A stretch of DNA of 64,000 nt from an uncultured Spirochaetota bacterium (lineage in GTDB: Bacteria; Spirochaetota; Spirochaetia; SZUA-6; CAVTHK01), in NCBI GenBank assembly GCA_963734495.1, contig CAVTHK010000001.1:320001-384000 (forward strand), written 5' to 3'. The position numbers and the translations under genes are program-made. The notes under the pieces are model-generated. The model saw nothing but the letters and a program-made list of their open reading frames with translations, was not told the origin of the DNA and did not search any database. Within the stretch, counting starts at the first letter, position 1, and every line of letters starts with the position of its first letter. Of this stretch, positions 1 through 64,000 are shown piece after piece.

Positions 1-249
1 CCCGCGCAGAAAAAGACAGCGTTCGCTCATTTCGTGCCGGTGGTTTCCAAACTCCTTCGCGAAATGAGCCAGAGCCTTGTCGTCGTCAGGGAACTCGCCC
101 GCCTGGTGCTCGATCCGCGCCCACGCGGCCTCGTCGCCCGGTGCGTAGAAGCTGACCGCGAAGCCCGCCGGAAGCTCGAGGACGGGCACCCGATCGAGGT
201 CGTCCAGCTCCATGGTCAGGTGAAAATACGGGACCTTCGAGTTGTCCAC
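1..249 (-). CDS. GNAT-family N-acetyltransferase, N-terminal part (runs off window start)
   Basis: Not in ORF track. Manual translation from GTG 249 with GGGAGG SD: MDNSKVPYFHLTMELDDLDRVPVLELPAGFAVSFYAPGDEAAWARIEHQAGEF...ERCLFLRG, a typical GNAT N-terminus; frame open to base 1. Confidence 0.65.
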   Translation of the reverse strand, partial: MDNSKVPYFHLTMELDDLDRVPVLELPAGFAVSFYAPGDEAAWARIEHQAGEFPDDDKALAHFAKEFGNHRHEMSERCLFLRG

Positions 250-417
250 AGCCGCCTCCCCGCTTCGATCGCCGCGGCCCATTCTGCGCGGGCGGGCGCG
301 GGCTGTCGAGGCACCCGGCGGAGCCCACGGCCCGCGCGGTCCGACGCGGCGTCCGGCCTTCTTCTATTATTGGTTGTCCTGGGGCCCATGGCGCGCTAAT
401 ATCGTGCGGTCACGCAG

Positions 418-675
418 ATGCACGACTGCCCCGAACCTGATGCAAGCGGCGAGCTCTTTCTCGGACCGATCGTCGGCGGCGAGGATCGCTACCTCCTCAA
501 GTCGAGCAAGCCCGCGGTCTTTCTCGAGAGCAGCGGCCACGAGTTCTGGCAGCTCGACCGCGACGCGCGGGTGATGGCCTGCTGGCGGCCGCGGTACGAC
601 TGCGATTGCGAATACGGGCTGAGAACCGAGTACGAGCTGCGCGACTCCCGGCTGGCGAGGGGGTTGCAGGCATGA
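418..675 (+). CDS. small hypothetical protein (85 aa)
   Basis: Protein-like composition; its TGA overlaps the ATG of the next gene (ATGA 672-675). Confidence 0.5.
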   Translation: MHDCPEPDASGELFLGPIVGGEDRYLLKSSKPAVFLESSGHEFWQLDRDARVMACWRPRYDCDCEYGLRTEYELRDSRLARGLQA

Positions 676-1832
676 GATGGGATCTGCTGCTGCGCAACGC
701 CGACGTTCTCGACCCAGGCCCGGGGCTGCGAGGCAGGCGCGACATCGCGGTGGCGGGAGGAGCGATCGCCGCCGTCGAGCCGTCGCTCGAGCCGCGGGAG
801 CTCGAGCCGGTTCCCACCATGGATCTCGGGGGTCGGCTCGCGGTGCCCGGGCTCATCGACGTGCACGCGCACCTGTTCGCGGGCGTCTCGCACTACGGCG
901 TCGAGCCGGACCGCTGCTGCCTGCCGAGGGGGGTCACGACGGCGATCGACGCGGGCTCCGCGGGCGCGCAGACTTTTCCTGCGTTCCGCGAAATCGCGAG
1001 CCGGAGCGCGACCAGGGTCAAGGCGCTCCTGAACCTGTCCTCGCAGGGCATGCTGATCGACGGCGCGGGAGAGCTCGAGGACATGCGGTACGTCGAGCCG
1101 GACCGGATCGTGCAGGTTTGCAGGGAGAATCCGGATCTGATCGTGGGTCTCAAGGTGAGGCTGACCCCCAAGTATGTCGGCGGCAACGCGGCCGCCGCCC
1201 TCGCCGCGGTGATCAGAGCGGCCGCGGAGACGGGCCTGCCCGTCATGGTGCATCCCAATGAGTCGGTGGTCCCGCTCGCGGAAATACTCGCCACCCTGCG
1301 GCCGGGCGACGTGCTCACCCACTGCTATCACGGCCGCGGCAACGGCATTCTCGACGCGCGGCGCATCCTGCTGCCCGCGGTCCGCGACGCGCGCGAGCGC
1401 GGCGTGCTCTTCGACGTCGGCCACGGCATGGGCAGCTTCAGCTTCGCCGTGGCCCGCGCCGCCCTGGAGCAGGGCTTCGCGCCGGACACGATCAGCACCG
1501 ACGTTCATACCTACAGCATTCGCTCGCCCGCGGTCGACCTGGCCACGACGATGACCAAGTTCCTGCACCTGGGCATGCCTCTGGAAGAGTGCGTCCGACG
1601 GGTCACGGCAGCGCCGGCGTCGGCATTCCGTCTCGGCCATGGGATCGGCAGCCTCGCGGCCGGCTGCCCGGCCGACATCACGGTGCTGGAGATCGCGCGG
1701 CGGCCCGCGGTCCTTCGGGATTGCGAGAACGTCGAAGAGCGGACCGAGGAGGTGATCGTCCCCATCCTCTGCCTCAGGGCCGGAGAGCTCGTCGCGCTCG
1801 ACGCCCCGGACGACAAGGCTTCGCTCCCGTGA
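672..1832 (+). CDS. amidohydrolase/deacetylase family metallohydrolase (dihydroorotase-like)
   Basis: PGLIDVHAH metal motif, GVTTAIDAGSAG, THCYHG, FDVGHG, TISTD; start moved to ATG 672. Confidence 0.9.
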   Translation: MRWDLLLRNADVLDPGPGLRGRRDIAVAGGAIAAVEPSLEPRELEPVPTMDLGGRLAVPGLIDVHAHLFAGVSHYGVEPDRCCLPRGVTTAIDAGSAGAQTFPAFREIASRSATRVKALLNLSSQGMLIDGAGELEDMRYVEPDRIVQVCRENPDLIVGLKVRLTPKYVGGNAAAALAAVIRAAAETGLPVMVHPNESVVPLAEILATLRPGDVLTHCYHGRGNGILDARRILLPAVRDARERGVLFDVGHGMGSFSFAVARAALEQGFAPDTISTDVHTYSIRSPAVDLATTMTKFLHLGMPLEECVRRVTAAPASAFRLGHGIGSLAAGCPADITVLEIARRPAVLRDCENVEERTEEVIVPILCLRAGELVALDAPDDKASLP

Positions 1833-2884
1833 ACGAAGCGCCGAGGCCGCAGGGGCGGATGGGCGAAGAACGGGACCTGCCCGGGCTGCCGCCCGACGCC
1901 GTCGGGTCCGCGGCCCGTCCGAGCACGGTCCTGATCGCGCTCGCGGGAATCGCGCTCATCGCCCTGATCGGCATCCTCGACTACCTCACAGGCTACGAGA
2001 TGGCCTTCTCGCTCTTCTACCTGCTCCCGATCGCGTTCGTCACGTGGTTCGCGCAAAGGGAGACAGGGCTCTCGGCCTCCGTGCTCGCCGCCGCAGTCTG
2101 GACCGTCGCCGACGCGGGCGCGGGCCACACCTATTCGAAGCCCTTCATCCTCTACTGGAACGCCGTTCTGCGCCTGGGATTCTTCGTGACGGTGGCGCTG
2201 CTCATCGCCGCTCTTCGGGAGTCGCTCGCGCACGAACGCCAGCTCTCGCGCCTGGATTTCCTCACGGGCGCAGCCAACGGCCGCTATTTCATCGAGCTCA
2301 TGCGGGCGGAAGTCGAGCGCGCGGGCAGGTACGGGCGCCCCTTCACGCTGGTGTACTTCGACGTGGACAATTTCAAGCAGGTGAACGACCGGTTCGGCCA
2401 CAATGCCGGCGACGCCGTTCTCCGCGCCGTGGCGGCCGCGGCCAGGGCCCGCCTGCGCGCTTCGGACACGGTCGCCCGCCTCGGCGGCGATGAGTTCGCC
2501 GTGCTCCTCCCCGAGACGGACGCGGATGCGGCGCGGGCAGCGGTGACCAACATGCATGCGACGCTCAGCGAGCGCGTGAGCGGCGAGGGATGGCCGGTGA
2601 CCTTCTCCATCGGCGCGCTGACCTGCACGGGCGCGGGCTTCGCGCCCGACGCGCTGCTCAAGGCCGCGGACGAGCTGATGTACCGGGTCAAGAAGGCCGG
2701 CAAAGACGACGTGAGGTTCGAGGCGATCGAAGGCCCCATCACGGCGCGCCGCGCCCACGCGGCTCCCGCTTCTCCGCCTGCGCCTCCCGCTGCTTCCCCG
2801 CCTCCCGCTGCTTCCCCGCCTCCTGCTGCTTCTGCGCCTCCCGCTACTTCCGCGCCTCCCGCACCGCGCGGCCGAAGGCCTTGA
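1829..2884 (+). CDS. membrane-anchored diguanylate cyclase (GGDEF)
   Basis: About 4 N-terminal TM helices, DFLTGAAN, DVDNFKQVNDRFGH, ARLGGDEF; GTG overlaps upstream stop (ATG 1859 is an alternative). Confidence 0.9.
   Translation: MNEAPRPQGRMGEERDLPGLPPDAVGSAARPSTVLIALAGIALIALIGILDYLTGYEMAFSLFYLLPIAFVTWFAQRETGLSASVLAAAVWTVADAGAGHTYSKPFILYWNAVLRLGFFVTVALLIAALRESLAHERQLSRLDFLTGAANGRYFIELMRAEVERAGRYGRPFTLVYFDVDNFKQVNDRFGHNAGDAVLRAVAAAARARLRASDTVARLGGDEFAVLLPETDADAARAAVTNMHATLSERVSGEGWPVTFSIGALTCTGAGFAPDALLKAADELMYRVKKAGKDDVRFEAIEGPITARRAHAAPASPPAPPAASPPPAASPPPAASAPPATSAPPAPRGRRP
2783..2860 (+). repeat. 18-bp tandem repeat (CCTCCCGCTGCTTCCCCG, 4 copies plus partial) encoding PPAASP
   Basis: Units at 2783, 2801, 2819, 2837, with drift in later copies. 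Confidence 0.85.
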
Positions 2885-4247
2885 GGTTCGCCACGCGCAT
2901 CTCGCCATACTCGCGCGAGGCCATCACGCCCTGGGCACCGGCTTCGATCGCGCGGGCCGTCGCCTCGTAGACTTTTTCGGGCGGCGACGGGAAGTGATGT
3001 CCCTCCCATGGCACGTCGAAGCCGATGCCGGGGTAGATGGCGCACCGGCCGCCGACGTCCGCGAGCAGCCGCTTCGTCTCGCGGTACACGTAATCCGCCG
3101 TGAACCCCTTGGTATCCATCTCATCGAGCTTCGGCTCGACCGCCGGGTCGTATCCGCGAACCGCGTAGAAGATGCCGAGCATCTGCTCCAGCGACAGCTC
3201 GTTTGCCAGCGTGCGGTTGAGGCGGCCCAGGTGCCAGTGCCGCACGCGCGGCCCCGTGATGTCGTGGTAGAGGATGGGCTTGATGAAGTCGTTGTACGAG
3301 GTCATCTCGCCGTAGTCCATGTTGGCGCGCCAGATCGGATCGTAGGTCGACTGCTGGTGATCGACGTGCGAGCCGAACTGCATCTTCGGCTTGAGCTGCT
3401 TGACCAGGCCGTACAGCAGGCGCACCACCTCTTCCTTGGCTTCGTACTGCAGGCGCTCCCAGGCGAGCACTTCGGGCCAGCGCATGATCGTGCGCAGGAA
3501 GCTCACGACGACGCCGTCTGCGGGACGGGGGGCGCCGGCCTCGAACGCCCGCGCCATGGTGTCGAGCTCGATCAGGCCCGCGCGGGCGCGCTCCGCGTCG
3601 ATGCCCTTGTCGCGGGCCCTGGCGAGGCAGTGAGGGCAGAAGCAGGTGGGCGCCCTGCCCCGCAGCAGCACGTTCGAAAGCGGTCCGACGCGCTCCGAGC
3701 CGAACTGCAGGCCGTCGAGGTCGTAGCTCTTGACGATGTCCTCGATGTTCGAAAGCCAGAAGGCGCGGTAGTCGGGGTTCGCCCAGCAGCAGAACTCGGC
3801 GATGCGGCCCCATGCGTCGACCGTGAGGACGCGGGGAAAGTTGTCGACAAAGGGCGCGATCTTCGGGCCCCAGGCCTCCAGCACGCGCGTGTACAGGCGG
3901 ATGCCGCGCCTGGTGCACGGCTCGCGGAGCTCGGCGAAGAGGTCGTGATCGGCGTAGTCGCGGCCCGTCTCGTCGGGCAGTTGCAGGAGGCTCCCGCGGT
4001 AGTACCGGGCATGCGGCTTGGCCCAGAGGCGCGCAAGCGGCCGCGTGCGCTCGTCGCGCTGCGCGATGCCGTGGTCCGGGGCGAGGGCGTCCGGGTGCCG
4101 GTCGCCGGTGTTGTAGTAGGTCTGGCTGTAGACCAGGATCGCGTTGATCGCTGCCGTCTCCTGCATCAGGTCGAGGGCGCGGTCGATGCCTTCGTCCATC
4201 AGGCTGTGAGGGCCCGCCTGGATGCCGACGAACAGGTCACTACTCAT
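2844..4247 (-). CDS. hypothetical protein, possible glycoside-hydrolase-like TIM barrel
   Basis: 467 aa, GGAGG SD, CWANPDYR...YDLDGLQF and CFCPHC motifs reminiscent of GHL/DUF187-like proteins. Confidence 0.6.
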   Translation of the reverse strand: MSSDLFVGIQAGPHSLMDEGIDRALDLMQETAAINAILVYSQTYYNTGDRHPDALAPDHGIAQRDERTRPLARLWAKPHARYYRGSLLQLPDETGRDYADHDLFAELREPCTRRGIRLYTRVLEAWGPKIAPFVDNFPRVLTVDAWGRIAEFCCWANPDYRAFWLSNIEDIVKSYDLDGLQFGSERVGPLSNVLLRGRAPTCFCPHCLARARDKGIDAERARAGLIELDTMARAFEAGAPRPADGVVVSFLRTIMRWPEVLAWERLQYEAKEEVVRLLYGLVKQLKPKMQFGSHVDHQQSTYDPIWRANMDYGEMTSYNDFIKPILYHDITGPRVRHWHLGRLNRTLANELSLEQMLGIFYAVRGYDPAVEPKLDEMDTKGFTADYVYRETKRLLADVGGRCAIYPGIGFDVPWEGHHFPSPPEKVYEATARAIEAGAQGVMASREYGEMRVANLKAFGRAVREARK

Positions 4248-4404
4248 GCTTCCTCCCGCGCGACCCCCACGGCGCCGCGTCTGCTCAGGCTAACCCGGGC
4301 GGCAGCAGTGCGTACAGGGAGCCAGCGACGCGTGTCGATCGGAGGCGCAGGGGCGCGGAGGTATCGCTGGAAGCACGCCCGCCGCCGGCTATAATGAAGG
4401 GCGC

Positions 4405-5142
4405 ATGAGTGATCGCGCGGACGACTGGCTGAGACAGGCTGAGAATGACCTGCTTTGGGCCGAAGACACGCTGCGCGCCGGACGATACGCGCAGGCATGC
4501 TTCGCGGCCCAGCAGGCCGCGGAGAAAGCCCTGAAGGCCGTCGCCCTTCGAAAGGGTGCCGATCAGGTTCGCAGCCATTCGATTCTCGAGATCGCACGGG
4601 CACTGCAGGTCGACGGCGAAGTGGAAAACGCGGCCAAGCGGCTCGATCTCTACTACATCAGCGCGCGTTACCCGGACGCGTTTCCCGCGGGAGCACCATT
4701 CGAGTTCTTCACCGAAGACCAGGCCCGCGAAGCGATCGGTCTGGCCCGCCTCATCGTGGAGGGTCGCGCGGCAGGAACGGGGGCGATCGAGGCGAGCCGC
4801 GATGTCCTCGTCGGCCCGCGACGGGATCCGCTGTTCGGTTTCTCGACCTCCCGGCTGCTCGAGTGGCTCAGGTCTGCTCTCGCCCGCCGCGTCCGCGAGG
4901 CCTATCTGTTCGGAAGCTTCGGTACCCGCGAGTTCGGCCCGCACAGCGACATCGATGTGATGCTCGTCGTTGACACCGACCTGCCCTTTGTGGAGAGGGC
5001 GGCGGTGTTCGATGACCTCCGCGCGCGGGTGCCTTCGCTAGAGATTCTGGTCTATACGCCGGAGGAGTTCGAGCGCTTAACGACCGAGCCTACCGCCGGC
5101 TTCTGGCGATCCGTCGTGCCCGCGATGCGACGGATCGCGTAA
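4405..5142 (+). CDS. HEPN domain - minimal nucleotidyltransferase (MNT) fusion
   Basis: N-half WLRQAENDL...ACFAAQQAAEKALKA...SH...YISARYPD (HEPN); C-half YLFGS...HSDIDV...EILVYTPEEF (MNT); no internal stop. Confidence 0.85.
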   Translation: MSDRADDWLRQAENDLLWAEDTLRAGRYAQACFAAQQAAEKALKAVALRKGADQVRSHSILEIARALQVDGEVENAAKRLDLYYISARYPDAFPAGAPFEFFTEDQAREAIGLARLIVEGRAAGTGAIEASRDVLVGPRRDPLFGFSTSRLLEWLRSALARRVREAYLFGSFGTREFGPHSDIDVMLVVDTDLPFVERAAVFDDLRARVPSLEILVYTPEEFERLTTEPTAGFWRSVVPAMRRIA

Positions 5143-5202
5143 GGCTCGATTCGGCTGGCGGCGGGCGCGCGGGGGTGCGCGGCACCCCGGCCGCGGCGCC
5201 CG

Positions 5203-6123
5203 TCAGCGCCGCTGCGCAAGCGTCGTCGCGACGGACCCCGCGACCACGAGCATGGCGCCGATCAGGCTGAGCGCGTTCAGCCGCTCGAACGCCACGACGC
5301 CGGGCAGCGCGGACGAGGCGAGGCGGGCGGCGGCGACGGTGAGCAGAGGCGACAGGGCGATCACGGCGCCGATCCGCGACGCCTCGAGATGGTTCATCGC
5401 CGCGCCGAAGGTCAGATACGAAGCGAGCGTCATGAACGCGACCACGATCAGGAGCGCCAGCCCGTGGGCCGGGAGGGTGAGCACGAGCGAGGGCCTGGCC
5501 GCGGGAAGCAGGAGCCCGGCGCCCGCGAGGTACGTCACCAGCAGGATCGTTTCGGGCGCCATCACGGTGAGGAGCTGCTTCTGCGCGAGCATGTAGCCCG
5601 ACCACAGGACGGCGGAAGCAGTCACGAGCAGCACGCCGGACGAGTAGGCGCTCGCCTGCGCGGCGAGGTCGGCCCAGCGCAGGTTGAAGAAGAGCAGCAT
5701 GCCCGCAATGAGCGCCGCGAACCCGAGGGCCTGCAGACGGCCAAAGCGCTCCCGGTAGATCGCAACGCCGCCTATCAGCACGAACACGGGTGCGAGCTGG
5801 ACGATGATCTGCGCCGTGTCGGGCGACACGAAGCGCAATCCCGACTGGTAGAGGATGTAGTTCCCCGTCAGCCCGACGACGCACGCGAGCATGAGCAGCG
5901 GCCTCGCCCGAACGGCGCGCAGCGCCGACGCGCCGTGCCGCCGCAGCACCACCGGCGCGATCAGGATGCCGGCGGCCAGGAAGCGGCTCCAGGAGAGGGT
6001 GTACGCGTCCAGCCACCCCACCAGGACTTTGAGCGCGACCGGCATCGTTCCCCAGACGAGCGCGGTAAAGAGGGCCAGAGTCAGTCCGAGCGCGGTCCTG
6101 CCCGTCGTCCTGTGTAGATCCAC
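5203..6123 (-). CDS. EamA/DMT family transporter
   Basis: About 10 TM helices, ALVWGTMPVALK, QLAPVFV; GTG 6123 with GGAG SD. Confidence 0.88.
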   Translation of the reverse strand: MDLHRTTGRTALGLTLALFTALVWGTMPVALKVLVGWLDAYTLSWSRFLAAGILIAPVVLRRHGASALRAVRARPLLMLACVVGLTGNYILYQSGLRFVSPDTAQIIVQLAPVFVLIGGVAIYRERFGRLQALGFAALIAGMLLFFNLRWADLAAQASAYSSGVLLVTASAVLWSGYMLAQKQLLTVMAPETILLVTYLAGAGLLLPAARPSLVLTLPAHGLALLIVVAFMTLASYLTFGAAMNHLEASRIGAVIALSPLLTVAAARLASSALPGVVAFERLNALSLIGAMLVVAGSVATTLAQRR

Positions 6124-6225
6124 GCGGTCTCCGTATATTCGAGCTGCGGCGCCGGCCGCTTGCCCGAGGGGCGCGGCGCGGGTGAGTATCGCTGCAAACG
6201 CGGCCGGGAGGCAAGGAGGACAGGC

Positions 6226-7032
6226 ATGACCATCGACATCAGGAACAAGGTGGCTGTCGTGACGGGGGCGGGACGCGGGATCGGGCTCGAGATCGCATCG
6301 ACCCTCGCGCGCGAAGGAGCCAGGACCGTGGCGGTCGACCTCGGCCGGGAGGACCTCGACGCGTTTTCCAGCAAGCTCGCGGCGGAGTCGCTCGAGGGCC
6401 GCGCGCTCAAGTGCGACGTGCGGGACGCTTCGCAGGTCCAGGCGGTGATGGACGAGGTGGTCCGAGCCTACGGCAGGATCGACATCCTCGTGAACAACGC
6501 GGGCGTGGCGATGCAGGCGGCGGTCGACGAGCTGTCCGAAGAGGTATGGGACCGCAATCTCGACGTGAACCTCAAGGGAACGTTCCTCATGAGCCGCGCG
6601 GCGATTCCCGTGATGAAGAAGCAGAAATCGGGGCGCATCATCAACGCCGCATCGTTCGCGGCGATCGTTCCCCGGTGCTTCACCGCCGCGTACGCCGCAT
6701 CGAAAGCGGGGGTCGTTTACCTCACCCGCGTGCTGGCCGGCGAGCTCGGGCCGTGGAACATCACGGTCAACTGCTACGCGCCGGGCATGATCCCGACTGC
6801 CATGAACCACTTTGACGAGCAGCCGCCGGAGACCCAGGCCCGGCTGCTGGACACGCTGACTCTGCGGCGCTGGGGCGCGAAGAGCGACGTGGCCAACCTC
6901 GTGTGCTTTCTCGCCTCGGACCTCGCGGGCTACATCACGGGCACCCTGATCGACGTCAGCGGGGGCAAGCTCGCGACTCAGGAGCCGCGGATCGCTTACG
7001 AGCGGGCGGAAGCGGAGAGGAGCCGGAGATGA
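6226..7032 (+). CDS. SDR family NAD(P)-dependent oxidoreductase
   Basis: TGAGRGIG, NNAG, YAASK; AGGAGG SD. Confidence 0.93.
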   Translation: MTIDIRNKVAVVTGAGRGIGLEIASTLAREGARTVAVDLGREDLDAFSSKLAAESLEGRALKCDVRDASQVQAVMDEVVRAYGRIDILVNNAGVAMQAAVDELSEEVWDRNLDVNLKGTFLMSRAAIPVMKKQKSGRIINAASFAAIVPRCFTAAYAASKAGVVYLTRVLAGELGPWNITVNCYAPGMIPTAMNHFDEQPPETQARLLDTLTLRRWGAKSDVANLVCFLASDLAGYITGTLIDVSGGKLATQEPRIAYERAEAERSRR

Positions 7033-7832
7033 GGTTGAAGGGGAAGGTCGCCGTCGTGACCGGGTCGACCGCCGGCATCGGGCGCGCGACCGTGGAGCTC
7101 TTCGCCGAAGAGGGCGCAAGCGTCGTCGTGAGCGGCCGCCGCGCGGAGGCGGGCGAGAACGTGGTGCAGGGCATCCGTGCCCGGGGCGGGACCGCGAGCT
7201 TCTTCGCCGCCGACGTGACGCGGGCGGCCGATCTGCGCGGCCTCATCGGCTTCGCGGTGGCGACCTACGGCCGGCTCGACATCCTGATGAACAACGCCTG
7301 GTCCGGCAGGACCGCGTCCGTCACCGACCTCGACGAAGCCGAGTGGGACTTTGCCTTCGCGGTCAGCGTCAAGGCGGCCGCCCTCGCGAGCAAGTACGCC
7401 GTCCCCGAGATGATCAAGACCGGCGGCGGCTCGATCATCCACGTCGCGAGCGTGCACGGAGTCCGCGCGGCGAGGGACAACGCCTCGTACAACGCCGTCA
7501 AGGCCGCGCTCATCAATCTCGCGCGCGCGATGGCCATGGACTACGGGAAGCACAACATCCGGGTCAACGCGTTGTGCCCCGGCCGCATCGTCACGGAGGC
7601 CAAGGTCAGGTTCCTCGAGGCCCACCCCGAGCAGGTCGTGCTGCAGGAGCTGGTCTACCCGCTCGGGCGCGCCGGGACCATGCGCGAGGCCGCGACCGCG
7701 GCCCTCTTCCTGGCAAGCGACGACTCCTCCTTCGTCACCGGCCACGCGCTGATGGTCGACGGCGGCCTGACCGCGCAGCTCCCTGACTCAGTCGCTGCCC
7801 ACGTCGAGGCCGCCCTGCGCGCGCGCCGCTGA
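7029..7832 (+). CDS. SDR family oxidoreductase
   Basis: TGSTAGIG, NNAW, YNAVK, VDGG; ATGA overlap with upstream SDR. Confidence 0.93.
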   Translation: MRLKGKVAVVTGSTAGIGRATVELFAEEGASVVVSGRRAEAGENVVQGIRARGGTASFFAADVTRAADLRGLIGFAVATYGRLDILMNNAWSGRTASVTDLDEAEWDFAFAVSVKAAALASKYAVPEMIKTGGGSIIHVASVHGVRAARDNASYNAVKAALINLARAMAMDYGKHNIRVNALCPGRIVTEAKVRFLEAHPEQVVLQELVYPLGRAGTMREAATAALFLASDDSSFVTGHALMVDGGLTAQLPDSVAAHVEAALRARR

Positions 7833-7895
7833 CGGCCGGCGGCGACCGCGCGAACCCGCCCCGCCAGCCGGGAGCGGGCGGACGCGACCGGGCGT

Positions 7896-7944
7896 TTGAC
7901 TTCATTTTGATACTATGTTATGAGTATCATAGTATCAAATGAAG
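7896..7944 (+). promoter_or_regulatory. sigma70-like promoter within a long inverted repeat (likely PadR operator)
   Basis: CTTCATTTTGATACTATG (7900-7917) / CATAGTATCAAATGAAG (7928-7944); TTGATA-N17-TAGTAT. Confidence 0.7.
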
Positions 7945-7968
7945 GGCACTCCGCCCGGGAGGTTCGCC

Positions 7969-8529
7969 ATGTCCATCAAGTTTGCCATGCTCGGGTTCCT
8001 GAGCTGGAAGCCGTTCAGCGGCTACGATCTCAAGAAGATGCTTTCGGACTCGCTCGCCTTCTACTGGACGGGAAACAACGCGCAGATCTACCGGACGCTG
8101 CTGCAGCTCGAGCGCGACGGGCTCGTCACCAGGGAGGTGCAGGTCCAGGAGAAGTACCCGCCGCGCAAGGTCTACACGATCACGGCGCAGGGCACGGCCG
8201 CGTTGCGCGAGTGGACGGCGTCGGCCCCCGAGCTGCCCGAGGTGCGCAGCACGTTCCTGGTGCAGCTCGCGTGGGCCGACTCGCTCGCCGCCGGGGAGCT
8301 GGACGCGCTGCTCGCGCGCTACGAGCACGAGGTCGAGATGCAGCTGCTCATGCGGCAGGAGATGCGCAGGCGCGGCACCCTGAGCCCGGCCCGCACGCCG
8401 CGCGAGACCTTTCTCTGGCGGATGATCGAAGAGAACGGCATCGGCTCGTTCGAGTGCGAGCTGGCCTGGGTGCGCAGAGTCCGACGCGAGATGCCCGTTG
8501 CGGGCGCCGCGCGAAAGCGGGCGAAGTGA
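7969..8529 (+). CDS. PadR family transcriptional regulator
   Basis: LGFLSWKPFSGYDLKK...QIYRTLLQLE...RKVYTITAQG; GGGAGG SD. Confidence 0.92.
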   Translation: MSIKFAMLGFLSWKPFSGYDLKKMLSDSLAFYWTGNNAQIYRTLLQLERDGLVTREVQVQEKYPPRKVYTITAQGTAALREWTASAPELPEVRSTFLVQLAWADSLAAGELDALLARYEHEVEMQLLMRQEMRRRGTLSPARTPRETFLWRMIEENGIGSFECELAWVRRVRREMPVAGAARKRAK

Positions 8530-8535
8530 TGGAAC

Positions 8536-8560
8536 GGGCCGGCTCCGGCCGGCCCCTTTT
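8536..8560 (+). terminator. putative intrinsic terminator
   Basis: GGGCCGGC-TCCG-GCCGGCCC followed by CTTTT just after the padR stop. Confidence 0.6.
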
Positions 8561-8722
8561 CCTCGCATGAAGTTGTCGGCGGACCCTCAAAGAACTAAGA
8601 TTGACATTGGCGCAAAAGGTCCTCCGATCGCCGCGGGTCGCGGCGGAGGTGCGCCTATCGTTGCCGGTCTACGGGTCGTCAGGGAGGGGACGTTCCGGCA
8701 GCCCGGCCCGCCGGGGGTCTGA

Positions 8723-10414
8723 TTGAACGTCTTCGAAGACATCGTGAACCGATCGAGCGATTTCATCACGCTCATCAGTCGCGACTACACATACGAGGTT
8801 GCCAACGACTCCTACTGCGAGCAGATAGGGAAGAGCCGGGCGGACGTCGTGGGCCACACGGTCGCCGAGGTCTGGGGGCCCGAGCGCTTCGAGAGCTCGA
8901 TCAAGGGATACCTGGACCGCTGCTTTTCCGGCGAGCAGGTCAACTATATCGACAAGTTCAAGTTCGGGCCCTTCGACCGGCACATGCACGTGACCTATTT
9001 CCCGCGCAAGGAAGGCGAGAAGGTCACGCACGCCCTCGTCTTCTCGCACGACATCACGCAGATCAGCGAGATCGAGTCGCGTCTGACCAACTACGAGTAT
9101 CGCGACCCGGTCACGGGGCTGTTCAACCGCCGCTCGATGCAGATCATACTGGACAAGGAGATCGAACAGGCCCGCATGTCGAAGAACGAGAAGCTTCGGG
9201 CGGTCCTGTTTATCAGCGTCGAGAACCTGGGCCGCATCAACGACCTGTACGGGTACGAAACCGGCGACCTGCTGCTCGAGAACACCGGGCTGCGCGTCCG
9301 CAAAGCCTTGAGGGCGGGCGACTACGTGTTCCGCTTCGAGGGCAAGGAGCTGGCGGCCGTCATCACCGTGATCCCGCGCAAGACCGACCTGGGCGCAGTC
9401 GCCCAGGAAGTCTACAACCAGGTCACGCTCCCCTACACGTCGAACGGCAAGGCGATCGTCGTCGGGGCCGCGATCGGCGTCTCGCTGTATCCCGATGACG
9501 GCGAGAGCTCGGAGGCGGTGATCCGCAAGGCGCACATGGCCATGTCCGACGCGAAGAACCGCAAGGTGCCCTACGTGATCTTCGACCAGCAGCTCCACAC
9601 GGCCGCCCAGGACCGCTACGCGCTGGAGGGCGAGCTCGCGAGCGCGCTCGCCAACCGCCAGTTCGAGCTGCACTATCAGCCCATCGTGGACAACGCGGGC
9701 AGGATCCTCGGGGCGGAGGCTCTCATCCGCTGGCGACACCCCCGGCTCGGGCTCGTGCCGCCGATGGAGTTCATCCCGCTGGCGGTCGACTCCGGCCACA
9801 TCACGGCCATCGGCAAGTGGGTGCTCTTTACCGCCTGCGAGCAGCTTGCGAGGTGGTCGACGGAGCACGATCTCTTCGTCACGGTCAACATGTCGGCCAG
9901 CGAGTTCAACGACGGGCACCTGATCGACAGCATCCAGGCGGCCATCAGCCAGGCGCGGATCCGGCCGGACCAGCTCAAGATCGAGATCACGGAGACCGAG
10001 TGCATGGAGGACCCGACCGCGGCGGCGGAGAGGATGCGCGAGATCCAGAGCCTCGGCGTCGAGGTCCTGATCGACGACTTCGGCACCGGACAGTCGTCGC
10101 TCGGCTACCTCAAGAGCCTGCCCTGCAGCGCGCTCAAGCTCGACAAGTCGTTCGTCAAGGACGTCGAGACTCGCGAAGACGAGCGGGAGTTCCTCCGTCA
10201 CCTGGTGAACGCGATCAAGAGCCGCATTCCCAAGGTGGTGATCGAAGGAGTGGAGGCGGCGGGCCAGGCGTGGCACGCCCGCAAGCTGAGCTGCGACCTC
10301 ATGCAGGGCTCTTTCTTCGGCTGGGCGGTGCCTCCGCAGGAGTTCGAGGAGCTTCTCGCGCGCAACGCGGCGGCGGCCGAAGCCCCCGCGGCCCAGAACC
10401 CATCGGGAAACTGA
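8723..10414 (+). CDS. PAS - degenerate GGDEF - EAL protein (probable c-di-GMP phosphodiesterase)
   Basis: N-terminal PAS; GGDEF site reads FEGKE; EALIRW, EITE, DDFGTG, KLDKSF, EGVE intact; TTG start. Confidence 0.88.
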   Translation: MNVFEDIVNRSSDFITLISRDYTYEVANDSYCEQIGKSRADVVGHTVAEVWGPERFESSIKGYLDRCFSGEQVNYIDKFKFGPFDRHMHVTYFPRKEGEKVTHALVFSHDITQISEIESRLTNYEYRDPVTGLFNRRSMQIILDKEIEQARMSKNEKLRAVLFISVENLGRINDLYGYETGDLLLENTGLRVRKALRAGDYVFRFEGKELAAVITVIPRKTDLGAVAQEVYNQVTLPYTSNGKAIVVGAAIGVSLYPDDGESSEAVIRKAHMAMSDAKNRKVPYVIFDQQLHTAAQDRYALEGELASALANRQFELHYQPIVDNAGRILGAEALIRWRHPRLGLVPPMEFIPLAVDSGHITAIGKWVLFTACEQLARWSTEHDLFVTVNMSASEFNDGHLIDSIQAAISQARIRPDQLKIEITETECMEDPTAAAERMREIQSLGVEVLIDDFGTGQSSLGYLKSLPCSALKLDKSFVKDVETREDEREFLRHLVNAIKSRIPKVVIEGVEAAGQAWHARKLSCDLMQGSFFGWAVPPQEFEELLARNAAAAEAPAAQNPSGN

Positions 10415-10620
10415 TCCGGGAGCGCGCGAGGGCGCCCGGCGGGGGCACAGCCTGCGCACTCGGTCGACCCACCTGACGGACGGGCGCGCGACAGACGGGC
10501 GGGCCTGGACGGGGCCGACGGGGCCCCGGACTGGGCCGCAGACAACTGGGCCCCGGACTCTTGACTATCCGCGCAAAGATCGGCAAAGTGCCCGGGTCAA
10601 CTTCAACAGGAGGTCAAAGA

Positions 10621-11340
10621 ATGACTCGCAAACTGATCATCGTGGGGGCAGTGTTTGCCCTGATCGGTGGGTTCGCTCTCGCCCAGGAGCTCAAGGTCGA
10701 GTACCAGTTCAACGTGTCCGGTGCCGACGCGGGGAACTACTTCTCCTTTATCGGGCCCATCCGCTACATGTCGGCGCTCAAGGATACGGTCGATGCGACC
10801 AGCGGAGCCTCGAAGCTGCACTCGACCGAGAACTTCAACGCCTATCGCTACGACGTAAAGGGTAAGCTGACTCTGCCCGAAGGATTGCGCGGGCTCTTCC
10901 TCTTTGCCGTCGCCCCCCTCGCGCAGCTCCAGTCCGACAACCTTACGGTCGCCAAGGCGGGGGATGGCGTCATCACGATCCACTACGCGCACCGCGGGAC
11001 CGCCTACGAGCTCATCACCGACAAGAGCGGCAAGCTCGTGTTCCCCGAGGCGGCCGGCCGCAAGCGGGCGATCGGCTACATCCAGGGCGACGGGCCGCAG
11101 GTGATCAGCCGGGACTTCTCCCGCAACGGGAAGGCTGATGGGGTGGACTGGAAGAAGGTCTGGGACGCGGGCGTTGCGGGCGGCAAGGAAATCACCGCGG
11201 GCGTCGCCAGCAAGACCGGCAACATCGCCCCCGACGGCGCCGAACCGACCTCGATGTTCTACTGGCAGGGAGCGCTGCAGTTCACGTTCGAGCGGAACAT
11301 TCTCAAGGTCGTCGGCGGAATGAACTCGGTCAAGCGCTGA
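10621..11340 (+). CDS. secreted hypothetical protein
   Basis: AGGAGG SD, signal peptide MTRKLIIVGAVFALIGGFALA, own terminator. Confidence 0.8.
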   Translation: MTRKLIIVGAVFALIGGFALAQELKVEYQFNVSGADAGNYFSFIGPIRYMSALKDTVDATSGASKLHSTENFNAYRYDVKGKLTLPEGLRGLFLFAVAPLAQLQSDNLTVAKAGDGVITIHYAHRGTAYELITDKSGKLVFPEAAGRKRAIGYIQGDGPQVISRDFSRNGKADGVDWKKVWDAGVAGGKEITAGVASKTGNIAPDGAEPTSMFYWQGALQFTFERNILKVVGGMNSVKR

Positions 11341-11357
11341 GATCCCGACAAGTCACG

Positions 11358-11393
11358 AAGCCGCCGGCGCCACGTGCCGGCGGCTTTCTTTTT
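11358..11393 (+). terminator. intrinsic terminator
   Basis: AAGCCGCCGGC-N7-GCCGGCGGCTT followed by TCTTTTT, between convergent genes. Confidence 0.85.
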
Positions 11394-11415
11394 GTCCGGC
11401 CACCTTTGGGCCGTT

Positions 11416-12543
11416 TCAGAGCGCAGCCGCGAGCCGCGAGATTCCCTCCGTGATGCGCTTCTCGTCGTAGTATGAGAAGCTCAATCGCGCGAACTCCTCC
11501 AGGCTGCCGCGCGTCGAAAAGCGGCCGCCCGGCGCGAACGTGACGCCGCGGGCGCGCGCCCGCGGCAGCAGCTCCTCCGCGCGGTCCGGGCCTTCCAGCC
11601 GCACCCAGAAGAAGAAGCCCCCGGCCGGCGCCCTCCACCTCGCGCGCTCCCCCGGGAGGCTCTCCAGGCCTGCGGCCATCGCCTGAGCGCGCGAGCGGTA
11701 GGCCTCGCGCAGCCGCAGCAGATGCGCCTCGAGCGTTCCGATTTCCAGCATGCTGCGCACCACCGCCGAAGTGAACGGGCCCATCCCGCCCCCGCTGTCG
11801 AGGAGACCGCAGCTGCTGAGCCTCTGCAGCAGATCCGGCGGCCCCTGGACCCAGCCCAGCCGAAGACCGGGCGCGAGGATCTTGGAGAAGGAGCCGAGGG
11901 AGAGCACGCCGCCCTGCGCGGCGGACGCGGCGAACGGGCGCGGATGCTCGCCGGCAAAGGTCAGCATGTGGTAGACCTCGTCGGCCACGACGAGGACGCC
12001 GCGCTCCCGGCACAGCGCGAGCAGCGCGTCCCTGCGGGCCGCCGGCAGCGTCGCGCCCGTGGGATTCTGATGCGTCGGCACGGTGTACAGCACGACCGGT
12101 CTGTCGCGGTGCAGGCGGTCGCGAAGCGCGTCGGGAACGAGGCCGTCGCCGTCGGTGGCGACGCCCTGCACCCGCAGGCCGTGGTCCGCGAAGATCCTCA
12201 GCGCCAGGAAGTAAGTCGGCTCCTCCACGAGGACGAGGTCGCCGGGACGCGTAAAGAGCGAACAGACAAGGTCCAGCGCCTGCGAGGCACCGCCGGAGAC
12301 GAAGAGCTCGTCCGGCCGGACCTCGAACGCGTACTCGCGCGTGAGGAACCGCGCGAGCTCAGTGCGAAAGCGGAGGTCTCCCGGCTCGTAGCCGTACTGC
12401 AGGAGCGAGCGATCGCCCTGCGCCAGGCGATGGGCGGCCGCGTCCCGCAGCAGCTCGAGAGGGAGCAGCTCCGGCCCCGGGTGGCCGATCGCCAGGTCGA
12501 TGATGCCCGGGTCGACTTCCCTCTGCGTGGTCTGTGTCGTCAT
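11416..12543 (-). CDS. PLP-dependent aminotransferase class I/II
   Basis: LLQYG, EEPTY, HQNPTG, DEVY, SFSKILAPGLRLGW. Confidence 0.92.
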   Translation of the reverse strand: MTTQTTQREVDPGIIDLAIGHPGPELLPLELLRDAAAHRLAQGDRSLLQYGYEPGDLRFRTELARFLTREYAFEVRPDELFVSGGASQALDLVCSLFTRPGDLVLVEEPTYFLALRIFADHGLRVQGVATDGDGLVPDALRDRLHRDRPVVLYTVPTHQNPTGATLPAARRDALLALCRERGVLVVADEVYHMLTFAGEHPRPFAASAAQGGVLSLGSFSKILAPGLRLGWVQGPPDLLQRLSSCGLLDSGGGMGPFTSAVVRSMLEIGTLEAHLLRLREAYRSRAQAMAAGLESLPGERARWRAPAGGFFFWVRLEGPDRAEELLPRARARGVTFAPGGRFSTRGSLEEFARLSFSYYDEKRITEGISRLAAAL

Positions 12544-12546
12544 CTC

Positions 12547-14523
12547 CTACCGGAACACGAGCATGCCGTGGCCGTCGAGCAGCGTCACCCGCACCCGCGC
12601 GTAGCCGTCGCGGTACTCGCACGCGAGGTCGACGCCATGCGGCTCCAGGCGGGCGGAGCGCGGCGCCTTTAGGAGCTTGACCGCGATCGGAACTTCGACC
12701 AGCGGCAGGGCATCCTCCACGATGTCGAGCCCCTCGGCCCGGCGCTCGGGGGCGAACGAAAGCAGGTGGACGATCGTCGCGGCGCCCTTGCGCACGACCG
12801 TCGTCTCCAGGCGCGACGGCCCTTCGGCGCGCACCAGCGGCTCGGGCAACAGCAGGTCGATGCAGTTGCCGAGCAGCGTGCGGTAGTTGGGCGCCGCGTG
12901 CAGCCCGTAGGCCTCGAGGATGGGCACGGAGAACGTGATCGCGCGCCCGTTGCGCACCGCGGCCGAGTACGGCGACAGCTTCGCCGGCGGCGTGTACGAG
13001 TGGCCCGAGAACTGCAGCCACCCGCGCTCGAACCACGGCTCGACGACGCGCACGAGCGACTCGGCGCCGGCCGCGGGCTTCATGCGGAAACCCGGCTCGT
13101 ACATCACGTAGTCGTAGTCCGCGAGACCGCGCGAGACCTTCTTTGCCGCCCTGAGGAACGTATGGGTGAAGGGGCTCGCCCCGTCGACCTCGATGCCCAG
13201 CCCGGCGAGGGCCGGCTTGCCCGCGTCGTCGAGCGCCGCGCGGCCGCAGACGATGAGCGCACCGCCTGCGGCCAGGTAGGCGGTCAGGCTCGCCGCGAGC
13301 GCCGCGTCGATGCGCGTGGACTCCGGCACGATCGCCAGCTCGTAGCCCGCGAGCTTCGCGTCGGGGCCGACGACGTCGAACTGCTGCTGCAGTTGCTGCA
13401 GCCCGCGCGTCGCGCCGACACCGGACGGCCCCGGGCGGTCGCCAAGCCCGGGGTCGACGATGAGCGCGATCTGGCTCGCGAGCTCGCCTCCGGCGACGTG
13501 GGGCTCGCACTTCTCGATGTGCGCGTACACGCGGCCGATCAGGTCGTACACCGCCTTCTGCGGCCGTCCGTGCGGATGCAGCAGGTCGCCGACTCCGCCG
13601 GTCATCGCCTGGCTCAGGATCTGGCAGCACTCGTACTTGAGCGCCATCTCCGGCTTGAGCGACGCGTTGTCGCCCCAGCTCTTGAAGAAGCGGCCGGTGT
13701 GGCTGAGGGCGGGCAGGCCGAGCGGGCGCACGAAGCGCGCGACGTAGGGGAAGTAGGCGTAGCCCCAGCCGCCGGTGGGCAGGGCCTCGATCTCGACGTG
13801 GCGCAGGTATTTCTTTTCGACGCGCAGGTTGAGCTTGGGCCTGCTGTTGAACCAGGTGCCCATGTGATCCGCGCCACTGCCCGCGGCCTCGACCATGGCG
13901 GAGAAGCGCTTCATGTAGGCGAGGGCCACCTCGCGGGCGTAGCGGTTGCGGTCGTCCTCGACGCGCGGGTCGTAGCCCTTCGTCACCATGCCCTCGACCG
14001 CCCACTTCGAGATGCTCGGCTGGTCCCAGCACATGTCGAGGAAGATGCCGTCAACAGGCTTGTAGACGGTGAGCACCTCCCCGAGGATCTCCGCGATGTA
14101 GTCCTGGTACGGGCTCGACATGTCGAGCACCTGCCAGCCGGCATCGAAAGGGCCGGCCCGGCGCTTGGAGCGCTTGCCGTCGGCCTCGATCGCCACCCAC
14201 TCGGGGTGCTGATTGGCCGCGTACTCGTTGACCTGGCAGGAGATGTAGATCGGCGCCCGGATGCCCTCGCTGTGCAGCGCCTCCACCTGCGCGCCGGTCA
14301 AGTCGAAGCCGCGCGCGAGGCCCGGATGCCGCGACGGGTGCGCGGTGCGGTAGTAGGTGTGGCCGTGGTGGCAGAGCGCGAAGACGGTGACGGAGTCGAC
14401 GTGCGCCTCCTTGAAGGTCCGCGCGAACTCCTTTGCGTCGAAGTCCTTTGCCACTCCGGGGACGTCGGGCCCCGTGTGGAAGTCGAGATGAATGGTCCTC
14501 GAGGGGAAGGTGAACCTGGCCAT
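12547..14523 (-). CDS. GHL6-like hypothetical glycosyl hydrolase with beta-galactosidase trimerisation-like domain
   Basis: IHLDFHT, DSVTVFALCHHG, DGIFLD, HVEIEALPTGGWGY, GRFFKSWGD; AAGGAG SD before ATG 14523. Confidence 0.75.
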   Translation of the reverse strand: MARFTFPSRTIHLDFHTGPDVPGVAKDFDAKEFARTFKEAHVDSVTVFALCHHGHTYYRTAHPSRHPGLARGFDLTGAQVEALHSEGIRAPIYISCQVNEYAANQHPEWVAIEADGKRSKRRAGPFDAGWQVLDMSSPYQDYIAEILGEVLTVYKPVDGIFLDMCWDQPSISKWAVEGMVTKGYDPRVEDDRNRYAREVALAYMKRFSAMVEAAGSGADHMGTWFNSRPKLNLRVEKKYLRHVEIEALPTGGWGYAYFPYVARFVRPLGLPALSHTGRFFKSWGDNASLKPEMALKYECCQILSQAMTGGVGDLLHPHGRPQKAVYDLIGRVYAHIEKCEPHVAGGELASQIALIVDPGLGDRPGPSGVGATRGLQQLQQQFDVVGPDAKLAGYELAIVPESTRIDAALAASLTAYLAAGGALIVCGRAALDDAGKPALAGLGIEVDGASPFTHTFLRAAKKVSRGLADYDYVMYEPGFRMKPAAGAESLVRVVEPWFERGWLQFSGHSYTPPAKLSPYSAAVRNGRAITFSVPILEAYGLHAAPNYRTLLGNCIDLLLPEPLVRAEGPSRLETTVVRKGAATIVHLLSFAPERRAEGLDIVEDALPLVEVPIAVKLLKAPRSARLEPHGVDLACEYRDGYARVRVTLLDGHGMLVFR

Positions 14524-14560
14524 GGGCGCTCCTTTTTCTGGCTTCGGGGGCGGCGCCCCC

Positions 14561-15583
14561 TTACTCGATCTCGTCGATGACGATCTTGGTGACCTCGCCC
14601 GGGTGGGCCTTCCAGAACGAGAGCGCCTCGCCGGCCCGCGCGAACGGAAAGCGGTGGGTGATGATCGGGGCCACATCGAGCCGGCTCTCGCGCAGCATCG
14701 CGATCACGTCGGCAAAGTCCGGCGGCAGCGCGTTGCGCGAGCCGCGGATGTCGAGCTCCTTCTGGACGAAGTTCTTCGTTTCGTACGGGACCTCCTTGCT
14801 CGCGTAGCCGATGTACACGACGGTCCCGCAGTAGCAGACGATATCGACGGCCGCCCGGTAGGTCTGCGGAAGCCCGACCGCCTCGATCACGACGTCGGCG
14901 CCGTGCCCGCCGGTGAGCGATAGGACGCGCTCGGCGAGCGGCTCGCTGCGGCTGTTGATGCCGGCGGCCGCGCCGAGAGCGCGCGCGAGGGCGATCTTGG
15001 CGTCGTCGATGTCGATGGCGATCACCTCCGCTCCGGCCCGCGCCGCCCCCACGATCGCGCCGAGGCCGATCATCCCGCAGCCGAACACCGCCACCTTGTC
15101 GCCCGGCTTGGCCTGGCCGCGGCGCACCGCGTGAAAGCCGACCGACAGCGGCTCGACCAGGGTCAGCCGGTCCCAGCTCAGGTCGCCCGCCGGAAACACC
15201 TTGGTTTCGGGCGCGCTGACGAACAGCGTCGCGGCCCCGTCGCGCTGCACCCCCATCGTCTGGTTGGACTTGCAGGCATTGGGCCGCCCCTTGCGGCAGG
15301 AGCTGCAGACGCCGCAGCTCGTGTACGGGTAGAGCGTCACGCGCGCGCCCTTCTCGAGCCGCGCCTGGACCCCGGGCCCGACCGACACGACCTCGGCCGC
15401 CGTCTCGTGCCCGACGATCCGGGGAAAGGTCACCAGGGGATTGTCGCCGGCGAACGACTTGAGGTCGCTGCCGCAGAGACCGAGCTGCCGGATGCGCACC
15501 AGCACCTCGCCCCGCCCCGGCGCGGGCTCAGGGATGTCGCGGAAGCCGGTCCTGCCCGGCTCCAGGATGGCGCACGCCTTCAT
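14561..15583 (-). CDS. zinc-binding alcohol dehydrogenase (L-galactonate 5-dehydrogenase/YjjN-like)
   Basis: CGSD, GHE, CGVCSSC...C, GCGMIG, KELDIRGSRNA. Confidence 0.88.
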   Translation of the reverse strand: MKACAILEPGRTGFRDIPEPAPGRGEVLVRIRQLGLCGSDLKSFAGDNPLVTFPRIVGHETAAEVVSVGPGVQARLEKGARVTLYPYTSCGVCSSCRKGRPNACKSNQTMGVQRDGAATLFVSAPETKVFPAGDLSWDRLTLVEPLSVGFHAVRRGQAKPGDKVAVFGCGMIGLGAIVGAARAGAEVIAIDIDDAKIALARALGAAAGINSRSEPLAERVLSLTGGHGADVVIEAVGLPQTYRAAVDIVCYCGTVVYIGYASKEVPYETKNFVQKELDIRGSRNALPPDFADVIAMLRESRLDVAPIITHRFPFARAGEALSFWKAHPGEVTKIVIDEIE

Positions 15584-15596
15584 TCTTCCCTCCTAT

Positions 15597-15837
15597 GACG
15601 TGACGTCCCTCGTCACGTCCCAAGTCCCGAGTCCTCGAGGGGCCCTCCGTGACGTCCTCGTCACGTCCCAAGTCCCGAGTCCGCGAGGGGCCCTCCGTGA
15701 CGTCCTCGTCACGTCCCAAGTCCCGAGTCCGCGAGGGGCCCTCCGTGACGTCCTCGTCACGTCCCAAGTCCCGAGTCCTCGAGGGGCCCTCCGTGACGTC
15801 CTCGTCACGTCCCAAGTCCCGAGTCCTCGAAGGGCCC
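15597..15837 (-). repeat. 48-bp tandem array, 5 units (array A), intergenic
   Basis: Sense unit GGGCCCCTCG(A/C)GGACTCGGGACTTGGGACGTGACGAGGACGTCACGGA; last unit 49 bp ending CGTCACGTC, then ATAGGAGG SD. Confidence 0.97.
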
Positions 15838-15840
15838 TGC

Positions 15841-16878
15841 CTAACCAAGATAAGGATAGTCGCGGGCCACGAGACCGGCGTCCTTGAGCGCGGTCCAGAA
15901 CGGCGTGGGGACCTCGGCATCGGCGAGCGCGGCGTTGTCGGCCACGCGCTCGGCCCGGCTCGTGTTCAGCGAGACCGCGGCGACACCGGGGGGCGAGAGC
16001 GCGAACTGCACGCAGACGGCCGGCGCCGACACGCCGTGGCGCGCGCAGAGCGCGAGGAAGCGCTCGCGCCATTCGAACAGCGGCCGCTCGCGCGCGGGAT
16101 CCGGCCTGCGATAGTCGAAGAACTCGCCGCCGGTGAGGAAACCGGCGTGGAACACCGCCGAGTTCACGATCCCGACGCCCCGCTCGCGCAGGCGCTCCAC
16201 GAACGCGAGGAGCTCCGGCGGATGGCGATACACCGTGAGGCTGCACGCCAGCATCACCCAGTCGAGGTCGACGGCGTCGGCGATCTCCCGGATCACGGTC
16301 CAGTCCTTGCTCCCGACGCCGACGGCCCGCGCCTCGCCCCGGGAGCGGACCTCGCCTAACGCGTCGTAGGCGTCCCGCACGTCCGCGAAGCGTCGGCGGC
16401 GCTCGGCGCCGCCGCCCGCCGCCGCGAGGTATTCGTCGGGATCGTGCACCGAGACGAGGTCGGCGCGGAATCCCTCGCCGAGGAGGCTGTTGCCCTGCCG
16501 CCAGCACTCCACGATCCCCTCGCGGCCGATGCGCTGCTCCGCGTCGTGCGCGAGGCCCTTCCAGGCGCCCGGCTCGAACGTCGGCTCGCTGCCGCGCAGC
16601 GGGACGCGCAGCCACCCCAGCTTGTTGCTGATCAGCACATCCGCGGGCCGCGCGCCGAGGTCCCGCAGGGCCCCGCCCAGGGCCTCGAGCGCCAGCCCCG
16701 CCCCGTACTTGCCTGCCGAGTCGAAGACCACCGGCCGGCTCACACGGGCGAGGCACTCGCCGACGATCGCGCGCTTCGCCTCGAACGGGAGGGCCCGGTA
16801 CAGGTTGCCCAGGCTGCTCGTCCCGAAGATGACCGGCGGAACGGTGAGGCCCGTGCGGCCGAAAAGCCTGCGCGTCAT
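15841..16878 (-). CDS. aldo/keto reductase (D-threo-aldose/L-fucose/L-galactose 1-dehydrogenase-like)
   Basis: FGTSSLGNLY, DSAGKYGAG, SNKLG, SVHDPDEY; ATG overlaps the LacI stop. Confidence 0.85.
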   Translation of the reverse strand: MTRRLFGRTGLTVPPVIFGTSSLGNLYRALPFEAKRAIVGECLARVSRPVVFDSAGKYGAGLALEALGGALRDLGARPADVLISNKLGWLRVPLRGSEPTFEPGAWKGLAHDAEQRIGREGIVECWRQGNSLLGEGFRADLVSVHDPDEYLAAAGGGAERRRRFADVRDAYDALGEVRSRGEARAVGVGSKDWTVIREIADAVDLDWVMLACSLTVYRHPPELLAFVERLRERGVGIVNSAVFHAGFLTGGEFFDYRRPDPARERPLFEWRERFLALCARHGVSAPAVCVQFALSPPGVAAVSLNTSRAERVADNAALADAEVPTPFWTALKDAGLVARDYPYLG

Positions 16879-17876
16879 CGGATCGCCCCCACGGACTCGT
16901 GCACGTGCAGCTCCGCCTGCAGCCGCACCGTTCGGGGGAAACCGCCCCACTCTCCAGCCATGCGGCGCGCGAGAAGCTCCTCCACGGTGCTCGCAATCTC
17001 CCGCAGGGGCTGCGCCACCACGGTGAGCCGCGGCTTGAAGATCATGGCGAGCTCCAGGCTGTCGAAGCCCACCAGCGAGAGATCGCGCGGCACCCGCAAC
17101 CCCCGTTCGTTCAACGCCATGATGCACCCCAGCGTCATCTCGTAGTTGGTCGTGTAGATCGCGGTCGGCTGCGGGCGCGCGTCGAGCAGAGCGAGCGCGG
17201 CGCGGTGGCCTCCGGCCACGGTGTAAGCGCCGTTGCTGACCAGAGCGGCGCGGGGGGTCACGCCCGCGTCGCGAAGGGCGGCGTTGAACCCCGCGAGCCG
17301 GCGGCCCGCCGTGTAGACGCTTCGCGGCCCCACGATGATGCCGAGGCGTCGGTGCCCGCGCTCGAGCAAGTGCGCGGCCACGGCCCGCGAGGCGGCCTCG
17401 TTGTCGATGACCGCGGCGTCGACGGCCGCGGCCGAGAGAAGCCGGTCGAAAAGCACGAGCGGGAACCGCCTCGCGGCGAGGGCGGCGAGCGCGGGCTGGT
17501 TCCGCCGGCACGGCACCGCGACGAGGCCGTCGATGCGCCTGCTGAGCAGGAAGTCGAGCTTGCTTTCAAAGGTTCGCGCGTCGTCGCGGTAGTCGCACAC
17601 GACCGTCGTATATCCCCGGCTCTGCGCGAAGCTCTCCACGTGCGACGCGATCGTCGCGAAGAACACGCCCTCGAGCCGCGGGATGAGCACGCCGATGCTC
17701 ATCGAGCGGTTGATCTTGAGCCCTCGCGCCAGGTCGTTCCGTCGGAAGGCCAGCCGCTTGATGACCCGCTCGAGGCTGGCACGGTTGGCGGGAAGCACGC
17801 TGCCGCCGTTGATGTACTTCGAAACGGTGGCGATCGACAGTCCGGCGAGCGCCGCCACGTCCTTGATGGTGGAAAT
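16875..17876 (-). CDS. LacI family transcriptional regulator
   Basis: STIKDVAALAGLSIATVS HTH, NDLARGLK hinge, VGFD; probable ATT start at 17876 (GTG 17960 is an alternative). Confidence 0.92.
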   Translation of the reverse strand: MSTIKDVAALAGLSIATVSKYINGGSVLPANRASLERVIKRLAFRRNDLARGLKINRSMSIGVLIPRLEGVFFATIASHVESFAQSRGYTTVVCDYRDDARTFESKLDFLLSRRIDGLVAVPCRRNQPALAALAARRFPLVLFDRLLSAAAVDAAVIDNEAASRAVAAHLLERGHRRLGIIVGPRSVYTAGRRLAGFNAALRDAGVTPRAALVSNGAYTVAGGHRAALALLDARPQPTAIYTTNYEMTLGCIMALNERGLRVPRDLSLVGFDSLELAMIFKPRLTVVAQPLREIASTVEELLARRMAGEWGGFPRTVRLQAELHVHESVGAIR

Positions 17877-17956
17877 GGAAGGGTCCTCCGCGGGGAATCC
17901 GGCGCGGGCGGGGCGGCAGGCCGCGCACAGCCGCCCGCGCCCCGCCCCGCCGGCGC

Positions 17957-19591
17957 TCACAGCGTCAGCAGCGAGTCCAGCTTGACCTGCTCCTCGCCGA
18001 GCTGCACCTCGACCACGGTCGCGATCGTGTCGGGGATCCGCTCAGGCCGGTCGATGACCAGGCGGTGCTGCTTCTGCGACTTGTTCAATACCGTGGCGTA
18101 CTTCACGGTGGCCGAAGGGTCGGCGAGCAGGCGAACGGCCTTTATGCTGTTCGCAAGCCCGTGGATCGTGAGCCTGTGGGGCCAGTCGAACACGTGCAGG
18201 AAGAGGCGTCCCGGTTTGAATGTCACCCCGCCCCAGCTCGACGGGTCGTAGGGAAGCACGGGCGCCGGCCTGGTGCCGTAGATCGCCTCGCCGCTCGCGG
18301 TCACCCAGCGGCCGACGTCGCGAAGAATCCGCACGCTCGGCTCCGGGATGACGCCCTCGGCCGTCGGGCCCACGTTGAGCAGGTAGTTGCCCCCGCGGCC
18401 GTTGATCATGACGAGCAGCCGCGCGACTCGCTCGGCGCTTTTCCAGTTGTGGTCGAAGCTCTTGAATCCCCAGGTGTCGTTGAGCGTCGCCGGGATCTCC
18501 CAGTCGCGGTCCAGAGGCAGGCTCGGGATCAGGTTGTCCCCGGTGTTGATGTAATCGCCGCACTGGTTTCCGATCCGGCCGTTGACGAGGCAGGACGGCT
18601 GGATCTCCTTGACGAACCGGTAGAGCTGCTGGCTGTACTTGAGCTCGACGTTCATCGGCGTGTCGAACCAGATCATGCCGATGTCGCCGTACTGCGTGAG
18701 CAGCTCCCGAACCTGCGGCTTGCACTTGGCCTCGAAGTAGCGGCCGTAATCCTTGGCCTTCTCATCGGGCCAGTCCCACGTGTTGCCGACGGCGTCCTTC
18801 TCGTGCCAGTCCTGGACCTGGGAATAGTAGAAGCAGAGCTTCAGCCCCGCATCGCGGCACGCCTGCGCGAGGTCGACCATCGGGTCGCGCCTAAAGGGCG
18901 TCGCGTCCACGATGTTGTAGGGCGAGCAGCGGGAGCGGTACATCGCGAAGCCGTCATGGTGCTTGGCGGTGATCGTGACGTACTTCATGCCGGCGTCTTT
19001 CGCCAGGCGCACCCACTCGCGGGCGTCGAACCGCACCGGGTTGAACTGGCCGGCGATCTTCTCGTAATCGGCGACCGGGATCTTGCCGTCGTGCATGATC
19101 CACTCGCCGATGTTCGGCGTCTGCCAGCCCTTCCATTCGCCGGCGAGCACAGAGTAGAGACCCCAATGGATGAACAGGCCGTAGCGCGCCTCGCGCCACC
19201 ACCGGATCGCCCGCTCGGCCGCGGGGTCCAGCGCCTTCTTCGCCGGGGCCGCCGGCGCGGGCTTCGCAGCCGGCCGGACAGGCGCCCTTACCGCCTTTGC
19301 CGCGCGCACCGGCCTGGCGGGGCGGCTCGCCTTTCGCTTCGCGGCGGGTCTGGCTGCGCGGCGCGGGCGCCGGGCCGCCGCCTTGCGGGTGGCCGCCTTG
19401 CGGGCCGGCGCCTTGCGGGCCGGCCGGGCCTTCGCGCGCCGGGCCGGCGCGGCCTTCCGCGCGGCTCGCCTCGCGGCCTTCCTCGGGGCTGCCTTTCGCG
19501 CCTTTCGCGCACTCCTCGCCGGCTTCGCGGCTCGCCTCGCCTTCGCGGCCTTCGCGGGCCGCTTCGCTCTCGATGCCTTCTTCTTTGCCAT
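17957..19591 (-). CDS. GH29 alpha-L-fucosidase with N-terminal K/R/A/P-rich extension
   Basis: GLFIHWGLYS, TAKHHDGF, IWFD, YLLNVGP; GAGGAGG SD before ATG 19591. Confidence 0.92.
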   Translation of the reverse strand: MAKKKASRAKRPAKAAKARRAAKPARSARKARKAAPRKAARRAARKAAPARRAKARPARKAPARKAATRKAAARRPRRAARPAAKRKASRPARPVRAAKAVRAPVRPAAKPAPAAPAKKALDPAAERAIRWWREARYGLFIHWGLYSVLAGEWKGWQTPNIGEWIMHDGKIPVADYEKIAGQFNPVRFDAREWVRLAKDAGMKYVTITAKHHDGFAMYRSRCSPYNIVDATPFRRDPMVDLAQACRDAGLKLCFYYSQVQDWHEKDAVGNTWDWPDEKAKDYGRYFEAKCKPQVRELLTQYGDIGMIWFDTPMNVELKYSQQLYRFVKEIQPSCLVNGRIGNQCGDYINTGDNLIPSLPLDRDWEIPATLNDTWGFKSFDHNWKSAERVARLLVMINGRGGNYLLNVGPTAEGVIPEPSVRILRDVGRWVTASGEAIYGTRPAPVLPYDPSSWGGVTFKPGRLFLHVFDWPHRLTIHGLANSIKAVRLLADPSATVKYATVLNKSQKQHRLVIDRPERIPDTIATVVEVQLGEEQVKLDSLLTL

Positions 19592-19650
19592 TCTGTTACC
19601 TCCTCACGTCTTCCTGCGGCGCGGCGCCGCAAGACGTGTGTCGTTGCGCT

Positions 19651-20699
<1,049 letters not shown>

Positions 20700-20703
<4 letters not shown>

Positions 20704-21809
20704 GCTTCGCCTCCCCCAGCGACGTCGATCGGCGCAGCCGGCGCTCTGTGCACCCGCGCCTTGCGCCCCCCGCCGGCAGGCTCCGCCGCGCGCGGCTCCT
20801 CGTCGGGACCATGGAGGAAGCAGCGCACCCGGTGCCCGCCCGCGCCGCCCCCGCCCTCCCGGCCGACGAGCGCCGGCACCGCCTTGTCGCAGCGGCCTTC
20901 GATCCGATCGGGGCAGCGGCTCCAGAACCCGCACTGCCACGGCGGGTTCAGCGGCATCGGCACGGTGCCTTTGATCGCCTCCAGCCGCACGCGCGCCTTG
21001 CGCCCCAGCTTCGGGATGCTCTTGAGCAGCAGGCTCGTGTACGGGTGCAGCGGGTTCTTGAAGATGTCGTGCGCCGTCCCCTGCTCGACCACGCGGCCGA
21101 GGTACATCACCGCGACCTCGTCGGCGATCTCCGCGATCACCCCCAGGTCGTGGGTGATGTAGAGAACGCTCATGCCCAGCGCCTCCTGCAGCTCCTTGAT
21201 CAGCTCCAGGATCTGCGCCTGCACCGTGACGTCGAGCGCGGTGGTGGGCTCGTCGGCGATCAGCAGCGCCGGGTGGCAGGAGAGCGCCATCGCGATCATT
21301 GCCCGCTGCCGCATGCCGCCGGAGAGCTGGTGCGGGTACTCCTGGAAGCGCTGAGCCGGGTTGCTGATCCCCACGCGCGCCAGCATCTCGATCGCGATCT
21401 CGCGGGCCTGGAACTTGTCCTGCGTCCGGTGGAGCAGGATCGCCTCCATGACCTGGTTGCCGATCGTGTGCACGGGAGACAGCGACGTCATCGGCTCCTG
21501 GAAGATCATCGAGATGTCCTTGCCGCGGATGGCGCGAATCTCCGCCCCGCGGCCGTCAAGGGAGGCGAGGTCGACCGGCACGCCGTTGTCCCGCGAGAAC
21601 ATGATGCGGCCCTGCACGATACGGCCCGGCGCCGGGACGATGCGCAGGACGCTCTGGGCAGTCACGCTCTTGCCGCAGCCGCTTTCCCCGATGATTCCGA
21701 GGGTGCGCTTCTGGCCCACGGACAGGCTGACGCCGTCGACGGCCTTGAGCGTGCCTTCCTCGAGCGCGAACCAGGTGCGCAGCTCTTCGATCTCGACGAC
21801 GTTGTTCAT
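20700..21809 (-). CDS. Opp/Dpp-family ABC ATP-binding protein (D-type)
   Basis: [32 protein letters not shown] before ATG 21809. Confidence 0.95.
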
Positions 21810-21820
21810 GCGCCCTCCGC

Positions 21821-22942
21821 CTATCGGTACGGGTCTGCCGCGTCGCGCAGCCCGTCTCCAATAAAGCTGAACATCAGAACCGCCAGCACGACGAACAGAC
21901 CGGGAATGAGCTGCCAGGGTCTCTGCGCGACCGCGCCGATGTCCTGCGCATCCCTGAGCAACACCCCCCAGCTCACAGCCGGCGGCTGCATGCCCAGACC
22001 GAGAAAGCTCAAGCTTGTCTCGCCGAGGATTGTCGACGGTATGGCGAGCGTAATGTGCACTATGAGGTAGCTCATGAAATTGGGCAGAAGGTGACGCGCA
22101 ATGATCCACGACTGCGACGAGCCGGAGATGCGGGCGGCCAGCACAAAGTCCTCCTGGCGCAGCGAGAGCAGCTTGCCGCGGATGATCCGTGCGAGGCCCG
22201 CCCACCCCACGACCGCGAGCACCAGCGTGATGGCGAAGTAGGTCTGCGTCACCGACCAGTGGCGCGGGATGGCCGCGGCCAGCGCCATCCACAGCGGGAT
22301 CGTCGGCATCGAGAGAAGCACCTCGATCGTCCGCTGGATGACGTCGTCGATCACGCCGCCGAGATACCCGGAGATCCCGCCGAGGGTGCAGCCGAGGACG
22401 AAGCTCAGAAACACGCCGCCGAAGCCTATGAACAGCGAGATCCTCGCCCCGTAGAGCGTGCGCGAGAACAGGTCGCGGCCGAGACGGTCGCTGCCGAACA
22501 GCAGCACCGGCATGTCGCCTTCGGTGCCGAAGAAACGCAGCCTGGTCCGGAACAGCCCCAGGAACTTGTACTCGTCGCCCTGCACCAAGAGCCTGATCGG
22601 ATGCACCCGCTCGGTGTCCTCCGTGAATTGCACGCGGAAGTTCGCCGGGTTGACCTTGCGCGTAAAGCCGTAGATGAACGGCGCCTGCAGCCCCTTGCCC
22701 GCTGTGGTGATGTGGATCCGCGTCGGCGGCGCGTTCTCGTATCCGGTAAATCGGTGGTCTCTTTCGTAAGGGACAAAGAAATCGGCCAGGATCGAGACGA
22801 AGTACATCAACGCCAGCAGGACGATCGAAGCCACGGCGACCTTGTGCTTGCGGAAGCGCCACCATATGAGCTGGCCCTGCGACGCGGTGTACCACTGCTC
22901 GGTAAAGGTCTGTTCTGCGACCTGAGTGCTGCTGTCGCTCAT
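21821..22942 (-). CDS. Opp/Dpp-family ABC permease (C-type)
   Basis: GSDRLGRDLFSRTLYGARISL, ETSLSFLGLG, DGLRDAADPY. Confidence 0.95.
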   Translation of the reverse strand: MSDSSTQVAEQTFTEQWYTASQGQLIWWRFRKHKVAVASIVLLALMYFVSILADFFVPYERDHRFTGYENAPPTRIHITTAGKGLQAPFIYGFTRKVNPANFRVQFTEDTERVHPIRLLVQGDEYKFLGLFRTRLRFFGTEGDMPVLLFGSDRLGRDLFSRTLYGARISLFIGFGGVFLSFVLGCTLGGISGYLGGVIDDVIQRTIEVLLSMPTIPLWMALAAAIPRHWSVTQTYFAITLVLAVVGWAGLARIIRGKLLSLRQEDFVLAARISGSSQSWIIARHLLPNFMSYLIVHITLAIPSTILGETSLSFLGLGMQPPAVSWGVLLRDAQDIGAVAQRPWQLIPGLFVVLAVLMFSFIGDGLRDAADPYR

Positions 22943-22954
22943 CGCAAGTCCCTC

Positions 22955-23953
22955 TCACGCGCTCGCGGCGCCGTAGCGGATGCGCGGGTCCAGCCAGGCG
23001 AGAAGCAGGTCGGAGAGGAAGGTCCCGATCACGGTGAGCACGCTCAGGATCAGGACGATGCTCCCCGCCAGGAACATGTCCTGAGCGAGCGTGGCTTTCA
23101 GCAGGATGGGCCCGACGGTCTGCAGGTTCAGCACGATGCCGACGATGACCTGCCCCGAGATCAGGGAGGGCAGCAGCCACCCGATGGTGCTGAAGATCGG
23201 GTTCATGGCTATCCGGATCGGGTACTTCATGAGCAGCCGCCCCTCGGCGACGCCTTTGGCGCGCGCGGTCACGACGTACTGCTTGCGCAGCTCGTCGAGC
23301 AGCGTGGCGCGGAGCACCCTGATAAGGCCCGCCGTGCCCGAAGCGGCGACGATGACGACGGGCAGCCACGCGTTGCTCAGCAGGTTGCCGATCTTGGCGA
23401 GCGACCACGGCGCGTCGGCGAACTGAGGCGAAAACAGGCTCGTGATCGCCATGCCCGTCAGGGCATACACCCCCCACATCATCACGAGCGCGATCAGGAA
23501 CGCCGGCGTCGCAAGCCCTATGAACCCGAGAAACGAAAAGAAATAGTCGACAAAGGAATACTGCCGGGTTGCGGACACGATCGCGATCGGGATGGAGGTC
23601 ATCCAGACGATCACGAGGCTGGCCAGCGACAGCGCCACCGTGATGGGCAGCCGCTCACCGAGGACTTCGTTGACGGGCTTCTGCCACAGGAAGGACCAGC
23701 CGAGGTTCCCACGCAGTACGATGCCACCTATCCAGCGGAAGTACTGCTCGTGAAAGGGCCGGTCCAGGCCGAACTGGATCGTCAGCGACTTGATCTCGCC
23801 CTCGGTGACCTCGACACCCGAAGAGCGCAGCGCGTTGATGTATGTCGTGAGGTAGTCGCCCGGAGGGAGCTGGATCACGACGAACGAGATGACCGAGATC
23901 AGAATGAGCAGCGGCACCATGATGACCAGCCGCCGGAGAATGAAGGCTCCCAT
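22955..23953 (-). CDS. Opp/Dpp-family ABC permease (B-type)
   Basis: IQLPPGD, YVVTARAKG, SDLLLAWLDPRIR. Confidence 0.95.
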   Translation of the reverse strand: MGAFILRRLVIMVPLLILISVISFVVIQLPPGDYLTTYINALRSSGVEVTEGEIKSLTIQFGLDRPFHEQYFRWIGGIVLRGNLGWSFLWQKPVNEVLGERLPITVALSLASLVIVWMTSIPIAIVSATRQYSFVDYFFSFLGFIGLATPAFLIALVMMWGVYALTGMAITSLFSPQFADAPWSLAKIGNLLSNAWLPVVIVAASGTAGLIRVLRATLLDELRKQYVVTARAKGVAEGRLLMKYPIRIAMNPIFSTIGWLLPSLISGQVIVGIVLNLQTVGPILLKATLAQDMFLAGSIVLILSVLTVIGTFLSDLLLAWLDPRIRYGAASA

Positions 23954-24037
23954 CGGATGACCCCTTTGACAGTCGGGAGAACAAGACGCCCGGGGCGCGG
24001 CCTGGCCGGTCGCGGCCCCGGGCGTGCCTGCACGCTC

Positions 24038-25990
24038 CTACTTGTAGTAGTAGATCTCCGCGGCGAACTGCGTGGCCGATGAGCGGCCCTTGGTCGCCAG
24101 GTTGCCCAGGTTGACGGGTACCACCATGGGGGAGACCACGTCACGCGCCACCGGGAACATCGGGATGTACTCCATCATCCACGCGGCGAATTTCTTTTCC
24201 GCGGCGGCCGCCCGCTCGGAGCCGGGCTTCACGGCGCGCAGCTCTTCGTCTATCTTGTAGAGCTCCTTGATCCAGTCAGGCGGCTCGATGCCCTCCTTGC
24301 CGTTGGTGAAGATCCAGTTGTGCCACTTGATGCCCCACATGCAGCGCTGCTCGCCGGTGTAGTCGTACTTGAGGTACGGCCAGTTCACGTCGTCGAGCCA
24401 GTCGATGGTGGCATAGAGCTCGCTCGCGTTCCTCCGCTGCGTCCACAACGCGTTGTCGAGCTTTTTCATCGGGACCCGGAGGCCCAGCTTCTCGATGTCC
24501 GCGCGCATCACCTCGGACATCCGCTGCCAGTCCGCCGCCTCCTCCTTGTACTCGAAGATGAAATCGAAGCGTTTGCCGTTGGGGGCGAGGCGATAGCCAT
24601 CGGCGTCCCTCTTGTTCATGCCCATCTCGTCGAGGAGCGCGTTCGCCTTGGCGACGTTGTATTCCTGCGGGAACCACGGCTCGCGCTTGCCCATGCCGAG
24701 GAACACCGTGTCGAGCAGCCCCTTGGTGTTCATGCCCAGGTTGATGGCCTGGCGGAACTTCTTGTTGAGCACCACCTCGGTCCAGAGCGTGTCGCTGTTG
24801 TTGTAGTTCAGGAACAGAGCGACCGGCGCGTTGTGATAGGTGAAGTTGAGGTTCACCTTGTAGTTGCCCTTGGCCTCGTTGTCCTTGAGCAGGGGGACCT
24901 TGTCGTGGACAATGAGGTCGCGGTTCAGGTTGACCTCGCCGGCGATGACCTTGAGCGGGATGACCTCGGGGTCGGCAACGATGACAGCCTCGTACCGATC
25001 GACGTACGGCAGCTGGTTGCCGGCCATGTCGACCTTGTAGTAATAGGGGTTCCGCTCCATGATCATGCGGTCAGCGGTGAACTTGGCAGGCACCCACGGG
25101 CCGAGCGTCGGGAACCCGGCCGCGTTCGCGTTGGTGACCTCGCTCCACAGGATATCCTTGGCCTGGAACAGCCGGAACCACTCTTTGTCGGTGAGGTTCG
25201 CAGCCTTGAGGTCGGCGGCCATCTGCGCCACCGGCGTGTACTTGGTGTGGAACTTCTTGAGGTAGTGGGCCGGCTTCATGATGTCGGTGTAGCTGCCCCA
25301 CAGGTTGCCGAGCCCGAGGATGTCGAAGAAACGCCCGTAAGGCTGGGCGAATGTCATGCGGAACGTGTACTGGTCCAGGATCTCGAGCTTCATCGGCTCC
25401 GCGCCCGCCTTGCCGCCCGCCCGGTAGTTGGACGGCAGGATCGGCGTGATCTCCTTGTTGAGCATCACGTCGTCCCAGCCGAAGCGGACATCGTCAGTGG
25501 TGACTGGCTCCCCGTCCGACCACCTGAGGCCCTTGCGGATCGTCAGCGTGAAGACGGTGTTGTCGTCGTTGACCGAGAAGCTCTCCGCGATGTTGCCGAA
25601 GATGGGGCCCGTGGTGTGCGCGGGGCTCCCGAGCCAGTTCTCCATGGCCGCATCGCGGAGGTTCCAGTCGAGCGACGAGTTCGTCGTGATCGACTTGAAG
25701 GACGGTCCGCCGTACTTGCCGATCTCGACCTTGAGGTCTTCGCCCTTCACGAGCGTGTTCTGCTCGACGACGAACGGCTTGTCCGGCAGGCGCTTTTCCA
25801 CCGGCGGCAACTTGCCGGCTTTGACCAGCTCTGCCAGCACCGGCGCCTCCTTGTACTTGCCCCCCGGCGCAGCCGCGGCCGAGGGCTGCGTCGTGCCGGC
25901 CGCTCCCTTTCCGGGCTCCGTGGTACCGCCGGCCCACACGCCGGGCAGGAGCACGAGAGCGAGGAAAAGGGATAGGATCAGTTTTCTCAT
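24038..25990 (-). CDS. family 5 ABC substrate-binding protein (probably oligosaccharide)
   Basis: Signal peptide, GKLPPVEKRLP, WSDGEPVT, ERNPYYYKVD..GNQLPYVD. Confidence 0.93.
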   Translation of the reverse strand: MRKLILSLFLALVLLPGVWAGGTTEPGKGAAGTTQPSAAAAPGGKYKEAPVLAELVKAGKLPPVEKRLPDKPFVVEQNTLVKGEDLKVEIGKYGGPSFKSITTNSSLDWNLRDAAMENWLGSPAHTTGPIFGNIAESFSVNDDNTVFTLTIRKGLRWSDGEPVTTDDVRFGWDDVMLNKEITPILPSNYRAGGKAGAEPMKLEILDQYTFRMTFAQPYGRFFDILGLGNLWGSYTDIMKPAHYLKKFHTKYTPVAQMAADLKAANLTDKEWFRLFQAKDILWSEVTNANAAGFPTLGPWVPAKFTADRMIMERNPYYYKVDMAGNQLPYVDRYEAVIVADPEVIPLKVIAGEVNLNRDLIVHDKVPLLKDNEAKGNYKVNLNFTYHNAPVALFLNYNNSDTLWTEVVLNKKFRQAINLGMNTKGLLDTVFLGMGKREPWFPQEYNVAKANALLDEMGMNKRDADGYRLAPNGKRFDFIFEYKEEAADWQRMSEVMRADIEKLGLRVPMKKLDNALWTQRRNASELYATIDWLDDVNWPYLKYDYTGEQRCMWGIKWHNWIFTNGKEGIEPPDWIKELYKIDEELRAVKPGSERAAAAEKKFAAWMMEYIPMFPVARDVVSPMVVPVNLGNLATKGRSSATQFAAEIYYYK

Positions 25991-26003
25991 TGTGACCTCC
26001 TGT

Positions 26004-26052
26004 GCGAAACGTTTCGCCCCCGGATTATCAGGCCGGCCTTAAAAGAAGTCAA
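26004..26052 (-). promoter_or_regulatory. sigma70 promoter with LacI-type operator for the ABC/fucosidase operon
   Basis: Minus strand TTGACT-N17-GATAAT; perfect palindrome GCGAAACGTTTCGC at 26004-26017 just downstream. Confidence 0.75.
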
Positions 26053-26085
26053 ACGGAGAATCCGGCCGGGCGGACGCGGCCACGG

Positions 26086-26120
26086 TTGACATGCGCATCA
26101 CATGCAAATATGTTCTCAAC
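26086..26120 (+). promoter_or_regulatory. promoter of vapBC, leaderless geometry
   Basis: TTGACA-N17-TATGTT-N6-ATG; repeated CATGC motifs in the spacer. Confidence 0.7.
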
Positions 26121-26348
26121 ATGAAGATGATCCAGATCCGGAACGTGCCGGACTCACTGCACCGGACGCTCAAGTCGCGCGCCGCGCTCGCGGGAATGTC
26201 GCTCTCCGATTACCTGCGCGAGGAGATCGAGCGCGTGGCGCAGCGCCCCACAGTCGATGAGCTGCGCCGGCGGCTTGCCACGAGAAAGCCGACGGCCCCG
26301 GCGCAGTCGGCGGCGGATGCCGTGCGCGCGGAGAGGGACTCCCGGTGA
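26121..26348 (+). CDS. ribbon-helix-helix antitoxin (FitA/VapB-like)
   Basis: IQIRNVPDSLHRTLKSRAALAGMSLSDYL; GTGA overlap with PIN gene. Confidence 0.88.
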   Translation: MKMIQIRNVPDSLHRTLKSRAALAGMSLSDYLREEIERVAQRPTVDELRRRLATRKPTAPAQSAADAVRAERDSR

Positions 26349-26740
26349 CCGTCGTCGACGCCTCGGCCGTGATCGAACTGCTGCTGCGGACGCCGCTCGG
26401 CGTGCTGTGCATCGATCGGCTGCTGCGGCCCGGTGAGCTTCTGTGCTCGCCTCACCTGATCGACGTGGAGGTCCTTCAGGTCCTCCGCAGGTATGCGGCG
26501 CACGCGGAGCTCTCTGACGATCGGGGGGATGAGGCCCGGCAGGACCTCGCGGACCTGCCCCTGCAGCGATACCCGCACCAGCCGCTTCTCGCGAGGATCT
26601 GGGAGCTGCGCCGCTCTCTCTCGGCTTACGACGCCGCTTACGTGGCGCTGGCGGAGGCCCTCGACGCCCCGCTCGTAACCTGCGACGGCCGTCTCGGCCG
26701 CGCTCACGGCCACGGGGCTCGGATCGAGGTGCTTTCATAG
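26345..26740 (+). CDS. vapC: VapC/PIN-domain toxin
   Basis: VVDASA, DVEV, SAYDAAYVALAE, LVTCD. Confidence 0.92.
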   Translation: MTVVDASAVIELLLRTPLGVLCIDRLLRPGELLCSPHLIDVEVLQVLRRYAAHAELSDDRGDEARQDLADLPLQRYPHQPLLARIWELRRSLSAYDAAYVALAEALDAPLVTCDGRLGRAHGHGARIEVLS

Positions 26741-26808
26741 GTCTCCGATCTGCACGCGCCGAATGCGCTGTCTTTGCGCCCGAAACGCTCGTCGCTTAGA
26801 ATGGCTGC

Positions 26809-29706
26809 GTGACCGCAGGCGGCAGCGCCGGCCGCGCGAGACCGCGATCGACGCCGTTCGCAGGCCGGCAGAAGGAGCTCGACGCGCTTGCCGGCGCGCT
26901 CGGCTCGGCGAGTGCCGGCGAAGGCGGGGTCGTTCTCATCCATGGCGAGGCCGGCATCGGCAAGACGCGGCTCGCCCGGGAGTTCGCGCGGCTGGCGGAG
27001 CAGCAAGGCGCGGTGGTTCTCTGGGGCAACTGCTACGAGGATGAAGGCGCCCCGCCCTACCGGCCATGGGCCGAGATCGTCGCCGCGTACCTGGATCGCG
27101 CGGGGCTCGAGACTGCGCGCCTTCACATGGGGGACGGTGCCGCCGACCTGGCCGAAATAGCTCCCGCCGTCCGCCTTGCGATGCCGGATCTGCCGACGCC
27201 GCCCCGCATCGAGCCTTTCTCGGGCAGACCCGAAGAACTGGGTCAGATGCGATACCGTCTCGCCGACTCGATGGAGCGGTTCTTGGGCGCTGCCTCGACC
27301 GCGAGGCCTCTGTTGCTGGTCTTCGACAGCCTCCAGTACTGCGACCGCGCCTCGCTCTGGATGCTCGAGCTCGTCGCGCAGGACGCGGCGGCTCATCGCA
27401 TGCTCATCATCGCCACCTATACCGAACGCGAGGCGCAGCAGCGTTCTCTGGAGACTCTCGGTGAGCTTGATAAACTGCCGTGGTCGCACCGGGTCCGCGT
27501 CGGCGCGCTCGGACGCGACGAGGTCGACAGCCTCGTCAGACAGACGCTCGGCAGCGCGGCGGAGCCGGGCCTGCTCGAAGAGATCTGGAGGAAGACTGAA
27601 GGCGTTCCACTGTTCGTCAGCGAAGCTCTCAAATGCCTCGCAGGCCGCACCCTGGAGGGGGCCGCCTGGGAGACCGAAGTCGCCGGCATGGTCAGGGCCG
27701 CGGTCAGCCGCAGGCTGAACAAGATGCCCGACGAGCACCGCGATCTGCTCGCGGCGGCCGCGGTCCTGGGTCGCGAGCTCACGCCGCACGAGCTGGCGTC
27801 GGTCGTGCAGCGGGACCCGGCCTTCGTCGAGCACGCTCTCGACGATTCGGTGTCGCTCGGCATCGTCGACGAGGTCGGGCCGGCCCGGTACAGGTTCACT
27901 CACGACCTGGTGCAGGAAGCAGTCGCAGGGCTCCTCTCCGCGGGCGCTCGCGCCGACCTGCACATGCGAATCGGGCGTACGCTCGAACGGCTGCGCAAAG
28001 ACGGCGAGGCTGTCGACGCGAGCCGAATCGCCCATCACCACCGTCTCGCGGGAGACACGGGCCGCGCTGGCCTGGTCAGGTGGGCAGCACAGGCCGGAGA
28101 GGATGCCCTTGCGGCCCGCGCACCGGAGAACGCAGTGAGCGCCTTCGACACGGCGCTGGCTCGCCTGCCCGCTGACAGCAGCGAGGGCGCGCAGCTGCTG
28201 CTGCGCAAGGCGTACGCCCTGGTGCTGCTCGGCCGCGACGACGAAGCCTCGGTGTGCGTCGAGCGTGCATTCGCTTGCAGCGTCGCAGTGGCCGACATCG
28301 CGGGGATCGTGGACGCGGCCGAGTTTCCTTTCCTGTCCCTGCCTTTGTTGCGAAGGCAGGCGCTCGCCCTGGTCGCCCCCGACTCGCGCGGCTGGGCTCG
28401 CATCGCCAGCCGTCTCATCATCAACATGAACGAGATCTCCTCAGACGCGGAGTGCGCGCGCCTCTACAGGAAGTCGATCGCCATCGCGCGGCGGGAGGGC
28501 GACCGCGCGTTGGAGCTGGTCGCGCTGCGGTCGGGCGCGTGGATCGATCACTACAGGATCCGACCATGGTGGCACCCCCGGGCCATGGAGCGCGGGATCG
28601 AGCTCAGCCGCGAGCTCGGCGACCTCTGGATAGAGGCGTGGCTGAGGACCATGGCTGCGTGGGAGGCATTGTACGTCGGCAACGCGACGCGGGCCCGCGA
28701 GCACGCGGCGCGCCTCGCCGAAGCGGCCAAAGAGCTGTGCAATCCTGCGTTCCACAGCAGGGCGGCCAGCGCGGCCGTGGTGATCCACGCGGCAGCCGGC
28801 GAGTGGAAAGCCTGCAGCGAAATCCTCGAGCCGCGACTCGCGCGTGGAGAGACCAATCCGATTCTGCTTTCGCAAGCGGCCCTCTTCCACACTCAGGTCG
28901 GGGAGATCGAGCGAGCGAAAGAGCTTCTGGAGACGCTCGCATTGCTCGACGAGCGGCGTGCGATCCGTGCGGTTGGTCCCGCATTCAACTCGCTGTATCA
29001 GTCGCGGGCAGCGTGCGCGGCCTGGGCTGCGTTTGCACGGGTGGCGGGCGGCGACCGCGAGCTGAGCATGGCGGAACAGCTCGCCCACGCCATCCTCCAA
29101 TCCGACCAGCGGCCGGAATTCCGAGCATATGCGCGGCTTGCCCTCGCCCTGGCGGCCCTGCAAGAGCACGACATGCGGGAGCTGGAAACGCAGCTCGCCA
29201 ACGAGCTCTTGATCGGGCCCTGCTACCTCTCGGTCTGGGCGATGATGGTTGTCGATCGCGTCAGGGCGCTCTGCGCGGCAGCACTCGGGCGGGACGAGGA
29301 GGCGCGCACGTACTTCCAGAGCGCCTACGACTTCTGCCGCAACGCCGGCTACAGACCGGAGCTGGCATGGACCTGCTATGACTGGGGCTGCTTCGACAAA
29401 GACCGCAGCCCCGCGTTGCTGGACGAAGCCGCTGGGATAGCCGCCGATCTGGGCATGAAGCCTCTCGCTCAGCGGATACAGCAGCGGCAGGCGCACGAGG
29501 CGCTGCCTCGCGCCGACCGCCTCACGCAGCGGGAAATCGAAGTGGTCCGCTTCGCGGCTGCGGGCAAGGCCAACAAGGAGATCGCCGACGCCCTCTGCAT
29601 CAGCTACCACACCGTGGTCAACCACCTCAAGAGCATCTACCGCAAGACCGGAGTCCATAGCCGCGCAGCCCTGGCGACCTGGGCGGCCCGGCGTCTCACG
29701 AGATAG
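26809..29706 (+). CDS. large ATP-binding LuxR-family regulator (AAA/STAND + LuxR HTH)
   Basis: FAGRQKEL, GEAGIGKT Walker A, GVPLFV, C-terminal LTQREIEV...NKEIA...TVVNHLKSIYRK. Confidence 0.9.
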   Translation: MTAGGSAGRARPRSTPFAGRQKELDALAGALGSASAGEGGVVLIHGEAGIGKTRLAREFARLAEQQGAVVLWGNCYEDEGAPPYRPWAEIVAAYLDRAGLETARLHMGDGAADLAEIAPAVRLAMPDLPTPPRIEPFSGRPEELGQMRYRLADSMERFLGAASTARPLLLVFDSLQYCDRASLWMLELVAQDAAAHRMLIIATYTEREAQQRSLETLGELDKLPWSHRVRVGALGRDEVDSLVRQTLGSAAEPGLLEEIWRKTEGVPLFVSEALKCLAGRTLEGAAWETEVAGMVRAAVSRRLNKMPDEHRDLLAAAAVLGRELTPHELASVVQRDPAFVEHALDDSVSLGIVDEVGPARYRFTHDLVQEAVAGLLSAGARADLHMRIGRTLERLRKDGEAVDASRIAHHHRLAGDTGRAGLVRWAAQAGEDALAARAPENAVSAFDTALARLPADSSEGAQLLLRKAYALVLLGRDDEASVCVERAFACSVAVADIAGIVDAAEFPFLSLPLLRRQALALVAPDSRGWARIASRLIINMNEISSDAECARLYRKSIAIARREGDRALELVALRSGAWIDHYRIRPWWHPRAMERGIELSRELGDLWIEAWLRTMAAWEALYVGNATRAREHAARLAEAAKELCNPAFHSRAASAAVVIHAAAGEWKACSEILEPRLARGETNPILLSQAALFHTQVGEIERAKELLETLALLDERRAIRAVGPAFNSLYQSRAACAAWAAFARVAGGDRELSMAEQLAHAILQSDQRPEFRAYARLALALAALQEHDMRELETQLANELLIGPCYLSVWAMMVVDRVRALCAAALGRDEEARTYFQSAYDFCRNAGYRPELAWTCYDWGCFDKDRSPALLDEAAGIAADLGMKPLAQRIQQRQAHEALPRADRLTQREIEVVRFAAAGKANKEIADALCISYHTVVNHLKSIYRKTGVHSRAALATWAARRLTR

Positions 29707-29823
29707 CCATCCCCCTAGAACACGGCATCCTCTCCTGCGCCACGCCCTCGCGCCGATTGACTAGCTTCCGGCATTTCGCCACGCCCCTGCCCCCTTCGAC
29801 GCTTTGCGTGTCGGAGGTGGGAC

Positions 29824-30633
29824 ATGGCAGCAGTCTGCACAAGCGTCTTTCACACGCAAACGGTCGCCCGCTCAAGCGCGCCGCGCATGTCGGACAAGAG
29901 GCTTCTCACGCTCAAGGCGGTGCTGATGGTGGTGGCAGTGAGCGCGCTGCTGTGCGCGAGCCAGGTGCGCGCGGTGCAGGCCTGGGGGTCGCTGACCAAC
30001 GAGTGGCAGGGCGTCTCGATCCGGTACCCGAAACACTGGTGGGCCAAGAAAGAAGGCATCTGCCTCGCGACCGTCATCAGCGAGAGCAAGGGCGACCACA
30101 TGCAGATCTCGCCTGCGCTCGCGCCGGCTCCCCTCGGTGTCCAGGTCCGCATCGAGCGCGTCGCGGCTGTCGAGCTGGGCGTATCTCCCTCGATTTCGCC
30201 GGAGACGCTCGCGCGGGCGGCAGCGCGCTACATCGGCGTCGAACACGCCGATGCCTCTCGCAGGACAGCGCTCATGGACCGCCCGGCGATCGAGCTGTCG
30301 GGGCCGAGGCCGGGCGGATGGGGGGCGGTCATCGCGGTCGAGGATGGCGACACCGTAGTGCTGCTGCAGGTCGCGGCCCCGTCACAGTCGGCGCTCGAGA
30401 CAGCCCGAGCGACGTGGCGCGCGATTGCAGCGAGCGTTCGCCCGGTGCCGGTCCGCAGCAACGCCGACCTGAGCTGGCCGCCGGCGGATCCCTCCGATCC
30501 TGGCTGGGGACCAGGGGAGGAGAACGGCCCGCTGACTCTAGCGACGCTCGAAGCGCTCCACCTCCTCCATGGCGATGCGCGCCCAGTCCCAGAGGCGGCG
30601 GGGCTCGTAGCGCACGGTGGAGATGTCCTTTAG
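29824..30633 (+). CDS. hypothetical exported protein
   Basis: GGAGG SD, hydrophobic signal-like segment; 3' end overlaps the convergent gene by 96 bp. Confidence 0.5.
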   Translation: MAAVCTSVFHTQTVARSSAPRMSDKRLLTLKAVLMVVAVSALLCASQVRAVQAWGSLTNEWQGVSIRYPKHWWAKKEGICLATVISESKGDHMQISPALAPAPLGVQVRIERVAAVELGVSPSISPETLARAAARYIGVEHADASRRTALMDRPAIELSGPRPGGWGAVIAVEDGDTVVLLQVAAPSQSALETARATWRAIAASVRPVPVRSNADLSWPPADPSDPGWGPGEENGPLTLATLEALHLLHGDARPVPEAAGLVAHGGDVL

Positions 30634-31812
30634 AATGGCTTCAACGTAGAGGCCGCGCGTGGCCTGCAGAGCCTCGGCGAGCTCGGCGCGGGCGCGCTCC
30701 GGGTGCCACTCATGCTCGGCCAGCACCGCGGGGCTCGGCTTGCGGGAAAAGACGTAGTCGGTCCCCACGACCTTCGCCGCGCGCTCGAGCCGGACCCACG
30801 GGCTCATGGAGATCTTGCGCAGGCGGGGGATGCGGCGCAGGATCTCCATCTTCCCGTCGAGCTGCTCGCAGCAGCCGTAGTAGTTGAGGCCCCACCGCTC
30901 GAGCCACGGGATGTCGTGGCGCAGCGCGAACTCCCAATGCATCTCGGGCGAGACCTCGGAGAAGATCTGGGCGTTCGAGCAGCCCCACATGTCGGCGGGT
31001 CGCACGCGCGCCGGGTCGTAGCCCGCGGCCGGAAGCGCGCCGGTGTAACCGTAGCCGCCGGAGCCCACGCGCGTGTTGTTGCTGCCGAGCGAGAGAAGGT
31101 TCAGCCGCTCGTACTGCTCGAGCTCCTTGAGCGATGCTTCGACAAAGCGCGAGACGAACGCGTTGACCATCTCCGGCCGGTCGATGAGGTCGACCATCGC
31201 CTCCTCGACGCCCCACACGCGAATCAGGTTGTCCCAGGGCGTGAACCAGAAGTGTTTGCGGCCTGCCTTGCGCACGTCGATGACGTCGCCGAAGATGTGA
31301 CGCATCGTCTGGAGCGCGAGCTCGGTGCGCGCCTCGTCGTGGGTCACGACGGGGTCCCTGATGATGCGGACGTCCTCGGGCTCGCGAATCTGGATATGGA
31401 AGTGGCGCGACACCACCGGGTTCCGCTCATCGGTGCGGACGACGTCCACCTGCTCCTCCACCCCGAGACCGGTGCTGGAGATCGCAAGCGGGCACTCGAT
31501 GTAATCGCTGACGATCATGTCGACGGGCATGTGGCGCCACTGGTAGAGCGTCTGCCGCAGCCGCTCCTCGAGCTCCCGCGCCCACGCGTCGCTGCAGCGC
31601 AGGCTGAGCTCGTCGTCGACGTTCATCTCGTGCCACGGGATCTCCGTGATCCAGACCATCGGGCGGACGGGCTGAAGGTCGTTCAGGCGGCGCCACATAA
31701 CGGCCTTCTCCCGGTGGACGTCGAGACGCGCGACGGCCGCGGTCTCTTCGCCGAGGCGGCGCAGCGTTTCGACATCCGCCCGAGGCAGCTTGAGGACGGA
31801 TGTGCGTGTCAC
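30538..31812 (-). CDS. uncharacterised uroporphyrinogen-decarboxylase/MtaA-fold-like protein
   Basis: RPMVW, WGVEEAMVDLIDRPE, SPEMHWEF, YYGCCE, KISMSPW, SRKPSP; GTG overlaps GH29 stop. Confidence 0.65.
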   Translation of the reverse strand: MTRTSVLKLPRADVETLRRLGEETAAVARLDVHREKAVMWRRLNDLQPVRPMVWITEIPWHEMNVDDELSLRCSDAWARELEERLRQTLYQWRHMPVDMIVSDYIECPLAISSTGLGVEEQVDVVRTDERNPVVSRHFHIQIREPEDVRIIRDPVVTHDEARTELALQTMRHIFGDVIDVRKAGRKHFWFTPWDNLIRVWGVEEAMVDLIDRPEMVNAFVSRFVEASLKELEQYERLNLLSLGSNNTRVGSGGYGYTGALPAAGYDPARVRPADMWGCSNAQIFSEVSPEMHWEFALRHDIPWLERWGLNYYGCCEQLDGKMEILRRIPRLRKISMSPWVRLERAAKVVGTDYVFSRKPSPAVLAEHEWHPERARAELAEALQATRGLYVEAILKDISTVRYEPRRLWDWARIAMEEVERFERR

Positions 31813-33215
31813 GGTTTTATCCTCAGCACGAACGCGTGCTCGCACGGCTTGCGCTCGGGCAGCTTGGCGTGCAGCCCGTTGCCGCGCACGCTCCAGCGCA
31901 GCGGCTCCCCGCACCCGAGCAGCTCCACGGAGCCGACGGGCTTCTCGTGGAGCCGCAGGTCCGTGCCGAGCGACCGGATCACGGCCTCGCCGCCCTCGGG
32001 CCACGCGAGCAGGATCGCGTACAGCGTCTCGCCCCGCGTGGTGAAGCGCACGTCGCGCCCCGTAAACGGCGCGCGCGCCGTGTCCTTGAAGGAGCCTTCG
32101 ACGACGGCCGTTGGACCTTCACCGTAGACCTTCCAGGGCCGGCTGTCGTAGATCGCCTCGCCGTTGACGGCGAGCCACCTGCCGATCTCGAGCAGGACGT
32201 TCTGCTCGGGCTCCGGGATGGTTCCGTCGGGCCTCGGACCGATGTTGAGCAGGAGGGCGCCGTTCTTGCTCACGATGTCGATGAGGTCTCCGATGAGCGA
32301 GCCTGCGCTCTTGTAGTCCTGCTCGGCGACGAAGCCCCAGGAGTTCTTCGAGATCGAGGTGTCGGTCTGCCAGAACAGCGGCCTGATGCCGGCGAGGAGG
32401 CCCCGCTCGACGTCGAAGACCGCGGCCTTCTCGCGGAACGAGCGGTTCTTGTAGTTGATCGCCACGCCGCGGCCCCACTCGGCGCCGCGGTTGTAGTACC
32501 AGGCGGCGAAGCGGCGCAGGTACGGCTCGAAGACCGGCTGCTCGATCCACCAGTCGAACCACACGAGCTGCGGCTGGTAGGTGTCGACGAGCTCCGCCGT
32601 GCGGGCGAACCAGTCGTCGAGGAACTCCTGGTTCGGCTGCGTGTCGCGCGGCTGGGCAGGCGCGTAGAGGCCGGCGTTGCGGCCGTCCTTGACGTCGGAG
32701 TCGAAGCGCATCCCGCCGTCGAAGAACCACCAGTGCTCGGCCCTGTGGCTCGAGAGCCCGAAGACCAGGTACTGGCGGCGCACCGCGGCGGCCAGCTCGC
32801 CGATCACGTCGCGGCGCGGGCCCATCCTGGCCGCGGTCCACTCGGAGAGCTTCGAGTCGTACATGGCGAAGCCGTCGTGATGCTCGGCCACCGGCACGAC
32901 GAATCGCGCCCCGGCCCTTCGGAAGAGCTCGGCCCACGCATCGGGGTCCCACCGCTCTGCGCGGAACTTCGGGATGAAGTCCTTGTAGCCCGCCTGGATC
33001 TGCGGCCCGTGGGTCGCGACGTGGTGCGCGAACTCCGGCGAGCCCTCCTGGTACATGTTGCGCGGGTACCATTCGTTGCCGAAAGCGGGCACCGAGTAGA
33101 CGCCCCAGTGGATGAAGATGCCGAGCTTCCCGTCCTGGTACCAGGCCGGCACCCGGTAGCTCTCGAGCGACTCCCACGTCGGCTCGAAGGGCCCGCGGGG
33201 GATCTCAACCTTCAC
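31809..33215 (-). CDS. GH29 alpha-L-fucosidase
   Basis: FEPTWESL, GIFIHWGVYSVP, AEHHDGF, VWFDW, SKNGALLLNIGP; GGAGG SD before GTG 33215. Confidence 0.95.
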   Translation of the reverse strand: MKVEIPRGPFEPTWESLESYRVPAWYQDGKLGIFIHWGVYSVPAFGNEWYPRNMYQEGSPEFAHHVATHGPQIQAGYKDFIPKFRAERWDPDAWAELFRRAGARFVVPVAEHHDGFAMYDSKLSEWTAARMGPRRDVIGELAAAVRRQYLVFGLSSHRAEHWWFFDGGMRFDSDVKDGRNAGLYAPAQPRDTQPNQEFLDDWFARTAELVDTYQPQLVWFDWWIEQPVFEPYLRRFAAWYYNRGAEWGRGVAINYKNRSFREKAAVFDVERGLLAGIRPLFWQTDTSISKNSWGFVAEQDYKSAGSLIGDLIDIVSKNGALLLNIGPRPDGTIPEPEQNVLLEIGRWLAVNGEAIYDSRPWKVYGEGPTAVVEGSFKDTARAPFTGRDVRFTTRGETLYAILLAWPEGGEAVIRSLGTDLRLHEKPVGSVELLGCGEPLRWSVRGNGLHAKLPERKPCEHAFVLRIKP

Positions 33216-33334
33216 GGCTCGCCTCCGTTTTTCGGCAGCGAGGCTAACACGGGCGACGACGGCGGTCAAACGCGAGCGACATGCGCGACAACGTGGCCGG
33301 CCGCGGTGTACGGTGGCTGCGCGCGGAGGTCGGC

Positions 33335-35629
33335 ATGGGCGAGCTCAAGCTGTGGTACCGCAGGCCCGCGGAGCACTGGAAGCAGGCGCTGCCAGTCGGC
33401 AACGGACGGCTCGGGGCGATGGTGTACGGAAAGCCAATGGGAAGGTTCCCGCGCGTCGAGCGCGTTCAGCTCAACGAAGAGAGCGTCTGGTACGGAGGGT
33501 ACCGCGACCGGCACAACCCGGCCGCCCGCGAGGCGGTGCCGCGGATCCGCAGCCTTCTCATGGAGGGTCACTTCGTGGAGGCCGAGGACCTCGCCGTGCG
33601 CTCGCTCCAGTCGCTGCCCGAGCGCATGAACCCGTACCAGAGCCTCGCTGAGCTCGAGCTGCAGCTCCTCGGGCCCGAAGCGCCGGCGCTGGACTACAGG
33701 CGCGAGCTGGACCTCGCGACCGGCGTCGCACGGGTCGCGTTCATGAGGGGCGGCGCGCGGTGCACGGAGGAGGCCGTCGCCAGCGTCCCCGACCAGGTCA
33801 TTGCGCTTCGGCTCGAGAGCGAGGCGCCGATGTCGTTCTTCGCGAGCCTCGCACGGCGGCCGCTCTCCGGAACGAGCGGGGCGTCCGGACCTGACACTGT
33901 GTTCCACCGCGGCCAGGCAGGGCCCGATGGAGTGCGGTTCTTCGCCGCGGTGCGCGCGGTGGCCGATGGCGGAGCCGTTTCCACGGCGGGCGACAATCTC
34001 TCTGTTGAAGGTACCCGCGCCGTCACACTGCTCGTGGCGGCCAACACCGACTTCCGCGGCGGCGACCCGCAGGCGCGCACGCTCGCGCAGCTCGACGCCG
34101 CGGCCCGGCGCGGCTACGAGGCGATCCGCGCCGACGCCGCGGCCGACCACGCGCGGCTGTTCGGGCGGGTGGCCTTCGGCATTGATGGTGCCGACGAGCT
34201 CGACCGTCTGCCCACCGACGAGCGGCTCGCGGCGGTCAAGGCGGGCGGACGCGATGCAGGGCTGCTCGCGCTCTACTTCCAGTACGGCCGCTACCTGCTC
34301 GTCGCCTCGAGCCGACCCGGCACGCTTGCCGCCACCCTGCAGGGGATCTGGAACGACTCCATGACCCCGCCGTGGGAGAGCAAGTACACCATCAACATCA
34401 ACACCGAGATGAACTACTGGCCTGCCGAGGTCGCCAACCTCGCGGAGTGCCACCAGCCGCTGTTCGACCTCGTCGACCGGATCGCGGAACGAGGCAGCGA
34501 GACGGCGCGCAGGCTCTACGGCTGCCGCGGCTTTGTCGCTCACCACAACGTGGATCTCTGGGCCGACACCGCACCGGTCGATCCCGGCACGCGGCACTCC
34601 TACTGGCCCACGGGCGGTGCGTGGCTCGCGACCCATCTCTGGGAGCACTACCTGTTCTCGAGTGACGAGCGTTTCCTGCGTGAGCGCGCGTGGCCCGTGC
34701 TGCGTGCCTCGGCCGAGTTCTACGCGGATTTCCTGGTCGAGGACGGCGGCGGCAGGCTGTTGTCCGGCCCCTCGGTCAGCCCCGAGAACGCGTTTTGCAT
34801 CCCCGGCGGCGGCGAGGCGGGGCTCTGCATGGCGCCGACGATGGACAACCAGATCATCCGTCTGGTGCTCTCGGCCTTCGTGGAGGCCGCGCGGATCCTC
34901 GGCATGGACGACCCGCTCGAGTCTCGGGCCGCAGCCATGATCCCACGCCTGCCCGCGACGCGCGTCGGCAGCCACGGCCAGATCATGGAGTGGCTCGAGG
35001 ACTACGACGAAGCAGACCCCGGCCACAGACACATGTCGCACCTTTTCGGCCTCTTCCCCGGATCGGAGATCACGCCGGAGGAGACGCCGGAGCTGGCCCG
35101 CGCCGCCCGCATAACGCTCGAGAGGCGGCTCGCGGCGGGCGGAGGCTACACGGGCTGGAGCCGCGCGTGGATGGTGTGCCTGCGCGCGCGCCTGGCGGAC
35201 GGCGAGGCCGCACTCGCCGACCTTTACGCCCTGCTGCGCGACTCGACCTACGACAACCTCTTCGACGGGCACCCGCCCGACTACTTCCAGATCGACGGCA
35301 ACTTCGGCGCCTCGGCCGGGATCGCCGAGATGCTCCTGCAGAGCCACGGCGGCCTCATCCGCCTGCTGCCCGCGCTTCCAGCCGAGTGGGCGTCGGGTCG
35401 TGTGCGCGGCCTGCGGGCGCGCGGCGGCTTCGAGGTGGACGTCCAATGGAAGGGCGGGCGGCTCGAGGCCGCGGAGATCCGGGCCTCGCGCGATGCCATG
35501 CTGCGGGTGCGGGCAGCAGGGCCACTCGCAGCCATCTGCGGGGGCGCGCCAGTCGCGGGCCGCACCGCTGGCGGCATCCTGGAGATCGCAGCCCAGGCGG
35601 GCCGCGCGTACCGGCTTTCCCCGGAGTGA
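33335..35629 (+). CDS. GH95 alpha-L-fucosidase/alpha-L-galactosidase
   Basis: [51 protein letters not shown]. Confidence 0.95.
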
Positions 35630-35656
35630 GAGCCCGCGGTGCGCGACGAGAGCGTC

Positions 35657-35691
35657 TTGACGCTCGCGGTAAGAATTCCTACAGTTGAGGT
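35657..35691 (+). promoter_or_regulatory. promoter/operator of second vapBC, leaderless geometry
   Basis: TTGACG-N17-TACAGT-N6-ATG; near-palindrome GTAAGAATTCCTAC overlaps the -10. Confidence 0.7.
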
Positions 35692-35913
35692 ATGAAAACT
35701 GTCGTCTCTGAGAAGGGGCAGATCACCATACCCAAGGCTGTACGGCAGCAACTCGGCATCAAGCCGGGCACGGTGCTCGAGGTGGAGACCGTCGGAGGCA
35801 AGATCGTCGCGACCAAGAGCGAACGGGTTGATCCCCTGTCCAGGTGGCGGGGCCGCGGACGACTTCCGGGGGGAATCAGCGTCGACGAGTACCTGAAGAA
35901 GGTGCGCGGATGA
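35692..35913 (+). CDS. AbrB/MazE/SpoVT-family antitoxin
   Basis: VSEKGQITIPKAVRQQLGIKPG; ATGA overlap with PIN gene. Confidence 0.92.
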   Translation: MKTVVSEKGQITIPKAVRQQLGIKPGTVLEVETVGGKIVATKSERVDPLSRWRGRGRLPGGISVDEYLKKVRG

Positions 35914-36320
35914 CGACCGCGGTGGACACGTCGGTGCTGCTGGACCTGCTCACCGACGACGCGACGCACGGCACTGCTTCGGAAACGGCCTTGAGGAACT
36001 CTCGCGCCGAAGGCAGGCTGGTCGTGTGCGAGTGCGTGCTCGCCGAGTTGCGCCCGGCTCTCTCGAAGGATTCCGAAGTGCAATCGCTGCTGGACGATCT
36101 GGGGATCGACTACGTGGCGTGCTCGAGAGAGAGCGCGTTGCTTGCGGGACGCCACCTCGCGAAGTACTTCCAGCGCGGAGGGCTCCGGGGCAGGATCGTG
36201 CCCGACTTCCTCATCGCGGCGCACGCGCAACTCCACGCGGACCGGCTGCTGGCGCGCGACCGCGGCTTCTTCCGCGACTACTTTTCCAGCCTGAAACTGG
36301 TGGATCCGACTCGGGCTTGA
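35910..36320 (+). CDS. vapC: VapC/PIN-domain toxin
   Basis: AVDTSVLLD, VLAEL, PDFLIAAHA, LLARDRGF. Confidence 0.9.
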   Translation: MTTAVDTSVLLDLLTDDATHGTASETALRNSRAEGRLVVCECVLAELRPALSKDSEVQSLLDDLGIDYVACSRESALLAGRHLAKYFQRGGLRGRIVPDFLIAAHAQLHADRLLARDRGFFRDYFSSLKLVDPTRA

Positions 36321-36368
36321 CAGGCGGCCGAGCGTCCGGACACAGGGGGTCGCGCGTCAGGAGGGGCC

Positions 36369-37331
36369 ATGCGGGACATACGGATCGGCGCCGCGCAGTT
36401 CGAGCACAGGGACGGCGACAAGGAGCACAACCTCTCGCGCATCGAAGAGCTCACGCGCAGGGCGGCGGAGCACGGCGCCGAGATCGTGAGCTTCCACGAG
36501 TGCAGCATCCCCGGCTACACGTGGCTGCAGACCCTGGACACGGCGGGGCTCGTGCGCGTGAGCGAGCCGGTCCCCGACGGCCCCTCCACGCGGGCTCTGG
36601 CGGCGATCGCGCAAAAGCATCGCGTCATCGTGATGGCCGGGCTGATCGAGACGGCGCCCGACGGCCGCATGTACAACAGCTACGTGACGGTCGGTCCCGA
36701 CGGATTCATCACCCGGTTCCGCAAGCTGCACCCATTCATCCATCCGGACCTCGCTCCGGGCGGCGGCTACCACGTCATCGAGCTTGCGGGCTGCAAGGTC
36801 GGGTTCCTGATCTGCTACGACCTCAACCTCCCGGAGAACGCGAGAATCACGGCCCTGATGGGAGCGGAGATCATCTTCATGCCGCACGTCACCGGATGCC
36901 TTCCGTCGCCGATGCCGGGGCGCGGGACGGTCGACAGGGCGTTGTGGGACAACCGCGAGCGCGATCCGGTTCCGCTGCGCATGGAGCTCGATGGACCGAA
37001 GAACCGCGGCTGGCTCATGCGGTTCCTGCCGTGCCGCTGCTGGGAGAACGGGGTCTACGGCGTCTTCAGCAACCCGATCGGCGTGGACCACGACACGATC
37101 AAAGGCGGCAACGCCATGATCATCGACCCCTTCGGCGAGGTGATGGCGGAGAGCCGTGTGCTCGGCGACGACGTCGTCGTGGGCCTGCTCACGCCGGAGA
37201 AGCTCGAGCAGGGTTCGGGCAAACGGTACCTCCGCGCGCGCAGGCCCGAGCTCTACGGCAGGCTCGTCGAGCCCTCCGCGGAGCCGCCGGTGACGCTGCC
37301 GGGCTGGACGCGGAAGTTCGACACGCCGTAG
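36369..37331 (+). CDS. carbon-nitrogen hydrolase (nitrilase family)
   Basis: AAQFE, FHE, FRKLH, LICYD (Glu-Lys-Cys triad). Confidence 0.92.
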   Translation: MRDIRIGAAQFEHRDGDKEHNLSRIEELTRRAAEHGAEIVSFHECSIPGYTWLQTLDTAGLVRVSEPVPDGPSTRALAAIAQKHRVIVMAGLIETAPDGRMYNSYVTVGPDGFITRFRKLHPFIHPDLAPGGGYHVIELAGCKVGFLICYDLNLPENARITALMGAEIIFMPHVTGCLPSPMPGRGTVDRALWDNRERDPVPLRMELDGPKNRGWLMRFLPCRCWENGVYGVFSNPIGVDHDTIKGGNAMIIDPFGEVMAESRVLGDDVVVGLLTPEKLEQGSGKRYLRARRPELYGRLVEPSAEPPVTLPGWTRKFDTP

Positions 37332-37348
37332 CGCCGGCGCAGGGTCGG

Positions 37349-38245
37349 TCAGCGCCTCGCGGGCAGGGGTTCGCCGCGGGCGAGCCGCACGAAGTCGTCC
37401 ACGTGAGAGGGGAGCTTCTCGTCCGCCCGGAAGCCGAGGTTGACCGCTTTCTGTATGCCGCCGGGGCCGAGCCGCACGGCGGCGAGGCCGCGGGCGCGGG
37501 AGCCCTTCATCATCCAATCAGGGAGAGTGGTCACGCCGCGGCCCGCGCGCACCAGCTCGAGCATGACCTCGGTGGCCTCCACGACCCGCAGGGCGCGCGG
37601 CTGCACCCCCGCCGGGTTCAGGAAGCGGGTAAAGACGTCGAGCCGCTCCCGCGGGACCGGGTAGCTCAGCAGCTCCAGGCCGGCGAGATCGCGAGGCGCG
37701 ACGCGGCGACGGCCGGCCAGGGGATGCCGCTCGCTCACCACCAGTACCAGCTCGTAGTCGAAGACCGGCTCGAAGCGGAGCTCCGGATCGTCGACAGGGT
37801 CCGGGGTCACGAGGACGTCGATCTCGTGGGAGCGCAGCCCGTCGATCCCGTTGAACTGGAAGCGCTGCACGACGTCCACCTCCACGTGCGGCCAGCGCTG
37901 GAGGAAACGGCCCATGATCGTGAGCAGCCATTCGTAGCAGGGATGGCACTCCATGCCGATGCGCAGCAGACCCCGCGAGCCGCGGCCGAACTCGACGAGC
38001 GCCCTGTCGGCCTCCCGAAGGTGCGGCAGGATGCGCCGGCAGGACGCGAGGAGGTAGCTGCCTGCCTGGGTGAGCCGCACGCGGCGGCCTTCGAGCCGCG
38101 TGAGGCGCACGTCGAGCAGCTCCTCGAGGCGCCGGATCGAGTGTGAGACCGCGGACTGCGTGAGGTGCAGCGCCTCAGCGGCCGCCGTGAGCGTGCCGTG
38201 GCGGTCGATCGCTTCGACGATCTCCAGGTGGGCGCGTTGGATCAT
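37349..38245 (-). CDS. metR: LysR-family regulator MetR
   Basis: LHLTQSAVSH HTH, IGMECHPCYEWL; divergent from metE. Confidence 0.88.
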   Translation of the reverse strand: MIQRAHLEIVEAIDRHGTLTAAAEALHLTQSAVSHSIRRLEELLDVRLTRLEGRRVRLTQAGSYLLASCRRILPHLREADRALVEFGRGSRGLLRIGMECHPCYEWLLTIMGRFLQRWPHVEVDVVQRFQFNGIDGLRSHEIDVLVTPDPVDDPELRFEPVFDYELVLVVSERHPLAGRRRVAPRDLAGLELLSYPVPRERLDVFTRFLNPAGVQPRALRVVEATEVMLELVRAGRGVTTLPDWMMKGSRARGLAAVRLGPGGIQKAVNLGFRADEKLPSHVDDFVRLARGEPLPARR

Positions 38246-38324
38246 GACGGCTCCTCATGAATACAGGACAAAGTATCATTTTTCGTCATGCCTGGAAAAT
38301 GGTCAGGTGTACCCGGAGGCTGCC

Positions 38325-40655
38325 GTGATCACGCTGCACACCCTGGGATACCCGCGCATCGGCGCGCGACGCGAGCTCAAGGACGCCCTCGAGGCGTTCT
38401 GGGCGGGTCGCATCGGCGCGGCCGGCCTGGCCGCCGCGGTCGCCCGCCTGCGCGACACCCGATGGAAGGAGCAGGCGGACGCCGGCATCGATCTCGTCCC
38501 CGCCGGCGACCTGCCGCTCTACGACCATGTCCTGGACACGAGCCTGCTCCTCGGCGCAGTCCCGCGCCGCTTCCGCTCGATCAGCGACCCGGTCGAGCTC
38601 GAGTTCGCCATGGCGCGCGGCGCCACTGGAGGCGACGGCCGGCTCGCCGCCTGCGACATGACCAAGTGGTTCGACACCAACTACCACTACATCGTGCCGG
38701 AGCTCGAGCCCGACCAGGAGCTGTCGCTGCACCCGCGGCGCCTGCTCGACGAGACGGCGGCCGCGATCGCGGCCGGCCTTGCGCCGAAGCCGGTCCTCGT
38801 CGGACCGCTCACCTTCCTCTGGATCGCCAGGACTGCCGGCGACGGGCCGGACCGTCCCGGGTACCTCGAACGGATCCTCCCGCTCTACCGCGAGCTGCTC
38901 GCCCTGCTTGCCGCCGGCGGCGCGCGATGGGTGGAGCTCGACGAGCCGATCCTCGCGCTCGACCTTCCGGAAGCCTGGGTCGAGGCGGCGCGCGCCGCCT
39001 ACGCCCGGCTCGCGGCCGGGGCGCCGCGCCCGAGGATCCTGCTCGCCGCCTACTTCGGCCCGCTGGCCGAAAACCTCCGCGCCGCCGCTGAGCTGCCCGT
39101 CGACGGCCTGCACCTGGACGCGGTGCGGGGGCGCGCGGACGTCAGGGGCGCGGCGGCGCTCGCTGCCGCGGCCTCCGGCAAGGTCCTCTCCCTCGGCGTC
39201 GTGGACGGCCGCAACGTGTGGCGGACCGACCTCGCGGCTGCGCTCGACTCGCTCGAGCCCGTCCACGACAGGCTCGGCGAACGCCTGTGGCTCGCGCCTT
39301 CGTGCTCGCTGCTCCACGTGCCCGTGAGCCTCGCCTCCGAGCGCGGCCTGGACCCTGCCCTGCGCGGCCGCCTCGCGTTCGCGCGCGAAAAGCTCGCCGA
39401 GCTTGCGGTGCTGCGAACGGCGCTCGAGCGCGGGCGCGACGCGGTGCGCGCGGAGCTCGAGGCCGGGGCGGCGGCCGCGGCGCGGGCCGCGGGCCGGGCG
39501 GCCGACGCGCCCGACCCGCGTGTCCGCAGCGAGGCGGTCCGCGCCCGCGCGCGGGCGGTCACGCCCGAGATGGCGCGGCGGCGCGCGCCCCACCCGGTCC
39601 GCGCGCGGCTGCAGCGGACGCGCTTCGCGCTGCCGCCGTTTCCAACCACCACGATCGGCTCGTTCCCGCAGACGGCCGAGCTGCGGCGCGCGCGGCGCGC
39701 CCTCAGGCGCGGCGAGATCGACGAGGCCGCCTACCGCGGCCGGATCGAAGCGGAGATCGCCGCCGTCATCCGCGAGCAGGAGGCGATCGGGCTCGACGTG
39801 CTCGTTCACGGCGAAGCCGAGCGCACCGACATGGTCGAGTACTTCGCGGCGCAGCTCGAGGGCTTCGCCGTCACTGAGAACGGCTGGGTCCAGTCGTACG
39901 GAAGCCGCTGCGTCAAGCCGCCCATCATCTGGGCCGACGTCGAGCGGCCGCGCCCGATGACGGTCTCCTGGGCGCGCTTCGCCCAGTCGCTGACCGCGAA
40001 GCCGGTCAAGGGCATGCTCACCGGCCCGGTGACGATGCTGAACTGGTCCTTCGTCCGCGACGACCTCCCGCGCGCCGAGACGGCTCTCCAGATCGCGCTC
40101 GCCCTGCGCGACGAGGTGCTCGACCTCGAGCGCGCGGGCACCGGCATCATCCAGGTGGACGAGCCCGCGCTGCGCGAAGGGCTTCCGCTCCGAAGCGCCG
40201 AGAGGCCCGCCTACCTCGAATGGGCGGTGCGCGCCTTTGGCGTCGCGACGGCGGCGGTGACCAACCAGACGCAGATCCACACCCACATGTGCTATTCCGA
40301 GTTCGCCGAGATCATCGAGGCGATCGCGGCCCTCGACGCGGACGTCATCACGATCGAGGCGGCCCGATCCGCCATGGAGCTGCTCGAGTCGTTCCGGGGC
40401 TTCCGCTATCCCAACGAGATCGGCCCAGGCGTCTACGACATCCACAGCCCGACGGTCCCTTCGCGGGAGGAGATCGAGGCGCAGCTCGAGCGCGCCGCCG
40501 CGGTCATCGACCCCGACCGGCTCTGGGTCAACCCGGACTGCGGCCTCAAGACCCGCGGCTGGGACGAGGTGCGCCCCTCGCTGCGGAACATGGTCGCCGC
40601 AGCCCGTGCCCTGCGCGCAGTCTACGGGCCCAAGGCCGCCGTGCCCGCAGGCTGA
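38325..40655 (+). CDS. metE: cobalamin-independent methionine synthase
   Basis: LGYPRIG, MTKWFDTNYHY, HGEAERTDMVEYF, HTHMCYSEF, NPDCGLKTR; GTG with GGAGG SD. Confidence 0.97.
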   Translation: MITLHTLGYPRIGARRELKDALEAFWAGRIGAAGLAAAVARLRDTRWKEQADAGIDLVPAGDLPLYDHVLDTSLLLGAVPRRFRSISDPVELEFAMARGATGGDGRLAACDMTKWFDTNYHYIVPELEPDQELSLHPRRLLDETAAAIAAGLAPKPVLVGPLTFLWIARTAGDGPDRPGYLERILPLYRELLALLAAGGARWVELDEPILALDLPEAWVEAARAAYARLAAGAPRPRILLAAYFGPLAENLRAAAELPVDGLHLDAVRGRADVRGAAALAAAASGKVLSLGVVDGRNVWRTDLAAALDSLEPVHDRLGERLWLAPSCSLLHVPVSLASERGLDPALRGRLAFAREKLAELAVLRTALERGRDAVRAELEAGAAAAARAAGRAADAPDPRVRSEAVRARARAVTPEMARRRAPHPVRARLQRTRFALPPFPTTTIGSFPQTAELRRARRALRRGEIDEAAYRGRIEAEIAAVIREQEAIGLDVLVHGEAERTDMVEYFAAQLEGFAVTENGWVQSYGSRCVKPPIIWADVERPRPMTVSWARFAQSLTAKPVKGMLTGPVTMLNWSFVRDDLPRAETALQIALALRDEVLDLERAGTGIIQVDEPALREGLPLRSAERPAYLEWAVRAFGVATAAVTNQTQIHTHMCYSEFAEIIEAIAALDADVITIEAARSAMELLESFRGFRYPNEIGPGVYDIHSPTVPSREEIEAQLERAAAVIDPDRLWVNPDCGLKTRGWDEVRPSLRNMVAAARALRAVYGPKAAVPAG

Positions 40656-40694
40656 CCCGCAGGCTGACCCGCAGGCTGACGGCCCGCGGGCTGA
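40644..40694 (+). repeat. 12-bp tandem repeat CCCGCAGGCTGA x3 plus one degenerate copy
   Basis: First copy holds the metE stop codon. Confidence 0.85.
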
Positions 40695-40733
40695 CCAATT
40701 GCACCGCGGCGGCCCCCGTGGTAGAAGACCGTC

Positions 40734-42125
40734 ATGGACAATCAGGCGTTCCTCAAGGTCTCGGGCAAGAACATCGCGAACCGCAAGGGTGAGCCGGTCC
40801 TGCTGCGCGGCGTCTGCCTGGGCGGCTGGCTGAACATGGAGAACTTCATCACCGGCTACCCGTCCTCCGAGCAGGCCCAACGCCAGGCGATCCTCAAGGC
40901 GGTCGGCCCGGACAACACCCAGCGCTTCTTCGACCGGCTGCTCGGCGACTTCTTCGGCCAGGGGGACGCCGACTTCATCAAGTCGCTGGGCCTGAACCTC
41001 GTGCGGATCCCGATCAACTACCGCCACCTCGAGGACGACATGCACCCCTTCGTCATAAAGGACGAAGGTTTCCGCCACCTCGACCGCGCCGTGTCGTTGT
41101 GCGCGGAGCGAGGCATCTACACGATCCTCGACCTGCACTCGGCGCCCGGCGGCCAGAACCAGGCCTGGCACTCCGACAACCCGACGCACAGGGCGCTGTT
41201 CTGGGAGCACCGTCATTTCCAGGAGCGCGTCAACGCCATCTGGCGCGCCATCGCCGCCCGCTACAAGGGCAACCCGTGGGTGGCCGGCTACAACCCGCTG
41301 AACGAGCCGGCCGACCCCAGCGAATCGTACGTCGCCGACTACTACGACGAGATCACCGCGGAGATCCGGTCGGTCGACCCCGACCACATCATCTTCCTCG
41401 AGGGCAATTGCTACTCGCGCGACTTCTTCATGTTCAAGCACGTGATCCCCAACGTCGTGTACACCAACCACGACTACGCGCTGCCGGGCTTTGTCGACGG
41501 CGGCCCGTACCCGGGGGTCTCGCGCGGCCGCTACGTGGACCGGAAGGCGCTGCGCGACACGTTCCTGCAGCGGAGCGAGTTCATGCTGTCGCGCGACCTC
41601 CCGATCTGGGTCGGCGAGTTCGGACCCGTCTACACAGGCGACCCGGCGAAGGACGCGATGCGCTACCGGGTGCTGGAGGACCAGCTCGAGATCTACGACG
41701 AGCACAAAGTGAGCTGGGCGATCTGGACCTACAAGGACATCGGCCTGCAGGGGCTCGCGTACACCAGGCCTGACAGCGCGTGGAACACGTTCGTGCGCCC
41801 CGTCACTGAGAAGAAGGCGAGGCTCGCCACCGACCGCTGGGGCACGACGGACGAGCACATCCGCGACGTGATGGGACCGATCGAGAAGCTCATGGAGAGG
41901 GAGTTCCCGGGCTACAACCCGTTCCCCTCCGGCGTGAGCTGGCAGATCTGCCGTCTCGTGCGGGAGATCCTGTTCGCCGAAGCGGTGGTGCCCGAGTTCG
42001 GAAAGCTGTTCGAGGGCGCAAACGGCTCGAAGCTGGAGGAGCTCGCCTCTTCGTTCCGCTTCGACAGGTGCGCGGTGCGCGACAAGCTCGCCGCCGCTCT
42101 CAAGGCGCACGCGCGGCCTCGATAG
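40734..42125 (+). CDS. GH5 glycoside hydrolase
   Basis: GGWLNMENFI, VRIP, ILDLH, NEP acid/base, WVGEFG nucleophile, WTYK. Confidence 0.92.
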   Translation: MDNQAFLKVSGKNIANRKGEPVLLRGVCLGGWLNMENFITGYPSSEQAQRQAILKAVGPDNTQRFFDRLLGDFFGQGDADFIKSLGLNLVRIPINYRHLEDDMHPFVIKDEGFRHLDRAVSLCAERGIYTILDLHSAPGGQNQAWHSDNPTHRALFWEHRHFQERVNAIWRAIAARYKGNPWVAGYNPLNEPADPSESYVADYYDEITAEIRSVDPDHIIFLEGNCYSRDFFMFKHVIPNVVYTNHDYALPGFVDGGPYPGVSRGRYVDRKALRDTFLQRSEFMLSRDLPIWVGEFGPVYTGDPAKDAMRYRVLEDQLEIYDEHKVSWAIWTYKDIGLQGLAYTRPDSAWNTFVRPVTEKKARLATDRWGTTDEHIRDVMGPIEKLMEREFPGYNPFPSGVSWQICRLVREILFAEAVVPEFGKLFEGANGSKLEELASSFRFDRCAVRDKLAAALKAHARPR

Positions 42126-42281
42126 GAATCGCCGCTTCCGCGCCGAGCGCCGGCCGTGGATTCGCCCCGGCTCCTTTTGCCCCGCTTCACCATGTGCAAC
42201 TATCTTTGAGGCGGCGGCAGCCGGCTTCCCGCCAGCGGCGCATAGCGCCGGTTCGCGCGGCAGCCGTCGGAAGGGGTCCGG

Positions 42282-44723
42282 ATGGCAAACGAAGATGCGG
42301 AATCCGCGGATTTAACAAAGACAACCACCGAAGCTGCGGTGGCGCTCCTCAAGACGGACGCGGCCAAGGGTCTCGCTTCCAGCGAGATCGCGAGCAGGGT
42401 CGCGCGATACGGGTACAACGAAGTCCCCGAGCAGAAGACGAATCAGCTGATTCGTTTTGTCAGGAAGTTCTGGGGACTCACCGCATGGATGCTGGAGCTC
42501 ATCATTCTCATCTCGCTGCTCCTGCGTCGCTACGACGACTTCTTCATCGTGACCGCGCTGCTCGTCGTCAACGCAGTGATCAGCTTTTATGAGGAGCAGA
42601 GAGCGTCCCACGCGGTCGAGGCTTTGCGAAAGAACCTGCAGGTCAATACACGAGTGCTCCGGGACGGCGCTTGGAGGGTCCTGCCCGCAAGGGAGCTGGT
42701 CCCGGGAGACATCATCAGGCTCAGGCCCGGAGACTTTGTCCCGGCGGATATCAAGGTCGCGTCCAGCGAGCTCGCAGTCGACCAGTCGGCTCTGACCGGC
42801 GAATCGATCGTGACGGACAAGCGCCCGGACGAGGTCGTCTTCTCGGGCTCCATCGTGAGGCGAGGCGAGGCCAACGGCGTGGTCATACTCACGGGCATCC
42901 GGACCTACTACGGAAGGACCGCCGAGCTCGTGCAGATGGCCCGACCCAAACTGCACATCGAAGAGGTCGTATCCGGGGTCGTGAGGGTGCTGCTGATCGT
43001 CGTCGGCGCGCTGCTGGCCGCGGCTTTCGCGGTTTCGGCCGCGCGGGGCCTGAACCTGCTCGAGATCCTTCCCCTGATGCTGGTCCTCCTCCTGTCCGCG
43101 GTTCCGGTCGCGCTGCCGGTCATGTTCACGGTCAGCATGGCTGTCGGATCCATGGAGCTCGCCCGAAAAGGGGTATTGGTCACGCGCTTGAGCGCCTCGG
43201 AAGATGCGGCGACCATGAACGTTCTGTGCGTCGACAAGACCGGCACGCTCACCGTCAACCGCCTCTCCATATCCGCGCTGATCCCTCTCGACGGGTCCAC
43301 CGAGGATGACGTGGTCCTCCAGGGCGCCCTGGCCTCCCAGGCGGCGAACCAGGATCCCATCGACCTGGCCTTTTTGGACGCGGCGCGGCAGCGGAATCTC
43401 GCCGTCGACTCGTTCGCGGTCAAGACCTTCATTCCCTTCGACCCGAAGACCCGTCGGACCGAGGTTGTCGTGCAGAAGGACGGGCGCGAGGTCCGCGCGC
43501 TCAAGGGGGCGGTCAGGGCGGTGGCCGGCGCCTGCGGGCTGGATTCCGGCGCGATCGATGGATTGGAGGCCCGGGCTGATGAGTTCGCGCGCAAGGGTCA
43601 TCGCACTCTCGCGGTGGCCAAAGGAGACGGCTCGGGTCGCCCGGCGCTCATCGGACTGGTGACGTTGTCCGACTCGCTCCGGCCCGATTCAAAGGCGTTG
43701 ATCGGGGAGCTGAACGGGCTCGGAGTCGCCGTGAAGATGCTTACGGGAGACGCCCTGCCGATCGCAAGGGACATTGCCAGGGAGGTCGGGGTCGGAGAAA
43801 ACGTGAATCGCATATCGGATCTGCAGGCGGCGGATGAGAAGAACGCGTCCCTTGCGGCGGAGGTCGCCGAGAAGAGCGATGGTTTCGCCGAGATCTACCC
43901 CGAAGGCAAGTACGTCGTCGTGAAAAGCCTGCAGGCAAAGGGTCACGTCGTAGGGATGACGGGGGATGGGGTGAACGACTCACCCGCTCTTCGTCAGGCC
44001 GAAGTCGGGATCGCGGTCAGCAACGCCGTCGACGTCGCAAAGGGCGCGGCGAGCGTCGTACTGACCCATGAGGGTCTCGCGGGCATTGTCGACCTGGTCA
44101 CGAACGGCAGGCAGATCTACCAGCGGATCACCACGTGGATCATCAACAAGATCAGCCGAACGGTCTTCAAGGCCTCCTTTGTGGTGCTGATCTTTCTCGT
44201 CACCGGCAAGTTCGTCATTTCGGCTCTCGGGATGATTCTTGTGGTGTTCATGACGGATTTCGCCAAAATATCCCTTTCCACCGACAATGTGCGGGGGTCC
44301 CGGAAACCGGAGACCTGGAACATCACGGGCCTCGTGACCATGGCGCTGATCCTCGGCGTGCTGATGATTGGGGAATCGGTGGGGTTGTTCTTTATCGGCT
44401 CCAGGTACCTGGGGCTGTCCGGGGATGTCCAGGCCCTCAACACGTTCGGGTTCGAGATCATGATCTACTTCGCGATCTTCTCGCTCTTCGTGGTGCGGGA
44501 GAGGCGTCACTTCTGGGATTCGAAGCCGAGCCGGATGCTGCTCGGCGTCCTCCTGCTCGACGCCGTCATCGCGGCCCTTTTCGCGACTCTCGGAATCCCG
44601 GGCATGAAACCGATTCCTCTCACGACGACCCTTCTGGTGATCGGGTATTCGTTCGTCTTCTCGCTGTTCGTGAACGATCTGGTCAAGTTCGTCCTGGTGC
44701 GGAGGCTGGGACTGAGCTGGTGA
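42282..44723 (+). CDS. P-type ATPase, plasma-membrane proton-efflux (P3A) type
   Basis: YGYNE, LTGES, VPVALP, DKTGTLT, QDPID, MTGDGVND. Confidence 0.9.
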   Translation: MANEDAESADLTKTTTEAAVALLKTDAAKGLASSEIASRVARYGYNEVPEQKTNQLIRFVRKFWGLTAWMLELIILISLLLRRYDDFFIVTALLVVNAVISFYEEQRASHAVEALRKNLQVNTRVLRDGAWRVLPARELVPGDIIRLRPGDFVPADIKVASSELAVDQSALTGESIVTDKRPDEVVFSGSIVRRGEANGVVILTGIRTYYGRTAELVQMARPKLHIEEVVSGVVRVLLIVVGALLAAAFAVSAARGLNLLEILPLMLVLLLSAVPVALPVMFTVSMAVGSMELARKGVLVTRLSASEDAATMNVLCVDKTGTLTVNRLSISALIPLDGSTEDDVVLQGALASQAANQDPIDLAFLDAARQRNLAVDSFAVKTFIPFDPKTRRTEVVVQKDGREVRALKGAVRAVAGACGLDSGAIDGLEARADEFARKGHRTLAVAKGDGSGRPALIGLVTLSDSLRPDSKALIGELNGLGVAVKMLTGDALPIARDIAREVGVGENVNRISDLQAADEKNASLAAEVAEKSDGFAEIYPEGKYVVVKSLQAKGHVVGMTGDGVNDSPALRQAEVGIAVSNAVDVAKGAASVVLTHEGLAGIVDLVTNGRQIYQRITTWIINKISRTVFKASFVVLIFLVTGKFVISALGMILVVFMTDFAKISLSTDNVRGSRKPETWNITGLVTMALILGVLMIGESVGLFFIGSRYLGLSGDVQALNTFGFEIMIYFAIFSLFVVRERRHFWDSKPSRMLLGVLLLDAVIAALFATLGIPGMKPIPLTTTLLVIGYSFVFSLFVNDLVKFVLVRRLGLSW

Positions 44724-44839
44724 GAGCGCGGCCGGCGTAGAGCGAGACGCGGCCTGCCCGGCGTTTCGCGGGCTTGCCCGCGGGGGGTCCTGTCAGCGAC
44801 AATGGGGCGGGCGGCGGGCCGGCCGCGAGGAGGGACCCC

Positions 44840-45994
44840 ATGGCCAAGCGAGTCGTTCCCGGCGTGGATTCCTTTCAGGGGGAGCCGCGTTTCCGCGACC
44901 TGCGCATCGGGCTCATCACCAACCCGACGGGCATGACGTCGACCGGCGTGCCGACATGGCGCGCGCTGCTCGAGGGAGGCTTCCGCCTCACGGCTCTCTT
45001 CGGGCCGGAGCACGGCTTCCGCGGCGAGGCCCAGGATGCCGTCCGGGTCGCCGACGAGACCTTCCACGGCGTGCGCGTGTACTCACTCTACGGCGAGCGG
45101 CAGCGGCCCGCAGTGGAGATGCTCGCGGACGTCGACCTCATGGTCTTCGACATCCAGGACGTCGGCTGCCGCTACTACACCTACCTGTACACGCTCGCGT
45201 ATTCGCTCGAGGTCTGCGCCGGAGCCGGCAAGTCGTTCTGCGTGCTCGACCGCCCCAACCCGATCGGCGCCGTCGCGGTCGAAGGCGGCCCGATCGACGA
45301 CGAAGCCTGGAGCTTCGTGGGCGGCTACGGCCTGCCCGCGCGCACGGGCTTCACCGTGGGAGAGTACGCCCGCTGGCTCAAGGGCCAGTACTTCCCGCAG
45401 GCCCGCCTCGAGGTGATCCCGCTCCAAGGCTACCGCCGCGCCATGTTCTTCGGCGAGACGGGGCTCCCTTGGCCGGCGCCTTCACCCAACCTTCCTACTG
45501 TTGAGGCGGCTCTGGTCTACCCGGGCACCTGCCTGTTCGAGGGCACCAATGTCTCCGAGGGCCGCGGGACGACGCGGCCGTTCGAGACGATCGGCGCGCC
45601 GTGGGTCGACGGTGAGCGCCTGCGCGAGGCCCTGGCCGAGCTCGAGCTGCCCGGTGTCGTGTTCAGCTCGACCTTCTTCACCCCCACGATCTCCAAGCAC
45701 AAGGGCCAGTCCTGCCAGGGCGTCGTCCTGCACGTCTCCGACCGCGACGCGTTCCGCCCGCTGCGCACGGCCCTGGCGATGCTCTCGGTGCTCAAGCGCG
45801 ACTACGCGGAGCACTTCGAGTGGAGACCCGACTGGGACGGGAACTTCAGCTTCGTCGACAGGCTGGCCGGCGGGAGCTGGCTCCGCGACAGCATCGACGC
45901 GGGCGAGGGGCTCGACCAGGTTTACGACCGCGCTTGTCAGGACCAGGACAAATTTGAAGGCATCCGCGCCCGTTACCTGATCTACAAGTCGTAA
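44840..45994 (+). CDS. namZ: exo-beta-N-acetylmuramidase NamZ (DUF1343/YbbC) family
   Basis: GLITNPTG, FGPEHGFRG, FDIQDVGCRYYTY, DRPNP, PSPNLP, SEGRGTTRPFE. Confidence 0.88.
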   Translation: MAKRVVPGVDSFQGEPRFRDLRIGLITNPTGMTSTGVPTWRALLEGGFRLTALFGPEHGFRGEAQDAVRVADETFHGVRVYSLYGERQRPAVEMLADVDLMVFDIQDVGCRYYTYLYTLAYSLEVCAGAGKSFCVLDRPNPIGAVAVEGGPIDDEAWSFVGGYGLPARTGFTVGEYARWLKGQYFPQARLEVIPLQGYRRAMFFGETGLPWPAPSPNLPTVEAALVYPGTCLFEGTNVSEGRGTTRPFETIGAPWVDGERLREALAELELPGVVFSSTFFTPTISKHKGQSCQGVVLHVSDRDAFRPLRTALAMLSVLKRDYAEHFEWRPDWDGNFSFVDRLAGGSWLRDSIDAGEGLDQVYDRACQDQDKFEGIRARYLIYKS

Positions 45995-46059
45995 TGCTCC
46001 CGCCGCGGCGAGGCGCGTTTCCTTGACTGCGCCGGCCGCGGCCGCTACGCTCGGCTGCC

Positions 46060-49280
<3,221 letters not shown>

Positions 49281-49284
<4 letters not shown>

Positions 49285-50261
49285 AACCAAAGGTCAAGGG
49301 CATCCGCGAGATCACGCTCGCGAAGCTGCGTCCCGCCGCGTTCATCGGCGAGCAGGTCGCCGCCATCTCCGACGCGGTCGGCGACGGCACCGCCGTCAAC
49401 GCGCTGTCCGGAGGTGTGGACTCCTCCGTGGTCACGATGCTCGCCCACCGCGCGCTGGGGAGCCGGCTCAAGACGTACTTTGTCGAGAACGGGATCATGC
49501 GCGAGGGCGAGGCGAAACGGATCGCCGCGCTCTTCAAGTCGCTGGGCGTCAAGGTCGAGGTCGTCGATGCGCGCCGGCAGTTCTTCGCGGCCCTCGCGGG
49601 AGTCGAGGACCCCGAAGAGAAGCGCGAGGCGATCACGCAGACCTTCTACAAGACCGTCTTCGGTCCGCTGGTGAAAAGGAGCGGCGCCCGGTTCCTCCTG
49701 CAGGGCACCAACTACACCGACGTCGAGGAGACCGTGGCCGGAGTCAAGCGGCAGCACAACATCCTCGCGCAGCTCGGCATCGACACGGTCAAGACCTTCG
49801 GCTACGTCGTGCTGGAGCCGATCATCCGCTTGCGCAAGACCGGCGTGCGCAAGGTCGCGCGCTCTCTCGGCCTGCCGCGGGAGATCTGGGACCGACCGCC
49901 CTTTCCCGGCCCCGCGCTCGCCGCCCGCGTCATCGGCGAGGTCACGCCGGAGCGTGTCGCGGTCGTGCGAGCCGCCACCTCGATCGTCGAGGAAGAGCTC
50001 GCGGCGAGCGGCGCGTTCCAGTACCTCGCGGTGCTGCACAAGGACCTGGTGACCGGGGTGAGGGACGGCAAGCGCCAGTTCGGGATGCAGATCGAGGTGC
50101 GTTGCTGGGAGAGCACCGACGCCGTCAAGGCGACGCCGACGCCCCTGCCGTTCGCGAAGCTGGAGCGCCTCGGCCGCCGCATCACCTCGGAGGTGGACGG
50201 CGTCGTGAGCGTCACTTACAACGTGACACGCAAGCCGCCGTCGACCATCGAGGCGGTGTAG
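49281..50261 (+). CDS. GMP synthase ATP-pyrophosphatase subunit lacking the glutaminase domain
   Basis: SGGVDS PP-loop, DPEEKR, PFPGPALAARVIGEVT, KPPSTIE; only 326 aa. Confidence 0.88.
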
Positions 50262-50314
50262 TCCGCGGACCGCGGCACGGGCGCGGGCGGCCGCGCCGAC
50301 CTTCAACTTGTTTC

Positions 50315-50343
50315 TTGACTCTTCCCGTCGACGTTTATAATTT
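50315..50343 (+). promoter_or_regulatory. sigma70-like promoter for the MFS operon
   Basis: TTGACT (50315) with TATAAT (50336) or TAATTT (50338) in an AT-rich patch. Confidence 0.6.
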
Positions 50344-50534
50344 TCCGAAACGATTCGACCAGTGTCGATTCGGCCTGCCTCCGTTCGACGATAGGTTGCA
50401 GTCAGGCCGGAATCGGGCCGACCCCGGCCCCAATAAGTGACCGCACGACTAACTCGAGCCCAGGAGGGCAGAGCCGCCGCCGCAGGCTGCGGGGCAGCCG
50501 CGTCGCCCGAGGCGATCGACATAAGGAGTCCCGA

Positions 50535-51890
50535 TTGAGCGTCGAGAACGCAGTCAACCTGAGGAGGCTGGTCCCCTGGATCGTCTACCTCATCTTCTTC
50601 GCGGTGCTGAACGAAACCGTGTTCAACGTCTCCACGCCGATCATCGCGCGCACGTTCTCGCTGACGCCGTCGGGGGTCAGCTGGATGATGACGATCTTCA
50701 TGGTGTTCTTCGGGATCGGCTCGGTGATCTACGGCAAGCTCGCGGATATCTACAGCCTCAGGCGGCTGATCATCGTCGGGATCGTCGTGTACGTCGCCGG
50801 CTCGGTCCTGGGCTTCGCGCTGCGGTCCTGGTACCCGGCGGTCGTCGCGGCTCGCGCGATCCAGGGCATGGGCGGCTCGGCGATCCCGGCGCTCATCTTC
50901 GTCGTCGTCGCGCGGTACGCGCCGGAGTCGGAGCGCGGCAGGATCTTCGGCTTTCTCACGTCGACGGTCTCGCTCGCGATCGGCCTCGGCCCCGTCATCG
51001 GCGGCGTCGTGTCGGGAAGCGTCGGCTGGTCGTACCTCTTTCTCATTCCGCTGCTCGTCCTGATTGCGATCCGTCCGTTCGGGAGAGAGCTGCCCAAGGA
51101 GCCGCGACGGGAAGGCGCCGTGGACCTCGTCGGCGCCGCGCTGGTCGCGGCGGCCGTCGGCGCCCTGGTCGTCGAGCTGAACTTTCCGGCATGGTACTGG
51201 CTCGCCGCGTTCATCTGCGCGGTGGTCCTGTTCGTCCTCCGCGTGCGCGGCGTGTCCGACCCCTTCATCACGCCGTCGCTCTTCGCGAACGCGAAGTTCC
51301 GCAACGGCGTGATCGCCGGGTTCTGCCTCTTTTACGTCGTCATCGGCGTCTTCTTCATGATTCCGCTGATGCTCAGCGACATCCACCGCCTCGGCCCCGC
51401 GCAGATCGGACTGACCCTCTTTCCGGGCGCCATCAGCTCGGTGATTTGCGGACCGATCGCCGGGACCCTCGCGGACCGGAAAGGCAGCAACTTCGTGGTG
51501 GCCATCGGGCTCGCGCTCCTGGTCGCCGGCATTCTCGCGATGTCCGTCCTGCTCGGCATATCGGCCCTGGTCGTGGCGGCCGCGATGCTGCTCACCTACG
51601 TCGGCTTCTCGCTCTTTCAGACCGCTATGATCAACAGCGTCTCGCAGACCCTGCCCGAGCACGAAACGGGCGTCGGCATGGGTCTCTTCAACCTCGTCGG
51701 GATCGTGGCGGGCGCCATCGGGACCGCGGTCGTAGGGCGAATCCTCGACGGCAGGCGGCTCGACACGCTGATCCTGCCCATCGTCGCGGCTGCCAGGGGC
51801 TACGAGTACAGCAACCTGATGCTCGCCTTCTCGCTGGTCGTCGCCGCGGGCGGCGCGCTGTATCTTCGGTCCTACCGGGCGCGGGTGTAG
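50535..51890 (+). CDS. MFS DHA2 efflux transporter, Tet(L)/Tet(K)-like
   Basis: FFAVLNETVFNVS, IYGKLADIYSLRRL, ARAIQG, GLGPVIGG, WSYLFLIP; AAGGAG SD, TTG start. Confidence 0.85.
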   Translation: MSVENAVNLRRLVPWIVYLIFFAVLNETVFNVSTPIIARTFSLTPSGVSWMMTIFMVFFGIGSVIYGKLADIYSLRRLIIVGIVVYVAGSVLGFALRSWYPAVVAARAIQGMGGSAIPALIFVVVARYAPESERGRIFGFLTSTVSLAIGLGPVIGGVVSGSVGWSYLFLIPLLVLIAIRPFGRELPKEPRREGAVDLVGAALVAAAVGALVVELNFPAWYWLAAFICAVVLFVLRVRGVSDPFITPSLFANAKFRNGVIAGFCLFYVVIGVFFMIPLMLSDIHRLGPAQIGLTLFPGAISSVICGPIAGTLADRKGSNFVVAIGLALLVAGILAMSVLLGISALVVAAAMLLTYVGFSLFQTAMINSVSQTLPEHETGVGMGLFNLVGIVAGAIGTAVVGRILDGRRLDTLILPIVAAARGYEYSNLMLAFSLVVAAGGALYLRSYRARV

Positions 51891-51900
51891 GAGGAGCGCA

Positions 51901-52911
51901 ATGAGGCGGGTCTTCGCATGGCTCGCGGCGCTGCTGTGCGCGGCGCTGCTGTGCGCGGCGCCGGCTTCTCACGGACAGACATCGATCATCGTCGCTCAGA
52001 GGGCCATACCGCTGCCGGGCGTGGAAGGCCGCATCGACCACCTGGCGATCGACCTGCCGCGCAAGCGTCTGTTCGTCTCGGCGCTCGGCAGCAATTCGCT
52101 TGAGGTGGTCGACCTGGTTTCCTCGGCGGTGATCCGCAGGATCGGAGGGCTCGAGGAGCCCCAGGGAGCGTACTACGCCGCGGACTCCGACAAGCTCTAC
52201 GTCACCAACGCGGGCAGTGGCCTGTGCGACGTCTTCGACGGCGCATCCCTGCGGCTGCTCTCGCGGATCGACCTGGGAGGCGACGCGGACAACATCCACG
52301 GCGATCCTGACTCGCATCGGGTTCTGATTGCCGCCGGAAACGGGATATCGGTCGTGGATACGACAAGCGGTCGACGGGTCGCCGAAATCGGGCTGCCGGG
52401 GCACCCGGAAGGGTTCGCGCTGGACCCGCAAGGATCCGCGCTGTTCGCCAACGTTCCCGCTCCCGCGCGAGGCGTGTTCGTGCTGGATCTGGTTCGGGAT
52501 GCGGTGATCAAGCGCTGGTCCATCGGCGGCCCGCTTGCGAACGCCTTCTCGAACTTCCCGATGGGGCTCGATGACGCGCATCGCAGGCTCTTCGTCGCGA
52601 CGCGGACGCCGGCCGCGCTCAAGGTGCTCGACGCCGATACGGGCAAGGTGGTCGCCGGCCTGAAAGTCGACGGAGACGCCGACGACGTCTTCTACGATGC
52701 CCGACGCCGGTGCCTGTACGTGTCGTGCGGCAACGGCTTCCTCGATGTCATTCAGCAGACGGATCCCGACCATTACCGGGTGACCGCGAGAACACCGACG
52801 GCGGCAGGCGCACGGACGTCGCTCTGGGTGCCCGAGATGGACCGGCTCTTCGTGGCAGTCCCTCGCCGCGGCAGCCAGCAGGCGGAGATCCGGGTCTTCG
52901 CGCCGGAGTAG
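51901..52911 (+). CDS. secreted YncE/YVTN-like beta-propeller protein
   Basis: Signal peptide, GRIDHLAID, EPQG, HPEGF, NFPM, GARTSL; GGAGGAG SD. Confidence 0.82.
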   Translation: MRRVFAWLAALLCAALLCAAPASHGQTSIIVAQRAIPLPGVEGRIDHLAIDLPRKRLFVSALGSNSLEVVDLVSSAVIRRIGGLEEPQGAYYAADSDKLYVTNAGSGLCDVFDGASLRLLSRIDLGGDADNIHGDPDSHRVLIAAGNGISVVDTTSGRRVAEIGLPGHPEGFALDPQGSALFANVPAPARGVFVLDLVRDAVIKRWSIGGPLANAFSNFPMGLDDAHRRLFVATRTPAALKVLDADTGKVVAGLKVDGDADDVFYDARRRCLYVSCGNGFLDVIQQTDPDHYRVTARTPTAAGARTSLWVPEMDRLFVAVPRRGSQQAEIRVFAPE

Positions 52912-53099
52912 GTCTGCAGTCGCCCCGCCTGGTGTCGATCTTGCCCGACCCTGTTCGTCGACGGGGTGGAGGATTCAGCGACCGAAGGTAGTCTTCAAGA
53001 TGCACGTCTCGCTCGACGGACATATACGCGCACCCGGCGGAGATGCGGATGAGATCCGGCGATCTTCGACGGGTGTACAATGGCGTCCGGAGGCCACCT

Positions 53100-53909
53100 G
53101 TGAGCGACGTGAGATCCGCCCATCAAGAGACCCACGCGGCGTGGGAAGCCAATGCGTACGTGTGGGACGCGAAGATGGGCGACACTGGCAACGATTTCTT
53201 CACCGTACTGGAGTGGCCGGCGATTCTGCGACTGCTCAGCCCGGGACCCCGGCAGAGCATCCTCGACGTCGCGTGCGGCAACGGCCTCACTGCGCGCCAT
53301 CTGGCCGCGCTGGGCGCGACGGTCACGGCGTTCGATTTCTCGCCAAGCCTGGTCGAGCTCGCCAGGAAACGTTCGGCTCATGCCGCGCCTCCGATCGCCT
53401 ATTGCGTTCTCGACGCGACCGATGAGGGCGCGCTGCGGGCGACACTCGGGCCGGCGGGACCGTTCGACGCCGCCGTGTGCAACATGGCGCTGTTTGACAT
53501 CGCCGACATCGAGCCCCTGTTACGGGTGTTGCCTGACGTACTGCGACCGGACGGCATGTTCGTCTTCACGCTGACCCATCCGGCATTCAACAACGTATCC
53601 TGTTCCCATGTTGCGGAAGAACGGGACCAGGATGGGCAGATAAGGACGACCTATTCCGTCAAAGTCTCGCGCTATATGACTCCACAGCAGGCCCGTGGCC
53701 TCGCGCTGCGCAATCAGCCGATGCCGCAGGTGTACTTCGATCGGCCGCTCGAATACTACCTGAACCTGGCGTTCCGTAGCGGCTTCGTGCTGGACGGCTT
53801 CGAGGAGCGCGCCTTTCCGGCAGACCACCCGCAGCCGCATCCGCTCGGGTGGGGGGGCAGGTTCAGCGAGATACCGGCCGTTCTTGCCGCTCGCCTTCGA
53901 CGGCGGTAA
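53100..53909 (+). CDS. class I SAM-dependent methyltransferase
   Basis: ILDVACGNG, FDFS, LRPDG; GTG with GGAGG SD. Confidence 0.88.
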   Translation: MSDVRSAHQETHAAWEANAYVWDAKMGDTGNDFFTVLEWPAILRLLSPGPRQSILDVACGNGLTARHLAALGATVTAFDFSPSLVELARKRSAHAAPPIAYCVLDATDEGALRATLGPAGPFDAAVCNMALFDIADIEPLLRVLPDVLRPDGMFVFTLTHPAFNNVSCSHVAEERDQDGQIRTTYSVKVSRYMTPQQARGLALRNQPMPQVYFDRPLEYYLNLAFRSGFVLDGFEERAFPADHPQPHPLGWGGRFSEIPAVLAARLRRR

Positions 53910-54173
53910 CAGCGCTCCGCCACCGTGAGCGCTCCGATCGCGGAGCGAGGCCCGGGAGCTGGCCGTCGATCAGCGCACCCGCCGCCTCCGCGAGGTTGCA
54001 TGCAGCAAAAGCAAGTCGGTTCGATCCGGAGCTCGGCCCTTACTCGGGGACACTCGTGTGCGTGTGACCGGCGGGCGCGAATTGCGTAGACGTTGCGGAC
54101 GAGGATCGCGCACGCGGTCCCATCGCTTGAGGCAACGGGACTGTCGCGAGCGGCGTGCCGCCGGCTCCGGCCC

Positions 54174-55010
54174 CTACAGCAGGTCGAAGGCTTTCAGGTC
54201 GCCCGTCTCATAGCCGAGCTTGAAGTACTTGATGCGCTGGGCGCTCGATCCGTGCGTGAAGCTGTCGGGGACGACGTAGCCCTGGGATTGCTTCTGGATG
54301 CGGTCGTCGCCGACGGCGGCGGCCGCGTTCAGCGCCTCGGAGAGGTCGCCGCTGTCGAGCAGGCGCCGTGACTTGTCGGCATAGTGGGCCCAGATCCCCG
54401 CATAGAAGTCCGCCTGCAGCTCGAGGCGCACCGAGAGATTGTTCGCCTCCGAACGGGTGGCACGGTTCATGAGGGAGTGGACCTTCTGCATGGTCCCGAG
54501 CTGGTTCTGAACGTGGTGGCCCACCTCGTGCGCGATGACGTACGCCTGGGCGAAGTCCCCGGGCGCCTTGAAGCGGCTCGCGAGCTCCTCGTAGAAGCTC
54601 AGGTCGAGATAGAGCTTCTGGTCCCCGGGACAGTAGAACGGGCCGCTCGACCCCTGGGCCGCGCCGCACGCTGACTGCACCTGGCTGGAAAAGATGACGA
54701 GGTGGGGCTCCACGTAGTCCCTGCCCATCTTTGCGAAGATGGCGTTCCACGTGTCCTCGGTGTCGGCCAGGACCACCGAGCACATGTCCGCCAGTCGATC
54801 TTCGGCGGGAGAGGTCTGCTGGGTGCCCTGGGTCGTTCCGGTCGCGTCGGGGAGGAGGCCCTGAAGGACCTGCGACGGGTCGCCTCCCATCAGGAGCACG
54901 ACAAGGGCGACGATGATGGCACCACCGCCTCCGATCGCGATGCCCCTGCCGCCGCCGCCTCGGCGGCGGTCCTCGACGTTATCGCTGCGCCTGCCGGTCT
55001 CCCATTTCAT
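54174..55010 (-). CDS. neutral zinc metallopeptidase (YpfJ family)
   Basis: RRSDNVEDRR, GPFYCP, HEVGHH, ELQAD, DSFTHGSS. Confidence 0.92.
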   Translation of the reverse strand: MKWETGRRSDNVEDRRRGGGGRGIAIGGGGAIIVALVVLLMGGDPSQVLQGLLPDATGTTQGTQQTSPAEDRLADMCSVVLADTEDTWNAIFAKMGRDYVEPHLVIFSSQVQSACGAAQGSSGPFYCPGDQKLYLDLSFYEELASRFKAPGDFAQAYVIAHEVGHHVQNQLGTMQKVHSLMNRATRSEANNLSVRLELQADFYAGIWAHYADKSRRLLDSGDLSEALNAAAAVGDDRIQKQSQGYVVPDSFTHGSSAQRIKYFKLGYETGDLKAFDLL

Positions 55011-55137
55011 ATCCCAAGCCTAGCGCGCCCGGTGCGCTCCGTCAAGGATGGCTGCCGCCCTGTAGCCGCCCCGTGGTCGCCCGGCGTCCTGCGCGGTTGC
55101 CTTTGCGCACGACGCGAGTAGAATACGGGCACCGCCT

Positions 55138-55545
55138 ATGCGTCGCACGTGGATCATCGGATTGTTGGCAGCGAGCTTCGCTGCCCTGCTGGGCGGATGC
55201 CGCCAGGGAGCCGAGGGTCAGCCCGATTTCTCCCTCGAGCTCGCTCCAGTGGAAGAGACTCTCTTCGAGGCCCAGCCGGCCAGGACCTTCACATTCCGCG
55301 TGCACCCGCTCAACGAGTACACCGGCACGGTGACTATCACAGCGACGGCCCCCGCGGGCGTGGTATTGTCGCAGGCGCCGACGCCCGCCAGCTTTGTCTT
55401 CGGCGCGGGGGACGGCAGCAAGCAGGGCACCTTTAGTCTCAGCGCCCCAACGGTTCCTGCTCAGGCCGACGTCACGATGGCCGTCAGCGCCTCGGACGGC
55501 AGCCTGACGCACGCCGGCAGCATCCTGCTCCAGCTCCGGAAATAG
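55138..55545 (+). CDS. hypothetical lipoprotein, probably Ig-like fold
   Basis: Lipobox-like LLGGC after hydrophobic leader; beta-rich T/S/A sequence. Confidence 0.6.
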   Translation: MRRTWIIGLLAASFAALLGGCRQGAEGQPDFSLELAPVEETLFEAQPARTFTFRVHPLNEYTGTVTITATAPAGVVLSQAPTPASFVFGAGDGSKQGTFSLSAPTVPAQADVTMAVSASDGSLTHAGSILLQLRK

Positions 55546-55550
55546 GCGGA

Positions 55551-56495
55551 TCAGCGCGGCGGCAGGTCGGGCGGCACGCCGCGCGCCACACGGTCGGCGA
55601 GCATGCGCGCCGTGCCGCGCTCCGAAGGCAGGTCCGCGACGTCGGACCGCGGCGCCCGGCCAGCGGGCGCGCAGCGCCGCCTCGAGGCTCGCGCGCACGG
55701 GCGCCGAGTTCCGCAGCACGGAGCCCGCGGCCACGATCTCGGGGTCGCCGCCGAGGTCGAGCTGCGCGAGGACGCCCGCGGTCAGGTTCGCGAGCTCGGC
55801 CCCCGCGGCGGCCAGGATGCGAGCTGCCGCATCGTCTCCCTGGCCCGCGGCCTCCTCCACCTCGCGCGAGAGCGCGGCGATCTCTTCCTTGGTGCGCGAA
55901 GGCGTGTGCAGCCAGGTCACCAGCTCGATGGGCGCGCCGAGCGCCAGCCGCCGCGTCACCAGCTCCGACATCCGCGACGGCCGCTCGCGGCCGTCCACCT
56001 CGCGCATGATGCGGCGGAGCGCCTCGATCGCGATCCACCAGGCGCTGCCCTCGTCGCTGGCAAAGCGGCCCCAGCCGCCGCAGCGCGCTTCGCCGCCCCG
56101 GCCGTCGGCGCCGATCGCGAACGATCCCGTGCCGGCCGACACGACCACGCCCCGACCGTCGGGGTGCGCGGCCCAGAACGCGCTCTGCCCGTCGTGAAAA
56201 AGGTAGAAGGCCGTCGCCGCGAACAGCGACGCTCGCGCCTCGTCGAGGTCGCGGAGCGCGGGGCCTCGGATGTCGGGCCTGCCGACGCCGGCCATGGAGA
56301 GACCGATCACGCCGGGTGCGTCATCCGGGAGCGCGGCGGCCAGCGCAGCCAGCAGCTTCTCCAGCCCGTCGCGTCCGCTTTCGGCGTAGTTCGCGCCGGG
56401 CACCGTGCCGCTCGCGAGCGGCCGCGCCGCGTCGCGGAACAGCAGCCAGGGCGCGCGCGTCGCGCCCGAATCGACTGCGAGGCACAGGGGGACAC
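55551..56495 (-). pseudogene. BadF/BadG-type N-acetylglucosamine/N-acetylmuramate kinase, apparently frameshifted twice
   Basis: VDSGAT, SAGTGS, CGGWG...DEGS, EIAAL; GTG 56495 out of frame at a C5 run; natural-looking C-terminus in another frame after about 55643. Confidence 0.75.
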
Positions 56496-56510
56496 GGCCG
56501 GGCTTGGCTG

Positions 56511-57339
56511 CTATTTGATCGCTCCCTCGGTCAACCCGGAGATGAACTGTCTGCTCAGCACCAGGAACAGCACGATGACGGGCACGATGGCGATGTTCAG
56601 CCCCGCGAACAGAAGGTCCCACTGGATCGCGAACTCGCCGAAGAAGCTCTGGATCCCGAGCGGGATCGTCTTGCGGGTCTTCGTGCTGATGAAGATCAGA
56701 GGGAAGAAGAAGTCGTTCCACACGTTGATGAAGTTGAAGATCGCCACCGTGGCGAGCGCCGGCCGCAGCAGCGGCAGGTTCACCTGCCAGTAGATGCGAA
56801 AGGCCCCCGCCCCGTCGATGCGGGCGGAGTCCTCGAGGTCGATCGGGATCGACTTGAAAAAGTTCGACAGCAGGAAAATCGAGAACGAAAGCCCGCTCGC
56901 GGTGTTGACGACGCACAGGCCGAGCAGCGAGTCCAGCAGCCCGATGTTGCGCATCAGCAGGAAGATCGGGATGATGGCCAGGCGGGCCGGCAGCACGAGC
57001 CCCGCGAGGATATACAGGTAGACCACCCGCTTTCCCGGGAACTCGTAGCGGGCCAGCACGTAGGCGCCCATCGACGAGACGAGCACGAGCAGCGCGATGG
57101 AGAGCACCGAGACCAGGACGCTGTTGCGGAAGTAGACGGCGAAGCTCGCCTTGTTCCACGCGGTGACGTAGTTGGCGAGGCTCCACTTTTTCGGCAGCCC
57201 GAAGGGGTTGGTGAAGATCTCCGCGGTGGACTTGAAGCCGGACACGATCATGACGCCGATCGGGAAGAGGTTGGCGAACGCCCACAGCAGCAGGATCGCC
57301 AGGACGATGACCGGACTGGACGCGGCTGAGCCTGAACAC
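56511..57339 (-). pseudogene. carbohydrate ABC permease (MalG-like), +1 frameshift near 57313
   Basis: FRNS, LEDSARIDGA, WNDF, GLTEGAIK; GTG 57339 with GGAGG SD is one base out of frame. Confidence 0.8.
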
Positions 57340-57340
57340 G

Positions 57341-58283
57341 CTACCGCCTCCCCCGGCCGGGTCGCGGGGACGGGGCGCCCTCGGCCCTGCGGTCGACGAT
57401 GTACACGTAGATGATCGAGACGGGGAACACCACGAGGAAGATCAGGGTCACCACGGTGGCGCCCAGGCCCATGCCCATCTGCGAGGCGCCCAACCCGCCG
57501 AAGGCGATGCGGTAGAAGAGCGTGCCGAGCACGTCGCTCGCGCCGGCCGGCCCCGCCTGCGCCCCTTCCATCGCGAAGACGATGTCGAAGACGCTGAAGC
57601 TCCAGATCAGCTTGAGCATCGTGAGGGTGGCGACGAGCGGCAGGATCTGGGGCAGAACGAGCCGCAGCGCGATCTCGGGCTCCGACGCGCCGTCGATGCG
57701 CCCCGCTTCGGGGATCTCGCGGCTGATGCCGACGATGCCGGCGAGAAACACGAGCACGTAGAAGCCCATGCCGCGCCACGAGTTCACCGTGATGATCGTG
57801 GGGAACGCCAGGCCCATGTCGCCGAGCCACGGCCGCGCGAGCGCGCCGAGCCCGATCGCCTTGAGCGACACGTTGATGACGCCCCACTGCGGGTTGAGGA
57901 GCAGGCCCCAGAGGAAGCCGACGATGACGATCGACAGCGTGTTCGGGATGAAGAAGATCGCCTTGAAGGCGTTGGTCCCGCGCAGCCCCGCGGCCAGCCC
58001 GAACGCGAGCACCAGACCGGGCACCATGCTCTGCGCCCAGGACAGCGCGAAGAAATAGATGTTGTGGCCGAACGCGGCGAGGAACTCCTTGCTCATCGTC
58101 CCCGGCGAGAACGCTGGCGTAGTTCGCCATGCCCACCCACTTCTTCGGGCCGATGCCCGGCCAGTCGTAGAAGCTCAAGCCGAGGCTGCTCACGAACGGG
58201 TAGGCCACGAACGCCGTGTACAGCACGAACGCCGGCACGAGCATGAGGAGGAATCCGTAGCTGCGGAGAGACCTGCGGGCCAT
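57341..58283 (-). pseudogene. carbohydrate ABC permease (MalF-like), +1 frameshift at G4 run 58100-58103
   Basis: VGMANY in the 5' frame; EAGRIDGA in the 3' frame. Confidence 0.8.
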
Positions 58284-58334
58284 GGACGCTCAGGCGCAAG
58301 GGGCGGCCCGCGCCGCCCCTTCAACCTTCTTCTC

Positions 58335-59606
58335 CTACTTCTTGAAGGCCGGGTACCAGGCGCCTACGCCGTCCTGGACCTTCTTCGCCAGCTCCGCCGG
58401 CGTGATCTTGCCCAGGTACATCTCCTGCATTCCCGGTGTCAGGATGTCGTAGACCGTGGGCTTGCCGGCCTCGAAAGGCGAGCCGACCCAGTAGATGTTC
58501 TTCGCAGCGAGCTTGTTCGCGACGTCGTAGCACTCGGCCAGCACGGGCTTGTCCTTGGACAGCGTCACGCCCTTGATCGCCGTCATCTCGCCCGTGACCG
58601 CCGCGAACATCGTGCCGAAATCGGTGGTCGCGGTGTAGTTGAGCACCTTGAGCGCCGCCTCCCGGTTCTTCGAGGCGGCGTTCAGGCCGTAGGAACCGTC
58701 CATGTAGACGTACACGCGCGCGTCGCCGGGCTTGACCCCCGGCACGGGGAAGTAGCCGTACTTGAAGTTCGGGTTGAGCTTGAGCCAGTTGCTGTCGCCC
58801 CACACCCCGTAGAACAGCATGGCGGCCTGCCCCAGCGCGAAGGCCGCATCGCCTTCCGTCTGCATGTTGGCCATGAAGTCCTTTTGATAGAAAGCTCTCA
58901 GGTCGTACAGCTTCTGCAGCATGTCGACGTACGGCGCATCGGTGAACTTCGCCTCGCCCTTGATCAGCTTGCCGATCCAGTCCTCGCCCGGAATGCTCAC
59001 GCCCACCATGGCGTTCTGCATCGCGAGCACCCACGCCTCCTTGCCCGGCACGAAGAAGGGCGTCACGCCGTTGGCCTGCAGCGTCCTGCAGATGGCCGCG
59101 AGCTGGTCGACGGTCTCGGGCTCCTTGAGGTTGTACTTGGCGAAGATGTCGAGGTTGTAGAAGATGCCGACGACCTGGTTCGCGAAGGGCACGCCCCAGG
59201 TCTTGCCGTTCTGCTGGATGGAGGCCAGCGTGACCGGCTGGAAGTTCTTGAGGTCGACCAGCCCGTCGAGCGGCACGAGGTACCCGTTGTCGATGAGCGG
59301 CTGGGTCCTCGTGATGTTCGGGAGGCGTCGGGTCAGGTAGATGTCCGACGCCGTACCGCCCTGCAGCGAGAGCAGCAGCTTCGCATCGTACTCCGTGGCG
59401 ATGAACGACTCGTAGGCGATCGTGATCTTCTGGCCCTGCTTCTGCAGCGCCTCCTGCACCTTTTCCCACACGGGCGCGTCCTGGGTGCGCCAGCCCCACA
59501 GCTTGAGTGTCACGCCCGCCTTTGCCGTCTCGCCTCCGCCGCTTGCCCAGCTCATCGCCGAGACGAGCAGCCCGAGCGCAAGACACAGAATCAGGCTTCT
59601 CTTCAT
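58335..59606 (-). CDS. family 1 sugar ABC substrate-binding protein
   Basis: Signal peptide, TWGVP, IFYNLDIF, GQAAML; GGGAGG SD. Confidence 0.92.
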   Translation of the reverse strand: MKRSLILCLALGLLVSAMSWASGGGETAKAGVTLKLWGWRTQDAPVWEKVQEALQKQGQKITIAYESFIATEYDAKLLLSLQGGTASDIYLTRRLPNITRTQPLIDNGYLVPLDGLVDLKNFQPVTLASIQQNGKTWGVPFANQVVGIFYNLDIFAKYNLKEPETVDQLAAICRTLQANGVTPFFVPGKEAWVLAMQNAMVGVSIPGEDWIGKLIKGEAKFTDAPYVDMLQKLYDLRAFYQKDFMANMQTEGDAAFALGQAAMLFYGVWGDSNWLKLNPNFKYGYFPVPGVKPGDARVYVYMDGSYGLNAASKNREAALKVLNYTATTDFGTMFAAVTGEMTAIKGVTLSKDKPVLAECYDVANKLAAKNIYWVGSPFEAGKPTVYDILTPGMQEMYLGKITPAELAKKVQDGVGAWYPAFKK

Positions 59607-59656
59607 GCCTCACCTCCCGTTATGATTGGGTGCTATTGTAGATGCGGGAGTCTCTG

Positions 59657-60718
59657 GTGTCAAAATCGAGGGCGGACGGGATCACGGCGGTCGTCGATGA
59701 GGGGATTGCGAACGGGACTTTCCCGGGCGCCGTGGTTCTCGTGGAGAAGAAGGGTCGAGCGGTGATCTCCCTCGCGCGCGGCGACCGGCAGGTTCAGCCC
59801 GCGCGCGAGCCGATGACCGCCGACACGCTGTTCGACCTGGCGTCGCTCACCAAGCCGCTGGCGACCGCGCCGCTGGTCCTGCTGGTCGCGGCCCGCGAGG
59901 GAATCGGTCTCGACAGCGCGCTCGGCAGCCGCCTGCCCGGGGTCTGCGCGGAGTCGGGCGCGCTCACGCTGCGCGAGCTGCTGCTGCACACCGGAGGCCT
60001 GCCGCCGGTACCGAACCTGTACAAGGCGTTCGACGCGAGCTCCGTCGACCGCGACGAAGCCGAGAGGCTGCTGCTCTCGCGGCGGCCGGAGCGCGCGCCG
60101 GGCAGCGAGGTCGTCTACAGCTGCACCGGCTACCAGCTCCTTGGCCTATGGCTGCGCCGCGTGACGGGAAAAAGCCTGCGCGAGCTCTTTCGCGAGAAGG
60201 TCGCCGCGCCGCTGGGCCTGGCGGACGACCTGCTCTTCAACCCGCCCGACTCATCGCGCTGCGCGACGACGGAGCTCTGCGGCTGGCGCAAGCGCTGGAT
60301 GCGCGGCGAGGTGCACGACGAGAACTCCTGGTGCCTCGGCGGCGACGCGGGAAACGCCGGGCTCTTCGGGACCGCCGCGGCGGTGCTGCGCAGGCTGGAA
60401 GAGCTCGCCTCCGACGACCTCTTCGCCCCCATGCGCAGGTCTTTCACCGACGGCCTGAACCGCAGGCGCGCCGTCGGCTTCATGATGCACGACGCCGAGG
60501 CCCCGGTCGGCCCGCTCTACAGCAGCGATTCTTTCGGCCACACGGGCTTTACCGGCACCAGCGTCTGGGTCGAGCCTGCCGCGGCGCTCAGAGTCGTGGC
60601 GCTCACCAACCGCGTGCACCTCGGCCGCGCGGAGACGGACACGAAGCTCAAGGCATTCCGCGTCGCGCTGCACGAAGCTGCCCTTGCGGCGGCTCTCGAC
60701 GCGGAGCGCAGGCCGTGA
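59657..60718 (+). CDS. serine hydrolase, beta-lactamase class C fold (AmiE-like)
   Basis: FDLASLTK, LLHTGG, YSC, GEVHDEN, GHTGFTG; GTG with GGGAG SD (ATG 59642 is an alternative). Confidence 0.88.
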   Translation: MSKSRADGITAVVDEGIANGTFPGAVVLVEKKGRAVISLARGDRQVQPAREPMTADTLFDLASLTKPLATAPLVLLVAAREGIGLDSALGSRLPGVCAESGALTLRELLLHTGGLPPVPNLYKAFDASSVDRDEAERLLLSRRPERAPGSEVVYSCTGYQLLGLWLRRVTGKSLRELFREKVAAPLGLADDLLFNPPDSSRCATTELCGWRKRWMRGEVHDENSWCLGGDAGNAGLFGTAAAVLRRLEELASDDLFAPMRRSFTDGLNRRRAVGFMMHDAEAPVGPLYSSDSFGHTGFTGTSVWVEPAAALRVVALTNRVHLGRAETDTKLKAFRVALHEAALAAALDAERRP

Positions 60719-60733
60719 GCGCCGCAACGGCTG

Positions 60734-61330
60734 TCACGGCTCGACGAACAACTCGTCCAGCGTGACTGCCAGGCCCTGGCACACCAGAGACCTGGCCTCG
60801 GCATCGCCCATCAGCACGAGAGGGTCGCCGTAGCGGCCGTCGGTTCCGAGCCTGTAAACATGCAAGAAACGGTTACCCGGATCGACGACCCAGTACTCCG
60901 CGACCCGATGCTTCTCGTACAAGGCGAACTTCTCGCTGAGATCCTTCTTGGTGGTGAAGGGCGAGAGGATCTCCACGACCAGGTCGGGTGCACCGTAGCA
61001 GCCCCAGGCTCTGAGCCTGGAGCGGTCGCAGACCACGGAGATGTCCGGCTGGACCACTGTGGTGACTTGATCCTCAGGCTGCCCGGGCCGGTCGGCCAGA
61101 ACCACATCAAAGGGCAGAGGAAACACGGTGCAGGGCCGGCCGACTGCCCAGGATCCGATGATGCGCGTGAGCGCCGCGACAACGGCCTGGTGACGCATCG
61201 AGGGCGCCGGGCTCATGTTCCAGGCGGTGCCCTCGATGAGCTCCCAGCGGTCATCGCCCGGCCAACGCTTGTAGTCGGCGTAGGTGTAGACGCGATCGAG
61301 CTTGCGTGCCGGTAGTCCCATGCGGCGCAT
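60734..61330 (-). CDS. Uma2 (DUF820) family endonuclease
   Basis: YTYADY, WELIEG, QPDI, APDLVVEILSP, EYWVVDP. Confidence 0.93.
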   Translation of the reverse strand: MRRMGLPARKLDRVYTYADYKRWPGDDRWELIEGTAWNMSPAPSMRHQAVVAALTRIIGSWAVGRPCTVFPLPFDVVLADRPGQPEDQVTTVVQPDISVVCDRSRLRAWGCYGAPDLVVEILSPFTTKKDLSEKFALYEKHRVAEYWVVDPGNRFLHVYRLGTDGRYGDPLVLMGDAEARSLVCQGLAVTLDELFVEP

Positions 61331-61492
61331 CCCTTCGAGTATACCCTTCCCAACGCATCGGCGGAACGCAGCACATTGGCCGGCGCCGATGCGGCCGCTG
61401 CCCGGAGCGCTTCGGCAGCAGGAATGGCCGGCTGCGACGCGGGCTCCGCGCTCAAGCCCTGTGGGGCATCAGATGCGCTATACTGGCACCCG

Positions 61493-62584
61493 ATGAGCTT
61501 TCTCGACGAGCTGACCACGGAGCAGCCCAACCCGGCATCGCAGGGCATAGACGCCAAGTCGACGCGCGAGATCCTCGAGATCATCAACTCCGAGGACCGC
61601 AAGGTGCCCGCCGCGGTCGCCGCAACGCTCGACTCGATCGCCCGCGTCGTCGACGCCGCGGTCGCCGGGTTCAGAAGCGGCGGCCGCCTCTTCTACGTCG
61701 GCGCAGGCACATCCGGCCGCCTCGGCGTTCTGGACGCCGCCGAGTGCCCGCCCACCTACGGCGTTCCGCCCGAGATGGTGCAGGGGATCATCGCGGGCGG
61801 GCCCGACGCGCTCACCCGCTCCATCGAAGGCGCCGAGGACGACGAGGCAGCCGGCGGCCGGATCATCGACGACCGCGGCCTCGCCGCGGGCGACGTCCTG
61901 GTCGGCATCACGGCGAGCGGGCAGGCGCCCTTCGTGATCGGAGCGATGAAGCGCGCGCGCGAGCGCGGCGCGACCGTCGCGGCGCTCAGCTGCAACCGCG
62001 GCTCGCGCACCTTCGAGCACGCCGACCACGTCATCTTCGTCGACGTCGGCCCGGAGATCGTCTCCGGGTCCACGCGCATGAAATCGGGCACGGCCCAGAA
62101 GCTGGTGCTCAACATGATCAGCACGGCGGCGATGATCCGGCTGGGCAAGGTCTACAACAACCTGATGGTCGACCTGCGGCCGGTGAACAGCAAGCTCGTG
62201 CGCCGCTCGCAGCGCCTCATCCGCATCGCCACCGGCTGCGACGAGCCCGCCGCTGAGCGCGCCTTCGAGGCCTCCGGCCGCAGGCCGAAGACCGCGATCG
62301 TGATGGTGCTGCTGGGGTGCAGCCGCGAGGAGGCCGAGCTCCTGCTGGAAGCGAGCGAAGGCCGGATCGGCCTGGCCGTGGAGAAGGCGGGCCCCTCGAA
62401 GGCTCGGGGCTTGGGACTTGGCGAAGACGCCACAGAGGGCCCCTCGAAGGCTCGGGGCTTGGGACTTGGCGAGGACGCCACAGAGGGCCCCTCGAAGGCT
62501 CGGGGCTTGGGACTTGGCGAGGACGCCACAGAGGGCCCCTCGAAGGCTCGGGGCTTGGGACTTGGCGAGGACGCCAAGTCATAG
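61493..62584 (+). CDS. murQ: N-acetylmuramic acid 6-phosphate etherase with repeat-derived C-terminal extension
   Basis: GAGTSGRLGVLDAAECPPT, EGAEDD, GSTRMKSGTAQK, NLMVD; start at ATG 61493. Confidence 0.95.
   Translation: MSFLDELTTEQPNPASQGIDAKSTREILEIINSEDRKVPAAVAATLDSIARVVDAAVAGFRSGGRLFYVGAGTSGRLGVLDAAECPPTYGVPPEMVQGIIAGGPDALTRSIEGAEDDEAAGGRIIDDRGLAAGDVLVGITASGQAPFVIGAMKRARERGATVAALSCNRGSRTFEHADHVIFVDVGPEIVSGSTRMKSGTAQKLVLNMISTAAMIRLGKVYNNLMVDLRPVNSKLVRRSQRLIRIATGCDEPAAERAFEASGRRPKTAIVMVLLGCSREEAELLLEASEGRIGLAVEKAGPSKARGLGLGEDATEGPSKARGLGLGEDATEGPSKARGLGLGEDATEGPSKARGLGLGEDAKS
62389..62580 (+). repeat. 48-bp tandem array, 4 units (array B), inside the murQ 3' end
   Basis: Unit GGGCCCCTCGAAGGCTCGGGGCTTGGGACTTGGCGAGGACGCCACAGA; last unit ends CGCCAAGTC, then ATAGGAGG. 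Confidence 0.97.
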
Positions 62585-62594
62585 GAGGTCAAGA

Positions 62595-63335
62595 ATGAAG
62601 GTCACTGCCCTCTTGATCGTCGCGCTCGCGGCGGCGCCGGCGTTCGCGCCCTCGGCCGGGGCCCAGGCGCAGCCCGCGCCCCCGGTCGACCAGTTCATCA
62701 CCGATGCAGGATCGCTTTCCATCACCTTCATCGCGCACGCGACGCTGATGCTGCAGCTCGGCCCGCTGGTGATCCACGTCGACCCGGTGGGCCGCTACGC
62801 CGACTACGGCACGATGCCCAAGGCCGACATCGTTCTGGTCACCCACGAGCACGGCGACCATCTCGACCCCGCGGCGATCCAGAAGATCCGCAAGGAAGAC
62901 ACGGCGATCATCGCCAGCGCGAGCGCGGCCGCGAAGATCCCGGGCGCGAGCGTGATGAAGAACGGCGACAAGGCCACGATCAAGGGAGTCGGGATCGAGG
63001 CCGTGCCCGCTTACAACACGACGCAGGCGAGGCTCTCCTTCCACCCGAAGGGCCGCGACAACGGCTACCTGCTCACGATCGGCGGCAAGCGCGTCTACAT
63101 AGCCGGCGATACCGAGGACACCCCCGAGCTCAAGGCCCTGCGCAACATAGACATCGCGTTCCTGCCGATGAACCTGCCGTACACCATGACCCCGGAGCAG
63201 GTGGCCTCGGCGGCGCTGGCCATCCGGCCCGGGGTGCTCTACCCCTATCACTACGGGGAGACGGACGTCGGGCTGCTGCAGCAGATGCTCAAGGGCGAAC
63301 GCGGGATCGAGGTGCGCATCCGGCCGATGCAGTGA
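62595..63335 (+). CDS. secreted MBL-fold metallo-hydrolase
   Basis: Signal peptide, THEHGDHLD, YIAGDT, YPYHY; AGGAGG SD. Confidence 0.9.
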   Translation: MKVTALLIVALAAAPAFAPSAGAQAQPAPPVDQFITDAGSLSITFIAHATLMLQLGPLVIHVDPVGRYADYGTMPKADIVLVTHEHGDHLDPAAIQKIRKEDTAIIASASAAAKIPGASVMKNGDKATIKGVGIEAVPAYNTTQARLSFHPKGRDNGYLLTIGGKRVYIAGDTEDTPELKALRNIDIAFLPMNLPYTMTPEQVASAALAIRPGVLYPYHYGETDVGLLQQMLKGERGIEVRIRPMQ

Positions 63336-63382
63336 GGCGGCGCCGGGTGGCCGGCCGCGTCAAGTTCTGTTATTTTGGACCG

Positions 63383-64000
63383 ATGAAATACAATCGGCTC
63401 GGCAAGGCCGGCATCCAGGTGAGCGAGCTTTCGTTCGGCTCGTGGGTCACCTTTGGCACGCAGGTCAACATGGCGTCGGCGAAACAGCTGATGCGCAAGG
63501 CGTTCGATGCCGGCGTGAACTTCTTCGACAACGCGGAGGCGTACGAGGCGGGCGCCTCCGAGGCGGTGATGGGCGAGGCGCTCAAGGGCTTCCGCCGCGA
63601 GGAGGTCGTCGTCTCGACCAAGATCTACTTCGGCACGGCCAAGGGCCCGAACCTCACGGGGCTCTCGCGAAAGCACCTCACGGAGGGGCTCAAGGCATCG
63701 CTGCAGCGGCTGCGCCTCGACTACGTCGACCTGGTGTTCTGCCACAGGCCGGACCCCGAGACGCCGATCGAGGAGACCGTGCTCGCGCTGAGCGACCTGG
63801 TGCGCGCGGGCTATGCCTTCTACTGGGGCACCTCGGAGTGGAGCGCTCAAGCGATCGAAGAGGCGATCCGCATCGCCCGTGACTACCGCGCGATCGCCCC
63901 GAGCATGGAGCAGCCGCAGTACAACATGTTCTGGCGGGACCGCTTCGAAAAGGAGTACCGGGGCCTCTTCGAGACCCACAAGTACGGCACGACGATCTGG
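63383..64000 (+). CDS. aldo/keto reductase, Kv-beta-like (runs off window end)
   Basis: Not in ORF track. MKYNRLGKAGIQVSELSFGSWVTFG...FFDNAEAY...STK...HRPD...YWGTSEW. Confidence 0.92.
   Translation, partial: MKYNRLGKAGIQVSELSFGSWVTFGTQVNMASAKQLMRKAFDAGVNFFDNAEAYEAGASEAVMGEALKGFRREEVVVSTKIYFGTAKGPNLTGLSRKHLTEGLKASLQRLRLDYVDLVFCHRPDPETPIEETVLALSDLVRAGYAFYWGTSEWSAQAIEEAIRIARDYRAIAPSMEQPQYNMFWRDRFEKEYRGLFETHKYGTTIW

Follow-up and report, generated by a model that had tools for sequence, protein, structure and literature searches.

The window considered here, a stretch of 64,000 nucleotides from the genome of an uncultured Spirochaetota bacterium, raises the question of why two tandem arrays of one 48-bp unit, termed here arrays A and B, should both stop immediately short of a ribosome-binding site, and what kind of genetic element they represent. 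Each unit holds two hairpins, hp1 and hp2, and the features on which the argument turns are given below with strand and basis (SD, Shine-Dalgarno sequence).

14561–15583, minus strand: zinc-type alcohol dehydrogenase (ADH_N, ADH_zinc_N), downstream of array A (ORF, Pfam)
15581–15593, minus strand: SD GGAGG (15593–15589), spacer and ATG (15583–15581) of the gene downstream of array A (ORF list, sequence)
15597–15619, minus strand: terminal hp2 of array A, a perfect 9-bp stem GACGTGACG/CGTCACGTC with loop AGGGA (sequence, MFE fold, covariation)
15594–15840, minus strand: array A, five 48-bp units (TRF, sequence inspection, CM matches)
15841–16899, minus strand: aldo/keto reductase, upstream of array A, with TAG stop at 15843–15841 (ORF, Pfam)
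61376–62584, plus strand: SIS-domain (MurQ/GKRP-like) protein, upstream of array B (ORF, Pfam)
62389–62583, plus strand: array B, four 48-bp units (TRF, sequence, ORF list)
62559–62580, plus strand: terminal hp2 of array B, GACTTGGCG/CGCCAAGTC with loop AGGA (sequence, alignment, covariation)
62582–62597, plus strand: TAG of the upstream ORF (62582–62584), SD GGAGG (62584–62588), spacer and ATG (62595–62597) at array B (sequence, ORF list)
62595–63335, plus strand: metallo-beta-lactamase-fold protein (Lactamase_B_3), downstream of array B (ORF, Pfam)

TRF placed array A at 15599–15838 (period 48, 5.0 copies, 97% matches) and array B, relative to which A lies on the minus strand, at 62389–62576 (period 48, 3.9 copies, 99% matches), the copy numbers of five and four being those of the assembly alone. 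An earlier note on this DNA had described two 48-bp arrays sharing 41/48 positions, and the two consensus units, put in phase, do differ at 7/48 positions by a count on the TRF consensus. The exchange of an A-T for a G-C stem pair and the second compensatory pair that it reported between the arrays are likewise as described, with internal-unit stems CGTGACG/CGTCACG in A and TGGCG/CGCCA in B; the perfect 9-bp hp2 stem that it assigned to the last unit is present in both arrays, although the terminal loop of A is AGGGA and not AGGA. Both arrays are co-oriented with their flanking genes and terminate at ATAGGAGG plus ATG, and ORFs and sequence agree with the note that an SD and a start codon follow: ATA-GGAGG, a spacer and ATG lie 3' of each. 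Array A begins right behind the upstream stop codon, the TAG of the aldo/keto reductase, and closes with ATA just 5' of the SD, while array B falls within the 3'-terminal part of the upstream ORF, whose TAG overlaps the first G of the SD GGAGG. The units run head to tail and are contiguous, without unique spacers, which rules out CRISPR, as the note had also held. Scans of both arrays for promoter and terminator consensus sequences returned 0 sites, and no sigma-70-like site. The N-terminus of the Lactamase_B_3 protein downstream of B looks, by eye, like a signal peptide.

At array B the frame of the SIS-domain protein reads through the repeats, giving GPSKARGLGLGEDATE four times, and the protein is thereby about 64 residues longer than its orthologue in the one congeneric genome compared (G001, 99% complete; the source genome, G000, is 83% complete), where the terminal TGA overlaps the ATG of the next gene. 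The repeats might then be regarded as coding, that is, as 16-residue tandem peptide tails of upstream proteins: the period of 48 equals 16 codons, the SIS-domain ORF spans all four units of B and stops at the TAG by the SD, and a fliJ-like junction has a 51-nt copy in frame within its upstream ORF. We regard this as very improbable, given that at array A the upstream gene terminates before the array, that ten further members of the family described below are leaders whose upstream gene is divergent, that all three forward frames are open over the B repeats, as overlapping ORFs, and that substitutions keep the stems and not the residues.

Arrays A and B are two members of a family that nhmmer finds at 43 loci in this 5.4-Mb high-GC genome, each with one to five copies of a unit of about 48 nt. 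From 5' to 3' the unit comprises an SD-like GAGGG, the GC-rich hairpin hp1, the linker CTTGG, and the 9-bp hairpin hp2 (GAC....CG / CG....GTC), and the order of hp1 and then hp2 is fixed across loci, with no inverted pairing of units. The CTTGG linker, the foot (GAC/GTC) and the top (CG/CG) of the hp2 stem are nearly invariant and its middle covaries: in an alignment of 33 terminal units, 95.6% of hp2 cells are paired and six of the nine pairs show substitutions in both arms of the stem; values this high arose in 0 of 500 shuffles, and slid controls were 30–45% paired compared with 85.6%. Copies in G001 carry still other compensated stems. The loops vary (AAGA, CAGA, ATGA, AGTA). In hp2, C.A mismatches on the sense strand (7) are not rarer than G.U pairs (4), which is why the covariation may reflect the needs of copy propagation and not an RNA function at each locus. 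An extra helix between CUUG and the SD (UAGG) in the MFE fold was not treated as selected, variant linkers showing, by inspection, no compensating change. A search of Rfam 15 with eight of the loci (25 kb) at E up to 1 gave nothing relevant, only a chance-level match to ASdes (E = 0.95) elsewhere in one locus, L003. The surmise, drawn from two arrays, of an undescribed and dispersed REP/BIME-like family with covarying hairpins is borne out by the 43 loci.

The link of the family to translation initiation sites is far stronger than two arrays could show. An HMM cut before the SD, and so lacking the SD sequence, recovers the same number of 43 loci, 42 of which are assessable for docking as one runs off a contig end, and in 42/42 an SD-like motif and then a start codon (38 ATG, 3 GTG, 1 TTG) come after the last unit. 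The element ends 0–3 nt before the SD and 10–15 nt before the start, the spacing from GGAG to start is 4–9 nt with a mode of 6, a TAG occurs at the element end in 26/42 copies, and downstream coding is on the strand of the repeat at all 42 loci. By a crude GC-frame plot, made without a gene caller, the upstream neighbour is co-directional at 31/43, divergent at 10/43 and unclear at 2/43; because it is divergent at ten, which are promoter-proximal leaders, the position goes with the downstream SD rather than with the end of the upstream gene. By crude criteria only about 937 of the 18,886 GGAGG pentamers in the genome are in SD context, and all 43 loci are at real SDs, with none at other intergenic GGAGG. 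The earlier note had staked its proposal on there being more than two copies, covariation and an association with the SD, and all three were found. Predicted accessibility of the SD, computed in silico on windows of our own choosing, was higher at the 42 loci (mean P(unpaired) 0.53) than at 200 control GGAGG genes (0.35; Mann-Whitney p = 7e-6). The downstream genes are functionally unrelated: among 40 scanned, 25 had Pfam matches, and they include ADH, MBL-fold, gnd, dapA, lexA, OTCase, solute-binding proteins and CutA.

Comparison with G001 bears on whether the element brings the ribosome-binding site with it. Ten sites filled in G000 were examined there: seven are cleanly empty (A, B, fliJ-like, L010, gnd, aminotransferase and ald), one, the lexA leader, has no recognisable element, and two are occupied by diverged or minimal versions. 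Conversely, of four sites filled in G001 and with an identifiable orthologue in the source genome, one is cleanly empty there, two have unrelated sequence and one is occupied. The empty G001 junctions already possess an SD of their own, the one orthologous to A having its own AGGAGG and no repeat, and three junctions, namely B, the rnf-like and the fliJ-like one, have recognisably the same SD and spacer with and without the repeat. Hence the element docks beside ribosome-binding sites already in place rather than supplying them, which leaves of the earlier phrase "carries or targets" only the second verb. Three of the empty junctions are compact stop/start overlaps (ATGA), which argue for insertion and against precise deletion; with a single relative, gain versus loss is not polarised by a tree. 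In eight junction pairs compared for target-site duplications and flanking direct repeats, an SD-like pentamer lies on both sides at the rnf-like site, and the fliJ-like site has none.

Matches to the repeat are confined to the same genus, with 0/39 other genomes of the order and 0/150 others of the phylum (189 in total) having one. A metagenome scan gave 0 matches to a strict unit pattern and 76 to a loose one, none of these 76 having a 9-bp stem or matching the family HMM, so that all are put down to chance. That the arrays might be artefacts of assembly or binning is scarcely credible: the source is a metagenome-assembled genome, short reads resolve tandem 48-bp repeats poorly, and no read or contig in four public DNA runs, which offered short fragments only, bridges an array, but the 43 loci lie inside long contigs with unique flanks and intact downstream genes, and the family is also present in G001, an independent assembly.

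Conserved hairpins beside start codons call to mind a cis-regulatory leader RNA, in which a trans-acting protein or sRNA would bind hp2 and CUUGG and co-regulate some 45 genes, arrays adding further sites. A single-stranded CTTGG with a near-invariant stem foot and top and a covarying middle resembles protein-recognised hairpins, a place next to the SD is ideal for translational control, and in array A the linker and both loops contain GGA. The last point had suggested CsrA-type binding, an idea dropped because GGA is not conserved in the loops across the family, and the leader RNA as a whole seems to us unlikely in view of the seven out of ten sites empty in G001, the three out of four G001-filled sites without an element in the source genome, the unrelated functions downstream, a copy number ranging from 1 to 5, C.A mismatches as common in hp2 as G.U pairs, and the lack of an Rfam match at the eight loci searched.

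The earlier note had suggested looking for a RAYT/TnpA(REP) transposase flanked by copies. None was found: the RAYT/Y1 profile PF01797 has 0 matches in G000 and in G001, and matches in 6/14 control genomes. Reverse transcriptase (RVT_1) has three matches in G000 and one in G001, and by comparison of coordinates none of these genes adjoins a repeat locus. A MITE was rejected, as the ends of the A1 consensus (GAGGGCCCC... and ...GTCATA) are by inspection not inverted repeats; the element is without terminal inverted repeats. Nor do we hold it at all likely that this is an ordinary REP/BIME (REPIN) family whose RAYT is missing from the draft assemblies and whose association with the SD is a by-product of selection. 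Such a family would suit the GC-rich, tandem-clustered hairpins with a conserved short motif 5' of the hairpin foot, and the genome is rich in other REP-like hairpins, with 70 perfect copies having a CGAGTACG loop compared with 1–12 for control loops, including a sister tandem family at C10:299492 that is not associated with SDs. Set against it are the null result for PF01797 with positive controls, the absence of inverted pairs of units, and the single orientation of all 43 loci relative to the gene, abutting the SD. REPs mostly lie 3' of genes.

The explanation that we consider probable is that arrays A and B are members of a lineage-restricted, non-autonomous family of mobile repeats of MIRU/REP type whose targets are ribosome-binding sites. 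Forty-three loci with covarying stems, docked in one orientation, are present at some sites and absent from others between two species, the SD being native to the site, and mobility would account for this presence and absence. Copies would insert in one orientation only, immediately 5' of a pre-existing SD, whether at operon junctions, overlapping the 3' end of the upstream gene, or in promoter-proximal 5' leaders. After insertion the units could multiply locally to yield homogenised tandem arrays, in whose loops a related mini-hairpin can apparently nest. The element would presumably be co-transcribed with the gene, within the mRNA leader or intercistronic spacer, and by folding on itself and ending 0–3 nt before the SD it could leave the SD free, so that no other landing site would be tolerated or favoured to the same degree. 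The element may even aid expression, whether by insulating the SD structurally or by offering SD-like standby sites in a row.

The placement of all 43 loci at real SDs is poorly explained by insertion preference and purifying selection, unless there is positive selection for keeping copies or the mechanism recognises functional SDs. In a bolder proposal the repeat would be a mobile leader that homes to ribosome-binding sites, copied to functional SDs without a transposase of its own and retained as a plug-in translation module. Copying might occur by template switching, with the SD-like motif at the boundary of each unit as the switch point, or through a host or HUH-unrelated enzyme recognising CTTGG and the hp2 foot; the hairpins would insulate the SD, exposed GGAGG-like linkers of the arrays might act as ribosome standby sites, and copy number would tune the output of the downstream gene. 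We hold this to be possible, though on the doubtful side.

On the reading preferred here, of a non-autonomous mobile family, the repeat looks like a new relative of the small mobile repeats of mycobacteria and enterobacteria. Small bacterial repeats (REP, MIRU, Correia, ERIC) are usually found behind genes or at loosely defined intergenic sites, whereas every copy here abuts a functional ribosome-binding site in one orientation, with clean empty sites in a sister species. Two questions thereby become testable, namely how a gene-less 48-nt element finds Shine-Dalgarno sequences, and whether translation or the stability of the mRNA is altered by a self-folding leader flush against the SD, given that a genome so rich in GC runs a real risk of SD occlusion. 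If neutral, the family would still be a tidy natural example of where operons tolerate insertions. Gene ends can be remodelled by the repeats, as in the lengthened SIS-domain protein, the arrays are potential VNTR-type strain markers, like MIRUs, and in annotation such repeats ought not to be labelled riboswitches or CRISPRs.

Among the matches listed in full-text literature searches, no description of SD-docking hairpin repeats was found, and three known systems offer partial parallels. Neisseria REP2 and Borrelia IR-A repeats, as far as the account available goes, are described as supplying promoter, RBS and ATG (PMC3184786); like the present family they are dispersed, have two internal stem-loops and lie immediately upstream of genes in association with an RBS, but in arrays A and B no promoter-like site was found, and the present family relies on the locus for its SD and on the gene for its ATG; nor does the same account report 48-bp tandem arrays for those repeats. 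REP/BIME/REPIN elements share with it short GC-rich covarying hairpins, a conserved motif beside the hairpin foot, and copies that are clustered, confined to a lineage and homogenised within a genome; they differ in that the family has no RAYT in G000 or G001 and joins two different hairpins in a fixed direct order, docked at the SD in one direction only. MIRUs, the mycobacterial interspersed repetitive units, are described, in the portions of the sources available, as inserting at the start codon with an ORF of their own coupled at −4 (PMC3184786, PMC12548453). The element in this different phylum instead stops 0–3 nt before the SD and 10–15 nt upstream of the start, has an end TAG only in 26/42 copies and lies at 10/43 loci in promoter-proximal leaders, and its likeness to MIRU, as those portions present it, is one of description. 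That likeness extends to units of 40–100 bp at some 40–50 loci (48 bp and 43 loci here), often tandem, within operons and co-oriented; to sites filled in one species and empty in another (here 7/10 and 1/4 cleanly empty); and to insertion at the translation-start region in a manner that spares downstream expression and through which the upstream frame can read.

The two 48-bp tandem arrays of the window belong to a family of small, non-autonomous repeats that has recently been gained, and more rarely lost, at many Shine-Dalgarno sequences (SDs) of this genus, and that forms homogenised arrays by local amplification. Within the window A and B are reverse complements of each other, and each unit, read in gene orientation, runs from an SD-like GAGGG through a GC-rich first hairpin (hp1) and a CTTGG linker to a second hairpin (hp2). 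In-phase consensus units of A and B differ at 7/48 positions, which bears out the 41/48 shared positions claimed in an earlier note; the stems named there were found in both arrays, the terminal unit of each does lengthen its stem to nine perfect pairs, and both arrays run, as described, into an SD and start codon (ATA-GGAGG at the 3′ edge, then a spacer, then ATG).

Features of the two arrays and their gene context
15599-15838, minus relative to B: array A, 48-bp period, 5.0 copies, 97% matches (Tandem Repeats Finder)
15619-15597, minus: hp2 of the last unit of A, 9 perfect pairs, 5-nt loop
15843-15841: stop TAG of the aldo/keto reductase gene upstream of A, just ahead of the array
15583: start of the zinc alcohol dehydrogenase gene downstream of A
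62389-62576, opposite orientation to A: array B, 48-bp period, 3.9 copies, 99% matches (Tandem Repeats Finder)
62559-62580, plus: hp2 of the last unit of B, 9 perfect pairs
61376-62584: SIS-domain (MurQ/GKRP-like) ORF upstream of B, reading through all four units
62595: start of the metallo-beta-lactamase-fold gene downstream of B

The SIS-domain ORF ends in a TAG overlapping the first G of the SD of B and exceeds its orthologue in the sister species (genome G001) by about 64 residues, the extra peptide being repeat-encoded; the orthologue ends in a TGA that overlaps the ATG of the next gene. Neither array contains promoter-like or terminator-like sites, the repeat has no Rfam match and no terminal inverted repeats, and the absence of unique spacers excludes CRISPR, as the earlier note had held. 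The window has further short tandem repeats, with periods of 12-27 bp and in some cases 100% identity (2758-2862, 19371-19580, 40644-40680 and 51924-51961), which probably are low-complexity stretches of coding sequence.

The genome-wide search proposed earlier revealed far more than two copies. In the metagenome-assembled genome that contains the window (G000; 18 contigs, 5.38 Mb, 68% GC, rated 83% complete), one set emerges from BLAST, from nhmmer and from a covariance model based on 33 terminal units; nhmmer counts it as 43 loci and the covariance model as 62 unit-level matches, with one to five units per array. A regular expression that allowed the 9-bp hp2 stem no more than one mismatch recovered it at 30 loci; five more of its matches were discarded as chance hairpins. 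In a long-loop variant, present at about 10 loci, a mini-hairpin (CCCC...GGGG and then TCTACGAGA) lies inside the hp2 loop, and once the same insert occupies the hp1 loop, so units can nest. Besides this family, the genome is rich in REP-like hairpins that have CGAGTACG as their loop: 70 show a perfect 5-bp stem, whereas control loop sequences give 1-12 (examples, by contig and coordinate, are C7:100083-100131, C16:80386-80478, C13:332564-332588 and C10:6409-6572). They often stand in short intergenic tandem runs, and several are close to a CTTGAC-like motif ahead of a gene. A sister family, with tandem units of about 49 bp (C10:299492-299539 and C13:544025-544088), shares the two-hairpin plan, with an hp1 loop GAGTAC and an hp2 core GACG-AAGA-CGTC; it adjoins no SD or start codon, and its neighbour genes lie on the opposite strand.

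Docking at ribosome-binding sites is what makes the family notable. Against circularity, the HMM was rebuilt minus its SD columns, and it returned the same count of 43 loci. An automatic check for SD and start passed 32/43 loci and failed 11, the failures being eight long-loop variants, whose match ends in the 5′ arm with the SD thereafter, together with one contig end, a GTG start, a GGGAG-type SD and an apparently frameshifted downstream gene. On inspection, with the contig-end locus left out, 42/42 assessable loci run up to an SD-like motif with a start codon after it (38 ATG, 3 GTG, 1 TTG), in agreement with the consistent association that the earlier note had thought worth checking. GGAG-to-start spacing is 4-9 nt (mode 6), the triplet before GGAG is ATA at 18 loci and GTA at 7, and a TAG overlaps the SD at 26/42. 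At L012 (C16:199747 onward) the downstream gene is open for just 37 codons and then, by eye, continues in another frame, through a frameshift or assembly indel; its translation resembles, again by eye, an SdhB/FrdB-type iron-sulfur subunit.

By GC-frame plot, with crude gene calls, downstream coding is on the same strand at 42/42 loci, and the upstream neighbour is co-directional at 31/43, divergent at 10/43 and unclear at 2/43; since the downstream side is constant and the upstream side mixed, it is the downstream SD, rather than the upstream gene end, that governs location. Several divergent-neighbour loci show by eye a sigma-70-like -35/-10 pair just upstream, as in the lexA leader (C6:61276). 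That leader (C6:61276-61340) has one unit directly 3′ of a conserved promoter-like TTGACT...TATTCT, and the palindromic box between the hexamers could, as a guess, be an SOS operator; at lexA in G001 (L173) the promoter is retained and the leader is unrelated. The 40 downstream proteins scanned, 25 of them with Pfam matches, have no common function and range over gnd, dapA, lexA, OTCase, solute-binding proteins and dehydrogenases. Crude criteria place about 937 of the 18,886 GGAGG pentamers of G000 in SD context; every copy adjoins a real SD, and other intergenic GGAGG sites have none. A target preference combined with purifying selection does not by itself easily account for this, and either retention is favoured at real SDs or the copying process senses functional sites.

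Pairing in hp2 covers 95.6% of cells in the 33-sequence alignment, six of its nine pairs show changes on both sides, and its middle pair occurs as C-G 14 times, U-A nine times and G-C four times. A test of covariation, as called for earlier, gave a positive answer for the whole structure, the observed values being reached in 0/500 column shuffles, and pairing, at 85.6% in register, falls to 30-45% when the partner is slid by 1-3 columns. Variation is almost absent from the CTTGG linker and, within hp2, from the foot (GAC/GTC) and the top (CG/CG); hp1 forms a hairpin in every copy, with variable length and loop, and is poorly aligned by MAFFT. On the sense strand of hp2, C.A mismatches (7) are no less frequent than G.U pairs (4), and covariation is therefore not taken to prove that the RNA functions locus by locus; requirements for propagating a copy may explain it just as well.

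The covariance model matched one other genome only, the congeneric G001 (99% complete, 220 contigs), the sole relative in the comparison, with 6 matches at E ≤ 0.001 and 15 at E ≤ 5, the weakest doubtful; a further 39 genomes of the order and 150 more of the phylum gave no match, and among these a model trained on one genome loses sensitivity fast. Copies in G001 have different compensated stems and likewise end at an SD and start. Ten junctions filled in G000 were located in G001, of which seven are cleanly empty; four filled in G001 have a G000 counterpart, one of them cleanly empty, and for three more the search of G000 yielded no usable orthologue of the junction.

State of orthologous junctions in the two species
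Filled in G000: A, B, fliJ-like, repeat locus L010, gnd, aminotransferase and alanine dehydrogenase, cleanly empty in G001
Filled in G000: lexA leader, unrelated sequence of similar length in G001
Filled in G000: dapB-dapA, occupied in G001 by a strongly diverged array
Filled in G000: OTCase, occupied in G001 by an hp2-only version
Filled in G001: rnf-like, cleanly empty in G000
Filled in G001: E2-lpd and ychF, unrelated sequence in G000
Filled in G001: OTCase, occupied in G000

Empty junctions are ordinary compact ones, and at B, ald and the rnf-like site the stop of the upstream gene and the next start share an ATGA, with the SD within the upstream gene; we read the filled state as derived at such junctions, because precise deletion back to an ATGA overlap is unlikely. 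The SD is native to the locus: B has one and the same SD and spacer (GGAGGTCAA..) with or without the array, the rnf-like site retains a non-consensus GGAGC whether filled or empty, and the fliJ-like site retains GGAGTGA, native stop included, its 51-nt copy lying in frame within the upstream gene. The original observation is confirmed and its interpretation partly supported: of a module said to carry or target an initiation site, the tie to such sites holds at 42/42 assessable loci, whereas carriage is not supported, the SD being already present at the empty B, rnf-like and fliJ-like sites. The ald site differs: the native GAGG borders the insert on the left, and on the right stands a new SD-like motif whose spacer is different. 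SD-like pentamers tend to flank units on both sides and also mark unit-unit boundaries in arrays, which would fit target duplication or copying seeded by SD microhomology; the fliJ-like site lacks the left copy.

Within an mRNA the element would fold on itself and end flush with the SD, and insertion there should therefore do little harm; at B and the fliJ-like site it would even keep termination of the upstream frame near the next start. In folding predictions the mean probability that the SD core is unpaired is 0.53 at 42 repeat loci versus 0.35 at 200 other GGAGG-SD genes (Mann-Whitney p = 7e-6), a modelled difference compatible with insulation of the SD where the genome is GC-rich. The linkers of an array, GGAGG-like and exposed, might act as ribosome standby sites, the one concrete route by which copy number could tune expression as suggested earlier.

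The family falls among small non-autonomous intergenic repeats of putative function, set apart by its exact and exclusive docking at SDs. The earlier label "REP/BIME-like" suits its dispersed, GC-rich covarying hairpins, a feature shared with REP, BIME and REPIN elements, but not the rest, there being no RAYT, inverted pairing or REP placement; the suggested search for a Y1/RAYT transposase was negative in both G000 (83% complete) and G001 (99% complete). RVT_1 genes occur in G000 (C9:6884-7525, C2:66082-66771 and C6:83165-83572) and G001 (C17:64393-64674), one of them inside a 1081-codon open frame, and none adjoins a repeat locus. Neisseria REP2 and Borrelia IR-A (PMC3184786) likewise place two stem-loops just upstream of genes but reportedly bring promoter, RBS and ATG with them. 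Among described elements the mycobacterial MIRU comes closest; according to PMC3184786 and PMC12548453 it has 40-100-bp units at about 40-50 loci, in operons, with filled and empty sites, and is presumed to enter at start codons, where -4 coupling of its internal ORF would spare expression. The spirochaete family and MIRU have a strategy in common, whereas the spirochaete repeats dock before the SD rather than at the start codon, occur also in promoter-proximal leaders and differ in architecture.
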